This document shows, one piece after another, positions 1 to 64,000 of a stretch of 64,000 nucleotides of DNA. A model generated the notes under the pieces. The model was not told where the DNA came from. It worked only from the letters and a program-made list of their open reading frames with translations, and did not search any database. Source of the DNA: Candidatus Saccharimonadales bacterium (lineage in GTDB: Bacteria > Patescibacteriota > Saccharimonadia > Saccharimonadales > JBBQAJ01); assembly GCA_038316195.1 (NCBI GenBank), contig JBBQAJ010000002.1, forward strand, positions 22,773-86,772, given 5' to 3'. Numbering within the stretch: the stretch's first letter is position 1; every line of letters starts with the position of its first letter. The position numbers and the translations under genes are program-made.

Positions 1-203
1 TATATGGATTTGTTCGCTACCCATGGTACGTATATGCTTTATATGCCACTACTTTACTAACATTCATGGGTTATGCTAGAAACCAAATGCGTTACAGTAA
101 AGCTTATATTAATTATGAAACAACCGAAAAAAGTTACATGTTGCTAAGTATTTTTGCAAAAGTTTCATTTGCACTGATATTAATTGTCGGTCTATACAAA
201 TAA
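1..203 (+). CDS. 3' end of a membrane protein gene, truncated by the window edge; function not assignable
   Basis: An open frame runs from the window edge to TAA at 201-203. Its translation ends ...YMLLSIFAKVSFALILIVGLYK, a hydrophobic C-terminal helix. Confidence 0.4.
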   Translation, partial: YGFVRYPWYVYALYATTLLTFMGYARNQMRYSKAYINYETTEKSYMLLSIFAKVSFALILIVGLYK

Positions 204-209
204 TTTAAC

Positions 210-1469
210 TTGAAGCCATTAGAGACTATTGAAATTGAAAAACTTGTCCATGGGGGGCAGGGTTTGGGCGCGCTTTCGGATGGGCGCAAGGTGTTTGTTT
301 GGAACGCGATTGCTGATGAAACTGTTTCGGTAGAAATACACAAAAGTAAAAAAAATTATGCTGAAGGACTAGCAATTGAAATAATTAAACAAAGCCCAAA
401 TAGAATTGAACCAAAAGAATATAACTACTTGGCAACATCACCATGGCAAATCATGGATTTTGAAACCGAAAACTTATGGAAACAAAAAATAACTCGAGAA
501 CTATTTAAACAAGCCAGTATAAAACTACCAAAATTTACAATACAAACGGATAGCAAACAGTACAATTATAGAAACAAAATGGAATATTCATTTTGGGGTG
601 ATGATGATGGTATTCATTTGGCACTATACAACCGTGGAAGCCACCAAAAACAAATAGTTAATGGAAGTTTATTGGCACTTCCGTCAATAGATATGGCAGC
701 AAATGCAGTAGTAAGAGAACTGAATACCAGTGGTATTCGAGCAGGAAATTTGAAGACATTAGTTGTTCGTACTGATCAAACTGGTAGCGCAGTCGGGGCA
801 CTGTACGTTAAAGAAAATACATTTAAAAAAATCAAATTACCAAGTGAGCTTAAGGGTATTAGGGTGTATTATTCTAATCCGAAGAGCCCTGCGAGCGTTC
901 GTACAGAGCTTTTATACCAACTAGGTGATTGTAATTTATCTGATACGCTTCAGAGTGTATCGTTGGAATATGATGTAGATAGTTTTTTTCAGGTAAATGT
1001 ACCGGTTTTTGAAATGGCATTAAAATCAATTAAAAAAATTGTTAGTAACACAAATAATTTGGTAGATATGTACGCCGGTGTCGGTAGTATTGGATTATCT
1101 TTGGCTACTAAATCAGTAAATCTGATAGAAAACGATCCTTCTACGGCAGCTATGGCTATAATAAATGCAGAAAAAAGTGGACTAAAAGCTAGTGTTATAA
1201 AGGCAGCTTCAGAAAAATGTATAGACTATATAACTTCAACTCATACAATTGTGTTTGATCCACCCAGAGCAGGCCTTCATACAGATATATTGAATAGAAT
1301 TCTTGAGGTAAAACCTCCAAAAATAATCTATTTGTCCTGCAACCCAGCTACACAAGTAAGAGACATTGCCATAATTAGAGATGTTTATAAAATAATAAGC
1401 TTTGATTTATATAATTTTTTTCCTAGAACTCCACACATAGAATCTTTATGTATACTTGAACTTATATGA
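210..1469 (+). CDS. RumA/TrmA-family RNA (uracil-5)-methyltransferase with an N-terminal TRAM domain
   Basis: TTG start. The N-terminus is TRAM-like (GGQGLGALSDGRKVFVWNAIADETVSVEI). The C-terminus carries VFDPPRAGL and YLSCNPATQVRD, typical of this family. Confidence 0.85.
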   Translation: MKPLETIEIEKLVHGGQGLGALSDGRKVFVWNAIADETVSVEIHKSKKNYAEGLAIEIIKQSPNRIEPKEYNYLATSPWQIMDFETENLWKQKITRELFKQASIKLPKFTIQTDSKQYNYRNKMEYSFWGDDDGIHLALYNRGSHQKQIVNGSLLALPSIDMAANAVVRELNTSGIRAGNLKTLVVRTDQTGSAVGALYVKENTFKKIKLPSELKGIRVYYSNPKSPASVRTELLYQLGDCNLSDTLQSVSLEYDVDSFFQVNVPVFEMALKSIKKIVSNTNNLVDMYAGVGSIGLSLATKSVNLIENDPSTAAMAIINAEKSGLKASVIKAASEKCIDYITSTHTIVFDPPRAGLHTDILNRILEVKPPKIIYLSCNPATQVRDIAIIRDVYKIISFDLYNFFPRTPHIESLCILELI

Positions 1470-2173
1470 AACTACACAGATTTTATATTCCAACACAAAC
1501 AGAATTGAAGAAAGATTTTTGGCTTCATGACGAAAAGCTTCTTCATCAATTAACTAAAGTTTTGAGATATAGGGTTGGACAGGATATTGTTCTTTTTGAT
1601 GGATTTGCACACGATAGTCTTTATAAAATTGCTGCAATTTCTGACAAAGAAGTCCATGTGGTATTTGTTACAGAGTTTGTGCGTAAAATCCCCAAAAATG
1701 ACATATATTTACTCTGGAGCTTACTGAAAAAAGACAAAAATGATTGGGTTCTACAAAAATGTACAGAGCTTGGGGTGAGTCATTTTATTCCAATAATTGC
1801 CGAGAGATCAGAAAAAACCGGATTTAATTTGGATAGAGCCCAAAAAATAGTCATAGAAGCGTCTGAACAATGCGCTAGAAGCGATATTCCAAGCATTCGT
1901 CAGCCAATATTAGTTGCTACTGCACTAGTTGAACTAAAAAATAGAATAAATTTGTATGTGGCAGAACAAAGTGAAAATCAAGATGCGCATATTATAGATA
2001 TAGACGAAAAACTAAGTAATTCATTAGGAATTTTTATAGGACCTGAAGGTGGTTGGAGCGATTCTGAAAAAGTTATGTTTAATGAAAACGCGCTTAACTA
2101 CTTAAACCTACATGATTTTACTCTTCGAGCAGAAACTGCAGCAGTAACAGCTATTACAAAACTGTTACAATAA
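1466..2173 (+). CDS. rsmE: 16S rRNA (uracil1498-N3)-methyltransferase RsmE
   Basis: Starts MKLHRFYIP and carries the GPEGGWS motif. Overlaps the upstream gene by ATGA. Confidence 0.9.
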   Translation: MKLHRFYIPTQTELKKDFWLHDEKLLHQLTKVLRYRVGQDIVLFDGFAHDSLYKIAAISDKEVHVVFVTEFVRKIPKNDIYLLWSLLKKDKNDWVLQKCTELGVSHFIPIIAERSEKTGFNLDRAQKIVIEASEQCARSDIPSIRQPILVATALVELKNRINLYVAEQSENQDAHIIDIDEKLSNSLGIFIGPEGGWSDSEKVMFNENALNYLNLHDFTLRAETAAVTAITKLLQ

Positions 2174-2179
2174 GGCACT

Positions 2180-2968
2180 ATGACTGGAAATAGCTATTGG
2201 AAAGGGAGACATAAGCCATATCAACCCGGGCAATCAGAGGTTTTTAAAGTGTCTAGAAGCAAGATTGAGCTTTTTGTTCAGTGTCCACGTTGTTTTTGGC
2301 TGGATGCACGACTCAAAATAAAGCGACCAAACGGACCACCTTTCAGGATAAATTCTGCAATTGATGAACTATTTAAAAAAGAATTTGATATGCATCGAGT
2401 GGCTGGTACAAAACATCCGTTGCAAAAAAAGTTTAAAATAGACGCCAAACCGTTTATTCATAAAGATTTGGACAAGTGGAGAGCAAATTTTACCGGTGTT
2501 ACAACATTGCATGAACCAACAAACCTGCAGGTATCTGGTGCAGTTGATGATGTTTGGGTAAATCCGAGTGGTGAACTTATTGTTGTCGACTACAAAGCAA
2601 CTGCCAAAAGTGATGAGATTACGGGTTTGGGACCGGTTGGTGGTTGGCAAGATAGCTATCGACGTCAAATGGAAGTTTACCAATGGTTGCTCAGGGCAAA
2701 TGATTTTGTAGTTAGCGACACAGGATATTTTGTTTATGCCAATGGTGATGTTAATGCAGATGGCTTCAATGATGTAATAAAGTTTCGTACAAATGTTTTC
2801 CCACACATTGGAACTGACAAATGGGTTGAAAATACACTGATCAAAATGAAGAATTGTTTAGACGGAGACATGCCACCTGTTGGCAAGGCTGCAATGGGTG
2901 GACCATGCGACTATTGCGAATATGCTCGTTCGAGAACCGAAATTACCCTTAAAGCATTGAAAAAGTAG
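2180..2968 (+). CDS. PD-(D/E)XK (RecB/Cas4-like) nuclease family protein with Cys pairs
   Basis: VVDYKATAK is a D/ExK core. An N-terminal CPRC and a C-terminal CDYC are arranged like the Fe-S/Zn ligands of Cas4/AddB-type nucleases. Confidence 0.6.
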   Translation: MTGNSYWKGRHKPYQPGQSEVFKVSRSKIELFVQCPRCFWLDARLKIKRPNGPPFRINSAIDELFKKEFDMHRVAGTKHPLQKKFKIDAKPFIHKDLDKWRANFTGVTTLHEPTNLQVSGAVDDVWVNPSGELIVVDYKATAKSDEITGLGPVGGWQDSYRRQMEVYQWLLRANDFVVSDTGYFVYANGDVNADGFNDVIKFRTNVFPHIGTDKWVENTLIKMKNCLDGDMPPVGKAAMGGPCDYCEYARSRTEITLKALKK

Positions 2969-3011
2969 ATTATTACTGTAATCTGTCGTCTGTAATCTGT
3001 ATACTAATGAC

Positions 3012-4256
3012 ATGTTAGATATTCAATACATTCGGGATAATGGAGAATTGGTACAGGAGAAATCCAGACAAAAAGGCTACAAAATAGACATTAAAGCATT
3101 CTTAAAACTAGATATTGAGCGTCGTGAAATGTTGGGTAAACTTGAGGCTTTGCGAGCTGAACGCAATCAGATATCTGATGCCCTAAAAACCGGCAACCCA
3201 TCCCTAGAACAAATAAACAAGGGGCGTGAAATAAAAGATCAAATAAATCAGACAGAAGCCCTTTTAGAGCCAGTTTCAATGTCATTGAATCTGCTAATGA
3301 AGAGCATACCAAATGTTCATTTTGACGATGTTCCAGTTGGAGATGAAGATAAGAGCGTTGAAGTACGAAGCTTTGGAGAAAAAACTACCGGTGCTGTGGA
3401 TCACCTGGAATTTGCCTTAAATCGTGATTGGGTCGATTTTGATCGTGGCGCCAAAGTAGCAGGTGCTAAATTCTATTTTCTAAAAGGCGACTTGGCTCTT
3501 TTGGAAAATGCAGTTATCCAATTTGCATTGGAAATAGTAACCAAAAAAGGCTACAAACTGCTTACTGTACCTCATTTAGTGAATTCTCGTACAGCTACGG
3601 GTACAGGGTTTGCCCCCCGGACAAGTGATCAAAATGACTCATATTATATAGAAGGAGAAGACCTAAGTTTGATTGCAACTTCTGAAATACCTATCACTGG
3701 TTATCACGCTGACGAGATTATTAATGAAGTTGATTTGCCACTCCTTTACGCAGGCATAAGTACTTGCTATCGTAAAGAAGCAGGTGCATATGGCAAACAC
3801 GACCACGGATTATTTAGAGTCCACCAGTTTAATAAGCTAGAAATGTATGCACTTACAACACCAGATAATTCTCAAGCTATGCATGAACAAATTTTGCAAA
3901 CAGAAGAAGAGATATGGCAAGCACTGGGTATTCCTTATCATGTAATAAATATTGCTTCGGGCGATCTTGGCGCTCCTGCCGCTAAAAAATATGACTTGGA
4001 ATATTGGTCAAAATCTGACGGCAAATACAGGGAACTTACAAGTTGTTCTAACTGCACAGACTATCAATCACGTAATTTGAACATTCGTGTTCGCAGTAAA
4101 AATGGTAATGTAGAAATACTGCACACTTTAAATGGTACTGCTGTAGCAACGGCAAGATCTTTGGTTGCAATCATTGAAAATTACCAAACCAGTGATGGCA
4201 AATTAAAAGTTCCAGACGTGTTAATAAAATATATGGGAGGAAGAGAGTTGATATGA
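3012..4256 (+). CDS. serS: Seryl-tRNA synthetase
   Basis: N-terminal coiled-coil arm followed by a class II core (FRVHQFNKLEM, LNGTAVA). Confidence 0.95.
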   Translation: MLDIQYIRDNGELVQEKSRQKGYKIDIKAFLKLDIERREMLGKLEALRAERNQISDALKTGNPSLEQINKGREIKDQINQTEALLEPVSMSLNLLMKSIPNVHFDDVPVGDEDKSVEVRSFGEKTTGAVDHLEFALNRDWVDFDRGAKVAGAKFYFLKGDLALLENAVIQFALEIVTKKGYKLLTVPHLVNSRTATGTGFAPRTSDQNDSYYIEGEDLSLIATSEIPITGYHADEIINEVDLPLLYAGISTCYRKEAGAYGKHDHGLFRVHQFNKLEMYALTTPDNSQAMHEQILQTEEEIWQALGIPYHVINIASGDLGAPAAKKYDLEYWSKSDGKYRELTSCSNCTDYQSRNLNIRVRSKNGNVEILHTLNGTAVATARSLVAIIENYQTSDGKLKVPDVLIKYMGGRELI

Positions 4257-4621
4257 TAAAAAAACTTGAAATTAAAGGGGTTCATTATGAACTCACGCCT
4301 AAACTAAAAACATATGTACGAAATAAACTAGGTAAGATGGACAAATATATTCCTAAGCACGCTCGAGAGTCTGCTCATATGGAGGTTTTTCTTAAAGAAG
4401 TAAAAAATAAATCAAAAAATATCTGTGAGTGCGAAGTCATTTTACGCCTTCCAAATGAGACACTGACAGTTAAAGAATCTACGATAAATATGTTTGCAGC
4501 TGTAGATATAGTTGAGGCAAAATTAAAAAACCAAGTAAAGAAATACAAATCAAAACATGGCAGTCCTCAGTTGCACCATAGACTTATCGCTAAATTAAGA
4601 CGCTCTAAGCATCGAATTTAA
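4253..4621 (+). CDS. hpf: Ribosome hibernation promoting factor (short HPF/RaiA type)
   Basis: N-terminus ELTPKLKTYVRNKLGKMDKY is typical of S30AE/HPF proteins. Overlaps serS by ATGA. Confidence 0.85.
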   Translation: MIKKLEIKGVHYELTPKLKTYVRNKLGKMDKYIPKHARESAHMEVFLKEVKNKSKNICECEVILRLPNETLTVKESTINMFAAVDIVEAKLKNQVKKYKSKHGSPQLHHRLIAKLRRSKHRI

Positions 4622-4719
4622 TATTGTTGGGAAAATTACCTAGCGTTAAGTACCTCTGATGGGGTACAATATTTTGGTACATCTGACATTACTGTGTCAA
4701 AAAAGGGAGAATTAGCTAA

Positions 4720-7320
4720 GTGAATAAAGTTTTTAAGAAAGTTCTTGGTGACCCGCAGATTAAAACTTTGCGTCGTATGCGCAAGCGCGTCAAAGATGTA
4801 AATACGCTGGAACCAAAGTATAAAAAACTGACCGACAAGCAATTAAAAGAGCAAACAGATGTTCTTAAAAAACGTTTGGAAAAAGAGTCTATTGATAAGA
4901 TCTTGCCAGATGCTTTTGCCGTTGTTCGAGAAGGTGCAAGACGTACTTTGGGTCAAAGGCATTTTGACGTACAGCTAATTGGTGGAATGGTTTTGCATGA
5001 AGGGAAGGTTGCCGAGATGAAAACTGGGGAGGGAAAAACTCTGGTAGCTACTCTCGCAGTATATTTAAATGGGCTAACTGGAAAAGGCGTACACGTTGTA
5101 ACAGTAAATGATTATTTGGCTAGACGTGACGCTGGCTGGATGGGCGAAGTGTATGATTTTTTGGGTCTTTCAACAGGAGTGATTATTGCTGATGAATCAT
5201 ACATATTTGATTCAAAATTTGAAGATAAAAGCCATGACGACAAACGACTTTGGCATATGAAGCCATGTACCAGACAGGAAGCATACAATGCTGACATTAC
5301 TTATGGCACAAATAATGAGTTTGGTTTTGATTATCTGCGAGACAATATGGTTCGGGAAACTGATCAACTTCGTCAAAGAGAACTTCATTACGCAATCGTA
5401 GATGAAGTGGATTCTATCTTAATAGATGAAGCCAGAACGCCACTTATTATCTCAGCTCCAAGTGTGACCAGTGGTACTGCTTATGCGCAATTTGCTAAGG
5501 TAACGCGTCAATTAAAGAAAGATGAAGATTATGAAACTGATGAAAAACGAAAATCAGTAATATTGACAAATGAAGGCGTGGAACATGTTGAAAAAATATT
5601 GGGTTTAAAAAATCTTTACGGAACGGACAACATTCGAACAATATATCACTTAGAGCAAGCACTCAAAGCCCAAGCAATGTTTCATCGTGATAAAGACTAT
5701 GTTGTCACTCAAGAAGGTGAAGTTGTTATTGTAGATGACTTTACAGGCCGATTACTAAAAGGACGTCGATATAATGAAGGTTTGCATCAGGCAATAGAGG
5801 CAAAAGAAGGTGTAGAAGTTCAAGAAGAGTCCATGACACTGGCAACAATTTCATTTCAAAACTATTTTAGATTATATGAAAAATTATCTGGTATGACAGG
5901 TACTGCTGAAACAGAAAGTGAAGAATTTCACCAAGTTTATGAGCTTGATGTAGTTCAAGTGCCATCTAATAAAATATTGATGCGTGATGATAGAACTGAT
6001 CGCATATATCGTACCGAAGCAGGTAAGTTCAAGGCAATTGTTAGAGAAATAGCTACCTTGCACCACAAGGGTCAGCCAGTATTGCTAGGTACTGTATCGA
6101 TAGAAAAAAACGAAGTGTTAAGTGGTTTGCTAAAAAAAGCAAAAATCCCACATCAAATGTTAAATGCTAAAAACAACGAAAAAGAAGCTAGTATAGTTGC
6201 CAAAGCCGGTCAAAAGGGAGCAGTTACTTTAGCCACAAATATCGCAGGTCGTGGAACAGATATTGTGTTGGATGACGAAACAAAAGCACTTGGTGGACTA
6301 TTTGTGTTAGGTAGCGAAAGGCATGAATCGCGAAGAATAGATAATCAGCTTAGGGGCCGATCAGGTAGGCAAGGTGACCCAGGTGTTACGCAATTTTTTG
6401 TTAGTACGGAAGATGATTTGATGCGTATTTTTGGTGGGGAACGAATCGGCTCAATTATGGATAGACTTGGCGTAGACGACGAAACACCAATTGAAAACAG
6501 AGTAATTAGTAAAAGCCTTGAAGGTGCGCAGAAAAAAGTTGAAGGTTTTAACTTTGATACACGTAAAAACGTTGTTCAGTATGACGACGTTATGAACAGA
6601 CATCGTAAAGCCACCTATACAATGCGCCGAGAAATTCTTTTACACGCAGATATTAAAAAACGAATTGTAGCTTTTTTGGACGACGAAGTAAAAATTTTGG
6701 CCAATAGTCCCTTATTACTTTCAGATAAATATGAATCGATTATAAAAGAAAGTTTTCCATTTGAAGACGACACGCTCGATAGATTGTTTGACTCTGAATC
6801 ATCACAATTCGGTAAAGTTTTAAAAACTGAGGTTCATGATATTTATAAGGCTAGAGAGACTGCATTTACTACTGAAATTATGAGAAAAGTTGAGAGAGAC
6901 ATATATCTTCAAATTCTCGATAACTTATGGATGCAACACCTGGAAAATATGGATCATATGAGGGAGGGTATTCATTGGATAAGCGTTGGTCAAAGAGACC
7001 CTTTGGTTGAGTATCGTCGACAAGGTCAGCATATGTTTGAAGAAATGCAAAAAACATTACGACATGAAGTGGTCCAGGCATTGTTTAGCGCTGAACCCGT
7101 AGATGCCGAAAGGGCAGTCGAAACTGAGTTAACTCGCGCAGCTAGACGCTCAGTTGATAATGCAGATAAAATTCTTGAAGCCGATGAATTTGAAGAAACG
7201 GATTTTGTACCTCTTAAAGCTGCAATGGCAGCTAAAAGTCGCAGTAAAGATAAAATTAAAAAAGCACGTAAACAAGAGCGTCAGCACAAACAAAAAGCCA
7301 AAAACAAGAAGCATAAATAA
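4720..7320 (+). CDS. secA: Preprotein translocase ATPase SecA
   Basis: GTG start with an AAGGGAG SD upstream. Contains MKTGEGKTLVA, DEVDSILIDEARTPLIIS and TNIAGRGTDI. Confidence 0.97.
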   Translation: MNKVFKKVLGDPQIKTLRRMRKRVKDVNTLEPKYKKLTDKQLKEQTDVLKKRLEKESIDKILPDAFAVVREGARRTLGQRHFDVQLIGGMVLHEGKVAEMKTGEGKTLVATLAVYLNGLTGKGVHVVTVNDYLARRDAGWMGEVYDFLGLSTGVIIADESYIFDSKFEDKSHDDKRLWHMKPCTRQEAYNADITYGTNNEFGFDYLRDNMVRETDQLRQRELHYAIVDEVDSILIDEARTPLIISAPSVTSGTAYAQFAKVTRQLKKDEDYETDEKRKSVILTNEGVEHVEKILGLKNLYGTDNIRTIYHLEQALKAQAMFHRDKDYVVTQEGEVVIVDDFTGRLLKGRRYNEGLHQAIEAKEGVEVQEESMTLATISFQNYFRLYEKLSGMTGTAETESEEFHQVYELDVVQVPSNKILMRDDRTDRIYRTEAGKFKAIVREIATLHHKGQPVLLGTVSIEKNEVLSGLLKKAKIPHQMLNAKNNEKEASIVAKAGQKGAVTLATNIAGRGTDIVLDDETKALGGLFVLGSERHESRRIDNQLRGRSGRQGDPGVTQFFVSTEDDLMRIFGGERIGSIMDRLGVDDETPIENRVISKSLEGAQKKVEGFNFDTRKNVVQYDDVMNRHRKATYTMRREILLHADIKKRIVAFLDDEVKILANSPLLLSDKYESIIKESFPFEDDTLDRLFDSESSQFGKVLKTEVHDIYKARETAFTTEIMRKVERDIYLQILDNLWMQHLENMDHMREGIHWISVGQRDPLVEYRRQGQHMFEEMQKTLRHEVVQALFSAEPVDAERAVETELTRAARRSVDNADKILEADEFEETDFVPLKAAMAAKSRSKDKIKKARKQERQHKQKAKNKKHK

Positions 7321-8609
7321 TGCGACATACTGCTAATGAAGTAGCGCTTAAAAATGGGGCTAAAGGGCTATTTATTCACGTTCCTGGTGCCACAGTTATG
7401 AGTATCGAAATTAATTTTAGAGCCGGAGATTTTTTATGCCCACCTGATAAATGGGAAACTGCACATTTAATGGAACACTTGTTATTGGGTGCAAATGAAC
7501 AAATTCCGCGATCAAGAGCATTTCAGGCTGAGTTTGAAAAGAATGGAGCATATTGTAACGCAAGTACGGGTAGTTATGACATAACTTATGAAGCAGAATG
7601 TGCTGATTTTGAGTGGCAACGAATTTCAAATTTGTTATTAGTTGCTATCAGTAAGCCATTATTTTTGGAGGATGAATTTAAAGCAGAATTTGGAAATGTT
7701 CGCGAGGAGATGATGGGACGTTCAAACAATCATTTCCGTCACCTTAGCTTGGCACTTAGACGAAAGTACGGGTATAAAGTTCTAACAGACCAGGAGCGCG
7801 TACAACAAATGAAAAATGTCATGGTGGAGGACATACGTGCCCATTACGTTAAAACCCATTTCACTCGAAATATGCGTTTTGTTGTGGCTGGAAAACTTAC
7901 AACTTCACGACAGCAATCAATTACAGATATGTTGGAAAATATAGCATTACCAATTGGTAAAAGCAGAATAGCTCTTCCAGTAGAGCGGCCTAAAGGACTG
8001 AAAGAGCCCTTATATATTGCCAATAGAACTGTAGAAAACATGTATTTTTATCTTGATACATTTATCAATAGACGATTAAGTGAAGCAGAAGCAGACGCTC
8101 TTGGTTTGGTAAACACTATGCTGACTGAAACTCTACACTCTAGAATTTTGGGTGAAGCTCGTGAAAAGGGCCTAGTCTATAGTATGAGTTCAAACTATCT
8201 GCAGACGAAAAATGCAACAAACTGGTGGTTTGGCACTCAAGTGACTGCTCTTAATGCTCCAGCACTTTTTACTATTATTACAAAAGAAATTTTGGCTGTT
8301 TGCCACGGAGATGTAACCCAAGCAGATATTTCGGCAGCACAACAATATATGTTGGGGAGGTTTCAGAGAAGTGGCCAAACAGTTTCTGGTACGGCATCTG
8401 GATACAGTGGTAGATATTTCTTTGATGATTTTATAGAAGACTATTACCTGGTCCCCGAACGAATTAAAGCTATAACTAAAGAGCAGATTGTAGCCATTAC
8501 AAACGAATTTTTCTCAAAACCTCTTTGGGGAGCTGGATTTTTAGGTGCAGCAAATAAAGACATTAGACAACAACTAATTAACATACTTATGCCTCTTTGG
8601 AACAAGTAA
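7320..8609 (+). CDS. M16 (pitrilysin/insulinase) family zinc peptidase
   Basis: Inverted zinc motif HxxEH (HLMEH). The length (429 aa) is typical of the family. Overlaps secA by TAATG. Confidence 0.8.
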   Translation: MRHTANEVALKNGAKGLFIHVPGATVMSIEINFRAGDFLCPPDKWETAHLMEHLLLGANEQIPRSRAFQAEFEKNGAYCNASTGSYDITYEAECADFEWQRISNLLLVAISKPLFLEDEFKAEFGNVREEMMGRSNNHFRHLSLALRRKYGYKVLTDQERVQQMKNVMVEDIRAHYVKTHFTRNMRFVVAGKLTTSRQQSITDMLENIALPIGKSRIALPVERPKGLKEPLYIANRTVENMYFYLDTFINRRLSEAEADALGLVNTMLTETLHSRILGEAREKGLVYSMSSNYLQTKNATNWWFGTQVTALNAPALFTIITKEILAVCHGDVTQADISAAQQYMLGRFQRSGQTVSGTASGYSGRYFFDDFIEDYYLVPERIKAITKEQIVAITNEFFSKPLWGAGFLGAANKDIRQQLINILMPLWNK

Positions 8610-8627
8610 CATATAATAAGTAGTAAT

Positions 8628-9713
8628 ATGGAAAAACTTGCAAAACAAACTGCTGAATTAGCTGAGAATATTAAAAAAGCAATAAATAAGTTGAAAATAA
8701 TTGATTTGGAAAAAAATCTGGTTATTTTGCAAACAAAATCTTCTGATCCTAAGCTTTGGAGTAATCAAGAGGAAGCTCAGCAAGTAATGAAAAAACAATC
8801 GAGATTAGAAGGACGCATTAAACCGTGGCGAGATCTAGAAAAGACTATAAAAGAAACGGGAGAACTTTTAGCCCTTAATGATGATTCAATAGAAGTAGAT
8901 CTATCCAAGCAGTTAGCTGTAGCTAAAAAATCCTTCGATCAGTTGAAATCTGAGTTACTCTTCAACGGAAAATATGATTCACGCGCAGTAATATTAAACA
9001 TATATGCTGGTGCTGGTGGCACAGACGCTCAAGATTGGGCACAGATGTTATTACGTATGTACATTCGTTGGGCAGAAGCTGAGAATTTCTCAGTTGTTAC
9101 AATCGATCAATCTGAAGGCGATGAAGCAGGAATTAAAAGTGCCACAATAGAAATTGATGGAAATTTTGTATATGGAAAACTTCAAGGTGAAAATGGTGTT
9201 CACAGACTCGTTAGGTTAAGTCCGTATAATAGTGATAATTTACGTCAAACCAGTTTCGCAAAAGTTGAAATTATGCCTAAAATAGATAGCCCAGATGACG
9301 TAGAAATTGATGAAAAAGACCTAAAAATAGATGTATATAGAAGTGGTGGTAAAGGTGGACAATCAGTAAACACAACGGATTCAGCAGTTCGCATTACCCA
9401 TACTCCGACTGGTATAGTTGTAGCTATACAAAACGAGCGTTCTCAGCTACAAAATAAAGAAACTGCAATGACGATTGTGCGCTCAAAGCTTGCGCAATTG
9501 CAAATAGAGCAGCATGCTGAAAATTTACGTGAATTAAAAGGTCCAAACGAACAAGTCGCATGGGGGAATCAAATAAGAAGTTATGTTCTGCACCCCTATA
9601 AGCAAATAAAAGATTTACGCACTAACTACATTTCTACGGATACAGAGGCAGTTCTAGGTGGTAGCATAAATGGTTTTATATCAGCTTATTTAGAATATAC
9701 ATTTGGTAAATAA
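8628..9713 (+). CDS. prfB: Peptide chain release factor 2, encoded in a single frame
   Basis: GGQ motif (SGGKGGQSVNTTDSAVRITH). The RF2-type recognition loop reads SPY rather than SPF. Full length is in one ORF, with no in-frame UGA near codon 25. Confidence 0.93.
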   Translation: MEKLAKQTAELAENIKKAINKLKIIDLEKNLVILQTKSSDPKLWSNQEEAQQVMKKQSRLEGRIKPWRDLEKTIKETGELLALNDDSIEVDLSKQLAVAKKSFDQLKSELLFNGKYDSRAVILNIYAGAGGTDAQDWAQMLLRMYIRWAEAENFSVVTIDQSEGDEAGIKSATIEIDGNFVYGKLQGENGVHRLVRLSPYNSDNLRQTSFAKVEIMPKIDSPDDVEIDEKDLKIDVYRSGGKGGQSVNTTDSAVRITHTPTGIVVAIQNERSQLQNKETAMTIVRSKLAQLQIEQHAENLRELKGPNEQVAWGNQIRSYVLHPYKQIKDLRTNYISTDTEAVLGGSINGFISAYLEYTFGK

Positions 9714-9750
9714 AACTATCGCTACTTAATGAAACAATTAACATGTTTGT

Positions 9751-9779
9751 TTGACAAGCCATAAACGTATTGATAACAT
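9751..9779 (+). promoter_or_regulatory. Sigma-70-type promoter for the small Pro-rich gene
   Basis: TTGACA (9751-9756), a 17-nt spacer ending in TGa, then TAACAT (9774-9779). Confidence 0.55.
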
Positions 9780-9816
9780 ACTGGCAGGTAACAATTTAAT
9801 ACAAAAAGGAACATTT

Positions 9817-10035
9817 ATGGACCCACAAACTCCACAAGAAGAACCATCAATTACGCCGTTTACTCCACCAATTGAACCGAGTGAGCCACAAGATGCACCA
9901 CCAGTAACTCCAGATCCAATTCCTGTGTCAGAACCTAATATGCCAGCTACAGACGAGCCAAGCGTCGCTATTCCTGAGCAAGGCGCAGACGCAGAAGCAA
10001 TATCGCCAAGTGACCCTATCTCTGGTGCGCTTTAG
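9817..10035 (+). CDS. Small acidic proline-rich protein (72 aa), likely disordered; unknown function
   Basis: ATG at 9817 is preceded by AAAGGA. The tracked TTG at 9751 coincides with the -35 box, so it is unlikely to be the start. Sequence is P/E/D-rich (MDPQTPQEEPSITPFTPPIEPSEPQDAPP...). Confidence 0.55.
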   Translation: MDPQTPQEEPSITPFTPPIEPSEPQDAPPVTPDPIPVSEPNMPATDEPSVAIPEQGADAEAISPSDPISGAL

Positions 10036-10050
10036 CTTGAAATTTTATTA

Positions 10051-10092
10051 AAATGTCCTTTATGCCACGAGCCGTATGAAGGACATTTTGTT
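10051..10092 (+). terminator. Rho-independent terminator-like hairpin
   Basis: AAATGTCCTT (10051-10060) pairs with AAGGACATTT (10079-10088) around an 18-nt loop, followed by TTTTGTT. Confidence 0.55.
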
Positions 10093-10106
10093 ATAATGAG
10101 GACTGA

Positions 10107-10808
10107 ATGATTTTACTAGACAGAGTAACCAAAGTATATAATCGAAAGTCAACTGCGTTAGACAGAATATCATTGCATGTTGAAGCAAAAGAGTTTGTCA
10201 TTATAGTTGGAGCCAGTGGTGCAGGTAAGAGTACATTACTTAAGCTTCTAACAAGAGAAGAGCGACAAAGTAGTGGGAAAATAGTTATTGGCGGAATTGA
10301 TTACGATAAATTAAAAGACAAAAATATCCCTCTACTAAGACGTAAAATTGGTGTCGTATTTCAAGATTTTAAACTTTTACAAAACAAGAATGTCTTTGAA
10401 AACGTAGCTTTTGCATTGGAAATTGTGGGATATGGAAATAATGAAATTAATCATACGGTCCCTAGGGTCCTTGAAATTGTTGGCTTGAAGGGTAAAGAAA
10501 AGAGGATGCCAAAAGAACTTTCTGGAGGTGAGCGCCAAAGGGTAGCAATTGCGAGAGCAATTGTTAGGCAACCTAAAATTCTAATAGCAGACGAGCCTAC
10601 TGGTAATCTAGATCCTAAATATGCCTGGGACATTATCAAAATTCTAGAAAAAATAAACAAATATGGCACTACGGTACTTTTAACGACTCACAATCAAGAA
10701 ATAGTGAATAAGTTAAAGAGGAGAGTTGTTACGTTAAAAGACGGAAGGATTATTAGTGATCGTGCGAATGGAGACTATCATATAAAAGATGAGGATTCAA
10801 AGTTGTGA
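10107..10808 (+). CDS. ftsE: Cell division ATP-binding protein FtsE
   Basis: Walker A GASGAGKST, ABC signature LSGGERQR and Walker B ILIADEPTGNLD. Adjacent to ftsX. Confidence 0.93.
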   Translation: MILLDRVTKVYNRKSTALDRISLHVEAKEFVIIVGASGAGKSTLLKLLTREERQSSGKIVIGGIDYDKLKDKNIPLLRRKIGVVFQDFKLLQNKNVFENVAFALEIVGYGNNEINHTVPRVLEIVGLKGKEKRMPKELSGGERQRVAIARAIVRQPKILIADEPTGNLDPKYAWDIIKILEKINKYGTTVLLTTHNQEIVNKLKRRVVTLKDGRIISDRANGDYHIKDEDSKL

Positions 10809-10818
10809 GAATTGATCA

Positions 10819-11763
10819 ATGAAACATAAAATCATCGCTTTTTGGAGGATATTAAAGTCTGGCGCTCAAAATTTCGTAAGAAATGCTACGCTTGCAATTG
10901 CTGCAATTGCTGTAATGGTTATTACTCTCTCGATTATACTTCTGTCTGTCATAGCAAATGCAACTTTTGGCAATACGATACAACAAATAACAGATAGAAT
11001 AGATATTTCAGTTTATTTGAAAGATAGTGTAACGGCAGAACAGAATGCAAAATTACTTAAGGATCTTAAGCAAATAAAAAATGTTAAGGATGTGAATTAC
11101 TTATCAAAAGCAGATGTCTTAGAAATATACAAAAAACAAAACCAAAATAATTTAGATCTTTTATTGGCTATTTCACAAACTGACAACCCATTGCCTGCAA
11201 CAATAAAAATTAAACCGGTAGATCCCTTAAAAATTCCAGAAATACAAGAGTATCTGGAGCGACCCGAAACAGTCGCACTTCAGTCAGACAAAACTAGTTA
11301 TTCTGGTGATAGAAAAGCTGCTTTAGAAAAGATTACAAAAGCTGCTGATTTTATGAGAAAAGCTGGATTAGCCGGGGTGATTATGTTTGCCCTTGTATCT
11401 ATGTTAATAATCTTTAACACTATAAGAATGGCAATATTCAACCGTCGTGACGAGTTGCAAATAATGCGACTTTTGGGTGCTACTACATCATATATACGAG
11501 GACCTTTTGTTGTGGAGACAGTTATGTATGGTGTAGTGTCTGCAATTATATCTGTTGCATTTTGCAATATGTTGTTTGTGCTATCTTCGTCAGCTTTTGA
11601 CGCAACAAATCTTGGTGTTTTAGATATAAAATTTGCAAATCAATATTTTGCTAGAAACTTCTGGATAATCCTTGCGGCTCAGCTGGGGATTGGTATACTT
11701 ATTGGAGCGGCGTCTTCAGTAATTGCCACGCAACGCTACCTCAAATTTAAAACAAGCAAATAA
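10819..11763 (+). CDS. ftsX: Cell division permease-like protein FtsX
   Basis: One TM helix, a large extracytoplasmic loop and three C-terminal TM helices. Sits immediately after ftsE. Confidence 0.9.
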   Translation: MKHKIIAFWRILKSGAQNFVRNATLAIAAIAVMVITLSIILLSVIANATFGNTIQQITDRIDISVYLKDSVTAEQNAKLLKDLKQIKNVKDVNYLSKADVLEIYKKQNQNNLDLLLAISQTDNPLPATIKIKPVDPLKIPEIQEYLERPETVALQSDKTSYSGDRKAALEKITKAADFMRKAGLAGVIMFALVSMLIIFNTIRMAIFNRRDELQIMRLLGATTSYIRGPFVVETVMYGVVSAIISVAFCNMLFVLSSSAFDATNLGVLDIKFANQYFARNFWIILAAQLGIGILIGAASSVIATQRYLKFKTSK

Positions 11764-11876
11764 ATACTAAATAGTCTTTAAATATTCAATTTAAAACGAA
11801 GGGTGGGTTATTGAAATTAAAAATTGGATCAGTCCGTAAGTCTGAATTAACTTCGGCAAAGATGGTTAATTCTAGG

Positions 11877-11905
11877 TTGTATATTAGTGGTATTAGTGGT
11901 ATTAT
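11877..11905 (+). promoter_or_regulatory. Candidate promoter for the CHAP hydrolase gene; its spacer is a tandem 9-mer
   Basis: TTGTAT, a 17-nt spacer, then (TGg)TATTAT. The spacer region contains TATTAGTGG twice in tandem (about 11882-11899). Confidence 0.4.
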
Positions 11906-11930
11906 GCTAACGTTAATAATCAAACAAAAA

Positions 11931-13067
11931 ATGAAAAATGAAATTTTATTTAGTAAAAAGAGCTTCTTTACTCTGTTTTCTATATTTGTGCTTGCCGCCG
12001 GATTTGTCATAACTCCATTAGTAAGGGCTGATGTTTATAATGACCAGATTAAAAAAATTCAAGCTGATAATAGTGCAAAAAAAGTGATAGTAAATGAATT
12101 AAGAGTGCAGGCCAATTCATACCAGGGAGAGATTGATCGGTTGCAAGGTGAAGTAAACGCAATATTGCAAAAGATCTCTGAAACAGAAAATCAAAGAGAC
12201 GATCTAGAAAGACAAATTGTAGTTGCCCAAAAAGAACTTGATAGGCAAAAAGAATTATTAGGTACTAATATAAAGGCAATGTACGTTGAAGGTGACATAA
12301 GTACGCTAGAGATGCTAGCTTCTAGTAAAGACTTGAGTGAATTTCTTGACAAACAACAATATAGAACAAGTGTTCAGGATAAAATTAAAATAACACTAGA
12401 CAAAGTAACTCTATTGAAAGCCCAACTTAGAGAGCAAAAAACACAGATTGAAAAGCTTCTTATTGACCAGCAGTCAATGAGGGGACAGTTAGATGCATCC
12501 AAAGCAAAGCAAAGTGAGCTTTTGGCGTATACACAAGATCAGAAGAACCAATACACTTCACAAATTCAAGCAAACGATGCAAGCATCGCAGAACTTAGAC
12601 GTCAACAAATAATTGCTAACGCAAGATTTATTGGTGGAACGCCAGGCTCAGGTCCAGCGTGTGGTGGTGGGTACCCTGGAAGCACGCCTGGTCCATGGGG
12701 CGTTTGGGGATGTAATTATCCAATGGATTCAAGTGTAGATACTTGGGGTATGTACAATCGTGAATGTGTAAGTTATGCAGCATTTAAGGTTGCGGAGTCT
12801 GGTAGACACATGCCATATTGGGGTGGATATGGTAATGCTAATAAATGGGATGATAATGCACGCGCTTCAGGAATACCAGTAGATGGAAACCCTCAGGTAG
12901 GCGATATAGCGCAGTCAAATGCAGGATATTACGGACATGTAATGTATGTTGAGCATGTTTATGGTGATGGAACAATTTATATTAGTCAGTATAATGCTGG
13001 ATATGATGGACGATATAGCGAAAAACGAATTTCTGCTTCCGGACTAAACTTCATTCATTTTCCATAG
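11931..13067 (+). CDS. PcsB-like secreted peptidoglycan hydrolase (coiled-coil N-terminal region plus C-terminal CHAP domain)
   Basis: The likely start is ATG 11931, giving a signal peptide (MKNEILFSKKSFFTLFSIFVLAAGFVITPLVRA). A long heptad-rich region follows, then a CHAP Cys (ECVSYAAFKV) and His (GHVMYVEHV). The tracked ORF starts at TTG 11811. Confidence 0.85.
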   Translation: MKNEILFSKKSFFTLFSIFVLAAGFVITPLVRADVYNDQIKKIQADNSAKKVIVNELRVQANSYQGEIDRLQGEVNAILQKISETENQRDDLERQIVVAQKELDRQKELLGTNIKAMYVEGDISTLEMLASSKDLSEFLDKQQYRTSVQDKIKITLDKVTLLKAQLREQKTQIEKLLIDQQSMRGQLDASKAKQSELLAYTQDQKNQYTSQIQANDASIAELRRQQIIANARFIGGTPGSGPACGGGYPGSTPGPWGVWGCNYPMDSSVDTWGMYNRECVSYAAFKVAESGRHMPYWGGYGNANKWDDNARASGIPVDGNPQVGDIAQSNAGYYGHVMYVEHVYGDGTIYISQYNAGYDGRYSEKRISASGLNFIHFP

Positions 13068-13170
13068 TCAAAAGTGTATAAATTTATTATAATTCCTTAC
13101 TAAATGATCATTTCAGTTTAGTGTGGCATAATAGACAAGTCTTAAATGCAATAAAAAAGAGGGGATATTT

Positions 13171-14397
13171 GTGCAACTACCAAATTCTAAAGTAAAAAAA
13201 TCAATTCAGAAAAGTAATATTCTAAAAACACTTGGATATAGTTTGGCAGCAAGTTTAATTTTTCTTGGTGGGTTAGGTGTTGGGAACGGAACGATTATTG
13301 TAAACAGAGACCAAATACTCCGAAAAAGTATACAAAAAAATGCGCCAAAAAATCTAGACTACAGTTCTGTTGAAAAAGTTTATGACACTTTAAAAAAGGA
13401 CTTTGATGGACAATTGGATTCCGAAAAACTTTTAGACGGCATGAAGGCAGGTTTAGTGTCTGCAGCAGGAGATCCATACACTGAATTTTTAAGTAAAAAA
13501 GCTGCTAATGACTTTAATGGACAATTGAATGGTACGTTTAGTGGGATTGGTGCCGAGCTAGGTAAAGACGAACAAGGAAATATTGTTATCATAGCTCCCA
13601 TCTCTGGTTTTCCGGCTGAAAAAGCTGGCCTGAAGCCCAAAGACGTTTTGGTAGAAATAAATGGAGAGTCTGCTTTTGGGATATCCATAACCGATGCAGT
13701 TGGAAAAATTCGTGGCGAAAAAGGTTCTAAAGTGAAACTTAAAATAGTACGTGGAGGAACGCAACAAGTTGAGCTTGATATAGTGAGAGACACTATCACG
13801 ATCCCAAGTGTCGAAAGTAAGATTTTAGATGGAAACATAGGTTACATTAAGATTTCTCGATATGGTGAAGATACCTCTGGACTTGCAACCAAGGCAGCTG
13901 ATGATTTTAAAACAAAAGGTGTAAAAGGGGTAATTCTGGATGTTCGTAGTGACCCAGGAGGACTTTTGGACTCAGCTGTATCGGTAAGTAGTTTGTGGTT
14001 AAGTCCTGGTAAAACTATTCTTGAAGAGAAAAGAGATGGCTTAGTAACTAGAACATTCAAATCTCAAGGAACACCACCACTAGAAGGCATTCCAACTGTA
14101 GTATTGATTGATGAAGGTAGTGCAAGTGCCAGCGAAATTACGGCTGGTGCATTGCACGATAACGGGGCTGCAAAACTCTTTGGTGTAAAAAGCTTTGGAA
14201 AAGGTAGTGTGCAGCAATTAGAGCAGCTTGGTGATGGTAGTGTTCTAAAAGTAACGATCGCAAAATGGTTTACCCCAAACGGTGTAAATATAAATAAAGA
14301 TGGAATAAAACCAGATACTGAAGTAAAATTTGACGAAAATCAGTTTAAGAATGGCGTAGATAATCAACTTGAATCTGCCAAAATGTCTTTAAAATAA
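13171..14397 (+). CDS. ctpA: S41 carboxy-terminal processing protease with PDZ domain
   Basis: GTG start with an AGAGGGGA SD. Contains a PDZ region (PISGFPAEKAGLKPKDVLVEING) and the S41 motifs GSASASEI and GKGSVQ. Confidence 0.9.
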   Translation: MQLPNSKVKKSIQKSNILKTLGYSLAASLIFLGGLGVGNGTIIVNRDQILRKSIQKNAPKNLDYSSVEKVYDTLKKDFDGQLDSEKLLDGMKAGLVSAAGDPYTEFLSKKAANDFNGQLNGTFSGIGAELGKDEQGNIVIIAPISGFPAEKAGLKPKDVLVEINGESAFGISITDAVGKIRGEKGSKVKLKIVRGGTQQVELDIVRDTITIPSVESKILDGNIGYIKISRYGEDTSGLATKAADDFKTKGVKGVILDVRSDPGGLLDSAVSVSSLWLSPGKTILEEKRDGLVTRTFKSQGTPPLEGIPTVVLIDEGSASASEITAGALHDNGAAKLFGVKSFGKGSVQQLEQLGDGSVLKVTIAKWFTPNGVNINKDGIKPDTEVKFDENQFKNGVDNQLESAKMSLK

Positions 14398-14509
14398 CCC
14401 GATCTACATAGATAAAGTAAATTGTAATTGGTTTTTTTAAAAGTTTCACTTTACTGTCCGGGGTCTAATCTGTTAGTATCATCAAGTGTAATTGAAGGGG
14501 AAGCGAGTC

Positions 14510-16114
14510 GTGGCAAAGCGTCAGACTAAATTTATATTTGTTACAGGTGGTGTACTTTCCGGACTTGGAAAAGGAATAACAGCCGCTTCGATAGGCAATC
14601 TCTTAAAAGCTCGTGGATTTAAAGTAAATTTGCAAAAATGTGACCCATATCTAAATGTAGATGCTGGATTGTTAAATCCACGTGAACATGGAGAATGTTT
14701 TGTTACTCATGATGGGGCTGAAACTGATTTGGATTTGGGACACTATGAACGATTTGTTGACGAAGAAATGTCAAGTACGAGTAGTTTGATGAGTGGGCGA
14801 GTGCTTTTGAAGTTAATTCAAGATGAAAGAGCAGGAAAATTTGAAGGTGACGATGTACAAATTATTCCTCATCTAACTGGAGCTATTCAGGATTGGATAA
14901 TCAATGCAGGAGCAGATTATGATGTGCACATAGTTGAGATTGGTGGAACTGTAGGAGACTTTGAGTCAGTTTCATTTATTGAAGCTATCAGGGAGTTAGG
15001 GGTAAAGGTCGGTTTAGACAACTGTGCTTATGTGCATGTTGTATATTTGCCATATTTAGAAGCTAGCAACGAACTTAAAACAAAGCCAGCTCAAAATTCA
15101 GTCAGGGAATTAAGAGGTTTGGGTATTTCTCCGAATGTTTTAGTTGCGAGGAGTCAGTTTGCGGCGAATAGCTCAGTAATTGAAAAATTGAGTTTATTCA
15201 GTGGCGTGCCTTACGATTCTATAGTTTCACTGCCAAATGCAAAAAGCATTTACGAAGTTCCACTTACACTTGAAGATGCTGGAATAGCAGACGTATTAGT
15301 CGCAAACCTAAATCTAAAAGCAAAGAAACCTGATCTTAAAAAATGGCGATCAGTTGTTGAAAAGGCTACTACAAACCACAAAAGAACTATCAAAATTGGC
15401 TTTGTTGCGAAATATATGGATAATACCGACACCTACATGTCAGTGTTTGAGGCGCTTAAGTCGGCCGCATGGAATAATGGTGTAAAGATAGATATTAACT
15501 GGATAGATGCATCCGATTATGATCAAAAAAATAAAGATATTGTTCCTGTGTTGAAAAAATTCGAAGGCATAGTTGTGCCCGGAGGTTTTGGGAAAAGAGG
15601 ACTAGAAGGCAAAATAAAAGCTGCTCAATATGCTTTACAATCAAAAATTCCTTACCTTGGTCTATGCTTAGGTCTGCAAATGGGAGTAATTGCTGCAGCT
15701 AGAAATGCTGGAGTTGAAGACGCTACAAGTTTCGAGTTAAATCCTGATAGTAAAAATGTCTTGATAAGCACAATGATAGACCAAAAAGATAAACTTAACA
15801 CTGGCGGAACTATGCGACTTGGTGATTATGATTGTGAACTTAAAAAAGGAAGTATCGCAGCAAATATATACGGTACTACTAAGATTGTCGAAAGACATCG
15901 ACACAGAGGCGAGTGCAATAATGACTATCGTGATAAATATGAATCTTGGGGTATACGTGCAACTGGTGTAAACCCAGAAAATAATTTGGTAGAAATAATT
16001 GAAGGGATTGATCATCCATTCATGTTAGCTTGTCAGTTCCATCCAGAATTTAAGTCCCGTCCGAACAGACCACATCCATTGTTTGACGGATTTGTAAGAG
16101 CATTGATTGGTTAG
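14510..16114 (+). CDS. pyrG: CTP synthase
   Basis: FIFVTGGVLSGLGKG plus a glutamine amidotransferase domain (GLCLGLQ, HPEF). GTG 14510 sits after an AAGGGGA SD and is preferred over the tracked TTG 14492. Confidence 0.95.
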   Translation: MAKRQTKFIFVTGGVLSGLGKGITAASIGNLLKARGFKVNLQKCDPYLNVDAGLLNPREHGECFVTHDGAETDLDLGHYERFVDEEMSSTSSLMSGRVLLKLIQDERAGKFEGDDVQIIPHLTGAIQDWIINAGADYDVHIVEIGGTVGDFESVSFIEAIRELGVKVGLDNCAYVHVVYLPYLEASNELKTKPAQNSVRELRGLGISPNVLVARSQFAANSSVIEKLSLFSGVPYDSIVSLPNAKSIYEVPLTLEDAGIADVLVANLNLKAKKPDLKKWRSVVEKATTNHKRTIKIGFVAKYMDNTDTYMSVFEALKSAAWNNGVKIDINWIDASDYDQKNKDIVPVLKKFEGIVVPGGFGKRGLEGKIKAAQYALQSKIPYLGLCLGLQMGVIAAARNAGVEDATSFELNPDSKNVLISTMIDQKDKLNTGGTMRLGDYDCELKKGSIAANIYGTTKIVERHRHRGECNNDYRDKYESWGIRATGVNPENNLVEIIEGIDHPFMLACQFHPEFKSRPNRPHPLFDGFVRALIG

Positions 16115-16166
16115 TCATAATCTTTTGCCATTGATAAATAAACTTTGGTGATGTAACATTAGCTTC

Positions 16167-16673
16167 ATGGACGAACAACAAATGAATCAACCCGTAACTG
16201 AACCAGTCTTAGACAATACTTCAGTTCCCGGTCCGGATTCGCCTGCACTACCTACACCACCAGCACAGACAGTTGAATCTACACCAGTTGCACCTGTAAC
16301 GCACGCGAAAAAAATTCTTTTGGTGGAGGATGATGATGCGCTCGCAAGCGTATACCAAACTCGCTTACAAGCTGAAGGTTTTGATTTGCGTCGGGTTCCA
16401 AATGGCGAAGAAGCTTTAGCTGCCGCCCTTGAGTATAAACCTGACCTTATTCTGCTTGATGTAATGATGCCTAAAGTTAGTGGTTTTGATGTGCTAGATA
16501 TTTTACGAAACACTCCTGAAACATTAAATGTAAAAGTTATTATGCTAACAGCACTTAGCCAGGATAGTGACAAAGAACGAGCGATGTCACTTGGTGTGGA
16601 TGATTACTTAGTAAAATCACAAGTTGTAATAGCTGACGTAGTAGATAAAATCAAAACTCATTTAGGAGTTTAG
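16167..16673 (+). CDS. Receiver-only response regulator with a Pro-rich N-terminal extension and no output domain
   Basis: REC motifs are present: LLVEDDD, DLILLDVMMP, IMLTAL, YLVKS. The first ~47 aa are P/T/V-rich. By eye, roughly 60% identical to the REC domain of the 58718-59977 protein. Confidence 0.88.
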   Translation: MDEQQMNQPVTEPVLDNTSVPGPDSPALPTPPAQTVESTPVAPVTHAKKILLVEDDDALASVYQTRLQAEGFDLRRVPNGEEALAAALEYKPDLILLDVMMPKVSGFDVLDILRNTPETLNVKVIMLTALSQDSDKERAMSLGVDDYLVKSQVVIADVVDKIKTHLGV

Positions 16674-16699
16674 GTTCTAGTTCGCGCATAAAAAGTAGA

Positions 16700-16778
16700 T
16701 ATCTGTTAAGCACTATTTTGAATCTGTAAAATGTAATTGACTAATTAACCCGTTTATGCTATTATTGTATCTGTTAAG
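16700..16778 (+). promoter_or_regulatory. Promoter plus triple direct repeat upstream of the unknown two-gene operon
   Basis: TTGACT (16737-16742), a 17-nt spacer ending in TGc, then TATTAT (16760-16765). TATCTGTTAAG occurs at 16700-16710 and 16768-16778, and ATCTGTAAA at 16722-16730. Confidence 0.55.
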
Positions 16779-16795
16779 TAATAGAAAAATACAAA

Positions 16796-18109
16796 ATGAT
16801 TACTGCATTAGCACAGCCATCACATTTAGAACAGAACCGAAGCCTAGAATCCCAATTTGATCAGGATTATATAAATGCGCATGCAGACCGGTATTATGCA
16901 CCATCTGTAGTGATTCCCGGCGTTGCCAAAGAAATTGGAGCTGAATTTAATTATGTATTGTCTACTACTTTGACGGGGGATGGGTTGCCTGGTGATGATA
17001 ATATTGCAGGTCTTGGACGTGCAAGCAGAGAAGTGGGCAACGTAATTAATGGAAATCAAGAGCCCTATCAGCTTTTTGATCAATCTAGTGTTCGAGTAGT
17101 AGAAAGCACTCTTGTTGATCCAGAAGACCAACAAGAGTATACAGAAATAAATTATTTGCCTCCCGAGGAAGAAAAACTAAAAGCTTTAGTAAACAGTAGG
17201 AGCATTACCGGAACTGGAAAACTATTCGCGAGACTCATTTTAGATGCGTCGTACCCTTACAAATCTCAGCCCGATGATGGTTATGTAGATTTAGAATCTA
17301 GAGACCCTGCAAGTGCGAAACTATATTCTGGTAGATACGACTCTTTGGGTGAGGCTGTTGCTAAACTGTGTTCAAATACAGAGTCTCATTTTGTAAATGA
17401 TATACCACAGTTAACTAGAGAGATAGTAATTAACGGTGAATTAGTAGCTGTACAGAAACACTCCGGTGATCATACCGCAATGCTAGTTGTGCCTGCCGTG
17501 TTAAATGGAGTGAGATTGCCCCCTGGAGCAGTATTAATTCCAGAAGGAAATGTAGGCAGTGGTTATAAATTTGGATTTGGTAGATTAAGCATGTTTAACG
17601 CTCAAGACGGTGCCGAAGCAGAACGTGAATTCCCAACTATCGCTCATAGAGACATTTCAAATGTTCTTAATGGCTCACGACAACTTACAACTAGTATGAA
17701 TCGATTTAAGAAGCTCAGTGGAGAGGACGGCCATAACCCTGAAGATTTAATTTTTGAATACATGCAGGCAGGTAAACAAGGTAAGGATTTGATGCGTTGG
17801 GAAGATGCTGTTAGCACAATTAATTCTGAATTAAGTAGTAAATTGGAAGAAACAGAAAATGCTCACGTAGTTAAGTTACTAGGAGCGCTCCGACAAAAAG
17901 CGTCGGATGCTGCTCAAACTGCACTTGAAGATAGAGCAACGACTTTAGAGGAAGGATATGATGCTGATCCAAAAGCCAGGGCTCATGAAATTCAAAAAGT
18001 ACGTCAGGCAAGACTGCGACTTCATAAAATGTTTGGTGCTGAAAAAGTGGTGGAAGTTGAAAGGCTGCTTTTTCTAAAAGCATATATGGAAGAATTGGTG
18101 GCAGTATGA
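16796..18109 (+). CDS. Hypothetical protein, 437 aa, cytoplasmic and acidic; no recognisable domain
   Basis: Long clean ORF with no TM helix or signal peptide. The C-terminal ~100 aa are helical and charged. Overlaps the next gene by ATGA. Confidence 0.75.
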   Translation: MITALAQPSHLEQNRSLESQFDQDYINAHADRYYAPSVVIPGVAKEIGAEFNYVLSTTLTGDGLPGDDNIAGLGRASREVGNVINGNQEPYQLFDQSSVRVVESTLVDPEDQQEYTEINYLPPEEEKLKALVNSRSITGTGKLFARLILDASYPYKSQPDDGYVDLESRDPASAKLYSGRYDSLGEAVAKLCSNTESHFVNDIPQLTREIVINGELVAVQKHSGDHTAMLVVPAVLNGVRLPPGAVLIPEGNVGSGYKFGFGRLSMFNAQDGAEAEREFPTIAHRDISNVLNGSRQLTTSMNRFKKLSGEDGHNPEDLIFEYMQAGKQGKDLMRWEDAVSTINSELSSKLEETENAHVVKLLGALRQKASDAAQTALEDRATTLEEGYDADPKARAHEIQKVRQARLRLHKMFGAEKVVEVERLLFLKAYMEELVAV

Positions 18110-19824
18110 ATAATTTTGAGAACACAATCACACAAAATGCCCAGTGTCAGCCGTTGAATCTTAGCGAAAGATGGGTAGCTAACGGCGACTTGCAACGAGT
18201 AAAAATGGTTGAAAGTGGTGGCAATGGAGTTGAATCGGATTTGTCACTTGAGGATATAGAGCCGATTCAATTAGGTGTGGAAATGACGGTGGAGGGAGGC
18301 ATAAGTAATCTTATTACTGTAATTGAAGTAGGTGATGACATTATGTTAGGTATCTTGGATAAAAAACCTCAAGAGGGCTTCGGTGAAGACTTTGAGAATG
18401 ATAGTGAAAGATTTATATTGGCAGATGTACAAGTAGCTCCAGACCTACACAGAAATCCAGTTTTCAAGATAGCAACAAAGCATGATGGCGAGCACCTAAA
18501 AGCCGAATTTATCAATGAACCAGACACAACAACAATTTTAGGTCATAACAGAAGATCACGTGTTATTGATAAGCTTGATATAGAAGTACATGATCCAAAT
18601 ATGGCTAAGGATCAATTAAGGTTTCGATTTGTGGCGGGTGGATTTTTGCACATTGAGGCCGCAGGTAATGGATCCGATGTATCAATTCTAGCTCGGCCTA
18701 AGTCTGACCCTGATAGAACGCTTAGTCCTAAAGAAATCTTGGACTTGCAGGGTATGTCTGGTACAAAAAATGCAAGTAATGGTACAAGTGTAATCGATTC
18801 AAAATTAGAAACTGAAATCGGGAAAAATGAAAATGGCAGTGAAAAAATTGAACCACTAGATGAATTTAATTTAGGCAATAGCAGAGCAGTATATTTAGGT
18901 AGAGTAGAGCTAAATATAAATAATGGAGGTTATGTATTTGAGACTACAGACGAAGAGGGTGCTAACCGTCGGTTTTTTGTATACAAATCTAATTCAGATG
19001 GTGGCTGGCGCGTATCTCAGGGAATTGAGCAGTACCAGAAAGATGGCAAAACAAGAATTAGATATTTGAAAGGTCCAGAAAACAAATTTAGTAGCCAATA
19101 TACGCAAGATACAAAACTTACGCCTGTGTTTGAAGAAATTGTTAATAAATTACAAACTCAAGGTGATGGTGGCAACTCCGCATTAATACGATCGGCTGTT
19201 GAGGTCCCTGACCAGGATATTGATGCGGCACTTGATGATTTTGAAGATGGGGTAAATACGTTCAATCTCTTACAGTCTGATGCCGCGCTTGAAACAATTT
19301 CACTTTTGCGTGCCGGAAATCTAATCACAGAACACCTGCGTGGAGTATTTAATTTGCCTGAATCTGCTACGGATGCTGAAGTCGAAAGTATACTTTTGGA
19401 ACAGGTTAATGTAGTTAACAATGATTTATTAAATAGTAACATTATTCCAGACCTCTCAACACCAGTTCATATTTCAAATGATGAGCATCCACAATTAGGC
19501 AAAGTTATAAGAGAATTCTTTATAAAAAAAATAGGCAAACATGAGCAACAATGGGTTTTTGCACATGACGATTCGGGCCGCGTATGGATAGACAGAATTA
19601 GGTATGTGGATAGTAAAGTTACACCATATGGAACGGACGCCGAAATGTTAGACTCTGGATTTTTAACTTCCAAGCCTTTGGATTATTCGGATCAAGTAAC
19701 AGCAGTCCCTGAGAGTCTAAGAAATCCATTTGGCTCAACAGGATATACGGATATTTCACGTTTTCTCGATTTGTTTGAACCAATAATAAGATATCGCAAA
19801 CAGCGTGGTGTGATACGTATATAA
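18106..19824 (+). CDS. Hypothetical protein, 572 aa, cytoplasmic and acidic; no confidently recognisable domain
   Basis: Long clean ORF, translationally coupled to the upstream ORF. One segment (ILGHNRRSRV...LRFRF...IEAAGNGSDVSI) only loosely recalls FHA-domain spacing. Confidence 0.75.
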   Translation: MNNFENTITQNAQCQPLNLSERWVANGDLQRVKMVESGGNGVESDLSLEDIEPIQLGVEMTVEGGISNLITVIEVGDDIMLGILDKKPQEGFGEDFENDSERFILADVQVAPDLHRNPVFKIATKHDGEHLKAEFINEPDTTTILGHNRRSRVIDKLDIEVHDPNMAKDQLRFRFVAGGFLHIEAAGNGSDVSILARPKSDPDRTLSPKEILDLQGMSGTKNASNGTSVIDSKLETEIGKNENGSEKIEPLDEFNLGNSRAVYLGRVELNINNGGYVFETTDEEGANRRFFVYKSNSDGGWRVSQGIEQYQKDGKTRIRYLKGPENKFSSQYTQDTKLTPVFEEIVNKLQTQGDGGNSALIRSAVEVPDQDIDAALDDFEDGVNTFNLLQSDAALETISLLRAGNLITEHLRGVFNLPESATDAEVESILLEQVNVVNNDLLNSNIIPDLSTPVHISNDEHPQLGKVIREFFIKKIGKHEQQWVFAHDDSGRVWIDRIRYVDSKVTPYGTDAEMLDSGFLTSKPLDYSDQVTAVPESLRNPFGSTGYTDISRFLDLFEPIIRYRKQRGVIRI

Positions 19825-19838
19825 ATGAAAAAAGTGGT

Positions 19839-20111
19839 CTATTCTACAGTGACTTCGGTGCGGTAAGTTGTTCGGCCGGTAAAGTGTCGGACTCGGCGTT
19901 GGGAGAATTTTACTAGACCGTCTTTTGATGCATGTATTGTGAAGTTTCTAGACAGGAAAGTGCCGTTACCAGCTCTTTTTGTGCTTCCGGTTTGACGAAT
20001 TATAACTTGGCCAGTTTTTACAGCTTGCCCACCAAAAAGCTTAACTCCAAGTCTTTGACCTGGTGAATCATGATTGTTCTTACTAGTTCCGCCTGCTTTT
20101 ACGTGTGACAT
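19839..20111 (-). CDS. rpmA: 50S ribosomal protein L27
   Basis: MSHVKAGGTSKNNHDSPGQRLGVKLFGGQ matches the L27 N-terminal signature. Confidence 0.95.
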   Translation of the reverse strand: MSHVKAGGTSKNNHDSPGQRLGVKLFGGQAVKTGQVIIRQTGSTKRAGNGTFLSRNFTIHASKDGLVKFSQRRVRHFTGRTTYRTEVTVE

Positions 20112-20112
20112 C

Positions 20113-21375
20113 TTATTTCCTGGTTAATACTACTAATTCACGGGCTACGATTTGTTCTGGTCTGTGATAGATCAGGTCTGCGCTGTCCACATGAGTAAAT
20201 ATAGAGCGAGTATACCCCAAATCTGACAGATTATCAAGGATTTTAAGATGTGAAAATCCATATTTTGTTTTCCAGGCAGGTATGGCAATGCATAGTCTAA
20301 AGCCTGGATCAGTTTGGTGGGCAATGTTTTGCAAAAACTTTTTATGAATAGTGTCCACGTCACTCATAACTTCGCGAAGTATTTCAGGATTGGGTAGGGC
20401 AGAAAAAGGTCTACCTAAGTATGTTTCACAAGCGATTGTTAGGGGTGAGAGGTGAGGGTTCAGAGTTGTGTTTTTGTGCCAGTCAAAAGTTGTGGCATCG
20501 CCAACGGCGACGTTATAGGACTCGGAATTTATACCGTAACGACTAGCAAGCCAATCCAGATTTATTTTGCTATATTCCGCCATTCGAGATTCTAGGTCTG
20601 TGCCTAAAGCGTTATAGTTCATCAAGAGAGCTTCCTGGAGGATAACACCCGTACCACAAAATGGGTCCAAGATAGTTTGGTCCAAATTTGGGCGAGGTAT
20701 GACATCTCCAGCCGGTATATCACAGATTGAAGACAGCTTTTCCTCGGGCAATTTACCAACGGCAAGATTGATTATTATTTGAGCCAGTTTCGGTGGCAAC
20801 ATGCCGACTTTGGCATCTCTCTTTGGGCGTACTTGGTCACGCGCTGTGTATGCTTCTATATCCTGGATTTTAATTGTTTGAGCAACTATAGTTTTATTTT
20901 TATCACGGATAAAATATAACTCCCAACCAGTAGGTCCGGTTAGGTGATTGTGCAGCACTTGGGCGGTATTTAATTCGAGTGATTTGTTTGGAATGAGCCG
21001 AACTGAACGGCCAGTTTGTCGTATAGCTTTTTTGAGAGTGAGCCCAGTTATTTGAAGCTGTTTTAGTGTCACGTCTATACCGATTACGCTCAAACCCAAT
21101 TGCATTTTACCTTCAACCATTCGCTGGGAATGCTCTGGTGAAACATTAACTAAAAATTTTTCTATATCTTTCCAGTTTGTAGTATCCAGAATTGTCAGAA
21201 GTTTGCCAAATTTTACTGAACCTCCTAAACGGTCAAATGCCAGTAAGCAAGGATCTACATCTATAATGGCCGCTTGAGTGCCAATAGGATTGATTACCAA
21301 TTCACCATATAGGCTTTCAAGTTCGGCAAGCCCAAGAGCTGGTTGTCTGCCTAAAATTGCAACAGATTGTATCAT
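20113..21375 (-). CDS. Putative RNA N-methyltransferase (COG1041/Trm11-like, UPF0020 family)
   Basis: SAM motif I ILDPFCGTGVILQEAL is preceded by RPKRDAKVGMLPPKLAQIIINLA, which is typical of THUMP-associated N2-G methylases. Motif IV looks atypical. Confidence 0.6.
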   Translation of the reverse strand: MIQSVAILGRQPALGLAELESLYGELVINPIGTQAAIIDVDPCLLAFDRLGGSVKFGKLLTILDTTNWKDIEKFLVNVSPEHSQRMVEGKMQLGLSVIGIDVTLKQLQITGLTLKKAIRQTGRSVRLIPNKSLELNTAQVLHNHLTGPTGWELYFIRDKNKTIVAQTIKIQDIEAYTARDQVRPKRDAKVGMLPPKLAQIIINLAVGKLPEEKLSSICDIPAGDVIPRPNLDQTILDPFCGTGVILQEALLMNYNALGTDLESRMAEYSKINLDWLASRYGINSESYNVAVGDATTFDWHKNTTLNPHLSPLTIACETYLGRPFSALPNPEILREVMSDVDTIHKKFLQNIAHQTDPGFRLCIAIPAWKTKYGFSHLKILDNLSDLGYTRSIFTHVDSADLIYHRPEQIVARELVVLTRK

Positions 21376-21408
21376 GCATATTAGTATACCTTGTTATAAT
21401 AAATTCTA

Positions 21409-22482
21409 ATGAGCGATAAAGAGCGACAAAAACGATGGAAGTTAGCATTGACGGTAATTACAATGTTGGCGCTTGGTTTGTTAGCATTCGCTGTACGTAA
21501 GCAACTTTTTGATACGTTAGAAAACCTTAAAAGTGTAAATACTTATGCAGTTTTACTTATCATTCCCCTGGAAATGTTAAATCATTTTTCACAGGGTAAG
21601 TTATATCAAGGACTTTTTAGGATTCTAGGTGAGCGTTTTAGGACAAGATCAATGATGCGCCTAAGTCTTGAGCTAAACTTAGTGAATAGTGTTTTCCCTA
21701 GTGGAGGAGTTAGTGGTTTTTCGTATTTGAGCTTAAGGTTAAAAAGCGAAAAAGTTTCAACAGCGCAAGCCACATTGGTACAGTTGATGCGTTTCATACT
21801 TATATTTATTGCGTTTCAAATACTATTGTTTATTGGTCTAATCACACTTGCAATAGGTGGGCAAGCAAACAATTTCATAATACTCATAGCTGGATCAATC
21901 GGTACATTACTCTTTGTTGGGACATTTGCTCTAGCGTTTATTGTGGGTAGCAAGTCTAGGATTGATGCATTTTTTACTAGCATAGCTAGATTTTTAAATA
22001 AACTAATACACATTTTCAGGCGCAATAATCCCGAAACATTTAATATCGAATCTGCTAGAAATTCTTTCCTTGAGCTTCATGTAAATTACATGCACATTAG
22101 ACGTCACTTAAGTGTTTTGCGTAAGCCATTAATTTATGCTTTATTTGCCAATTTAACAGAGATAGCAGCTATTTATGTCGTATATATTGCGTTTGGTAAA
22201 TTCGTGAATCCTGGTGCGATAATTTTGGCTTATGCTGTTGCAAACTTTGCGGGTTTAGTTTCAATATTGCCTGGAGGAATAGGCATTTACGAAGGTCTTA
22301 TGACTGCAGTCTTGACGGCTGGAGGAATCCCGGCCGCTCTCAGTTTACCTGTAACAATAATGTATCGTGTCGTAAATATGTCTGCACAATTGCCAGTTGG
22401 ATATTACTTCTACCAAAAAAACTTACATGCAGTCACACCGTCCGAAGAATTTAAAGAATCCATAAAACTTGCTAAAAAATAA
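21409..22482 (+). CDS. UPF0104 / lysyl-PG-synthase-TM-like (flippase-like) integral membrane protein
   Basis: About 8 TM helices and a basic N-terminus (MSDKERQKRWKLALTVITMLALG), both typical of the family. Confidence 0.65.
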   Translation: MSDKERQKRWKLALTVITMLALGLLAFAVRKQLFDTLENLKSVNTYAVLLIIPLEMLNHFSQGKLYQGLFRILGERFRTRSMMRLSLELNLVNSVFPSGGVSGFSYLSLRLKSEKVSTAQATLVQLMRFILIFIAFQILLFIGLITLAIGGQANNFIILIAGSIGTLLFVGTFALAFIVGSKSRIDAFFTSIARFLNKLIHIFRRNNPETFNIESARNSFLELHVNYMHIRRHLSVLRKPLIYALFANLTEIAAIYVVYIAFGKFVNPGAIILAYAVANFAGLVSILPGGIGIYEGLMTAVLTAGGIPAALSLPVTIMYRVVNMSAQLPVGYYFYQKNLHAVTPSEEFKESIKLAKK

Positions 22483-22575
22483 ACAAACAGAATTAAAATT
22501 TCAACATGTAAGTCTATTAACAGAAAAGTTAAACATGGATTGGATTAAGTGGGTGGAATTGATAGAGTGGAAGAG

Positions 22576-23688
22576 ATGCATGAAATAGTTTTTTCACCTT
22601 CAGATTTTGTGGCAGTATTAAACCAAACTTTGGATTATGCCTATCCTTTGGTAATTCTAGAAGGTGAATTGGCAAATCTGCGTATTAGTCGTGGGAAATG
22701 GGTATATTTCGACATAAAAGATGAATTTGCCAGTGTAAAATGCTTTGGTACGGTTTACTTGCTGCCAGGACCACTGGAAGAGGGTATGATGGTCCGAATT
22801 GTCGCAAATCCTCGTATGCACCCGTTATACAATTTTAGTTTAAATTTGCAGTCCGTTGCTCCAATCGGTGAAGGTAGTATAAAACGTGCTTCGGACCTGC
22901 TTTTTGAAAAACTTGATAAAGAAGGTTTATTTGACAAATCACGCAAACGAAATATACCCTACGCGCCTGAAAATATTGGTTTATTAGCGTCAAAAGAATC
23001 TGCAGCTTACGCTGACTTCACAAAAATTTTAGATGCTAGATGGGGAGGAATAAAAATAAGTCATTATGATGTTCAAGTACAGGGTGAATCAGCTGTGGAA
23101 GGCATAGTTCAGGGAATAAGTAGAATAAACCAATTACCAAATCTTCCCGTAGTTTTGGTAATAACTCGAGGTGGTGGTAGTAAGGATGATTTAGCAATAT
23201 TTAATAATGAACAAATTGTACGTGCAATTGCGGGCAGTAGAATACCCACAATTGTTGCAATCGGACACGAAATTGATACTAGTTTGTCTGAACTTGTTGC
23301 TGATTTGCGTGCAAGTACGCCAAGTAACGCAGCTGAGCTTTTAGTTCCAGATAAGCGACAAATTCTACAGCAACTTATAAAAACTAAAGCGCAACTTCCA
23401 CTAATTCTAAAAAATACATTAAATTTGCAGACAGATTATTTACAAGCACTAACAAAGGTTATGATAACAAATATTGATAAAGTTTTTTTAAGAAGCATAG
23501 AAATCTTACAAAAAAAATCACAAATACTTTCAATACTGAATCCAAAGTCAGCGCTTGAGCGAGGTTATGCCATAGTTAGAAAAAATGGTTTGGCAGTTAA
23601 AACGGTAAAAAAACTCCAGATTGGTGACAGAATAACTCTCGTAATCATTGATGGTAGTGCTGATGCTACGATAAATAAGGTAAACTAA
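22576..23688 (+). CDS. xseA: Exodeoxyribonuclease VII large subunit
   Basis: N-terminal OB-fold and the ITRGGGSKDDL motif, followed by xseB. ATG 22576 (after GGAAGAG) is preferred over the tracked GTG 22549. Confidence 0.9.
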   Translation: MHEIVFSPSDFVAVLNQTLDYAYPLVILEGELANLRISRGKWVYFDIKDEFASVKCFGTVYLLPGPLEEGMMVRIVANPRMHPLYNFSLNLQSVAPIGEGSIKRASDLLFEKLDKEGLFDKSRKRNIPYAPENIGLLASKESAAYADFTKILDARWGGIKISHYDVQVQGESAVEGIVQGISRINQLPNLPVVLVITRGGGSKDDLAIFNNEQIVRAIAGSRIPTIVAIGHEIDTSLSELVADLRASTPSNAAELLVPDKRQILQQLIKTKAQLPLILKNTLNLQTDYLQALTKVMITNIDKVFLRSIEILQKKSQILSILNPKSALERGYAIVRKNGLAVKTVKKLQIGDRITLVIIDGSADATINKVN

Positions 23689-23692
23689 AGAA

Positions 23693-23878
23693 ATGGCGAT
23701 TAAAAAAACATATATGCAAATGCAGACTGACTTAGATTACGTTTTGGAACAGTTACAATCCGAAAACTTGGATGTAGACAAAGCCATTGAGCTTTATAAA
23801 AAAGGACAAATACTTGTAGAAAAGTTAGAAGAATATCTAAAAACTGCCAAAAATGAGATTGAGAATATCAAAAAATGA
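23693..23878 (+). CDS. xseB: Exodeoxyribonuclease VII small subunit
   Basis: A 61-aa helical protein immediately after xseA. Confidence 0.85.
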   Translation: MAIKKTYMQMQTDLDYVLEQLQSENLDVDKAIELYKKGQILVEKLEEYLKTAKNEIENIKK

Positions 23879-24363
23879 CCTGGCTGTTGCTTGTCGGAGT
23901 GTTTTTTATACTAATATTTAGTTTTGTAATTGGATTCGGAGCACCTTTTTTGCCCACATTGAAGGCAAGAACACCAGACATTTTTAAATTATTAGAAATG
24001 AAAACAGGTCAAACAATACTAGAATTAGGTAGTGGAGACGGCAGAATATTACGTGCAGCAGCAGAAAGGGGTGTGTATGCAATCGGATATGAATTGAATC
24101 CAGTATTGGTAGTTTGGAGTATGTTAAAAAACTGGAAATATCGAAAATATATTAAAGTTCATTGGGGTAACTATTGGCACAAAAAGCTGCCAGTTACAGA
24201 TGCGATCTATGTTTTTTTATTGAATCCATATATGAAGAAATTGAATAATAAACTAGAACAAGAATTGAACGGAAAAGTGAAGGTTGTGAGTTTTGCTTTT
24301 AAAATTCCAGGGAAAAAACCAGAACAAGAATTGAACGGTTTATACCTATATGAGTATAACTAG
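23875..24363 (+). CDS. Small class I SAM-dependent methyltransferase with an N-terminal TM helix
   Basis: Motif I ILELGSGDGRIL. Overlaps xseB by ATGA. Confidence 0.65.
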   Translation: MTWLLLVGVFFILIFSFVIGFGAPFLPTLKARTPDIFKLLEMKTGQTILELGSGDGRILRAAAERGVYAIGYELNPVLVVWSMLKNWKYRKYIKVHWGNYWHKKLPVTDAIYVFLLNPYMKKLNNKLEQELNGKVKVVSFAFKIPGKKPEQELNGLYLYEYN

Positions 24364-24411
24364 CACTCAAATACGTTGAATTATGGAGCTAACTCCGTTA
24401 ACATTAGCATT

Positions 24412-25137
24412 ATGCCTCCACAACAAAACAATCAACCTTTTCAGCCTTACCCGGTACTTGCATCTGCGACACCTCAAAAAACTGCTCCAAAAAAATCTAA
24501 ATCACTTATTTGGATAATAGCATTAAGTTTGTGTGTGTTATTGCTTCTCGGGGCACTCGGTTTTGGCTATTGGGCATATTCGTCCAGGCAGGATTATAAA
24601 AATAACTCTGATAAAAAATCACTTGCCGCGGTAACGATAGCAGTCGATAAAGAATCAACCAAAAAAGATAATGAATTTACTGAAAAAGAAAAAAATCCTC
24701 TTAAAACTTATCTTGGACCGGCAGCATTCGGAAGTATCGAAATTCAATATCCAAAGACGTGGAGTGCGTATGTCACCGAAACTGATAAAGGCGCAAGACC
24801 GATAAATGGGTTTTTCCATCCACTTTTTGTTCCCGATATACAGGGTCAGACAGCATTTGCATTAAGGATTGAAGTGACAAATCAATCATATGATCAGGAA
24901 ATGAAACAATTTGATGCAAAAGTAAAAGGAGGGAAGGTTACGGTGTCTCCTTATGCAGCAAAAAACGTTCCAGGTACGCCAGGGGCTAGAGTTACAGGAG
25001 AACTTTCGCCGGACAAAAAAGGTATTATGGTATTGTTGCCTATAAGGGATAAAACAATTAAAATATACACAGAATCACAACAGTTTGCAGGTGATTTTGA
25101 TAAAATAATATTAGCCAATCTGAAGTTTGTTCCGTAG
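24412..25137 (+). CDS. Membrane-anchored hypothetical protein
   Basis: A Q/P-rich N-terminus, one TM helix (LIWIIALSLCVLLLLGALGFGYWAY) and an extracytoplasmic beta-rich domain. The start is ambiguous: tracked TTG 24376 or ATG 24412. Confidence 0.6.
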   Translation: MPPQQNNQPFQPYPVLASATPQKTAPKKSKSLIWIIALSLCVLLLLGALGFGYWAYSSRQDYKNNSDKKSLAAVTIAVDKESTKKDNEFTEKEKNPLKTYLGPAAFGSIEIQYPKTWSAYVTETDKGARPINGFFHPLFVPDIQGQTAFALRIEVTNQSYDQEMKQFDAKVKGGKVTVSPYAAKNVPGTPGARVTGELSPDKKGIMVLLPIRDKTIKIYTESQQFAGDFDKIILANLKFVP

Positions 25138-25876
25138 AAGTTTATTATTCAATGGTGTTATAATTTCTGTATGTAAGGCGAGGGATAGTGCCTTGGTGTA
25201 TAGCAACTCAGAAGATCAATTATTTACAGCGCTTGCAGAACAGCTAAAAGTGCCATTACTTCAGATTGCACGGTTGAGCGAACTTTCTGAAGAATCTGTT
25301 TTGCCCAGAATATCTGCAGTTAGTGAGCATGCACTTAGGTTAGTTGATGCATATTCTCAGACTCATGCTCAAAATCAAACAGTATTGTTACTAGAGCCAA
25401 TAACGACAAGTGCAGTTTTGTACGATGTAGCCGTTGCCTTGCAGCCTTTTGCAAAACAATGGGATTTCAACATCGAGATTGATCTACAGGGCAAAGGAGT
25501 ACCAATTATGGGCCACAGGGATAGTTTGCGAACTATGTTGACTCTACTTGGTGCAAGTTTGATAGAAGCAAGTGTAGAAGATTCAGAGATTCCACGACAT
25601 ATTGTTCTTGGAACTCATCGAAATGCGAGGGGAATAGTAGTAGGTGCTTTTAGTAGTCATTTGGCTCTATCGCAGAGGGCACTGCAACTTACTAGAGAAC
25701 TCCATGGTCGTGCTACGCAAGCCGTACCATCACTTGGGTTGGCAGGTGGAGCAGGATTAGCGATTGCTGATAAACTAAGTGAGCAAATACATGCTCCCTT
25801 AAGGGCGTATCGGCATCGCTCACTTTCAGGCATAGGCAGTTTATTAGTACCCAGTCATCAATTACAATTAGTTTAG
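25127..25876 (+). CDS. Degenerate histidine-kinase-like protein (DHp/CA-like core) with Glu at the phospho-His position
   Basis: FTALAEQLKVPLLQI aligns to the H-box consensus (f)SHELRTPL, placing E38 (25238-25240) at the His position. The N and G1 boxes are degenerate and a G2-like GGAGLAIA remains. There is no TM or sensor domain. GTG 25196 is an alternative start. Confidence 0.55.
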   Translation: MFRRSLLFNGVIISVCKARDSALVYSNSEDQLFTALAEQLKVPLLQIARLSELSEESVLPRISAVSEHALRLVDAYSQTHAQNQTVLLLEPITTSAVLYDVAVALQPFAKQWDFNIEIDLQGKGVPIMGHRDSLRTMLTLLGASLIEASVEDSEIPRHIVLGTHRNARGIVVGAFSSHLALSQRALQLTRELHGRATQAVPSLGLAGGAGLAIADKLSEQIHAPLRAYRHRSLSGIGSLLVPSHQLQLV

Positions 25877-26253
25877 TGAATATATTGCTTGTTGAACCGG
25901 ATCAAATATTGGGTGAAATCGTAAAGTCTGCGCTAGAGATACATGATATTAGTGTAGCTTGGAAGCGATCAGCACAAACGGCGCTAGATTCTTTGGATGA
26001 TGCAGTTCCAGATTTAATAATTTTGGAATTGCAGTTGGGTCTGCACAATGGAATTGAATATTTATATGAAATAGCTTCGTACCCTGAGTGGCAGGATATC
26101 CCAGTTATTGTTCACACCATAAATTCTAAAGCTTTGGATGAAATATTTTGTAATTCATTCGAGCAACTCAACGTTAAGGCCGTTCTGTATAAACCGAAAA
26201 CAAGCACCGTGAAATTATTACAGGTCGTAAATCAGTTTGCTGTAGTTACATGA
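25876..26253 (+). CDS. Atypical receiver-domain protein with Glu at the phospho-acceptor Asp position
   Basis: REC-like layout: LLVEPDQ, PDLIILELQLG with E51 at 26026-26028 where the Asp is expected, VIVHT, YKPK. The conserved Thr and Lys are retained. Confidence 0.6.
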   Translation: MNILLVEPDQILGEIVKSALEIHDISVAWKRSAQTALDSLDDAVPDLIILELQLGLHNGIEYLYEIASYPEWQDIPVIVHTINSKALDEIFCNSFEQLNVKAVLYKPKTSTVKLLQVVNQFAVVT

Positions 26254-26942
26254 AGCAGACAATAACAAATGGCATAGTACTTACTCGAACAAATTATCAA
26301 GAAGCAGATAGAATAATTACTTTTCTTACCCCAGAATATGGAAAAATAAGTGTACTGGCAAAAGGAGTACGAAAAAGTAAATCCAAAATGGCAGGTGGTA
26401 TAGAGCTTTTTAGCGTATCAGAAATAGGGTATATCCAAGGTAAAGGGGCTCTTTCTACACTGACCACTACCAGGCTGGAAAAATATTACGAAAACATAGT
26501 GAAAGATATAAATCGCACAATGTTAGGCTATGATCTTATAAAACTACTTCATAAAGTTACCGAAGATCAACCTGAACATGAATATTTTGACTTACTTTTA
26601 GAAACTTTTGAAGCACTTAATAACTCCAAAATTGATCAAGAGCTTATTAAGCTTTGGTTTTACGCACAATTACTTCGAATAGCAGGACACACACCAAGTA
26701 TGCGTGTAGATTCTACAGGAAATCAACTAAAAGAAGCTGGTAAGTACATTTTTTCATATGATGATATGGTTTTTAACTCACACCCAGAAGGGTTATATGA
26801 GGGAAATGACATAAAATTTTTGCGTCTTGTTTTTAGTGGAAATTCACCCAAGCTTTTACAGCAAGTAAAAGGAATAGAAAAACTAATCAAACCTTCCCAA
26901 ATCTTAATTCAAACAATCTTACCAAACCATATCAGGGTTTAA
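26250..26942 (+). CDS. recO: DNA repair protein RecO
   Basis: N-terminal OB-fold signature (IVLTRTNYQEADRIITFLTPEYGKISVLAKGVRK). Overlaps the upstream gene by ATGA. Confidence 0.88.
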   Translation: MKQTITNGIVLTRTNYQEADRIITFLTPEYGKISVLAKGVRKSKSKMAGGIELFSVSEIGYIQGKGALSTLTTTRLEKYYENIVKDINRTMLGYDLIKLLHKVTEDQPEHEYFDLLLETFEALNNSKIDQELIKLWFYAQLLRIAGHTPSMRVDSTGNQLKEAGKYIFSYDDMVFNSHPEGLYEGNDIKFLRLVFSGNSPKLLQQVKGIEKLIKPSQILIQTILPNHIRV

Positions 26943-26974
26943 AGCACGAATCTTATAATCTTCAAACAATATTA

Positions 26975-27003
26975 TTGACATATAAGCATAAGCATGTTAG
27001 TAT
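26975..27003 (+). promoter_or_regulatory. Sigma-70-type promoter
   Basis: TTGACA (26975-26980), a 17-nt spacer, then TAGTAT (26998-27003). The next ATG is at 27013. Confidence 0.55.
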
Positions 27004-27012
27004 GTGTGGGCT

Positions 27013-27378
27013 ATGACAAAAACAAAACAATTCGGAATAAATGATATTGCTGTTGAATTCGGTTCAAAAAGGGCGTTTGATGCAGAACAAAGAGATTCTT
27101 CTAGAAGAACAGCTAAAATACCAATACCTGAGTCTAGGGATCAAGAACCTACACAAGAAGAATGGGACCAGTTTGCTTCTAATCCAAATTCATTGCATAT
27201 TGCTAGAAATATTGGTGACACTGCATTGGGAACACCTAATGAAGTTGTCTTTAATGATACTTCTAACCCAGAAACCAATAAAGTAGACCCAAAATCTGAT
27301 GCAGAAGTGGCGAATGACGTATATGATGCTGCAGTCAATGGTGGAAATTTATTGAGTAAGCTTCCACCTAGATATTAA
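27013..27378 (+). CDS. Hypothetical acidic protein (121 aa)
   Basis: ATG 27013 is preferred because the tracked GTG 27004 directly abuts the -10 box. No recognisable motif. Confidence 0.55.
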   Translation: MTKTKQFGINDIAVEFGSKRAFDAEQRDSSRRTAKIPIPESRDQEPTQEEWDQFASNPNSLHIARNIGDTALGTPNEVVFNDTSNPETNKVDPKSDAEVANDVYDAAVNGGNLLSKLPPRY

Positions 27379-27447
27379 TTATCTGGTTATCAAGTTCTAG
27401 TCTTGTATAGAATACAAACACCTTATCGGTTATAATCTGTAACCAAG

Positions 27448-28746
27448 ATGAGTGAAGTAAAGCTAGACGAAATTGTCAGTTTGTGTAAACGCAGAGGGTT
27501 TATATTTCCTGGCTCTGATGTATATGGTGGTTTGAGCGGGACTTGGGACTACGGTCCTCTAGGCTTGGCTCTTAAGAAAAACATCATGAACTTGTGGTGG
27601 AAGATGTTTGTTGATGATCGTGACGATATGTATGGAGTAGATGCATCAATACTTATGAACCAAAAAGTTTGGCAAGCCAGTGGTCACGTTGAGACATTCA
27701 CAGATCCATTGGTCGAATGTAGTAACTGTAAAGCCAGGTTGCGAGCAGATCACGTAATTGACGGAAAATGTTCTAACTGTGGCAAAAATGGTACATTGTC
27801 GGAAGCTCGTCAGTTTAATATGATGTTCAAAACTAATATCGGACCAGTTGATGACGAAAAATCTGTTAGTTATTTGAGGCCAGAAACAGCTCAGGGGATA
27901 TTTACTAATTACAAAAACGTTGTGGATACTTTCTATCCAGACGTACCTTTCGGAATTGCACAGCAGGGAAAAGCATTTCGAAATGAAATTTCACCACGAG
28001 ATTTTGTATTTCGATCCAGAGAGTTCGAACAGATGGAGATTGAGTATTTTGTACATCCTGATAATTGGGAAAAAGAGTTTGAAGATTGGGTAAAAAAAGT
28101 GTATAAGTTTTTAGACGCAATTGGGTTGCCAAAAGATAAAATTCACGAAACAGAAGTTTCAGATTCTGACCGAGCTCACTACAGCAAACGAACTATTGAT
28201 TTTGAATTTGATTTTCCACATAGACGAGATGAGCTTTTAGGCTTGGCTTATAGAACAGATTTTGATTTGCAGAATATACAAAATTCATCTGGTAAAAACA
28301 TGGAATATCGCCCAAAAGACGGGGGAAAAGCATTTGTACCACATGTGATAGAGCCAAGTTTTGGAGTCGAACGGACAATTATGGCCGTATTGGTTTCTGC
28401 ATATGCCCAAGACGAACAAAACGGTGAAAAGCGAACCTTCTTGAAGTTACCTATACACATTGCCCCAGTTAAAATAGCTGTTAGCCCGCTACTAAAAAAC
28501 AAACCAGAACTAGTTGCCAAAGCTCGCGAAGTTTACGGAATGCTAAAAAAAGAGTTTGGAAACGTTATATTTGACGACAATGGTAATATAGGCAAAAGAT
28601 ACCGCAGGCAAGATGAGATCGGTACCCCATATTGTGTAGTAATAGATTTTGATACCCTTGAAGATAATACAGTCACAGTACGAAGTAGAGATACTACTTC
28701 ACAAAATCGTATTAACGCAAATGAGCTTATTGGTAAATTGGGCTAG
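27448..28746 (+). CDS. glyQS: Glycyl-tRNA synthetase (dimeric class II type)
   Basis: Contains LCKRRGFIFPGSDVYGG, LRPETAQG and FRNEISPR, plus a C-terminal anticodon-binding domain. Confidence 0.95.
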   Translation: MSEVKLDEIVSLCKRRGFIFPGSDVYGGLSGTWDYGPLGLALKKNIMNLWWKMFVDDRDDMYGVDASILMNQKVWQASGHVETFTDPLVECSNCKARLRADHVIDGKCSNCGKNGTLSEARQFNMMFKTNIGPVDDEKSVSYLRPETAQGIFTNYKNVVDTFYPDVPFGIAQQGKAFRNEISPRDFVFRSREFEQMEIEYFVHPDNWEKEFEDWVKKVYKFLDAIGLPKDKIHETEVSDSDRAHYSKRTIDFEFDFPHRRDELLGLAYRTDFDLQNIQNSSGKNMEYRPKDGGKAFVPHVIEPSFGVERTIMAVLVSAYAQDEQNGEKRTFLKLPIHIAPVKIAVSPLLKNKPELVAKAREVYGMLKKEFGNVIFDDNGNIGKRYRRQDEIGTPYCVVIDFDTLEDNTVTVRSRDTTSQNRINANELIGKLG

Positions 28747-28798
28747 TATTTAGGGTTTCAATAGTTCGAATAATGAATATTGGTTGTATAATTCCTAT

Positions 28799-29182
28799 AT
28801 GACCCAAACACTTACAATTATTGGATTTATCGTAATTTTCGCGATTATTGGTGGACTTTACCTAAAAAAGAAAAATATGTCTTTTGATGGAGAGGTTATC
28901 GATAAAGATATAAAAGAAACGGATAATATCAATAATACAGTGAACAATATGGACAGACCTGGAACCATTTCGTTTGGTAACAAGAACAACGTTTCACATT
29001 TTTACAGCATAAAGGTCAGGACTACGGCAGGTAAAGATATTCATTGGAATATTTCTGAAGGAAAATACGAGATTATAAAAATTGGAGATTTTGTAACTAA
29101 ACGATCTGGTACTACAGACATTGAAATCATACAAAAAATTGCGGACACGAATGAGCAGTCTCCCGTAGCACGTTCAGGCTAA
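28799..29182 (+). CDS. Hypothetical single-pass membrane protein
   Basis: ATG 28799 lies 6 nt after TATAAT (28787-28792). Has an N-terminal TM helix (LTIIGFIVIFAIIGGLYL). The tracked ORF starts at TTG 28784, inside the -10 box. Confidence 0.55.
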   Translation: MTQTLTIIGFIVIFAIIGGLYLKKKNMSFDGEVIDKDIKETDNINNTVNNMDRPGTISFGNKNNVSHFYSIKVRTTAGKDIHWNISEGKYEIIKIGDFVTKRSGTTDIEIIQKIADTNEQSPVARSG

Positions 29183-29543
29183 AGATCATGTTCAAATTAG
29201 TTTTCAGTTTTTTATGTTTTCGGTTGTAGTAGGCGTAAAGTCAACATTTCCTGCCGAAAATAAAACCTACCTATTACGAATATATTTCGAATGAGCAATT
29301 TAGCATTAGGGAGTTTTCCAAGCATTATGATTATTGTGACTTTTGCATAATTACCCTGACTACATTTGGCCAAGTATTTTATTGATAATTACTTCATGTG
29401 GACAATCAGATTAGTAATTTTGATTTTGTAGATTATTATTACAGTTATTAATACTCAACTAATAAATCATGTACATATAAAATTAACGAAATTAACAAAT
29501 AGAAATACTGAAAAGATTATTTTATTGATATGATTGTAAGAAT

Positions 29544-30419
29544 ATGAATAACGTACTTTTGGCCACAATATCTGGGGTTATAACTGCTTTATGCTGGGGA
29601 ACTACAGACTGGATTTCAAGTAAACTTACAAAAAAATTCAAAAAACTGGAAATGAATTTTGCATTTCAATTGCCGAGTATTTTGATAATGATTCCAATTT
29701 TAGTAATTGTTGGACAACCGTTACCGAGTATTAATTTAATACTTCGACTTTGTTTAATTAGTTGTTTCTTCATTGTCGCATTTTTGTTTTTGCTAAAAGC
29801 CCTATCAATGGGTTCGGTTGGGGTAGTGGTACCAATCGCAAATACATACTCCTTGCTAACGTTGGCCCTCTCCTCAATATTTATAGGAGTTGTTTTCAGT
29901 AATTTTCAGATTATAGCTATAGCAGGTATTGTACTTGGCGTGGTATTGCTAGTGTATGAAAAAAATCACGAAAAAATTCCAATTCGAGTACATCACAAAG
30001 CAACCATTTATGCGCTGTTTGCTTCTGCTTTTTGGGGATTGGGATTTTTCTTGGTCGATACAGTTATTGGAAAGGTTTCTTGGCAAATGTTAACGGGAAT
30101 AACTTCCACATTTATGGTTATCTTTTCTTTTATACTTATTGCTATTACGAACAGGGGCGAAATTATTTCTGTACTTAAAAAATCCCTTAGCATCAAGCTC
30201 GCTTTATTTGGTGGAGTTATAGCTCAAATCGGTGTAATCTCATTGTATATCGGCTCAGACAGATCTGGTAGTGTCGTAATACCAGTTGTAATTGCATCAA
30301 GCTCGCCATTGATTGCTTCTTGTCTATCTACATTGTATGACAATGAAAAGTTAGGTTTAATAAAGAGAATAGGTGCAGTTGTAGTAGTTGCAGGGATTAT
30401 AGCGTTAAATTTGATATAG
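29544..30419 (+). CDS. EamA/DMT-family transporter
   Basis: About 10 TM helices with two-fold internal symmetry, typical of the DMT superfamily. Confidence 0.7.
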   Translation: MNNVLLATISGVITALCWGTTDWISSKLTKKFKKLEMNFAFQLPSILIMIPILVIVGQPLPSINLILRLCLISCFFIVAFLFLLKALSMGSVGVVVPIANTYSLLTLALSSIFIGVVFSNFQIIAIAGIVLGVVLLVYEKNHEKIPIRVHHKATIYALFASAFWGLGFFLVDTVIGKVSWQMLTGITSTFMVIFSFILIAITNRGEIISVLKKSLSIKLALFGGVIAQIGVISLYIGSDRSGSVVIPVVIASSSPLIASCLSTLYDNEKLGLIKRIGAVVVVAGIIALNLI

Positions 30420-30464
30420 ATAGGATTATTACAGTAAGAGATTAGTTGGTGATATGATTGTTGA

Positions 30465-30884
30465 ATGATTGTTTATTATACTGATGGTAGTTGTGAGCCG
30501 AACCCTGGTACCGGGGGTTTTGCTGTAATAAGAGACATGAAGCCTCATGTGTTGGGTGGAGAGCATAAAACAACCAACATTCGCATGGAAGGATTCGCAA
30601 TAATTGCAGCTCTAAAAGATTCAAATGGTGAAAAATGCGAAATATATTCAGACAGTGAATTTTGGATTAAGGTTGTGACTGTTTGGTCTATTAGTTGGGA
30701 AGCAAATGGATGGAAGAAAAAAGGTGGAGAAATAAAAAATCTTGATATAGTTCTAGAAATTTGCCCATTATATAAAAAAGCAAATGCTGAATTGATTTGG
30801 GTTAGGGGTCACAACGATGATCCCGGTAATGAACTGGCAGATGAGTGGGCGAATAAAGCAAGATTTGAGCAATTGAAAAAGTAA
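30465..30884 (+). CDS. rnhA: Ribonuclease HI
   Basis: YTDGSCEPNPGTGGFAVI, an acidic Glu (MEGFAIIAAL), YSDSEF and a C-terminal NELADEWA. Confidence 0.88.
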   Translation: MIVYYTDGSCEPNPGTGGFAVIRDMKPHVLGGEHKTTNIRMEGFAIIAALKDSNGEKCEIYSDSEFWIKVVTVWSISWEANGWKKKGGEIKNLDIVLEICPLYKKANAELIWVRGHNDDPGNELADEWANKARFEQLKK

Positions 30885-31037
30885 TCGAAGAAATAAAAAG
30901 GAGACTAAAAAATATTTATTGGCCCGTAGATAAGTATGGTAGGATACACGCTAACATCATATTGAAAGGTACTAAATTATTATTTTAGGAATGTATTGAA
31001 CTAAGCGTTATTAACAAATTACTGATATGATTAGACT

Positions 31038-31607
31038 ATGAATCAAAAAGCAAACTTTGCGTTTATTGATAGTCAGAATTTGAATGTTGGGGTTCAGAAG
31101 TATGGCTGGAAGATGGATTGGATAAAATTCCGTAAGTTTTTAGCTGACAAATTTAATGTGTCTAATGCATACATGTTTATAGGTTATGTGCCAGAGTTTG
31201 AAGACATGTATAAACAATTGCATGAAGCAGGTTTTATGGTTGTTTTGAAACCTACATACGATATGACAAAACCTAGGCCAGATTTTAAGGAACAGGGTCA
31301 GGATGATGCAACATCAGAAACTTCGTCTAAAGAGGAGGAAAAAAGGCCCGTAAAAGGGAATGTAGATGCCGATTTGGTGCTATGGGTCATGAAAGAACTC
31401 ACAAACTATAATAAAGCAGTTATTGTATCTGGAGATGGTGATTTTTATAGTTTGGTTGAGTATTTAGACGAACAAAAAAAATTACTCAAAATATTGGCAC
31501 CAAATGCTCAATATTCAGGATTATTTAATAAGTACGAAGCTTATATTGAAAGATTAGATAATTCTCGCAAATTACTGGCATACTATGATCGTAAACGAAA
31601 AAAATAA
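31038..31607 (+). CDS. NYN-domain (LabA/DUF88-like) protein
   Basis: FAFIDSQNLNVG and VSGDGDFYSLVEYL are the conserved acidic motifs of the NYN fold. An acidic insert lies in the middle. Confidence 0.7.
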   Translation: MNQKANFAFIDSQNLNVGVQKYGWKMDWIKFRKFLADKFNVSNAYMFIGYVPEFEDMYKQLHEAGFMVVLKPTYDMTKPRPDFKEQGQDDATSETSSKEEEKRPVKGNVDADLVLWVMKELTNYNKAVIVSGDGDFYSLVEYLDEQKKLLKILAPNAQYSGLFNKYEAYIERLDNSRKLLAYYDRKRKK

Positions 31608-31621
31608 TTTTACTGACTAAG

Positions 31622-31873
31622 ATGAAGCAAATAGAAACACGCTTGAAAGTGATTGAAGATAGAAATAAGCGTGTTGAAAATGATAAAGCATGGGAAGTAA
31701 GTTTGACGAGAAGATTATCAATTACACTGTTTACGTATATTACGGTATTGCTATATTTGATGTTAATAAAAAACGAAAAACCGTTTTTAAATGCTAGCGT
31801 TCCTTCAATAGGCTTCTTGCTGTCTACATTATTAATGAAAAATATTAAGAAAATATGGCAAAACAAAAAATAA
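31622..31873 (+). CDS. Small membrane protein (83 aa)
   Basis: A charged amphipathic N-terminus followed by two TM helices. Preferred over the low-complexity antisense ORF at 31525-31866. Confidence 0.5.
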   Translation: MKQIETRLKVIEDRNKRVENDKAWEVSLTRRLSITLFTYITVLLYLMLIKNEKPFLNASVPSIGFLLSTLLMKNIKKIWQNKK

Positions 31874-32427
31874 TACTCGCCAGAACTGAATTTGGCAATC
31901 CAATACTGAGAAATACTGCAGAAAAACTAAGTCATTTTGATGTTAAGTCCGAAAAAATTAAACACTTAATAAATGCTATGAAATCCACTCTAATGGAGCT
32001 CAAGCTTGGAGTTGGTTTGGCTGCGCCTCAAGTTGGAGAAGGAGTTGCATTGTCTGTAATTATGATCCAACCAACTACCCATAGGCCAGATGCAAGTTCT
32101 TTTAACTTGGTTATAATTAATCCAGAGATTTCACAGACATTTGGCAGAAGAAAACAGTTATGGGAAGGATGTATTAGTGCTGGACATGGCAAAGCTGGTC
32201 TTTTTGCAAAGGTACCAAGATTTGCCAAAATTCAACTAAAATATTTAGACGAAAACGGAACCCAACACAATAAAATCTTCACTGGTCTGCCAGCCCAAGT
32301 AATACAACATGAAGTCGATCATTTAAATGGAATACTTTTTGTAGATAGGGTAAAAGACACCAAAACTTTTGTAACTTACCGTGAATATATGAAAATAGTT
32401 AGCGATAAAGGGCATAAACTTAAGTAG
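31855..32427 (+). CDS. def: Peptide deformylase
   Basis: All three motifs are present: GLAAPQVG, EGCIS, HEVDHL. Confidence 0.93.
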   Translation: MAKQKIILARTEFGNPILRNTAEKLSHFDVKSEKIKHLINAMKSTLMELKLGVGLAAPQVGEGVALSVIMIQPTTHRPDASSFNLVIINPEISQTFGRRKQLWEGCISAGHGKAGLFAKVPRFAKIQLKYLDENGTQHNKIFTGLPAQVIQHEVDHLNGILFVDRVKDTKTFVTYREYMKIVSDKGHKLK

Positions 32428-32452
32428 TCTTTGATATACTGATTGGTACTGT

Positions 32453-33301
32453 ATGAATTTTGTAAAACCTACAAAGGCAATAATACCTGTAGCTGGTTAT
32501 GGCACAAGGCGTTTGCCTGTGGCCAAATCTGTTGAAAAGTGCATGATGCCACTACTTAACCGTCCAATTGTAGACTATATAGTTGAAGATTGCATAAAAG
32601 CAGGCATAACTGACATTTATTTTGTTATTACCAACGGCGCTCCTCAATTGAAAAGCTACTATGCAACAAGTCCAGTGTTGGAAGAATACTTAAGTAAAAA
32701 GGGTGCATTTGAGCAACTAGAAGCTATAAAGCCACCACAAAATGTAAATTTTCATTATGTCCAACAAGAGCAACCAAATGGTGAATATGGGACAACTGTG
32801 CCGATATGGTCTTGCCGGGATATTGTTGAGCCTGATGAAAACGTCGTTATTATTATGGGGGACCAGACCCTATATAGAGAAGATGGCGGATCAGATGTTG
32901 CCGACATGATAGCTAGTGTAATGTCAGAGCAAACAAACGCTGGCATGGTAGCTGTGCCAGTACCTGATGACCAGGTGCAATATTATGGAATAATTGCAAA
33001 GGATGATTCTGGACATTTTAGCCATATAGTTGAAAAACCTAGTTTAGATGTTGCACCCTCAAACTTGAATAATGCGAGTATATACCTTGTTCCTGGTAGT
33101 TTTTGGCAATATGTACAGAAAGATATGGATACTCCACATTCGCACGAATACTACATTACGGATGTGCTAAATGAATTTGTTGCTGACAATCACACAATTA
33201 AAGTGTTTGAAGCAAAAGGCAAATATCTGGATTGTGGAAACTTAGAAGGTTGGGTTGAGGCCAATAATTATATGTTAGAGCATAAACTAGATAATAAATA
33301 A
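32453..33301 (+). CDS. galU: UTP--glucose-1-phosphate uridylyltransferase
   Basis: N-terminal KAIIPVAGYGTRRLPVAKSVEKCMMPL and an NTP-transferase fold. Confidence 0.85.
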   Translation: MNFVKPTKAIIPVAGYGTRRLPVAKSVEKCMMPLLNRPIVDYIVEDCIKAGITDIYFVITNGAPQLKSYYATSPVLEEYLSKKGAFEQLEAIKPPQNVNFHYVQQEQPNGEYGTTVPIWSCRDIVEPDENVVIIMGDQTLYREDGGSDVADMIASVMSEQTNAGMVAVPVPDDQVQYYGIIAKDDSGHFSHIVEKPSLDVAPSNLNNASIYLVPGSFWQYVQKDMDTPHSHEYYITDVLNEFVADNHTIKVFEAKGKYLDCGNLEGWVEANNYMLEHKLDNK

Positions 33302-33307
33302 TGGAAT

Positions 33308-34132
33308 ATGATGCAAGAATACATTAGATTAAATACGGGACTAAAAATTCCATCGGTTGGCTTTGGTACTTGGCAGATTTTTCCTAATGGTAGGGCAAAA
33401 AAAGCAGTGCTTGCTGCTGTGGATAAAGGTTACAGGCATATCGATACTGCTCGCATATATGGTAATGAAAAGGGAGTTGGTGAAGCGATTCGAGAATGTG
33501 GAATTTCGAGGAATGAATTGTTTATTACTACAAAACTATGGAGCCAAAGTTTGGGTTATGATAATACGCTTAAAGCATTTGAAAGATCGTTGAAACGTTT
33601 AAATATGAATTTTGTGGATCTTTATTTAATCCATTTTCCTCGTAATGAAAAACGTCTAGAAAGTTGGCGAGCCTTTGAGGAAATACATTCCTCGGGAAAG
33701 GCAAAGTCTATTGGCGTTTCGAATTTCACAATCGGACATTTACAAGAACTTATGGACAAATTTAGCGTGGTTCCTGCGATAAATCAAGTCGAATTTCACC
33801 CATTTCTATATAAAGACCAAGTTGAACTTTTAAAATTTTGTAAAAAAAATGGAATAGTAATTGAAGCCTATAGCCCACTTGCACATGGGAAATTAATAGA
33901 TGAAGTAGTTCTTCCAAAGATTGCAAAAAACCACGGTAAAAGTGTATCCCAAGTTATTTTACGATGGTGTATTCAGCATGGAACACTCCCACTTCCAAAA
34001 TCTACCAATCCTGAACATATGAATGAAAATCTGGATATATTTGATTTTGAACTTTCTGATTTAGAAATGAATTCTATAAATGAACTAAGTGATGGCACAA
34101 GAACATGCTGGGATCCGACTAACGTCAAATAA
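33308..34132 (+). CDS. Aldo/keto reductase (2,5-diketo-D-gluconate reductase-like)
   Basis: GFGTWQ, HIDTARIYGNE, LWSQ and IGVSNF, with the catalytic Asp/Tyr/Lys/His context. Confidence 0.88.
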   Translation: MMQEYIRLNTGLKIPSVGFGTWQIFPNGRAKKAVLAAVDKGYRHIDTARIYGNEKGVGEAIRECGISRNELFITTKLWSQSLGYDNTLKAFERSLKRLNMNFVDLYLIHFPRNEKRLESWRAFEEIHSSGKAKSIGVSNFTIGHLQELMDKFSVVPAINQVEFHPFLYKDQVELLKFCKKNGIVIEAYSPLAHGKLIDEVVLPKIAKNHGKSVSQVILRWCIQHGTLPLPKSTNPEHMNENLDIFDFELSDLEMNSINELSDGTRTCWDPTNVK

Positions 34133-34197
34133 ATTTGGCTTGTGAATCTAATCCCTAATAGCTTAGAGCATTCTATAAGGTATAATCTAGCATAAGC

Positions 34198-35469
34198 ATG
34201 AATGAAAATAGTAATGATGAGATTTTTCCTAAGCATTTTTTTTGGGGAGCAAGTACAGCAAGTCATCAAGTAGAAGGTGGTACTTTAAACCAATGGACCG
34301 TCTGGGAGCTTGCGCATGCTAAAGAACTGGCTCAAACGGCGCATAGACGCTTAAATTGGCTTCCAAACTGGCAAGAAATTAAAGACCAAGCAGAAGAACC
34401 TGAAAACTATGTTTCGGGTAGAGGTGTAGAGCATTATAAAAGATACAAAGCAGATTTTGACCTAGTGAAAGATCTAAATTTAAATTCATTTAGGTTTGGG
34501 ATAGAATGGTCGCGCATAGAACCAGAAGAAGGAAAATGGGACCAAGACGCTATTAATCACTATAAAAAATACATTGCAGAACTTCGTTCACGACATATTG
34601 AACCTTTTTTAAATATATGGCATTGGACTTCGCCAATTTGGTTTACGGATAAAGGTGGTTTTGAGCACAAGCAAAATAGAAAATATTTTGATCGGTTTGT
34701 GAAAAAAGTTGCCAGTGAATTCGTAGAAGAACTTAACTATATAATTACCATAAACGAACCAAATGTAGAGGCAAGTTTTGGCTATCTGCTGGCGCTACAT
34801 CCTCCAAATCAGAAAAATATGTGGAATTTTGCAAAAGTATACTGGAATTTAATGAAGTGCCATCAGAATGCATACAAAATATTAAAAGCCAAAAAACCTA
34901 GTTTACAGATTGGGATAGCACAACAACTTTCAAACATACAAGCTAAAAGACCTCATAGTATTTTCGATACTCTCTCAACGAAATGGATGAGATATTTTTG
35001 GAATTGGTGGTTTTTACGCAGAATACGTAATTTCCAAGATTTTGTGGGAATAAATTATTACTTTTCAGATTACTACACAGGTATGTTGAAGCGCAAAAAC
35101 CCGTCTGTACCACTCAACGATATGGGTTGGTACATGGAGCCTGAAGGTTTATATCCAATAATGCTCAGAACCTGGCATAGGTTTAAAAAACCAATATTTA
35201 TAACTGAAAATGGTCTCGCAGATGCACACGACAATCATCGTCGGTGGTGGATTGAGGAAACAATAGTTGCCATGGAGAGAGCGATAAGTGAAGGAGTTGA
35301 TTTGAGAGGGTATTTTCACTGGAGTTTGCTAGATAATTTTGAATGGCAAGACGGTTGGTGGCCCAGATTTGGCCTAATCGAGGTAGACAGAGAAAACGAC
35401 ATGAAACGAACTATTCGTCCGAGCGCCAAATGGTTTGCCAAACGTATAAAGGACATAAATAGCGCCTAA
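34198..35469 (+). CDS. Glycoside hydrolase family 1 (beta-glucosidase-like)
   Basis: FFWGASTASHQVEG, the acid/base ITINEPN, and the nucleophile ITENG. Confidence 0.9.
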   Translation: MNENSNDEIFPKHFFWGASTASHQVEGGTLNQWTVWELAHAKELAQTAHRRLNWLPNWQEIKDQAEEPENYVSGRGVEHYKRYKADFDLVKDLNLNSFRFGIEWSRIEPEEGKWDQDAINHYKKYIAELRSRHIEPFLNIWHWTSPIWFTDKGGFEHKQNRKYFDRFVKKVASEFVEELNYIITINEPNVEASFGYLLALHPPNQKNMWNFAKVYWNLMKCHQNAYKILKAKKPSLQIGIAQQLSNIQAKRPHSIFDTLSTKWMRYFWNWWFLRRIRNFQDFVGINYYFSDYYTGMLKRKNPSVPLNDMGWYMEPEGLYPIMLRTWHRFKKPIFITENGLADAHDNHRRWWIEETIVAMERAISEGVDLRGYFHWSLLDNFEWQDGWWPRFGLIEVDRENDMKRTIRPSAKWFAKRIKDINSA

Positions 35470-35533
35470 AATGGGTTTGTAGGACAGGAAGTAGGTATTT
35501 TATTTATTAATAATCATGGTATAATATAAATAA

Positions 35534-35926
35534 ATGTCTAGCAAAGGCGCAAATGAAACTTCCACTTCAGCTACTTGTCCTAGTTGTGGAATTGTTCAGA
35601 TTGATCGTTCAGAGCTTACTTTAGTTCGGGATATTGTTCGTGACGAGTATTTTTATAGGTTTAAGTGTCCAAAAAATGACGAATTAATTTTTAAAAACAC
35701 ATCTCATAGAATTGCTAAATTACTAATCGCTGAAGACGTCGCTGTAGAGCTGTTAGACTTAGTTAGTGAACACGAAAAGGAAGTTAAGCCTATTGGGATA
35801 TCTCTCGAACCTATTACTATAGACGAATTGTTAGATTTTTCGGTAGTGCTGCATCAGCATAATTCGAATGAAATAATAAGACTTGCTATCTCTGAAGGAT
35901 ATAACGCCGAACCTCTTGACTCATAA
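35534..35926 (+). CDS. Hypothetical protein (130 aa) with CPSCG...CP Cys pairs
   Basis: Clean ORF. TGgTATAAT lies 8 nt upstream of the ATG. No family recognised. Confidence 0.5.
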   Translation: MSSKGANETSTSATCPSCGIVQIDRSELTLVRDIVRDEYFYRFKCPKNDELIFKNTSHRIAKLLIAEDVAVELLDLVSEHEKEVKPIGISLEPITIDELLDFSVVLHQHNSNEIIRLAISEGYNAEPLDS

Positions 35927-35965
35927 TTGACATAAATACTCCCATATGCTATAATTTAATATATA

Positions 35966-36568
35966 ATGTTAATAAGTACGAGACCACGATCACGTAATCC
36001 TCATCGAAAAGGACGCTCATACAAGCCGACTTCATTCAGTGAAGCAGTCAGTGAGCTTGGTTATGGTGGTGTTAAACCGTTAGCACATCGAAAAGCCGAA
36101 ATAAATGAATTTACAGATGATTTAGATAGGTCAATTCATAGCATAAGTGACAAAGGTCAGAAGGACAGACAGCCAGGGACTAGTCATAGTAGATACATAA
36201 TTAGAAGATTCGGAGCGATTGCAATTTTAATGATAAGTGGTGCTGGTTTATACAAGGGTGTGGAGGCTGTCTCTAGCTTCGTTGACAGAAAACAAGAAGA
36301 GAATAATTTATATTTGGAAACAATTAATCCTGATGCATTAAATGCCTATAATGAGGGTAAAATTGATCCAAACAAAGTGACCCTTGTTTCTGCTACAGAA
36401 GATTCAACAGCAATAGAATTTGCATCAAAACTACATCCAAGTGGTGACTTGCGACGACCATTGGACGAAATCGATAGTCAATCAAATGCCAACGGCATTC
36501 CAGGTGTTCAAAATGGTGAAGTTTTCGTTATTCCTAATATTGACATACAAAAATATTTTGGCGAATAA
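35966..36568 (+). CDS. Hypothetical single-pass membrane protein (200 aa)
   Basis: Basic N-terminus and a central TM helix (FGAIAILMISGAGLY). TGcTATAAT lies 10 nt upstream of the ATG. Confidence 0.5.
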   Translation: MLISTRPRSRNPHRKGRSYKPTSFSEAVSELGYGGVKPLAHRKAEINEFTDDLDRSIHSISDKGQKDRQPGTSHSRYIIRRFGAIAILMISGAGLYKGVEAVSSFVDRKQEENNLYLETINPDALNAYNEGKIDPNKVTLVSATEDSTAIEFASKLHPSGDLRRPLDEIDSQSNANGIPGVQNGEVFVIPNIDIQKYFGE

Positions 36569-36608
36569 ATTGTTCTAGTGTTTATAAAATAGTTCAGACA
36601 CCATATGT

Positions 36609-36646
36609 TGTGGATAAAGTTTATATTATGAATAAACTGTGGATAA
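36609..36646 (+). promoter_or_regulatory. Pair of perfect DnaA-box 9-mers upstream of mraZ
   Basis: TGTGGATAA, the complement of TTATCCACA, occurs at 36609-36617 and 36638-36646 in the same orientation. Confidence 0.5.
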
Positions 36647-36690
36647 CTGTTCCTATTCGACGCAGTTTTTAAGAATAATGTGCTTGATTG

Positions 36691-36725
36691 TGGGGAATGG
36701 TGGGGAGTAGACTGTTGTTAGTGGG
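36691..36725 (+). promoter_or_regulatory. MraZ-operator-like direct repeats
   Basis: TGGGG at 36691 and 36701 (10-nt spacing) and TGGGT at 36722, lying 120-155 nt upstream of the mraZ ATG. Confidence 0.55.
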
Positions 36726-36846
36726 TTTTCGTAGGTAGCAATTCGAATGCACTTCATGCAAACCAAAATAGTTTGCAACAGATGTGTAACCGAAACTTAC
36801 GAATCAAAATAAAAACCACTAAATATTAATCATTAAAGGTGTATCA

Positions 36847-37200
36847 ATGGACTACTTCGAACGGAAGCTCGACGAAAAGAGGAGATTAACACTCCCACCA
36901 GAGCTTCGAGATAAGTTTGCAAGCGGGGCCGTTGTTACACGTGGCTTTGGCCAATACCTACATTTATATCCCAAAGATGTTTGGGAAAATCTAGTAGAGC
37001 CGCGATTAGAAGGCGACTTGTTGGACGAGCGCATAGCTGATTTGAACATCCAATTTAGGATGGGGAAAACAGATATGAAGCCCGATGATCGGCAAGGACG
37101 CATAACTCTGGAGCAGCATCTGTTGGACTATGCAGGTATCGAGCGCGATATTTCTGCAGTGAGTGTAGGCAAGCGATATTGGCGAATCATGGCTAACTGA
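36847..37200 (+). CDS. mraZ: Transcriptional regulator MraZ (short, 117 aa)
   Basis: Two DxxxR-type repeats (LDEKRRLTLPPELRDKF and DDRQGRITLEQHLLDYAGI). First gene of the dcw cluster. Confidence 0.85.
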   Translation: MDYFERKLDEKRRLTLPPELRDKFASGAVVTRGFGQYLHLYPKDVWENLVEPRLEGDLLDERIADLNIQFRMGKTDMKPDDRQGRITLEQHLLDYAGIERDISAVSVGKRYWRIMAN

Positions 37201-37626
37201 CCACATTTGATGAATTAAGTTCTTTAACAATAAAACCAACAGATAGATAAACGCAAGAACGTAACTGTACATAAGCTAAGTGATTAGCAAGTGCTGACAT
37301 AGTGCAAGTGCGTGATGAGGTTAGCTATCTGGCAGACAACACGTGGATAAAGGGCAACCACGCTAAAAACCCTCGTACTTTCCATTAAAACACCTCCCAA
37401 AACTCCACCTCACACATAAGTCTCTCAATCGTTGTATAAGCAGTAAAGTCTTCGTAGGTTTTTTAAACCCACAAAAATAGGCTCTACATATTGCTCATAT
37501 AACAAACAAAAATAAAAACACCAAAAAACAAAAAGTTGGCTGCTGGATAGGTGACCTTGTAAATACAAAAAGCAAGAAAAAAACACCAAAATCAAAAACC
37601 AAAATAAATATAGGATATCTTCAACA

Positions 37627-38520
37627 ATGAAGAGTCAATCTCATATTCCAGTGCTTCTTACGCAAGTCTTGGATTATCTAGAGCCAAAAAAGGGGGACAA
37701 ATACCTCGATTTGACGGCTGGATACGGAGGACATGCACAGAAAATATTGGAACGCACCTTAAATAAACAACAAGCAACTCTTGTTGATCGCGATCAAAAC
37801 GCTATTGACGAGCTGAAAAGCCATAAAGAGTTAGGCGATGCTGAAATAATCCACGAGGATTTTTTAACTGCAAGCGAAATGCTTTTGGAACAAGGCCGTC
37901 AATATGATGTTATTTTGGCTGATTTGGGCGTTTCGTCACCGCACCTTGATAATGCGGATCGTGGGTTTAGTATAAAAGCCAATGGGCAACTAGATATGCG
38001 CATGGACAGCCGTCAAGAACTAACTGCCAAAACCATAGTAAATACATATGATGAGGCAGAACTAGTGAAGCTGCTACGAGACTATGGGGAAGAGCCAAAA
38101 GCCCGAACTATAGCGCGCAAAATAGTTGCAAGTAGGCCATATACTACAACTCACGAACTCGCAGATACAATTGCAAGCGTATGGCATGGACGCAGCAAAG
38201 TTCATCCGGCAACTAAGAGCTTCCAAGCCCTAAGAATCGCTGTAAATGATGAACTTGGCCTATTAAAGCGTGCACTGCCTATCTGGCTTGAGTTACTAGC
38301 TCCTGGAGGGCGAATAGCGATCATCAGCTTCCACAGTTTGGAAGATAGACTTACGAAAGAATTTTTCCGTGAGTACAGTGGTGACCGCTACGACGCTCCC
38401 TTAAACCTGCTAACCAAAAAACCGGTTATTGCAGCAGAGCATGAATTAGTTTCCAATCCGCGAGCCCGTAGTGCTAAACTACGAGCCGCAGCAAAAATAA
38501 AAACGTTCTCCGAGGCTTAG
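37627..38520 (+). CDS. rsmH: 16S rRNA (cytosine1402-N4)-methyltransferase RsmH
   Basis: HIPVLL, DLTAGYGGHA, DLGVSSPHLD and SFHSLEDR. Confidence 0.95.
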   Translation: MKSQSHIPVLLTQVLDYLEPKKGDKYLDLTAGYGGHAQKILERTLNKQQATLVDRDQNAIDELKSHKELGDAEIIHEDFLTASEMLLEQGRQYDVILADLGVSSPHLDNADRGFSIKANGQLDMRMDSRQELTAKTIVNTYDEAELVKLLRDYGEEPKARTIARKIVASRPYTTTHELADTIASVWHGRSKVHPATKSFQALRIAVNDELGLLKRALPIWLELLAPGGRIAIISFHSLEDRLTKEFFREYSGDRYDAPLNLLTKKPVIAAEHELVSNPRARSAKLRAAAKIKTFSEA

Positions 38521-38690
38521 GCTAGGGAGAACAAAAAAAGGAAGGGGCAGAAATGCCAATACAGGTTAAAAACCTCTCCCGAGCGTACAAGGTTCGCGTC
38601 AAAGTGATTTGAGCCAGTACGAATTCCTCACCTGTCGAAGGGCAGGTGGGGAGCCAAAAAAAACAAATATAAAAAAGGAAAATAAAGCCT

Positions 38691-39038
38691 ATGACTTATT
38701 CAAGTTCACTTGCGATGGGTAGACAAAGATTTGCTGCAGGACAGCAAAATACTACACGTCACAAAGTAAGCGATCGTACTCTCGGACCGGTCAGTAATAC
38801 GATTATGTTGATTGTGCTTGCATGCTTACTCGGTTTGCTTTATCTGACGCAAGTTACTAAGACAAATGCTCTAAGTTATCAGATAAATGGACTCAAGACG
38901 CAGCAAACTCAATTAAAAAACGAAAACGATGACCTTGCAGTCAGTTCTGCACGCCTACAATCTCTTGAAAGGGTAAAAAATAGTGACGTCGCAAATAAAT
39001 TAGTTTCACTTTCAGCATCATCGACTATCCAAAATTAA
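38691..39038 (+). CDS. ftsL: FtsL-like cell division protein
   Basis: A small bitopic protein with a TM helix (IMLIVLACLLGLLYL) followed by a coiled coil. Sits between rsmH and ftsI. Confidence 0.7.
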   Translation: MTYSSSLAMGRQRFAAGQQNTTRHKVSDRTLGPVSNTIMLIVLACLLGLLYLTQVTKTNALSYQINGLKTQQTQLKNENDDLAVSSARLQSLERVKNSDVANKLVSLSASSTIQN

Positions 39039-39051
39039 TTAAAGTTTTATT

Positions 39052-40824
39052 GTGCGTCCAAAACAACAAAATCAATCAGTTTCAAATACGTTATCACGCG
39101 TCAAATTTTGGTACGCGTGTTTGTTGGTTATTGCAGGGATATTTTTAATTAGATTATTTTATCTTCAAGTTATAAGACATAGTTATTATCAACAAGCTGC
39201 TTTAAGGGGACAATTGAAGCAATATGAAATACAACCCGAACGAGGGACTATTATTGCTCATAATGGCACTGAAACAACGCCAATTGTTTTGAACCAAACT
39301 CTTTATACACTCTACGCTGACCCTAAGTTCATAAAAGACGCTCCAAATACTGCGCAAGCTGTTCAAAAAGTTATTGGAGGCGATACAAAGGGCTACAAAA
39401 CAAAAATGACTGCAAATAGTCGATATGAAATATTGGGTAAAAAACTTTCTAAACAACAGAGCGATGTTATTCGTGCTCTAAAATTAAAAGGTATTGGTAC
39501 TCAACCAACAAATTATCGTACATATCCCCAAGGTCAATTAGCTGCCCAAGTGCTAGGCTTCGTTAACGATGAAGGTGATGGCCAGTACGGTATCGAACAA
39601 GTACTTAACAATCAGCTAAAAGGAAAAGCTGGTTCATTAAAAGCGATCACTGATGCTCAGGGTGTGCCGTTAGCTGCAAACAAAGAAAATGTAGTTGTAA
39701 ATCCTGAGCCTGGCAAAAAAATATTGTTGACGCTTGACCTTGGAATGCAGCAACAATTAGAAGATATTCTAAAAAAGCAAATTGATGAAACAAAGGCATC
39801 ATCTGGAAGTGCACTAATTATGGATGCAAACACGGGAGCTATAAAAGCTATGTCGAACTATCCCACTTTTAATCCTGCTGATTTTAGTAAAGTAGAAAAC
39901 CAATCATTGTTTCGTAATGCCGTTGTAACAGATGCATTTGAGGTAGGATCAATTATGAAAACACTAACTGCAGTTTCAGCGTTTGATCAAGGAGTTGTAA
40001 GCAAAGACTCAACCTATTATGACCCAGGTGAATATGTTATTGATGGATCTACAATAACAAATACTGAATACGGAGGCGCAGGGACTAAGAGTATCGCTGA
40101 CATATTTAGGTTATCACTTAACACTGGTGCTACATGGATGTTAACGCAAATGGGTGGCGGCCAAATCAATCAAAAAGCACGCGAAACATGGCATGATTAT
40201 TTAACTAATCATTATCAATTTGGAAAACCAACGGGGGTTGAGCAAAGTAATGAGGGTGCAGGTTTGGTACCTGATCCAAATAAAGGCTTCGGACTAAATT
40301 TGCAATATGCAAATACTGCATTTGGACAGGGCCAAACCGAAACCGTATTACAGATGGGAGCTGCGATTGCATCAGCTGTAAATGGTGGTACATATTATAA
40401 ACCACGATTGGTTGATGCATATATACAGCCTGATGGGAGTATAAAAAATACAGACACTGTGATAGTAAGAAAAGATGTTGTCAGTAAACATGCCAGTCAA
40501 GACTTGCGCGAACTAATGGAACTCACAGCACAAAAAAATAAATTAGTTTACGGTACTAGAACGCTTCGTGATGAATACGCGTATGGGGGTAAAACTGGAA
40601 CAGCTCAGATATCAAACCCTGCAGGAGGTTATTATGATAATCAATTTGAAGGTACTTTTTTGGGTTATATTGGGGGTGATATGCCTGAATATGTGATTGT
40701 TGTTAGGGTAACAAACGCTCGTAAAATTTCGGGTTTTGCTGGCTCAAAAGCTGCTGCGCCAGTTTTCTTCAGTCTGGCTGACATGTTGATTAATAATTTT
40801 GGTGTAAAGCCCAAAACAAAGTAA
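39052..40824 (+). CDS. ftsI: Penicillin-binding protein 2/3-type transpeptidase (FtsI)
   Basis: GTG start, an N-terminal TM helix, and the SxxK (SIMK), SxN (SLN) and KTG(T) (KTGTA) motifs. Confidence 0.92.
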   Translation: MRPKQQNQSVSNTLSRVKFWYACLLVIAGIFLIRLFYLQVIRHSYYQQAALRGQLKQYEIQPERGTIIAHNGTETTPIVLNQTLYTLYADPKFIKDAPNTAQAVQKVIGGDTKGYKTKMTANSRYEILGKKLSKQQSDVIRALKLKGIGTQPTNYRTYPQGQLAAQVLGFVNDEGDGQYGIEQVLNNQLKGKAGSLKAITDAQGVPLAANKENVVVNPEPGKKILLTLDLGMQQQLEDILKKQIDETKASSGSALIMDANTGAIKAMSNYPTFNPADFSKVENQSLFRNAVVTDAFEVGSIMKTLTAVSAFDQGVVSKDSTYYDPGEYVIDGSTITNTEYGGAGTKSIADIFRLSLNTGATWMLTQMGGGQINQKARETWHDYLTNHYQFGKPTGVEQSNEGAGLVPDPNKGFGLNLQYANTAFGQGQTETVLQMGAAIASAVNGGTYYKPRLVDAYIQPDGSIKNTDTVIVRKDVVSKHASQDLRELMELTAQKNKLVYGTRTLRDEYAYGGKTGTAQISNPAGGYYDNQFEGTFLGYIGGDMPEYVIVVRVTNARKISGFAGSKAAAPVFFSLADMLINNFGVKPKTK

Positions 40825-40851
40825 TTTAAGGTATAATTAAGGTATATTTTT

Positions 40852-41895
40852 ATGGAACAGACACTAAATATAACAGTACAAATAAATACAGTTGCTAGAA
40901 TATTGCTGCTTGGAGGAATGAGTTTTGTGCTAAGCATGTTATTAACTCCTGTATATACTTATTTAGCATACAAAGGACAATGGTGGAAAAAACCCCGGGA
41001 AAAAACGTTGACAGGCGAAATTGCAAAAGTTTTCACAAAATTGCACGCATCAAAACACAAACGGTTGATTCCCACAATGGCCGGTATTATTTTTGTCCTA
41101 TCGGCTGGTTTTACAACTTTATTTTTCAATCTTAGTCGGCCCGAAACATGGTTACCATTGGCAGCATTTGTTGGAGCAGGTGCTGTTGGGCTTTTAGACG
41201 ACTTTATTAACATTCGAGGTAATGGCAAGGGAGTTGCTGGGTTGCCATCTAAATTCAAACTTCTATTTACGACTATAATTGCACTTATTGGTGGTTGGTT
41301 CTTTTATTTCAAGCTAGAGGTAACAAGCATACATATTCCATGGATTGGTCAGTTCGGCATAGGGTGGTTGATCATACCTTTATTTGTTTTAGTTGTCGTT
41401 GCTACAGCTAACGCTGTGAATATTAGTGATGGGTTAGATGGCTTAGCCGGTGGGCTTACGTCAATTGCTTTTGGTATCTATGCAGTAATAGCGTTTATAG
41501 AGCACAGGTATGGTATCTCAGGTTTTTGCATGAGTATTGTTGGAGCATTACTTAGCTATACTTGGTTTAACATTTACCCTGCAAGATTTTTCATGGGAGA
41601 TGTTGGTTCTTTTGCTTTAGGAACAGCTCTTGGTGTAGTTGCGATGCTTACAGATACAGTTGTACTTTTACCAATAATTGGATTTGTTTTTGTGGCAGAG
41701 GCTGGTTCTGTGATTATGCAGATAACGTCAAAGAAACTCCGAAATGGTAAGAAGATATTTTTAATTTCACCTATTCATCATCATTTTGAAGCATTGGGTT
41801 GGCCTGAAACAAAGGTGACAATGAGATTTTGGGTCATTGGACAAGTTGCGGGTATATTAGGACTTGTATTATTTTTGCTTGGAAGGAATTTCTAG
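40852..41895 (+). CDS. mraY: Phospho-N-acetylmuramoyl-pentapeptide transferase
   Basis: Polytopic membrane protein with NAVNISDGLDGLA, GDVGS and HHHFE. Confidence 0.95.
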   Translation: MEQTLNITVQINTVARILLLGGMSFVLSMLLTPVYTYLAYKGQWWKKPREKTLTGEIAKVFTKLHASKHKRLIPTMAGIIFVLSAGFTTLFFNLSRPETWLPLAAFVGAGAVGLLDDFINIRGNGKGVAGLPSKFKLLFTTIIALIGGWFFYFKLEVTSIHIPWIGQFGIGWLIIPLFVLVVVATANAVNISDGLDGLAGGLTSIAFGIYAVIAFIEHRYGISGFCMSIVGALLSYTWFNIYPARFFMGDVGSFALGTALGVVAMLTDTVVLLPIIGFVFVAEAGSVIMQITSKKLRNGKKIFLISPIHHHFEALGWPETKVTMRFWVIGQVAGILGLVLFLLGRNF

Positions 41896-41947
41896 GAGTT
41901 ATTGTTATGATTTTATTATTTTCGCATTTCGCAAGATTGGATCAATA

Positions 41948-43165
41948 ATGCGTCCAAATGGCGCTAGAAGACCAGCATTTGTTGACAGGTCTGGACAAAG
42001 GCGTCACAGGCCAGACTACATTTTGTTACTTATGGCGGTTGCGCTACTTGTCGTAGGGTTGATAATTGTTTATGCAATTAGTCCAGGTTTAGCTGTTCAA
42101 AAAAATCTAACAGAAAATTATATAGTTTCAAAACAAATTATTACCACAATACTTGCAATTATTACTTTTGCAGTAGTAGCTAAAGTACCAGTATCAGCAT
42201 GGAAAAAACTGAAAAATCCACTTATCGTTCTTGCGGGTAGTGCTACTTTACTAGCATTAATTTTGCCAGTTAGTGCAGATTATCCAGCACATCGTTGGGT
42301 TAGACTAGGCGGACAGTCGCTGCAATCAGTTGAATTCGTGAAGCTGGCAATAGTAGTAAGTCTCGCAGCTTTTTTGGCAGATAAGATTAATCGTAGATCT
42401 ATTACTGATTCTAAGCGTACACTCAACCCAATATTAGTAGTTCTGGGGATTCTCGGGGTCATTGTTGCTGGCGCTCAACAAGACCTTGGATCAACTGGGG
42501 TTTTGGTTGTTATGATGGCGGCAATGGCATACGTTGCCGGGCTTCCACTAAAAAGAGTTGGATTAATTGGTGGAATAATATTGATTGGTACATTTATAGC
42601 AATATCATCATCCACCTATAGACGAGAAAGGGTACTAACTTATCTAAGCCCAGAGAAAGATTGTCAAAATGCAGGCTATCAAGCCTGCCAAGCCCTTATT
42701 GCCGTTGGTTCTGGTGGTATTTCAGGAAAAGGTAACAACGATGCCCAAGCATACGGATATTTACCAGAAGCTTCAAACGACTCTATATTTGCCATATTGG
42801 CAGAAAAGTTTGGTTTTATTGGTACCGCAGCATTGCTGGCGCTTTATATAGGCCTATTTAGTAGAATTAAGAATATTTTAGAAAGAGCAGAAGATAATTT
42901 TTCTAGATTAATGGTAGCTGGAATTTTAGCCTGGTTAAGCACCCAAACGCTTATTAACATTGGTGCTATGATTGGTCTTTTGCCACTTAAGGGTATTACT
43001 TTGCCATTTATTAGTGCAGGTGGAACAAGTGTACTTTTTGTTAGCGCATCAATTGGCATAGTTTTTCAAATATCACATTATACAAGTTTTGGAGTGAACA
43101 ATTTAGATAACTCAGAACAAGTTGGGACAGGATCAGATTGGCGTAGGGATAGGCCTCGACGATGA
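41948..43165 (+). CDS. ftsW: FtsW/RodA (SEDS) family peptidoglycan polymerase
   Basis: Ten TM helices, plus LPEASNDSIFA and LPFISAGGTS. ATG 41948 is preferred, because the tracked start at 41864 overlaps mraY by 32 nt. Confidence 0.9.
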   Translation: MRPNGARRPAFVDRSGQRRHRPDYILLLMAVALLVVGLIIVYAISPGLAVQKNLTENYIVSKQIITTILAIITFAVVAKVPVSAWKKLKNPLIVLAGSATLLALILPVSADYPAHRWVRLGGQSLQSVEFVKLAIVVSLAAFLADKINRRSITDSKRTLNPILVVLGILGVIVAGAQQDLGSTGVLVVMMAAMAYVAGLPLKRVGLIGGIILIGTFIAISSSTYRRERVLTYLSPEKDCQNAGYQACQALIAVGSGGISGKGNNDAQAYGYLPEASNDSIFAILAEKFGFIGTAALLALYIGLFSRIKNILERAEDNFSRLMVAGILAWLSTQTLINIGAMIGLLPLKGITLPFISAGGTSVLFVSASIGIVFQISHYTSFGVNNLDNSEQVGTGSDWRRDRPRR

Positions 43166-44319
43166 AGTACTTGTTAAGTGGTGGTGGCACTGGAGGGCAT
43201 ATAACGCCAATTTTAGCCGTTGCAGAAGAACTCAAGCTTTTACAGCCAGACTGCACAGTCATATATGTGGGGGAGAGAAATAGCAAATTCCAGACTTTGA
43301 CAAATAGTAATGATCTAATTGATGAAAAACATAGCATATTTTCTGGCAAATTTCGTCGATACCATGAAGAAAAATTCTTAAAACGAATCCTCGACATGAA
43401 AACAAATTTTAAAAATTTAAGAGACATACTATTTGTTATAATTGGATATTTTCAAAGTATATCTATCCTGATGAAATCTAAGCCTGATGTTGTGTTTCTA
43501 AAAGGTGGATATGTAGGGGTGCCTATAGGATTTGCAGCTGCGTTATTACGTATACCAATTGTCACTCATGACTCTGATGCAATACCTGGATTGGCAAATA
43601 AAGTTATTAGCAAATGGACGAAAATTCATGCCACAGCATTGTCCTCAAAATACTACAATTATCCAAAAAATAAAGTTAAAAACGTTGGCGTATTAGTAGA
43701 AAAATCCTACCAACCAGTTAATGTAGGTATGAAAAGAAATTATAAAAAACAACTTGATTTACCTGAAGACGATCCACTACTCTTGGTTACTGGAGGCAGT
43801 TCAGGTGCAGAGAGATTAAATGTTGCTGTTGTAAAAATTATAAATAAATTGCTAGAAAGTCAAACTAGTTTGAGGGTAATTCATCAAGTAGGACAAGGAA
43901 AAGAATCTGTTTACGCTGGTTATCGACACGAAAGACTGCGAATAGTAGAGTTCATGAAACCAATGTATGAGTATACAGGTGCAGCAGACTTGATTGTTTC
44001 CAGAGCTGGTGCAAACGCATTAGCAGAATTTGGAACACAAGGCAAAGCGTGTATTATTGTACCTAACCCCGATCTTACCGGTGGTCATCAGACTAAAAAT
44101 GCTCAAATATTAGAAGAGCAGGGAGCTGCAATTGTAGTTACAGAAGATAAGATAACAGATGATAAATTAGGCCTGCTGGCTTCTATTGAATTCTTATTAG
44201 GCGATGAAACAAAAAGGCAGCAACTAGCTGAAAAACTACAAAAAACAATTTTACCAAATGCGGCTAATGAATTGGCTAAAATTCTTGTTAATTTATCAAT
44301 TAATATGAGTACGAAATGA
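43162..44319 (+). CDS. murG: UDP-GlcNAc:lipid I N-acetylglucosaminyltransferase MurG
   Basis: GGGTGGHITP, TGGSSGA and RAGANALAE. Confidence 0.93.
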   Translation: MKYLLSGGGTGGHITPILAVAEELKLLQPDCTVIYVGERNSKFQTLTNSNDLIDEKHSIFSGKFRRYHEEKFLKRILDMKTNFKNLRDILFVIIGYFQSISILMKSKPDVVFLKGGYVGVPIGFAAALLRIPIVTHDSDAIPGLANKVISKWTKIHATALSSKYYNYPKNKVKNVGVLVEKSYQPVNVGMKRNYKKQLDLPEDDPLLLVTGGSSGAERLNVAVVKIINKLLESQTSLRVIHQVGQGKESVYAGYRHERLRIVEFMKPMYEYTGAADLIVSRAGANALAEFGTQGKACIIVPNPDLTGGHQTKNAQILEEQGAAIVVTEDKITDDKLGLLASIEFLLGDETKRQQLAEKLQKTILPNAANELAKILVNLSINMSTK

Positions 44320-44320
44320 A

Positions 44321-45235
44321 ATGAAATTTCTGAGAAGAAAAAATAAATCAGCGTTAATTAATAAACGAGATAGTTCATCGAAAAACTATCCAACTACATT
44401 TTCATATTATGCACGTGGTACATCTCCGAGTTCAGCTAATATCGGAAGAAAAGGTGAAATAAATGTAGGAAAAAATAAATCTTTTCGTCTAAAATTAAGT
44501 CATTTTCCAAGTTACGTTGCCTTAATTGTAATAATTGTTGCACTAGGATATTCATGCGTTCTGCAACCAAATCCTAAAATTATCATTGTAAATGTTCCTG
44601 ACTCTGTACATAGGGATTCAAAAGCATACAAAGACTCGGTAAATATGATTTGGAAAAAATCATTATTTAGTAGAACAAAAATTACTATTTCTACTGTAGA
44701 AGTTCGCAAAGAAATTTCAAAATCTTTTCCAGAGATTGGAGATATTAAAATTGAATTGCCCTTATTGGGTCGACGAGCAAAAGTTGTATTGACACCCGTT
44801 AAGCCTGCTATTCAACTGGTAAGTGTAAACGGTTCTTTTTATGTCGATTCAAACGGTAAGGTTCTAGGTAAAACATCAGAATTAATAAAAAATGATATTA
44901 GAAATTTGCCATTCATTCGTGATGAATCTGGTATTTCATCTGATCCAGGCAAAATAATAATTCCAGGACCAGATGCAAAATTTTTACAAAACCTATTCGA
45001 TCAACTACAGGCTCAAAATGTAGCTGTTGAGTCTATTACTCTACCAGTAGGTGCAGCAATACAAGCAAATCTAAAGGTTGTCGGTCAGCCATACTACGTA
45101 AAATTTATCTTAGACAGCGATCCTAGGCAAGCAGTAGGGACGTACTTGGCTGCAAAAGCCAAACTAGACTCAAAAGGGATCTTACCCCTTGAATATCTTG
45201 ACGTACGTGTTGAAGAAAAAGTGTTTTATAAGTAA
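44321..45235 (+). CDS. ftsQ: FtsQ/DivIB-like cell division protein
   Basis: Basic cytoplasmic N-terminus, one TM helix and a POTRA-like region. Located directly after murG. Confidence 0.75.
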   Translation: MKFLRRKNKSALINKRDSSSKNYPTTFSYYARGTSPSSANIGRKGEINVGKNKSFRLKLSHFPSYVALIVIIVALGYSCVLQPNPKIIIVNVPDSVHRDSKAYKDSVNMIWKKSLFSRTKITISTVEVRKEISKSFPEIGDIKIELPLLGRRAKVVLTPVKPAIQLVSVNGSFYVDSNGKVLGKTSELIKNDIRNLPFIRDESGISSDPGKIIIPGPDAKFLQNLFDQLQAQNVAVESITLPVGAAIQANLKVVGQPYYVKFILDSDPRQAVGTYLAAKAKLDSKGILPLEYLDVRVEEKVFYK

Positions 45236-45560
45236 GGGTATTAATAAGCTCAAACAATCAAACAAATAGACCCTACTGCTGCTACACTACTCTAGTTCGT
45301 AAAATGTTCATAATTAAAGTTGTGTAAATAATATCAAAAAAACTATACAATACATACAAAATAGGCAATTGTCAAAAAAATAGCTAACAACAGAAAAACA
45401 GGGTATTGCAAATTAGAAAACAGAATTCATGAAAAAGCAAATGATTTCACGACATAACTGTGGATAAGTCAATTAATGACAAATATCACAACAAAGCAAG
45501 TAATTTAATAGGACATCTTTAAGCAACTAGTTGTACGTTAATAACAATATAGAAGACGAA

Positions 45561-45583
45561 ACTAAACACTAAACACTAAACAC
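45561..45583. repeat. Heptamer tandem repeat (ACTAAAC) x3.3
   Basis: actaaac actaaac actaaac ac, inside the 627-bp convergent intergenic region. Confidence 0.8.
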
Positions 45584-45862
45584 GTAGTCACAGGCACATT
45601 ACCATAAAGTCCCCTGTATTAGGGCATACACTGAATCAACTATTATAAGCATAACCGAGTCGTAAAATATACATTGTGCGACGTGATGTATATATCTTTT
45701 AAATTTAGTTTGTTATCCTCTGTTTGGCTATTCGGGTCTGTTATTTTAAAATATTGTATTTGTTTTTGATGTTATACCCTTTCTTCGAGGATAGGATTTA
45801 TATATGCATATATTCTTAAATCACCTAATGCTTATATTCTGTGTTCGTAAAATGTACGTAAT

Positions 45863-46573
45863 TTAATTATGAATAGTTTTAGGAATATCCTGTATTATTT
45901 GAGATTGTCCTAGAACAAGTGCAAGTCTATCTACAGTTTGATTTGAAACCGAATGAAGTGTTTGTGGCTCAACCCAAAGTGCAATATCTCCTATTCCCTG
46001 TATTACGTTACTTCGCGTCGGCTTATCATATCCATTGTTATAATCAACAGTAAATTTACGAACTTTATTTGGCAATAGCAATCCATCTTTGTCAGTAAGT
46101 AAGCTTCTGGGCAATTTTTCTAATCCAAATGAACATACTCCTAATAATCCAAGTGATAATCCCACTGGTCCCCAAATATGTGCAGCACTATAATACTCAG
46201 CGTCTGCATGTGTTGCTGAACCATCCCGGGCATAAATAATAGGAGATACTGGTGTTACGGACCGGGTGTTTGTGAAGGCAATTTCAGTCCATATACTTGC
46301 TATTACATCATCGATTTCCTTCAATTGAGGTAAATGCTCCAGAAGACTATAAAAGTATGGTTCAGGGTTATCTGAAGCATCGTTTCCTTTTACGGATCTT
46401 CTCTTTGCGATGTCAGCTAGAATGGGAGGATAAAGTGAATTTAAAAATTTTTGATCGACGGCTTCGTAAACAATAACGCCGTCAGTTTCCGGCTCTTTAA
46501 GCGCATTTACGGCATTTAAAAGTTGGTTGGGACCTTTAAATTCAGCAACTCTATTAATTTCAGGTACTTTCAT
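45863..46573 (-). CDS. Hypothetical protein, possibly 2OG-Fe(II) oxygenase / PhyH-like
   Basis: An HxD-like triad element (SATHADAE) and a distal GDIALWVEPQTLHSVSN that resembles the PhyH C-terminal motif. Weak, motif-only evidence. Confidence 0.35.
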   Translation of the reverse strand: MKVPEINRVAEFKGPNQLLNAVNALKEPETDGVIVYEAVDQKFLNSLYPPILADIAKRRSVKGNDASDNPEPYFYSLLEHLPQLKEIDDVIASIWTEIAFTNTRSVTPVSPIIYARDGSATHADAEYYSAAHIWGPVGLSLGLLGVCSFGLEKLPRSLLTDKDGLLLPNKVRKFTVDYNNGYDKPTRSNVIQGIGDIALWVEPQTLHSVSNQTVDRLALVLGQSQIIQDIPKTIHN

Positions 46574-46601
46574 ATTTGTTGATGACAGTTTTTGTTATTT
46601 T

Positions 46602-47633
46602 TTATTCGGACAAAGCGTATGTAGCTTTGGCAACTCTTTTGAACTGCTGTTTGCCTTGTAAATTAAGCAAGATGGTAGTTTCCTTTACATATCGGCTCTT
46701 TAAAACCTGTTTTACGATTTCGTCACGGTGCAACGGTTGTTTGGCTTTTGTAAGTACTTCTGTAATTATGTCGGCTACGGTGCCTTTGCTGTAGCCCCAC
46801 TCTTTAAGAGCGTAAATTCCTCGCCCTATTAGAACGAATCGTTTGTCTTTTATTAGTTCGTTATGGATTGCTTGTGTTGTGACATCTTTACGCTTGAAGT
46901 CACTTCCCTTTATCGCTTCAGAAATCTCATTAAAGTGCATGTGCTTACCATGTTCTTTCAAGATAACATAAATTTTATCTCTGATATTCTTGGGGTTGAC
47001 CATTGGCCATTTGATAAGTCCCCATCGACCGTTAAGTGTTGCAAGCGCTTTGGAAATACTAGCGAGTGCAGAGGCCTGTTTGATGTTATCTATACCAGAT
47101 TCTTTAGCAACTTCATCGATGTTTGCTGGTTCACCAATCTTTTTTACAGCTGCAACAACTTGTTCTACCAATTTTTTAACTTTCTTTTCGTCATGAGCTG
47201 TTTTGTAAGCTATGGCGTGGAAGTAGTTGTCGTTGTCGTCAATCACTACAAGTTTCGGAGATAACTGTGCTAGAAATGACACGCGAGATTGATCAATGCG
47301 AGTATTTTCTTTATTCAATTTTGCACTTAAGTTTGTAACTCGAGAAATGTTGCCCATGTTACCCAGCAGTTCGATAAAGGCATCTTGAACCATTGCTATG
47401 TGTGATAATTGACCAGAATCTGCACTTGCTTTGAGCTTAGTAACAACTGCCTTTTCAAGCTGTCTTACACGTTCTCTGGTAATCCCAAGTAATTCTCCAA
47501 TTTGTTCAAGTGTTTCTTTTCGGTCAAATAAACCAAATCGTCTCGAGATAATTTCCCTTTCGCGTTCACGCTCAATTGTTCCGAGTATGTCGGATACAAT
47601 TTTTTCTATTTGAAGTTTTGAAGTTTCTGGCAT
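46602..47633 (-). CDS. DNA-binding protein with an N-terminal sigma-70 region-4-like HTH and two C-terminal HARE-HTH (RNAP delta-like) modules
   Basis: ISRRFGLFDRKETLEQIGELLGITRERVRQLEKAV matches sigma region 4. KIYVILKEHGKHMHFNEISEAI...GRGIYALKEW and VADIITEVLTKAKQPLHRDEIVKQV...ATYAL resemble HARE-HTH. No sigma region 2 is seen. Confidence 0.6.
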   Translation of the reverse strand: MPETSKLQIEKIVSDILGTIEREREREIISRRFGLFDRKETLEQIGELLGITRERVRQLEKAVVTKLKASADSGQLSHIAMVQDAFIELLGNMGNISRVTNLSAKLNKENTRIDQSRVSFLAQLSPKLVVIDDNDNYFHAIAYKTAHDEKKVKKLVEQVVAAVKKIGEPANIDEVAKESGIDNIKQASALASISKALATLNGRWGLIKWPMVNPKNIRDKIYVILKEHGKHMHFNEISEAIKGSDFKRKDVTTQAIHNELIKDKRFVLIGRGIYALKEWGYSKGTVADIITEVLTKAKQPLHRDEIVKQVLKSRYVKETTILLNLQGKQQFKRVAKATYALSE

Positions 47634-47679
47634 AATTGTTATCTCTCGTATATTACAGTTTATATGTAACTATAGTATT

Positions 47680-47708
47680 ATTCTAAAACACTAGGTCCTA
47701 AAAGTCAA
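47680..47708 (-). promoter_or_regulatory. Sigma-70-type promoter for the 46602-47633 gene
   Basis: On the minus strand: TTGACT (47708-47703), a 17-nt spacer, then TAGAAT (47685-47680). Confidence 0.5.
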
Positions 47709-47820
47709 TACCCTTTTCACTAAATATAATTATAGCATGAAATAGACCATGTTACTTTAAAAATGGTGTAGAAATATCACTACAAAACAACTTGCTAAGA
47801 TACAAAATTGTGGATAAACA

Positions 47821-50106
47821 CTATTTTTTAGCGCGACGTACGAATCGTTTCTTTTTATTGGGGGCTTTAGCAATCATTTCTTTGGCCTCTGTCTCGGTAA
47901 TCTTGCTTGCATCTGTAGCTTTTGGTATGCGAGCGTTCTTTTTGCCATCTGTGACATAAGGACCGTATGGACCGTTTACTATGTTAAGACCACCCTTAAA
48001 CTGTGCAATGTATTTATTAGCTTCTTTTTCAAGTTTTTCTGCATACAGTTGCCTCGCTTCTTCTTCAGTAATCTTGAACGGGTCGTGAGGTTTTATAGAT
48101 ACAAATAGCTTATCAACTACTATATATGGACCAAAACGACCGATGTTTGATTTTATATCTTTACCATCTTCGGTTGATCCCACGAGCCGTGGTAGTTTGA
48201 ACATTTCCAATGCTTGATCAAATGTTACATCTTCAAGAGCTATACCATCTGGCATTGGCGCAAAATCAGGTTTTTCATCGCTTTCAGTTTCTCCTCTTTG
48301 TAGCATTGGTCCATAACGCCCATAACGAGCAATTATTGGCTTGCCGTTTTTTGGGTCATCTCCCAATTTGCGTGCCTGACTTGTTTCTTCCCTGCTCACA
48401 TTCGCTGAATCTTCGACCAATGGATGAAATTCTTTATAAAAATCTGTCAACATTTTTTCCCATGATTCTTTGCCGTCAGCAATATCATCAAATTCTTGTT
48501 CTACTTTGGCAGTGAAATCATAGTCTAGTACTTTTCCAAAATGTTTGACTAAAAAGTCAGTAGTTACGCTTGCAACAGATGTCGGAAGAAGTTTATTTTT
48601 GTCTGCCCCAACAGTAATTGTTGATTCGCTTGGTTTAATCTCAGAATTATCAAGTTCTAGAACTTTGATTTTACGTTCAATTCCTTCCAGGTCGGCTTTT
48701 TCTACATATTCACGGGATTGAATGGTACTAATGGTAGGCGCGTAAGTACTGGGCCTACCAATACCAAGTTCTTCCAGCTTTTTAACCAAACTTGCTTCAC
48801 TGTAGCGTGACGGTGGACGGTTGAATGTTTCCGTTGCTGTTATAGTTTTTCTTTCCAGAGTTTGGCCGTCCTTTAATGGAGGTAAAATAACGTCGTCCTT
48901 ACCACCTCCATAAACTTTGAAAAAACCATCAAATTTTAATATTTCTCCCTTGGCAATAAATTCCTCAGTTCGATTGCTCATGGCTATGCTTATTTCTGTT
49001 CGGTCTACTTCTGCAGGAGTCATTTGACTTGCAAGTGCTCTTCGCCAAATTAAGCCATAAAGTTTCTTTTGTTGTTCGTCTGTGCCAGAACTTAGTTTAG
49101 AAAAATTGGTAGGTCTTATAGCTTCGTGTGCTTCCTGAGCGTTTGTGTTTTTAGTTTTATATTGCCTGACCTGCCAATAATTCTCTCCATATTCTTTTTT
49201 TATAAATTCTTCAGCAAATTTTATAGCCTGACCGGACAATATAGTACTATCGGTTCGCATATAGGTGATGTCGCCATTTTCATATAGTCGTTGTGCTAGA
49301 GTCATAGTCTGACGAACGCCAAATCCCAATTTGCGAGATGCTTCTTGTTGAAGTGTACTTGTAGTAAATGGTGCTGAAGGATTCCGGCTGCCTGGTTTTT
49401 TATCAATGCTTGAAATTTTAAAACTAGCAAGCTTTGATTCATTTAAGAATTTTTCAGCAATTTGCATATTATCTAACCTGATACCTAGCTCGGCACCAAA
49501 ATCTTCGCCATCACCAGTAAATACGCCTGTTATTTTATAATTACTTGCAACTGAAAAGTCCTTAATTTCCCTCTCACGCTCTACAATCAATCGTACTGCT
49601 ACGGACTGAACACGTCCAGCCGATAACCCTGGTCGAACTTTTTTCCAAAGCACAGGGCTTAGTTCATAACCAACTAATCGATCCAATATTCTCCTAGCTT
49701 GTTGTGCGTCAACTAGTTTAGTGTCAACGGTTCGTGGATTTTTTACAGCTGACTCTATTGCTGATTTTGTAATTTCATGAAAAACAATTCGTTTAGTCTC
49801 AGATGGTTTTAGACCCAAGGCTTCACATAAATGCCAGGCAATTGCCTCTCCTTCTCGATCTTCATCACTTGCCAGCCATACTGTTGCACCTTTTGCAGCG
49901 TTTTTGAGCTCCCTGACAACTTTAGCTTTGTCGTCCGGTACTGCATATGTGGGTGCAAAATTATTCCCTATATCAATATTCAAGCCTTTTTTAGGCAAAT
50001 CACGTATATGCCCGTAGCTACTTTTTACTGAATAGTCTTTGCCTAGAAATTTCTCAATCGTCTTTGCTTTTGCTGGAGACTCAACTATTACTAAATTTTT
50101 CGCCAT
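47821..50106 (-). CDS. topA: DNA topoisomerase I
   Basis: Toprim N-terminus (LVIVESPAKAKTIEKFLG, SDEDREGE), the catalytic Tyr region (ITYMRTDS) and a basic C-terminus. Confidence 0.96.
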   Translation of the reverse strand: MAKNLVIVESPAKAKTIEKFLGKDYSVKSSYGHIRDLPKKGLNIDIGNNFAPTYAVPDDKAKVVRELKNAAKGATVWLASDEDREGEAIAWHLCEALGLKPSETKRIVFHEITKSAIESAVKNPRTVDTKLVDAQQARRILDRLVGYELSPVLWKKVRPGLSAGRVQSVAVRLIVEREREIKDFSVASNYKITGVFTGDGEDFGAELGIRLDNMQIAEKFLNESKLASFKISSIDKKPGSRNPSAPFTTSTLQQEASRKLGFGVRQTMTLAQRLYENGDITYMRTDSTILSGQAIKFAEEFIKKEYGENYWQVRQYKTKNTNAQEAHEAIRPTNFSKLSSGTDEQQKKLYGLIWRRALASQMTPAEVDRTEISIAMSNRTEEFIAKGEILKFDGFFKVYGGGKDDVILPPLKDGQTLERKTITATETFNRPPSRYSEASLVKKLEELGIGRPSTYAPTISTIQSREYVEKADLEGIERKIKVLELDNSEIKPSESTITVGADKNKLLPTSVASVTTDFLVKHFGKVLDYDFTAKVEQEFDDIADGKESWEKMLTDFYKEFHPLVEDSANVSREETSQARKLGDDPKNGKPIIARYGRYGPMLQRGETESDEKPDFAPMPDGIALEDVTFDQALEMFKLPRLVGSTEDGKDIKSNIGRFGPYIVVDKLFVSIKPHDPFKITEEEARQLYAEKLEKEANKYIAQFKGGLNIVNGPYGPYVTDGKKNARIPKATDASKITETEAKEMIAKAPNKKKRFVRRAKK

Positions 50107-50264
50107 ATCGCTTAAGTATACCTTATATCAAAGTTTGTCTTATATAACCAGAATATTTTCCAGTCGCATAAGCAGCTACACTAAACCAAAATCAACACAA
50201 AAGCAAATAGGATATTACAGCCAATTGAAAAGTTTTGAAGTTTTACTTAGAGGGAAAATGTGAT

Positions 50265-50435
50265 TTATAGGTTTGAGATTTTGTATCCACCGTAGATTCC
50301 AGCAAATGAGCCTATTGTACCTAAGAAAATTGTCCAAAAACCAAAACCATTACCGTGATCTAAGGCCGTTCCTAGTAATCCTCCGATAGTTGATCCTATA
50401 AAAATTCCTAAATATATCAAGTGTTTAGTTTCCAT
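50265..50435 (-). CDS. Small glycine-zipper membrane protein (56 aa); below the ORF-track cutoff
   Basis: Hand translation gives METKHLIYLGIFIGSTIGGLLGTALDHGNGFGFWTIFLGTIGSFAGIYGGYKISNL, which forms two TM-like G-rich helices. Confidence 0.45.
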   Translation of the reverse strand: METKHLIYLGIFIGSTIGGLLGTALDHGNGFGFWTIFLGTIGSFAGIYGGYKISNL

Positions 50436-50555
50436 GACTTTATTTTACATTAGTTTTCTCAACTTTTTTGACAGCAATCTTTTTAATGGTAGAGCGAGAA
50501 ACAATAATTATTTAATTAGCAGTATTGGTAAAAAAGTCCAACATATTATAAGGTA

Positions 50556-50584
50556 TTGACATAATGTAATGAATTTGCTAAAAT
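50556..50584 (+). promoter_or_regulatory. Near-consensus sigma-70 promoter driving the ncRNA candidate
   Basis: TTGACA (50556-50561), a 17-nt spacer ending in TGc, then TAAAAT (50579-50584). Confidence 0.6.
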
Positions 50585-50590
50585 AGCAAT

Positions 50591-50948
50591 CCTAAGTCCC
50601 GATATAAAGGAACTTACGTACCTTATACCCAATTCTAACTATCCCGAGAAATCGGGTTAAATTGTTAGATTGTTTTAGAGCTTAGATACAAAGTTGTTAC
50701 CCTCCACTTTTTATTCTTTGCCTACTCTTTTGGGGTGGGCGGCTCTAAAACAAACTAACCCCTTTAAACTCCCAATTCATAAGCGAGTCCGCAAGATTCC
50801 TGCAATTTGCAGGAAGCACGTGTCCGTAGGCACTCTCTTAGACATCGATGCTTCGCGGGTGGGTTTGAAGGGTTAAATTGGTCCATGACTCGTTCGTGGA
50901 CAAAAAGGTCTCTAGCGGTGCCCACCCCCTCTAGAGGCCTTTTTGTTT
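50591..50948 (+). ncRNA. Candidate structured non-coding RNA (~350 nt); class unassigned
   Basis: The interval is promoter-to-terminator with no credible ORF.
- Local hairpins: CCCGA-GAAA-TCGGG at 50643-50656, CCTGCA-ATT-TGCAGG at 50799-50813, GTGTC-CGTA-GGCAC at 50820-50833, and an 8-bp stem at 50881-50901.
- Long-range complementarity: GGGGTGGGC (50732-50740) with GCCCACCCC (50920-50928), and AACCCCTTTAAAC (50757-50769) with GTTTGAAGGGTT (50863-50874). Confidence 0.45.
50902..50948. terminator. Bidirectional rho-independent terminator (ncRNA candidate on the + strand, pth on the - strand)
   Basis: AGGTCTCTAG (50906-50915) pairs with CTAGAGGCCT (50931-50940). The hairpin is flanked by AAAAA upstream and TTTTTGTTT downstream. 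Confidence 0.75.
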
Positions 50949-51006
50949 AAAATTTGGTCTTCTATCAGTAATGATATGATTGACCAGGGTTTGCCGTAAT
51001 CTTAAA

Positions 51007-51645
51007 TCATACCAGAAAGGTACGTGTTTCACTGGGTAGAGTTCCGCCATGAATGAATTCGGTAATAATTGAAGTCGTTTCTTGTAGCAGATTTTTTATC
51101 TGACTTAGTTCTTTTTCGGTAAATTTGGCTAATACGAAATCTGCACTATCTATTGCAGGAGGCGTTTTGGGCCCTAGCCCAATACGAATTCTGCCAAAGC
51201 CTTCGCCAATATTTTGCACTAGCGATTTAATGCCGTTATGGCCAGCATCTGAGCCACCCAATCGTGTACGAATTTGTCCAAAAACTAAGTCTAATTCGTC
51301 ATGAACAACTACAATGTTTTGTGGTTCTATTTTATAAAAATGTGACATTGCCTGAACGGCATCGCCACTGTTGTTCATAAAGGTAGTTGGTTTGCATAAT
51401 ATTACTCTGGAATCGCCTATATTCCCTGATGCAACGATGCTTTTTAGGTCTTTTTTAACTGCCCAATCGTTAATATTTTGACTTTTTGCTAGAGCTTCTA
51501 TGCAATCAAACCCGATATTATGTCGAGTTCCAGTGTATTTTTTGCCAATGTTCCCTAGTCCGACAATCAGTATCGATTTATGTAATCCCAAACTATAAAT
51601 TGGCATACTGCTTCCTGCGTCAGGTTTTTTTTGAAATAGTGCCAT
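51007..51645 (-). CDS. pth: Peptidyl-tRNA hydrolase
   Basis: LIVGLGNIGKKYTGTRHNIGF and GHNGIKS. The internal Met (MPIYS...) is a possible alternative start. Confidence 0.93.
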   Translation of the reverse strand: MALFQKKPDAGSSMPIYSLGLHKSILIVGLGNIGKKYTGTRHNIGFDCIEALAKSQNINDWAVKKDLKSIVASGNIGDSRVILCKPTTFMNNSGDAVQAMSHFYKIEPQNIVVVHDELDLVFGQIRTRLGGSDAGHNGIKSLVQNIGEGFGRIRIGLGPKTPPAIDSADFVLAKFTEKELSQIKNLLQETTSIITEFIHGGTLPSETRTFLV

Positions 51646-51721
51646 GACGATAGTTTATCAGACTGGTTTGTGTCTCGATAGAAAATAGGATTATACTATC
51701 TAATAATTTGGGAAATTTATC

Positions 51722-52189
51722 ATGTCGATGAATGCAAGTAGAAATTTTGAAATCGTAACACCACTCGTGACTGAACTAAGCGTAGAGCAATTGCGTATGC
51801 CAAATCCTGGCGAAGTTATATTGGCTCACGGAGTTGTAATGGAGTTGGGTAGACGTGTGATACTGGGTAGACTGGAGCTTGCTTTGGAATCCTCAGCATT
51901 CGTAGGGTCTCATACGCCATGGCACTACGACTCCATTCATACTCAAGGACATTTTACAGATTTGGGAGAGCTTGGTGTAAAACTTGCCGGAATTAGGGGA
52001 GCGTTACCAGATCGTAATCAAGTACGAAATTTGATTGATGAGCTTGACGAGGCTGCAATAGATTTAAATGTTGCTAAGGGAGATTTGCTTGTGTTTGGCG
52101 GCAATAGATCAGAAGTACCTATACTTCATGATGTTCAAACGAAAATTGAACCTAGGAAGTCTTATTTTTCAGTAATACAAATAAAATAA
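51722..52189 (+). CDS. Hypothetical protein (155 aa), weakly cupin/2OG-oxygenase-like
   Basis: WHYD (an HxD element) and a distal GDLLVFGG...ILHDV. The protein is short for a full DSBH fold, so this is tentative. Confidence 0.3.
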   Translation: MSMNASRNFEIVTPLVTELSVEQLRMPNPGEVILAHGVVMELGRRVILGRLELALESSAFVGSHTPWHYDSIHTQGHFTDLGELGVKLAGIRGALPDRNQVRNLIDELDEAAIDLNVAKGDLLVFGGNRSEVPILHDVQTKIEPRKSYFSVIQIK

Positions 52190-52200
52190 AAGTATTTTTG

Positions 52201-52250
52201 AATCAGAATATATAAGTTGGTAAGTTATTATTCTGATTATTGAAGTTTTA
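52201..52250 (+). terminator. AT-rich hairpin; possible weak terminator
   Basis: AATCAGAATA (52201-52210) pairs with TATTCTGATT (52229-52238) around an 18-nt loop, followed by a T-rich tract. Confidence 0.3.
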
Positions 52251-52554
52251 GAATACCACTATTGCCCAAATTAAATTATCAACTTATTGCTCTGGTAAAA
52301 GAAAAATAGGAAATTAAACATTAAGTGTCACAAGAGAATATTTTATTATCGCAAAATTATTAAGTAGACTGCTATTAATTTGTCTTTCGATTTTATGGAT
52401 AAGTTAGGCGTGATTGTTCTTATCGCGATCAAACAATATATATATTTATTGAAAAAGAAAAGCGTAATACTATTTACTAGTTATTCGAACGCTGCTATTG
52501 CTTTAAGTTAAATATCAGCATATAGTGATTGCCATATTGATCGGATAACAAATA

Positions 52555-53118
52555 ATGGCCAAAAAAGTTAATAAAAAACCAAAAAAGTCATCGAGTAAAA
52601 TAAGAAAAGCCCTCCATTGGCTCAAGCCCACCTCACCTGCTAAAGGTTTATTACTTTTTGTGCTGTGTTTTACCGTCATTGGTGGGAGCTACCAGGCTTA
52701 CAGAAGTTTTGCTGCAACTGCAGAGGTCAGAGACTATGGAGTAAATGGAATATCTGGATGTAGTGGAGCATATCAAGATACGGATAAAACATCATCCTCA
52801 AAAGCTCCTGTTAAGGTTTGGGTAATTCCAAGTGGTTCATGCGCATTCGTGAATGTAAAAAACGTAACACAAACTGGACCTTGGCGTATGTGCGTGCTTG
52901 TAAGGGGTGTAAACAGTGGGAATCTTGCTGTTTCGCTAAATATGTCAAATGGCAGGTTGGGTGGTTCAGAACCCAAAACTATCACAGGCTCTAAGAATTA
53001 TAGTGGTGCATGTACGGAAGGTGGTTTATATACTTCAACAGGAACATTTAGGATGCAATTAGATAACAATGGCAATGAAGCTCTCTATCTACAGGATTTG
53101 ATTGCTAATACGTTCTAA
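52555..53118 (+). CDS. Exported/membrane-anchored protein with a conserved WLKPTSPAKG N-terminal cassette and a Cys-containing beta-rich domain
   Basis: Basic N-terminus, HWLKPTSPAKG, a TM helix (LLLFVLCFTVIGGSY) and then RSFAATA. The C-terminal domain is unrecognised. Confidence 0.7.
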   Translation: MAKKVNKKPKKSSSKIRKALHWLKPTSPAKGLLLFVLCFTVIGGSYQAYRSFAATAEVRDYGVNGISGCSGAYQDTDKTSSSKAPVKVWVIPSGSCAFVNVKNVTQTGPWRMCVLVRGVNSGNLAVSLNMSNGRLGGSEPKTITGSKNYSGACTEGGLYTSTGTFRMQLDNNGNEALYLQDLIANTF

Positions 53119-53140
53119 TAAATAAAGCTAAGGATATAAT

Positions 53141-53647
53141 TTGACTAAAAAGTCATCGCATAAATCACCCAACTTATTCATTAAATCAAAGCGTGCTATA
53201 AGATGGCTAAAGCCCACCTCACCTGCTAAAGGCATGTTATTGTTTATTGTGTCTTTTGTAGTAGTTGGTGGAATATTCTTTGCATTCAAGAGCTTTGCAA
53301 TATATAACGGTCCTCTTGTGCATAGTGGTAGAAAAGACCCTAACTATTGTCCTCTAGATTATGACGCTAAACCTACGCTTCGTCGTGGCAATTCACAAGG
53401 TTGTGTATATGCACTTCAGGGTGATTTGGCTAATTTCTGGAATAATGGTGGCTTGCAAATTGATGGTCAATTTGGTCCAACAACCCAGAATTATGTAAAA
53501 TTATTCCAAGCTTATCAAGGAATACCTGCCGATGGCGTTGTAGGACCACAAACATGGAATTACCTAGGATGTGCATTATCGGCTAAATTTCCATATGATT
53601 CATTCACTGGCATCTACTGCAACAACATAAATGTAAAGTTAAAATAA
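53141..53647 (+). CDS. Exported protein with the same N-terminal cassette plus a peptidoglycan-binding (PG_binding_1-like) domain
   Basis: TTG start with an AAGGA SD. RWLKPTSPAKG followed by a TM helix, then C-terminal GCVYALQGDL...IDGQFGPTTQNYVKLFQAYQGIPADGVVGPQTWNYL. Confidence 0.75.
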   Translation: MTKKSSHKSPNLFIKSKRAIRWLKPTSPAKGMLLFIVSFVVVGGIFFAFKSFAIYNGPLVHSGRKDPNYCPLDYDAKPTLRRGNSQGCVYALQGDLANFWNNGGLQIDGQFGPTTQNYVKLFQAYQGIPADGVVGPQTWNYLGCALSAKFPYDSFTGIYCNNINVKLK

Positions 53648-53724
53648 TTACGGATAAAAATAGCAAAAAATCAATAATTAAATAAACTTAATGCATAAGT
53701 TAGTAAAACTCTAAATTTTGCAAC

Positions 53725-55068
53725 CTAGTCTTTTTCTGGTTTGGTGCCATGTTTGTGGGTTTCGTGTTTTTCGAAAAACCAGAATTTTAAGGGAGTTCCT
53801 GCGAATCCAAACTTCTCACGGATAGTTCTGTCCATGTAGCGTTTGTAGCTCCAGTGTAGAAATTTGGTGCTAGCACCATATACTTTAAAATTTGTCGGGT
53901 TTTCATTTTCTTGAACAATGTAATTCAGTTTTGGGGTACGATTTTTAAGACCTGCTGGGGGATGTTTGTCGGTAATTTCCCTTAGCCAACGGTTAAGTTC
54001 TGTTGTTTTGACTAAAGTCTCACGTGCAGCAGATATTTCTAATATCAAATCAAATAGTTTGGTTACGTTTTGGCCTGTTATGCTGCTTGTCAAAATAAGT
54101 GGTGCCCAGGGTACGAAGTCATAATTATGTTTTATTTGTGGTGCAATACTATCACGTGTAAAAGCATCTTTTTCTACAGAATCCCATTTACTTACAACCA
54201 AGACTAAGCCCTTGCCTGATTCTTTTATCATGCCAGCGATTTTTTGGTCTAAAGTAACATGGAGCTCGTTTGCGTCCATTAGCATGAGACAAACATCGGA
54301 TTGTTCTATGGCGGATAGGCTTCTAATAACACTGAAGCGCTCTATGCCCTTTTCTATCTTGCCACTTCGCCTAATGCCAGCAGTGTCCATAAATTCAATT
54401 GTACGACCTTGATATCTCACGCTAGCCCGGTTGATATCACGAGTGGTACCAGCTCTGTCTGATACGATGGACTGTTGTTTTTTTGCTAGGCTGTTAAACA
54501 GGGCTGATTTTCCAACATTTGGCCTGCCAAGCAGTGACACATGTATTGTGTCCGTGTCATCTTTAAGCTTAGCGTGAGGTATTTGAATTACAAGCTCATC
54601 CAGCAGTTCTTCAATACCAACTCGCTGTGTACTGCTGGTTAGCATAATTTGTTTAACTCCAAGCCTCTCATAGTCTTTTGCAATTGCCTTTGGTTTTTTA
54701 TCAGCTTTATTGACTATTAGAAAAACCGGTTTTTTGGTTTTAAGTGCCATTTTGGCAACACGACGATCTTCTTCAGTAATAATCACGTCAGCTTCTATTA
54801 CGACCCAAATGACATCAGCACTGTCACTGGCCTGTTGTATCTGTTCTTGAATTGTAAATTCAAAGTCATCTGCAGCTTCTTTGATGCCAGCAGTATCTAC
54901 AATCCAGAAATTTTGGCCGAGGTAATCTGCTTTTGCCATAATGCTGTCACGGGTGGTCCCGGCTTCACGTGCGACAATTGCCTCTCTCCTTTCCAAAACT
55001 GCATTAAACAATGAAGATTTACCTACGTTGGCACGACCGACAATTGCGATAATGGGTAACTTCTTCAT
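53725..55068 (-). CDS. der: Ribosome-associated GTPase Der (EngA)
   Basis: Two G domains (GRANVGKSSLFN, GRPNVGKSALFN) and a KH-like C-terminus. ATG 55068 (MKKLPIIAIVG) is preferred over the tracked start at 55104. Confidence 0.93.
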   Translation of the reverse strand: MKKLPIIAIVGRANVGKSSLFNAVLERREAIVAREAGTTRDSIMAKADYLGQNFWIVDTAGIKEAADDFEFTIQEQIQQASDSADVIWVVIEADVIITEEDRRVAKMALKTKKPVFLIVNKADKKPKAIAKDYERLGVKQIMLTSSTQRVGIEELLDELVIQIPHAKLKDDTDTIHVSLLGRPNVGKSALFNSLAKKQQSIVSDRAGTTRDINRASVRYQGRTIEFMDTAGIRRSGKIEKGIERFSVIRSLSAIEQSDVCLMLMDANELHVTLDQKIAGMIKESGKGLVLVVSKWDSVEKDAFTRDSIAPQIKHNYDFVPWAPLILTSSITGQNVTKLFDLILEISAARETLVKTTELNRWLREITDKHPPAGLKNRTPKLNYIVQENENPTNFKVYGASTKFLHWSYKRYMDRTIREKFGFAGTPLKFWFFEKHETHKHGTKPEKD

Positions 55069-55097
55069 TATGGATAGTCTAACAGAGATGGGTGGCA

Positions 55098-55127
55098 TTG
55101 ACAAGAGTAGTTATATTGTGCTAGAAT
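55098..55127 (+). promoter_or_regulatory. Sigma-70-type promoter with an extended -10 for the aspartokinase gene
   Basis: TTGACA (55098-55103), an 18-nt spacer ending in TGc, then TAGAAT (55122-55127). The ATG lies 11 nt downstream. Confidence 0.55.
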
Positions 55128-55138
55128 ATATTTCTCTA

Positions 55139-56458
55139 ATGACTGAATCAATAGTTGCTAAATTTGGTGGTACATCCATGGCTCAACCTGAAGCTGTGGC
55201 TAGAGTTGTTGAAGCACATCCTGAACACAAAGCTATTATTGTCTCTGCTCCAGGTACAGACCCAAGCACGGGTCTTAAGATGACGGACAGCTTATTGACC
55301 TATGGTCTTTGGGACGAACAGCATTCAGCTCAAGCACTCGAACTCCGTGATGAAATTGTTGATCGATTCGACACACTATACAGCATGCTTGACAATCAAG
55401 TACGAAGTGAAATGCGTACAGTTTGCGCATCTATGCTTGAGTCAGGAAACACGAACCCTCATTTTTATACTGCTTTAGGTGAGCGAATTAGTGCCAGATA
55501 TTTTGCTTCATTGATAGGGGCACATAGTCTGCGCCCAGCTATTTATTTCAATAAGAATGGTGAGCTGAATCCGGGTAAAACTAAAGCACAGATACGAACT
55601 CAGATTTCAAAAACCCAAGGTGGTCGAGTCGTAATCCCCGGTTTTTACGGCTATAATCCAGACCACGAAGTAAGATTATTGGGGCGTGGTGGATCGGATC
55701 GCACCGGTGCACTTTATGCAGGAGCCCTAGGTTTAGATTATGAAAACTGGACAGATGTTAGTGGCATATATTCAGCCGATCCTAGAATTGTAGATTCGGC
55801 ACATATAATCCCAGAACTCACACGTGATGAAGTTCGCGAGGGTGCACATGGTGGAAGTGGCGTTCTTCAAGGTAATGCTATTCTTGATTTAAGTGGTAGT
55901 GGTGTTACGACCATAGTCAAAAATACTAACGATCCTGAGGCGCCAGGAACTCGAATAACGCATTCGTTAGATAAAGCTCGGGAACGAGCAGTTGTCGCTG
56001 TCTCTGGACGTGAAGACTTGGTTAAAATTGCTATTCATGACTTGGGCATGGCTGAGAAGCAGGGCTACGTCGCAGAGTTATTAACAAAACTTGCATTACA
56101 TGGTCTATCGTTTGAGCATATGCCAGCTGCCCAGGATTCATTCGGTATTACTTTACATGCTGAATCTGATAATTTGGGCGTACAGGAATTCGTTAACTTT
56201 GCTAGCAATCATCGATTAAGTCAACAGGCCAGTATCACAAATGAAGAATGTGGAGCAGTCTACGTTGTAGGTGAAGGATTGCGTGATCAAATGCAGCTTC
56301 AGCGCGTTACGGCACGCGTTTTAAGTATGGCAGCTGGGTTGGATATCTCGGTTTTGCCAGTTGTGGGGACTCGTAGTCCTAGTCTCGCGCTGTTGACCAA
56401 TCGCGAGCAAGTTGTACCACTCGTAAGAGCTATTCATAAATACGAAGTTGAGAGTTAG
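55139..56458 (+). CDS. lysC: Aspartate kinase (amino-acid kinase domain plus ACT-like C-terminus)
   Basis: VAKFGGTSM, GRGGSDRTGA and TDVSGIYSADPRIV. ATG 55139 is preferred because the tracked N-terminal 66 aa are antisense to der. Confidence 0.85.
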   Translation: MTESIVAKFGGTSMAQPEAVARVVEAHPEHKAIIVSAPGTDPSTGLKMTDSLLTYGLWDEQHSAQALELRDEIVDRFDTLYSMLDNQVRSEMRTVCASMLESGNTNPHFYTALGERISARYFASLIGAHSLRPAIYFNKNGELNPGKTKAQIRTQISKTQGGRVVIPGFYGYNPDHEVRLLGRGGSDRTGALYAGALGLDYENWTDVSGIYSADPRIVDSAHIIPELTRDEVREGAHGGSGVLQGNAILDLSGSGVTTIVKNTNDPEAPGTRITHSLDKARERAVVAVSGREDLVKIAIHDLGMAEKQGYVAELLTKLALHGLSFEHMPAAQDSFGITLHAESDNLGVQEFVNFASNHRLSQQASITNEECGAVYVVGEGLRDQMQLQRVTARVLSMAAGLDISVLPVVGTRSPSLALLTNREQVVPLVRAIHKYEVES

Positions 56459-57219
56459 GCTAACCTCTGACTATGGTTTTTGACGTCATGTACTCGCAAG
56501 TAGTTAGCGCCAGCTCCAACAGCACGTTTGCCAGCTGCTATATTTGGCTCTATATCCATTCGCTTTAGCCCTAGAAATCTTTTGCGTGAATAGCCTATCA
56601 TAACTTGTTTGCCTGGTACTTCTTTTGCAAACTCCACCAACTTGGAATTTAATTCTACGGTTTTCCCAAAACCAATACCAGGGTCTAAAATAATGTTCTC
56701 AGAATTTAGTCCAGCAGCGATTAAAGAAGCTTCCCTTTCTAGCAGTTCAGACTTTACTTTCTGGATATTATCGATTGGCTCAATAGTGCTGTGCGCTGAC
56801 ATTATGTCTGTGCCAAATTTAGCTGGAAAGTGGCTTATTATCACTGGGAGTTGCAGTTTGGCAGCTAACTTTACTATTTCTGGATTGTTAAAGCCAGTTA
56901 CGTCGTTTATGATAAATGGTCCTAAACGCGAGGCCTTTCGCAATGTTTCAGGGTGACGGCTGTCAACTGATATTTTGTAAGGAAATTTTGGTATAAGTAC
57001 TTTTAAGACGTCTTTTATGCGTTCCCATTCTTCAACTGCAGTTATGGGTTTGGATTTTGGATTCGTTGACTCGCCTCCAATGTCAATAATATAGGCACCA
57101 TCTGCGAATAATTTTTTGGCTTGTGTTAGGGCTTTTGAAGTAGAATTAAATTCTCCACCATCGCTAAAACTGTCCGGCGTGATATTTAAAATTCCAACTA
57201 GTTTAACTTTATTAGACAT
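56455..57219 (-). CDS. folP: Dihydropteroate synthase
   Basis: GILNITPDSFSDGG, DIGGEST and GIGFGK. Confidence 0.9.
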   Translation of the reverse strand: MSNKVKLVGILNITPDSFSDGGEFNSTSKALTQAKKLFADGAYIIDIGGESTNPKSKPITAVEEWERIKDVLKVLIPKFPYKISVDSRHPETLRKASRLGPFIINDVTGFNNPEIVKLAAKLQLPVIISHFPAKFGTDIMSAHSTIEPIDNIQKVKSELLEREASLIAAGLNSENIILDPGIGFGKTVELNSKLVEFAKEVPGKQVMIGYSRKRFLGLKRMDIEPNIAAGKRAVGAGANYLRVHDVKNHSQRLA

Positions 57220-57234
57220 TTAAAATCTTTCCAT

Positions 57235-57954
57235 TTATAGCTCCTCATTATGGAGCCTCAGGCCCAATGGATCAATAAAATCTGGCACTAAGTCAATTAC
57301 TTTGTCGTACTCGTCCTCGCGCGCATCTGGAAATATATGACCGTTTGCGAGTTTATATCTTGCTAGGTCACCAATTGCACATAGCATTTGATAACCTTGT
57401 ACTGCATCAACAATAATATGAGGATTATTTAAATCTCCGAGAGATGTTCCACCCCGAATTGTGGTTGCATTAAATGAAAACCAGTCGTTATCTTCACTTA
57501 CTTTTTCTTGGTAGTAATATGTTGAAAAAGAACCTAAATTAAGTCCATCTATGAGTGTTTCAAAATAGTGTTGTTGGAGCGTGTCTTCATTGCCAGATCT
57601 CATATCAGATTCTTTTGGAATATCTCTTATTTTACGAGTTGGGTCATAGCTAAACGGATCAATAAAACGAATATTGTCATCCAGGATCATTACAGCATGT
57701 GCGTGACCACTGTCCAATACAATTCCAGCTGGAATTTCCCATGCATCAAGCAATGAAACACATCCAAGTGCTTGAGCGTAGCAGTTACCACCCCCTTTCT
57801 TTGTAGCAATTTCAGGCCGGTAAATTCCATTTTTTAAATATGGGATTATTTCGTGTATCCAGGCCAACGCTGTTTGTGCTGCGTTATCTGCGTTTAAATT
57901 TGATGGTTTTTCGGGTAAATCTAAAAAAGCTTTCCCAATTTCGGACGATGACAT
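57235..57954 (-). CDS. Hypothetical protein, possibly a transglutaminase-like / papain-fold cysteine enzyme
   Basis: GGGNCYAQALG (candidate Cys), SGHAHAVMILDD (candidate His) and FIDPF (candidate Asp) occur in the order expected for a Cys-His-Asp triad. Motif-only evidence. Confidence 0.35.
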   Translation of the reverse strand: MSSSEIGKAFLDLPEKPSNLNADNAAQTALAWIHEIIPYLKNGIYRPEIATKKGGGNCYAQALGCVSLLDAWEIPAGIVLDSGHAHAVMILDDNIRFIDPFSYDPTRKIRDIPKESDMRSGNEDTLQQHYFETLIDGLNLGSFSTYYYQEKVSEDNDWFSFNATTIRGGTSLGDLNNPHIIVDAVQGYQMLCAIGDLARYKLANGHIFPDAREDEYDKVIDLVPDFIDPLGLRLHNEEL

Positions 57955-57996
57955 TGACGGTATTGAACATTTAATTCTTCAAACTGTCAAATAATT

Positions 57997-58662
57997 TTAA
58001 ACTACAGAAAATAAACCAACACCTAAATTATTCAATTTATTGTTACCAAATTGTGTGCGATGGAGCTTGACAACGTTATAGCCGAAAAATTCGAAAGTAC
58101 GTCTAATTTGACGGTTTCTGCCTTCTGACATTGTAACTATCCAGTTTGTGTCGTCTGTGTCATTAATTTGTTTTAATTGAAGTTTGCTGGGTCCATCATT
58201 CAACATTGCACCTGATTCAATTATCTTTTGACGGTCAATCGGTGTAAGTGGTTTGTTAAGTGCAATTTTGTATATTTTGGTTTTTTGAAATTTTGGATGA
58301 GTTAATTCATATGCTAAATCTCCATCACTTGTAAGTAATAGTAGTCCAGATGAATTTTTATCTAGGCGACCAACTGATTTTAAGTTTTGATACTGATCGG
58401 GCAATAATTCATAAATAGTCTTACTGCCCTGTCCATCCTTCGAGCACACATAATCCACAGGCTTATTTAGCATAATTGTTACATGATTTAGGTTTTGGGT
58501 TTTGAGTACTTTATTATCTAAAGTTACATTGTCATTTTCAAGTATTTGCATGCCTATTGTTGGAGCTTTGCCATTAACAAGAACTCGTCCATCTGAAATT
58601 TTCAGGTCTGCTTTGCGACGGCTTAGACCGGTTAATTTTGCAATATATTTATTTAAGCGCAT
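57997..58662 (-). CDS. RsuA/RluB-family pseudouridine synthase with an S4 domain
   Basis: N-terminal S4 domain (MRLNKYIAKLTGLSRRKADLKI) and the catalytic motif GRLDKNSSGLLLLTSDG. Confidence 0.9.
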   Translation of the reverse strand: MRLNKYIAKLTGLSRRKADLKISDGRVLVNGKAPTIGMQILENDNVTLDNKVLKTQNLNHVTIMLNKPVDYVCSKDGQGSKTIYELLPDQYQNLKSVGRLDKNSSGLLLLTSDGDLAYELTHPKFQKTKIYKIALNKPLTPIDRQKIIESGAMLNDGPSKLQLKQINDTDDTNWIVTMSEGRNRQIRRTFEFFGYNVVKLHRTQFGNNKLNNLGVGLFSVV

Positions 58663-58717
58663 GCGATGATCATATTTTAAGACAGATAGGCCTGTCAGTA
58701 AACAGCTATAGCAAAAA

Positions 58718-59977
58718 CTATAAAGCTACGTCTGATGGCTGGCCAGGACTATTGGGTGTGCCTGCATTTGGCATAATAATATTGTTAGAGTTTGGCACGC
58801 TTAAGTTTTCTTGGTTTGCAAGTTCTGGAGCTATAGTTGCACCACCGGGCTGAATTATTGTTTCAGCAGGTAACCCATCAGCTTGTGAAACTACCGGCGA
58901 AAGAGCATCTTTTTGATTTTCTTTTGCTTCCAATTCGACCAGATTGGGTTTTTTATCCGTTAAGTCATTGATGGGTGCTATGACTTTTTTGTTTGCAATT
59001 GTGACGTTATTTTCCTTATTTTTTACTTCGTCTGAAGTGGATTCAATCGTAGTATTGTCAGCTGATTTGGTGCTTACTTCATCTTTTTTTTTGTCGGTTG
59101 ACGAGCTACTCTGCCCATCAATTTCTGAACTAATTGGAGGAGCGTCTTTTACGCTAATTTGGACTGGATCGGGGGATGATATTGGCGATATGTTTCCGTT
59201 ATCTACAATATCTCCGTCAAGTGAATCGCTTTCAGAAACTGCTTGAGGTTCTGTTTTCTTCTCAGGCGTTTCATCTGGTGATGTATCAGGCATAGGTATA
59301 GATACAAAATCTTTTACCTGTTTTTCGACTGTAGCTTCTTCATCTGCCAGTGTGGCTGCAAGTACAGGGTCGATTTGTGTAGATGCCGAATCGAGCGACA
59401 CTGGAATTACACTACTAACGGATTGAGGGGCTGCTGCATCGCTCGAAGGGACGGTAGTATTGTTGGATACAGTTTGTGGTGTATCAGTGGATACTATGGA
59501 ACTCTCGGGTTGTGGGACTGTTGTTGGTGGTACCGGCTCGGATATTTTGGTTTCTAAAGCTGTTTCAACGATTGGTGATGGAGTTTCAGTTGGAGGAGCA
59601 GGAGCTTCTTCGCCATTCAATACTTCTCTTGCTACTTTGGCAACATCTTCTAAAGTGACTTGTGATTTTACTAGATATCTATCCGCACCTAGCTTTGTAG
59701 CGCGAGCTTTGTCTTCGCTTTGCGAAAGGGCTGTCATCATTATAACTTTAGTATTCTTTGTTTCAGGCGTACTTCGCAGGATGTCTAACATGTCGAAACC
59801 ACTGATTTTAGGCATCATAACATCAGATATAATCAAATCAGGCTTTTCTTTGACAGCCATAGCTAGCGCTTCTTCGCCGTCTTTGGCGCTAACAATTTCG
59901 TAACCCTCTGCGAGTAATCTAGCTTCGTATATTTCTCGTAAATTGTTATCGTCTTCGACGAGCATGATTTTTGACAT
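58718..59977 (-). CDS. Response regulator: a REC domain plus a ~295-aa low-complexity P/S/T/D/E-rich C-terminal region, with no recognisable output domain
   Basis: REC motifs MLVEDDN, DLIISDVMMP, IMMTAL and YLVKS. The remainder (58718-59611) is compositionally biased. Lies downstream of the histidine kinase. Confidence 0.88.
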   Translation of the reverse strand: MSKIMLVEDDNNLREIYEARLLAEGYEIVSAKDGEEALAMAVKEKPDLIISDVMMPKISGFDMLDILRSTPETKNTKVIMMTALSQSEDKARATKLGADRYLVKSQVTLEDVAKVAREVLNGEEAPAPPTETPSPIVETALETKISEPVPPTTVPQPESSIVSTDTPQTVSNNTTVPSSDAAAPQSVSSVIPVSLDSASTQIDPVLAATLADEEATVEKQVKDFVSIPMPDTSPDETPEKKTEPQAVSESDSLDGDIVDNGNISPISSPDPVQISVKDAPPISSEIDGQSSSSTDKKKDEVSTKSADNTTIESTSDEVKNKENNVTIANKKVIAPINDLTDKKPNLVELEAKENQKDALSPVVSQADGLPAETIIQPGGATIAPELANQENLSVPNSNNIIMPNAGTPNSPGQPSDVAL

Positions 59978-60108
59978 AGGTTATCCCCCGAAGTTATATG
60001 CTAATGCTTTTATGAAGTTAGTGTAGCATATTGCTCTAAAACAACGAACAAAAATATTTTTATGTATAAACTTTAGTTTAAGCATAAGTAAATCTAATAT
60101 TTGAATTA

Positions 60109-61830
60109 TTAAACCGCAATTTGACTCTCTTTTGCTTGCTCGGCTGCCGCTTTTTGAGCACTTAATCTCGGTAAGTTTATATAGAATGTACTGCCCTTTC
60201 TTTGTTCGCTTTCTACCCAAATTCGGCCTTTGTAAAGTTCGACTATTTTTCTACATATAAACAACCCCAATCCAGTACCACCAATTGTGCGAGTACTTGA
60301 ATTATCAACCCTGTAAAACTTTTGAAATAAATGTGGTAAGTCTTCTTGTGGTATACCATGTCCCGTGTCACGTATGTAAAATTGAATTAAATCATCATTT
60401 CCAGTAAGTCCAACAGATATTTTACCGTTGTCGCTGTATTTGACTGCGTTGTCAAAAAGGTTGGTAATAACTTCACCCATACGGTCCGGATCGATAAATG
60501 CATAATAAAGTGGCTTTACGACTTTTCCGCCAGCTGAAACGTCTGCTTTACCGGAAGTATTATTTCCAATTGTAAAGTCCATCAGTAAGCCTTTTTTTTC
60601 TGCACTAAACCGTAATCCATCAACAATTCGTTCTAAAAAATCACCAATATCTGTAACTACTGGGTGGTTAACAAGTCTGCCATCTTCTGCTTTTGCACTG
60701 GTTAGAAGATCTTGGAACAACTTTCCAAGTCTTTGTGTACTTTCATGTGCTTTTTCCAAAAACTCACGAGCTTTTGGGTCAATTTTTGCAACTTTTTCGT
60801 TTAGCGCCAGAGCCAAATATCCTTCTATTGCCGCAACCGGTGTACGCATCTCATGACTTGCAGTACTTATGAAGTCAGCGCTTCTGTGTTCTTCGTGGCG
60901 CGCTTCGCTGACATCACGCAAAACAGCGACTGCACCAATTGCCTGAGTAGATTTGGGTTGAATTACTGGTGATATGACAAGTGAGACAATTGTGTTTGTG
61001 CTGTTGTCTCGGCTATTTAGTTGCAGTGTACTTTGAAATTGTTTGCCGGTTTTTATGACGGAATCAAATGGTTTTAAGTTGTTTGCTAGATCTTTTCCAT
61101 CTTCTTGACTGAATTTTGTTACAAGCTGGACGTCAAGTCCAATTGCTTCTTCAACTGTCCATCCGGTCATTTTTGCAGCGGCTGGATTTAGTAGTGCAAT
61201 TTTACTTTCAAGGTCTACTACTATAACGGCATCGGATATAGCTTGTATCAAAACCTCAGACTGTTGTTGTTTACCTTTTAGTTGACCGGACAGTTGATTT
61301 ACTTTTTGACTATCGGAGTGAACATAAAATTTCTTCCACAGCAAGTAACTTATTAATCCACAAAAATAGCTCACTAGAACCATGCCAATTGCAAAAACAG
61401 AAATAACGATTTCTCTTGGACTGCTCGTAAGTGCAATGACGTAATAAAAAGTTATGACGAACCCGGTTGCTATTGTTACGTAAATACCAAACATGCCACT
61501 TAGCAAAACCTGAACAAACCAAGCAATCATAAACCATGAATTAAGCCGTCCAGAATTGTGAACAATAGAAATTACAATCAAACTTGCCAGCATTGCAGAA
61601 AATAATGTGCCTGACCATATATTATTGCTTGCTTGGCGCTTGTACAGAACTAAGCTGTAAGCTACCTGTATGATAGCCAAAATACCAACAATAGGTCTAA
61701 GTCCGAGTGTTTTGTAGTTTTCGAACATTGGCATGGACCAAATTAACACTACTAAGACAAACGTTAAGCCTGCCACCACTGTAATTACTCGGTTATACCA
61801 AATATAATATTTATCTTGAACTAATTGCAT
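60109..61830 (-). CDS. Sensor histidine kinase (multi-TM N-terminus, PAS, HisKA, HATPase_c)
   Basis: About 6 TM helices, a PAS-like region, the H-box STASHEMRTPVAAIEGY, the N-box NLFDNAVKY, the G1 box RDTGHGI and the G2 box GGTGLGL. Confidence 0.92.
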   Translation of the reverse strand: MQLVQDKYYIWYNRVITVVAGLTFVLVVLIWSMPMFENYKTLGLRPIVGILAIIQVAYSLVLYKRQASNNIWSGTLFSAMLASLIVISIVHNSGRLNSWFMIAWFVQVLLSGMFGIYVTIATGFVITFYYVIALTSSPREIVISVFAIGMVLVSYFCGLISYLLWKKFYVHSDSQKVNQLSGQLKGKQQQSEVLIQAISDAVIVVDLESKIALLNPAAAKMTGWTVEEAIGLDVQLVTKFSQEDGKDLANNLKPFDSVIKTGKQFQSTLQLNSRDNSTNTIVSLVISPVIQPKSTQAIGAVAVLRDVSEARHEEHRSADFISTASHEMRTPVAAIEGYLALALNEKVAKIDPKAREFLEKAHESTQRLGKLFQDLLTSAKAEDGRLVNHPVVTDIGDFLERIVDGLRFSAEKKGLLMDFTIGNNTSGKADVSAGGKVVKPLYYAFIDPDRMGEVITNLFDNAVKYSDNGKISVGLTGNDDLIQFYIRDTGHGIPQEDLPHLFQKFYRVDNSSTRTIGGTGLGLFICRKIVELYKGRIWVESEQRKGSTFYINLPRLSAQKAAAEQAKESQIAV

Positions 61831-61980
61831 TTACTTATGTATTCCCACCTACGCAATACGCTTACGGTATATAGTAAGTATACATAACCGTTCATTTTTT
61901 ACGACATTCAACTGTCCGAATATTTTACCAAGCTTTAAAGAATCACCATCTCTGTTATGATAGTATTTAGCGATTATTGC

Positions 61981-62055
61981 GGTCTCATCGTCTAACGGTT
62001 AGGACACTAGGTTCTCATCCTAGAAACCCGGGTTCGATTCCCGGTGAGATCACCA
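61981..62055 (+). tRNA. tRNA-Glu (anticodon CTC) with encoded CCA
   Basis: Hand-folded cloverleaf:
- Acceptor stem GGTCTCA/TGAGATC, with G2-U71.
- D arm GTCT-AACGGTTA-GGAC.
- Anticodon stem CTAGG/CCTAG with loop TTCTCAT.
- T arm CCGGG-TTCGATT-CCCGG.
- Discriminator A followed by CCA. Confidence 0.9.
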
Positions 62056-62084
62056 ACAAGTCAAGTAATTTGGTTCTTTATAAG

Positions 62085-62522
62085 TTATCGATAGGATTCT
62101 AGTCTTGCCCAAGTTAATTGGCCGACTACACCATCAACATTTAGTCCTTCTCTTGTTTGGAAATATTTTACTCCATTGAGTGTTTGTATACCGAAATTAC
62201 CATCAAAACTTATTGTTATAGGTTGATTAACACGATTTAGTTTCAGTTGCAATGTTGTTACACACCCCCCAGAACTTCCATATCTCAAAGTTGGTCTTTT
62301 AGTGTATTCATAGGGACAACCTTGAGCGTCCTTTAACACAATACTAGATCCACTCACACCTCCTGGAGTTGCTGCAAAAGACTTAAATGCAAAGAATGTT
62401 CCACCTACTACAGCAAAAATGACTGCAAATAAAGCCATTCCCTTAGCCGGATTTGTAGGCTTAAGCCATTTTAAGGTTCGGTTAGACTTGCCTGGTTTTC
62501 GTTTAGTATTTTTCGTTGCCAT
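62085..62522 (-). CDS. Exported protein with the WLKPTNPAKG N-terminal cassette plus a peptidoglycan-binding-like domain (paralogue of 53141-53647)
   Basis: KWLKPTNPAKG, the TM helix MALFAVIFAVVGGTFFAF, KSFAATP, and C-terminal FDGNFGIQTLNGVKYFQTREGLNVDGVVGQLTWARL. Confidence 0.75.
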   Translation of the reverse strand: MATKNTKRKPGKSNRTLKWLKPTNPAKGMALFAVIFAVVGGTFFAFKSFAATPGGVSGSSIVLKDAQGCPYEYTKRPTLRYGSSGGCVTTLQLKLNRVNQPITISFDGNFGIQTLNGVKYFQTREGLNVDGVVGQLTWARLESYR

Positions 62523-62588
62523 AGTTTGTCCTTTTATTGTAAGAATTTTTTAAATTTGTAATCTCGCTTTTGATTATACGCCAATTTG

Positions 62589-64000
62589 TCAACCTTTTTG
62601 ACTGGGCTGACGGGCTAGATATATTAGGAAACCAATGCTGATAATTGACGCCATCCAGGCAATCCATTCACCAAAACGTGTGTAGATTGTTCTATAACTA
62701 GGGCTTCCTACTTTGGCCTGACCTATTTTTATTCCTGCAGTATGACTGTCAAAGAGTGTAGCCCCATTATGATCTACGATGTAAGCATATCCACCTCGAG
62801 CCGATTGAACAAACGGTCGGTCATTTGCAACAGCGATAAAGCGAGCAAATTGTCGGGCTTGCAGATGGTAGAGTGGTGTATTCGTAAACTCGTTTAGTGA
62901 GGCTGAGTTAGTCAAGAGTTGCGCACCTTGCTTCGTTAATATCCTATAACGTTCAGGAGCGATTACTCCCGAGCACACAAGTGCCCCAATTTTGATTGAG
63001 CCTGCAGTCACTACATGTTCAACATGGTCGGCTTTAGCAATACCTAAACTAGCATCAAAGTAACCCTGTACTTGATTTTGGCCGGAGTATTTGAGTCCTT
63101 GTTGTATTATCCAGGGTATGTATTCACCGGTTGGTATCAGGAATGACTTCAGTTGAGAATCTAGAATCTGACTGTTGGGGGTGGCAACTACCATCTCGTT
63201 TGTTTGTAGACCATTTTTTGCAGTGCCCTTACGTGAATAAATAATAATTCCGTTGTCGTTCGCAAAGAGTTTGTTGGTAATATTACTGTGCTGAGCTGGA
63301 GTGCCATAGTCAAAAAAGTAGCTATATTCCGGTAGTGTCAGGACTTCTCGCGGTGAATCGCCGGCAGGAATTTGCTCAGCTAAGTCGTCATAATAATTTT
63401 TATCATCAGAGGCTAATTGTACAGTTGCGACTGCTATTTTTCTAGTGGTTTTTACCGGTATTAGAGTCAAAGCACCAAGTAATATTACTGGCGATAACAT
63501 AAATAAGACTTGCTTGTACTTATTTAGTAAGCCAAGAATAATTACAATGTTTACAACAACTACCAAGAAGCTTAATCCAAACAAGCCCCCCACTTTACTA
63601 AAGTGAACTAGCTGGGTACTAGTAAGACTGTAGCCTAACACCCCAAAGTTATAAAAAGGCCCAACAGTGGCATTTTTCCCATAGGAAACAACTGAAAATA
63701 GCCAGCTACGGCCAAATTCACAAGCTACCCAAAAAAAGGGGAAAATAAGTAGATACTTTTCAAAAGAAAGACGTTTAGCAATTGCAAAACGTGTTATGAG
63801 TCCAAGTGCCAGAAAACCGATTGACAAAAAAAGTCCGAGTAAAAACCAAATGATAAAAATTAGATATTGTAGAGATATGCCACCCAACCTCGTCCAAGAA
63901 TGGGCATCGGCATTAATAAGCCAGCCGCACACAATGAGCAGATAGAAAAACCCAAACAGCCATATTACTAAAATAATGTCAGTAGTATCGTGTGAAATAA
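62589..64000 (-). CDS. lnt: Apolipoprotein N-acyltransferase-like protein (TM N-terminal region plus CN-hydrolase domain); 5' end may lie beyond the window
   Basis: Multi-TM N-terminus, then a CN-hydrolase region with LPEYSYF (Glu) and GALVCSG (Cys). The frame stays open upstream of the tracked GTG 63932 all the way to position 64000. Confidence 0.75.
   Translation of the reverse strand, partial: ISHDTTDIILVIWLFGFFYLLIVCGWLINADAHSWTRLGGISLQYLIFIIWFLLGLFLSIGFLALGLITRFAIAKRLSFEKYLLIFPFFWVACEFGRSWLFSVVSYGKNATVGPFYNFGVLGYSLTSTQLVHFSKVGGLFGLSFLVVVVNIVIILGLLNKYKQVLFMLSPVILLGALTLIPVKTTRKIAVATVQLASDDKNYYDDLAEQIPAGDSPREVLTLPEYSYFFDYGTPAQHSNITNKLFANDNGIIIYSRKGTAKNGLQTNEMVVATPNSQILDSQLKSFLIPTGEYIPWIIQQGLKYSGQNQVQGYFDASLGIAKADHVEHVVTAGSIKIGALVCSGVIAPERYRILTKQGAQLLTNSASLNEFTNTPLYHLQARQFARFIAVANDRPFVQSARGGYAYIVDHNGATLFDSHTAGIKIGQAKVGSPSYRTIYTRFGEWIAWMASIISIGFLIYLARQPSQKG

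Follow-up and report, generated by a model that had tools for sequence, protein, structure and literature searches.

A conserved, structured non-coding RNA of the Saccharimonadia with an invariant terminator loop that recurs in phage hairpins

In the 64,000-nucleotide stretch of Candidatus Saccharimonadales DNA analysed here (‘the window’), the pth gene converges, from the reverse strand, on a self-contained transcription unit of the forward strand in which a near-consensus, sigma-70-type promoter is followed by a structured region and an intrinsic terminator. We regard it as almost certain that positions 50589–50948 (+) form a genuine non-coding RNA gene, and its product would seem to serve the class Saccharimonadia as a housekeeping or regulatory RNA. 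The 5′ end is placed from the promoter and is uncertain within 50589–50593, the 3′ end lying within the U-tract; both are taken from sequence signals. The features of the locus, from 5′ to 3′, are as follows:

50556–50948 (+): whole RNA gene, promoter to terminator
50556–50561 (+): −35 hexamer, TTGACA
50576–50584 (+): extended −10, TGC then TAAAAT, 17-nt spacer from the −35
50589–50948 (+): predicted RNA of ~360 nt, supported by homologue matches and fold energy
50593–50616 (+): P1, 5′ hairpin with a UAAG.../...CUUA base and a variable top
50618–50630 (+): CS1, invariant strand GUACCUUAUACCC (consensus G-ACCUU--A, then a run of C)
50633–50639 (+): UUCUAAC, in most homologues; possible pairing with GUUAGA in place of P3
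50643–50656 (+): variable insertion hairpin with a GAAA loop
50664–50681 (+): P3, 5′ strand, GUUAGAUUGUUUUAGAGC
50690–50710 (+): P4 hairpin, with a covarying stem
50695–50705 (+): P4 loop, UGUUACCCUCC, carrying UACCCUCC, which resembles an anti-Shine-Dalgarno sequence
50720–50740 (+): variable hairpin of the P3/P4 three-way junction, includes GGGGTGGGC; sequence not conserved
50742–50759 (+): P3, 3′ strand, GCUCUAAAACAAACUAAC
50760–50769 (+): P5, 5′ strand, CCCUUUAAAC
50782–50857 (+): P6-closed domain, holding P7a, P7b and P7c
50782–50787 / 50852–50857 (+): P6, AGCGAG with UUCGCG
50787–50797 (+): P7a, small hairpin
50798–50815 (+): P7b hairpin
50816–50851 (+): P7c hairpin
50857–50862 (+): G-tract GGGUGG, candidate partner for CCCACC of the terminator loop
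50863–50872 (+): P5, 3′ strand, GUUUGAAGGG
50881–50901 (+): optional hairpin before the terminator
50902–50948 (+): intrinsic terminator, U-tract to ~50948
50902–50915 / 50931–50944 (+): terminator arms
50916–50930 (+): terminator loop, CGGUGCCCACCCCCU, 15 nt

The original prediction, made from the letters alone, had described a promoter-to-terminator structured RNA of ~350 nt, and this is what we see: the unit is conserved from end to end and supported by covariation. Its promoter, read as TTGACA-17(TGc)-TAAAAT at 50556–50584, scores 11/12, and each part of it is kept in homologues; the −35 reads TTGACA in 60/70, the 17-nt spacer is retained in 65/70 and the TGC of the extended −10 in 66/70, with the −10 itself being TAAAAT or TAGAAT in 53/70. 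Judged from this promoter, the RNA is probably strongly transcribed and abundant. The strong bidirectional terminator also stands, as a 14-bp stem with a 15-nt loop and a U-tract, the arms being 95% paired among homologues with 10 of the 13 counted pairs changing on both sides; as pth converges on it, the hairpin can serve both strands. That a consensus scanner for terminators passed over it is due solely to the 15-nt loop, since the scanner allows loops of 8 nt at most. Raised local GC, likewise part of the prediction, amounts to 0.48 against about 0.3–0.4 nearby.

Searching with nhmmer returned full-length matches in 43 pth loci of Saccharimonadia genomes and partial matches in 11 more (54/61), with ~20 additional copies on metagenome contigs; the 69 unique homologues span 298–558 nt. 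The metagenome copies were fetched via the exact terminator loop and, since this was the retrieval key, are no test of its invariance, which we judged on the 54 pth-anchored loci. The neighbourhood is fixed, with pth present in 64/73 loci and dprA in 58/73, and every homologue lies on the strand opposite to der-pth and dprA-topA. With the downstream pth and all other conserved neighbours thus pointing the opposite way, the RNA is not a riboswitch or leader; it has a promoter and terminator of its own, both conserved along with it, as befits an independent non-coding RNA gene.

The + strand of the region folds at −128 kcal/mol (z = −6.9 against shuffles; −4.1 for the − strand). In a MAFFT alignment of 44 sequences, comprising 55 pairs in seven helices, 93.1% of cells are paired as against 32–57% in slid controls, and the covariation score is 0.29 compared to at most 0.086; none of 500 shuffles reached any of the observed covariation measures. 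The original prediction had proposed such a comparison of relatives, and the pairs that change on both sides (33/55) exceed slid and shuffled controls alike. The secondary structure is, then, maintained by compensatory changes well above both controls, and a separate mutual-information scan arrives at these helices again, with P7c in addition. The fold energies and the G-U pairs both favour the + strand: P5, for example, has a U-G pair in 41/44 sequences that would turn into an A-C mismatch if the opposite strand were read.

Reading from the 5′ end, the overall fold consists of P1 (82% paired; the weakest helix in the MAFFT alignment), an 18-bp P3 with a three-way junction, P5 closing the P6/P7 domain, the optional hairpin and the terminator. 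P3 contains a single A.A mismatch, is 96% paired and changes on both sides at 13 of 17 pairs. P5 is the long-range pairing of AACCCCTTTAAAC with GTTTGAAGGGTT (50757–50769 / 50863–50874) recognised in the original prediction; it is 98% paired, its AAC/GUU becoming AAG/CUU or AAA/UUU, with covariation at the inner pair. Within the domain that it closes, 5 of the 6 pairs of P6 change on both sides, covariation of P7a is visible in the alignment and pairs of P7c are among the top mutual-information pairs. The second long-range pairing once proposed, between GGGGTGGGC (50732–50740) and the terminator loop, falls away: the complementarity is seen in the window only, and we reject this pseudoknot because homologues do not conserve its 5′ partner, which is part of a hairpin whose sequence varies. 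The four local hairpins pointed out at the same time fare unevenly. All of them are present in the window, and those at 50799–50813 and 50820–50833 belong to a domain that is variable in sequence and structurally conserved; the GAAA-loop hairpin at 50643–50656 is an insertion, absent or different in many homologues, and that at 50881–50901 is found in about half. The latter leaves its mark on the distance between P5 and the terminator loop, which is bimodal, at 17–19 nt without the optional hairpin and 44–85 nt with it. Two resemblances within the helices, of the P3 strand GUUUUAGAGC to a type II CRISPR repeat and of CGCUCUAAAACAA, here base-paired, to rrn boxA, we judge to be coincidental, no supporting feature having proved positive for either.

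Set amongst these helices are four short, conserved, single-stranded elements: G-ACCUU--A (CS1), the UACCCUCC loop, GGUGG and the terminator loop CGGUGCCCACCCCCU. The mutual-information scan found no covarying partner for CS1, nor any tertiary partners, the invariant elements being just those that do not vary. In the P4 loop TACCCTCC is invariant among homologues; this loop is a perfect anti-Shine-Dalgarno mimic. GGUGG lies directly 5′ of the 3′ strand of P5 in 62/66 homologues, and its pairing with CCCACC of the terminator loop would, we infer, make a conserved candidate pseudoknot, to which covariation is blind because both sides are invariant; the most divergent homologues lack GGUGG yet keep the loop. 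The 13-mer GGTGCCCACCCCC of the terminator loop is present in 54/54 RNA-holding pth loci, and the first base of the loop is U in 7/53 host copies. A resemblance of this loop to nucleotides 17–40 of E. coli 5S rRNA, again with no positive supporting feature, was set aside as coincidental. Neither CS1 nor the P4 loop nor the terminator loop has a complementary site in the 64-kb window beyond the RNA itself, and no complementary site recurs in phage loci.

The terminator loop also occurs outside the bacterial RNA. Of 87 viral occurrences of the 15-mer, 51 lie in hairpin loops, where chance would give ~0.6 with a 5-bp stem, and we collected 43 non-redundant phage hairpins that are capped by the same 15-nt loop on unrelated stems of 5–18 bp. 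Host and phage loci alike have exactly one such loop-hairpin each, and degenerate copies are absent. The phage hairpins are intergenic, lying between genes for structural or packaging functions and frequently close to terminase and head genes; their C-rich loop always has the sense orientation of the flanking genes. In nine related phages the hairpin is found between one and the same pair of non-integrase genes, on stems that differ yet compensate, from which we conclude that selection acts on the RNA hairpin. No GGUGGG is found near any of the 43 hairpins and no further module of the host RNA in phage loci; Rfam returned one tRNA only from 18 hairpin-bearing loci. An equivalent viral scan with the 15-mer of the P4 loop for the most part picked up the antisense strand of the ribosome-binding site of a single family of phage genes, and we rejected these matches as homologues of the RNA; that is to say, the complement of the P4 loop occurs as a ribosome-binding site in viral contigs.

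As for the phages themselves, PHROGs names only their head and terminase proteins; the large terminase has only ~25%-identity relatives among cultured phages, amongst which no relatives of the scaffold-like protein were found. Shared proteins connect them by single linkage, and they have an IS1595-like gene in common with Saccharibacteria loci. A provirus-like contig (L254) carries the RNA, with phage genes adjoining it, and a second hairpin, inverted and 1.4 kb away; no integrase was seen among its ORFs. On the indirect evidence of this contig, the shared proteins and the IS1595-like gene, the hairpin phages probably infect the same hosts.

We consider it likely that the RNA gene represents a new family, without entry among catalogued RNA families. 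The original prediction had found no match to tmRNA, RNase P RNA or SRP RNA, and Rfam 15 and ARAGORN agree. At the gathering score, Rfam 15 offers no known family for the RNA region of the whole window or for nine homologues; at E ≤ 10 the region yields, apart from noise, only sau-19, which resembles it in the terminator and reaches 25.6 bits where 80 are required; the nine homologues yield only microRNA models on the long P3 stem. All of these we rejected. ARAGORN reports no tmRNA, ordinary or permuted, and only a tRNA-Glu in the window. A literature search found no description of the RNA, nor of the hairpin or loop sequence.

Could it be a divergent version of a universal RNA, missed in CPR genomes? 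Here 6S RNA would be the most plausible candidate, with RNase P RNA, tmRNA and SRP RNA less likely. The size, 300–470 nt, is within the range of RNase P RNA and tmRNA, and a single-copy, lineage-wide gene with a strong promoter is what one expects of housekeeping RNAs; 6S RNAs, moreover, are poorly conserved in sequence and often missed by models. We nevertheless think this unlikely, as neither the window region nor the nine homologues match any of these families at E ≤ 10 (RF00010 and RF00011 for RNase P RNA included). The consensus of 44 sequences is devoid of the CR-I (GAGGAAAGUCC) and CR-V (ACAGAA..GGCUUA) motifs of RNase P P4; there is no tRNA-like domain, T-arm, CCA or tag ORF as in tmRNA, and no domain IV as in SRP RNA, the only GNRA hairpin (50643–50656) sitting in a non-conserved insertion. 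The supported fold is branched, a three-way junction plus a multi-hairpin domain, rather than the rod with a central bubble of 6S RNA, a molecule of about 180–200 nt whose bubble imitates an open promoter and to which the sigma-70 holoenzyme binds. That the region instead encodes a small protein, such as the product of the 60-codon, TTG-start ORF present in the window at 50694–50876, is scarcely credible: as the original prediction held, this ORF has no Shine-Dalgarno sequence, and no reading frame is conserved in the 69 homologues, the same frame being stopped within 4–20 codons of the anchor in 54/69 (within 4–30 in 59/69). Longest sense ORFs in the homologues measure 40 aa in the median and lie at positions that are not conserved, and substitutions keep base pairs, not codons.

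Two further readings would make the locus a feature of DNA or of its neighbours rather than an RNA gene in its own right. The constant place between pth and dprA-topA, and a terminator hairpin that is bidirectional and also ends pth, could speak for a cis element, whether as a shared bidirectional terminator plus regulatory region or because its transcription disturbs pth or the promoter of the divergent dprA-topA. We hold this to be very improbable: the transcript overlaps neither pth nor dprA coding sequence, the RNA is unchanged at loci with an extra gene between it and pth, it is kept in the window, which has no dprA, and on L254 it stands in another context altogether; more than 50 covarying base pairs and the invariant loops over ~350 nt also exceed what a terminator or promoter needs. 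Scarcely better placed, and still quite improbable, is the notion that the RNA gene or its 3′ hairpin is a phage or mobile feature, an att or packaging site common to phages and chromosome. tRNA and tmRNA genes serve as integration targets, and att sites of the tRNA type have inverted repeats around a conserved core, much as the single loop-hairpin of each host and phage locus does; the hairpins are often close to terminase and head genes, and L254 is provirus-like with phage genes beside the RNA. Saying this, the L254 hairpins are inverted and 1.4 kb apart, not direct repeats around a prophage with an integrase as for attB; the C-rich loop is without exception in the sense orientation; nine phages keep the hairpin between non-integrase genes with compensating stems; phage loci contain no other module of the RNA; and the RNA is syntenic and conserved across the class, unlike mobile DNA. 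On balance we favour a stand-alone, structured and uncatalogued non-coding RNA of the Saccharimonadia (Saccharibacteria/TM7) with a putative role in trans via its invariant loops, as the best explanation of the whole.

In general character this RNA is closest to the likes of OLE, raiA, ROOL, GOLLD and HEARO, which are also stand-alone, several hundred nucleotides long and tied to one lineage, with many covarying helices amongst invariant single-stranded nucleotides and a function not evident from genomic context. It has no sequence or structure match to them in Rfam 15, and OLE, ROOL and GOLLD are larger. ROOL and GOLLD are, in addition, linked to phages (PMC12286853); the difference is that here a single hairpin module, not the whole RNA, is common to phages. 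With 6S RNA (SsrS) it shares a single copy, a sigma-70 promoter plus terminator and a structure conserved across the lineage, whilst being branched and about twice as long; with RNase P RNA and tmRNA a similar length (300–450 nt) and conservation in reduced genomes, whilst lacking the P4/CR-I/CR-V motifs of the one and the tRNA-like domain, CCA end and tag frame of the other.

A different kind of likeness is to the RsaE/RoxS and FsrA sRNAs of Firmicutes, which target Shine-Dalgarno sequences. These too are transcribed from their own promoter to their own terminator and present C-rich motifs in hairpin loops, that of the terminator included; the UACCCUCC loop is, like their motifs, a perfect Shine-Dalgarno complement. 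The RNA matches no Rfam model, and no extended target was found in the 64-kb window; it is 3–4 times longer, with a large covarying scaffold, and its invariance spans 13–15 nt, far beyond what Shine-Dalgarno pairing needs. For the phage copies, boxB/nut and put hairpins and the pseudo-ToxI antitoxin mimics come to mind, host RNA elements that phages copy or exploit. Common to all is a short hairpin, fixed in its loop and free in the sequence of its stem, in an intergenic or promoter-proximal place in phage transcripts, with the same element in a host RNA; what sets the present case apart is a loop of 15 nt that does not differ between diverse phages and an entire class of bacteria, and is present in one copy per genome segment.

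What might such an RNA do? Going by its sequence, we would tentatively propose that it acts in trans through its invariant loops, a possibility to which we give somewhat less than even weight. The helices would then be a scaffold that exposes the invariant C-rich elements to some conserved partner in the cell, putatively a G-rich RNA (e.g. Shine-Dalgarno regions) or a protein, and the 3′ hairpin may have a dual role in terminating and protecting the transcript and as a portable recognition module. The single, sense-strand, intergenic copies in phages suggest that these engage the same partner. More speculative still, and to our minds less likely than not, is the specific idea that a regulatory RNA or housekeeping ribonucleoprotein so far overlooked in Saccharibacteria has in its invariant 3′ hairpin, with the CCCACC apical loop in CGGUGCCCACCCCCU, a site where a conserved factor of the cell docks, and that phages of these ultra-small epibionts have copied it, giving a recognition code shared between phages and CPR hosts; hairpin copies in late or structural transcripts, and in tiny stand-alone transcripts, could then recruit or titrate the factor.

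With Saccharibacteria genomes of about 1 Mb, one would hardly expect a further conserved gene to be idle. A class-wide RNA whose promoter, fold and loops are all kept probably belongs to core physiology, in a lineage whose RNA biology is little known; the gene is left blank by current genome annotation pipelines, and as a new family it would be one more of the few large bacterial RNAs to which no function has been assigned. The few cultivable, genetically tractable Saccharibacteria allow the RNA to be tested directly, and the 15-nt loop, which the host RNA and dozens of phage hairpins with unrelated stems have in common letter for letter, offers a functional handle that may also mark links between uncultured phages and their CPR hosts.

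The predicted RNA occupies a 570-bp gap between a 56-aa membrane-protein ORF (50265-50435, - strand) and pth (51007-51645, -). The promoter put forward in the original prediction is borne out by a consensus scan and by its retention in homologues: TTGACA is found at -35 in 60 of 70, a 17-nt spacer in 65 of 70, the TGC of the extended -10 in 66 of 70, and a -10 hexamer of either TAAAAT or TAGAAT in 53 of 70. The proposed terminator is equally real, its absence from our scanner output being due solely to a loop limit of 8 nt in that program. The + strand has a computed folding energy of -128 kcal/mol and a z-score of -6.9 relative to shuffled sequences; for the - strand z is -4.1. The GC content of the RNA region is 0.48 against ~0.3-0.4 in its surroundings.

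Features of the RNA locus (window coordinates, strand, description)
50556-50584, +, promoter: TTGACA, 17-nt spacer with TG, TAAAAT; consensus-scan score 11/12
50593-50616, +, helix P1
50618-50630, +, CS1, an invariant single strand
50633-50656, +, UUCUAAC and a variable insertion hairpin
50664-50681 with 50742-50759, +, P3, an 18-bp helix capped by a three-way junction
50690-50710, +, P4, in the three-way junction, loop UGUUACCCUCC
50720-50740, +, variable hairpin, in the three-way junction
50760-50769 with 50863-50872, +, helix P5
50782-50787 with 50852-50857, +, helix P6, enclosing P7a, P7b and P7c
50857-50862, +, G-tract GGGUGG
50881-50901, +, optional hairpin
50902-50948, +, terminator
50902-50944, +, terminator stem-loop: 14-bp stem, 15-nt loop CGGUGCCCACCCCCU, then U-tract

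Relatives of Pth place the source organism in Saccharibacteria (class Saccharimonadia) and were used to gather 61 pth-anchored loci, against which window positions 50540-50960 were run as an nhmmer query. Matches are seen in 54 of these, always downstream of pth and on the opposite strand to it, with 43 spanning promoter to terminator. The seven loci lacking an nhmmer match comprise three that stop at or inside pth, one whose downstream flank is just ~600 nt, one Dependentiae genome, one (L059) with a Pth 33% identical, and one (L043) in which the RNA is absent even with ~1.7 kb of flank. Three Saccharibacteria-labelled loci with some downstream flank—L043, L059 and L024—show no RNA within the fetched DNA, and could possibly represent lineage boundaries or rearrangements. 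Scanning metagenome contigs for exact matches to the 15-mer loop adds ~20 further full-length copies, the remaining matches being chance occurrences in GC-rich coding DNA; the full-length copies total 69 once duplicates are removed, with lengths of 298-558 nt.

Gene order runs der, pth, RNA (convergent with pth), dprA, topA; with pth, dprA and topA found as neighbours in 64, 58 and 50 of 73 loci, respectively. All four protein genes lie on the strand opposite to the RNA, which is therefore an independent gene and not a leader. Unlike most of its relatives, the window lacks dprA between the RNA and topA (47821-50106, -), the position holding merely the 56-aa membrane ORF, which is glycine-rich. 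Just past pth, a 155-aa ORF (51722-52189, +) has homologues in only 2 of the 73 related loci, and has the look of an insertion specific to the lineage.

RNAalifold, applied to 44 sequences aligned with MAFFT, finds three helices rich in compensatory changes; addition of helices read from conserved blocks brings the total counted to 55 pairs in seven helices. Across these, 93.1% of cells form a standard pair, against 32-57% after a shift of the 3′ partner by 1-3 columns, and the covariation score is 0.29 against at most 0.086 in these slid controls. The structured RNA originally proposed does covary among relatives, with both-side changes in 33 of the 55 pairs, a figure reached by none of 500 shuffles; indeed, no shuffle out of 500 reached the observed value for any of five measures. 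The top pairs from an independent mutual-information scan of all 69 sequences fall in the same helices, and the scan adds hairpin P7c. Since MAFFT misaligns the variable hairpins, quantification is better for P3, P5, P6 and the terminator than for P1, P2 and P7. A U-G pair in P5, kept in 41 of 44 sequences, becomes an A-C mismatch on the opposite strand; such G-U pairs fix the RNA strand as +.

All four hairpins picked out in the original prediction exist, two of them (the GAAA hairpin and that at 50881-50901) being dispensable insertions. As to its long-range complementarities, the pairing of AACCCCTTTAAAC with GTTTGAAGGGTT corresponds to helix P5; that of GGGGTGGGC (50732-50740) with the terminator loop is specific to the window, since the former is one arm of a variable hairpin. 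UUCUAAC is also complementary to GUUAGA, a candidate alternative to the base of P3, and double compensatory changes in one homologue (L048) favour the P3 register. In P3 (50664-50681 / 50742-50759), the conserved strand GUUUUAGAGC matches the beginning of type II-A CRISPR repeats exactly, and the opposite strand, CGCUCUAAAACAA, is similar to rrn boxA (UGCUCUUUAACAA). The two strands pair with each other here, and we take both likenesses as coincidence.

Invariant elements are found in CS1 (G-ACCUU--A), at P5 (CCUUUAA) and in the P4 loop (UACCCUCC), the last being the exact complement of a Shine-Dalgarno region of sequence GGAGGGUA. When viral contigs were scanned with the P4-region 15-mer GTTGTTACCCTCCAC, most matches proved to be antisense to a ribosome-binding site, GUGGAGGGUAACAAC-UG-AUG, so that the P4 loop is fully complementary to sites of this type. 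In one viral contig family (L268-L323; e.g. L268, L270, L271, L276), GTTGTTACCCTCCAC lies antisense to a ribosome-binding site that is strongly conserved, GUGGAGGGUAACAAC-UG-AUGGC. Every one of the 54 pth-anchored loci that hold the RNA has the 13-mer GGTGCCCACCCCC in the terminator loop; in 7 of 53 host copies the loop begins with U in place of C, and it varies in no other way. RNAalifold suggests that this loop is itself structured—two G-C pairs, a bulged U and a further G-C pair closing a CCCACC hexaloop—for which GGUGG beside P5, present in 62 of 66 homologues, is a candidate partner; both sides of this candidate pairing are invariant. The most divergent homologues (L052, L053) keep the loop and lack GGUGG.

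IMG/VR contigs contain 87 occurrences of the same 15-mer. Of these, 51 are directly flanked by a stem, at least 5 bp long and usually 7-18 bp, where ~0.6 would be expected by chance; among metagenome matches without the RNA, hairpins are seen in only ~5 of 96. At least 43 non-redundant phage hairpins (IMG/VR contigs L182-L267, e.g. L185:2323-2356, L207, L214, L258; sense strand) have unrelated stems of 5-18 bp, an identical loop and, always, a G-C closing pair. Each locus has exactly one, with no degenerate copies, lying between genes and in the sense of those that flank it. In nine related phages the hairpin sits between one and the same pair of ORFs (80 aa and ~270 aa) but has differing, compensating stems, an indication that selection acts on an RNA hairpin and not on a DNA site. 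Hairpins are found immediately after a major head protein gene, 12-24 nt ahead of large-terminase genes, ahead of acidic scaffold-like proteins, between phage tRNA genes, and straight after -10-like elements, i.e. at a predicted transcript 5′ end; ~10 have a U-tract on their 3′ side. In L257 (3497-3526) a -10-like element, the hairpin and a U-tract follow in direct succession; the transcript would be ~40 nt, the hairpin alone, and is possibly a phage-encoded decoy. The hairpin matches no Rfam family, the other RNA modules sought in the phage loci are absent, and the full loop does not appear in the searchable literature, where only a shorter 11-mer, GTGCCCACCCC, is found, in four papers of no relevance.

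Shared proteins connect 43 of 47 hairpin loci by single linkage, and the terminase of these phages has cultured-phage relatives only ~25% identical. The provirus-like contig L254 (IMGVR_UViG_3300049064_000004) carries the full RNA and promoter at one end (8003-8368, +) and, inverted and 1.4 kb apart, a second loop-hairpin (6850-6890, -), with an operon of RecT-like, FtsK-like and methyltransferase genes starting ~185 nt downstream of it. The hairpin-bearing phage L194 encodes a 172-aa protein (9289-9807) whose identity to the N-terminal portion of an IS1595-type, transposase-like gene reaches 60%. That gene adjoins the RNA locus in several Saccharibacteria (L055:5527-6444, L005:1629-2039, L022:7347-8123), a weak hint that the two may draw on a common gene pool. 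Through L254 and L194, the hairpin phages can be linked to Saccharibacteria hosts indirectly and provisionally.

A divergent 6S, RNase P, tmRNA or SRP RNA is an unlikely identity for the RNA: the defining features of these classes, when tested, are not found. ARAGORN reports no tmRNA; Rfam 15 reports solely a tRNA-Glu elsewhere in the window and, with permissive filters over 50400-51050, a terminator look-alike and noise. The original view that the RNA fits no known class thus stands. That the phage hairpin marks an att or pac site is less probable still, its orientation, stem covariation and gene context all arguing against this, and we give even less weight to the RNA being an element that acts on pth or dprA in cis or as antisense, as it overlaps neither gene and its context varies. 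A small protein is scarcely credible: the frame of the 60-aa TTG ORF meets a stop within 4-20 codons of the anchor in 54 of 69 unique homologues (within 4-30 codons in 59), and the longest sense ORFs of homologues have a median of 40 aa with no conserved position.

Comparison across loci establishes the predicted RNA as a genuine, independent, structured ncRNA gene, conserved across Saccharimonadia. It belongs to no Rfam 15 family and, as neither that database nor the searchable literature holds an earlier description, we rate it as a new family. The RNA would act in trans, its covarying helices serving as a scaffold and its invariant, mostly C-rich single strands as a functional surface that may bind either G-rich RNA (Shine-Dalgarno-like regions) or protein; a search of the window and phage loci for sites complementary to the invariant elements found none. 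The loop is invariant even where a cis G-tract is missing, in divergent homologues and phage hairpins alike, which argues for an external partner; most likely, it is recognised by a putative partner common to host and phage.
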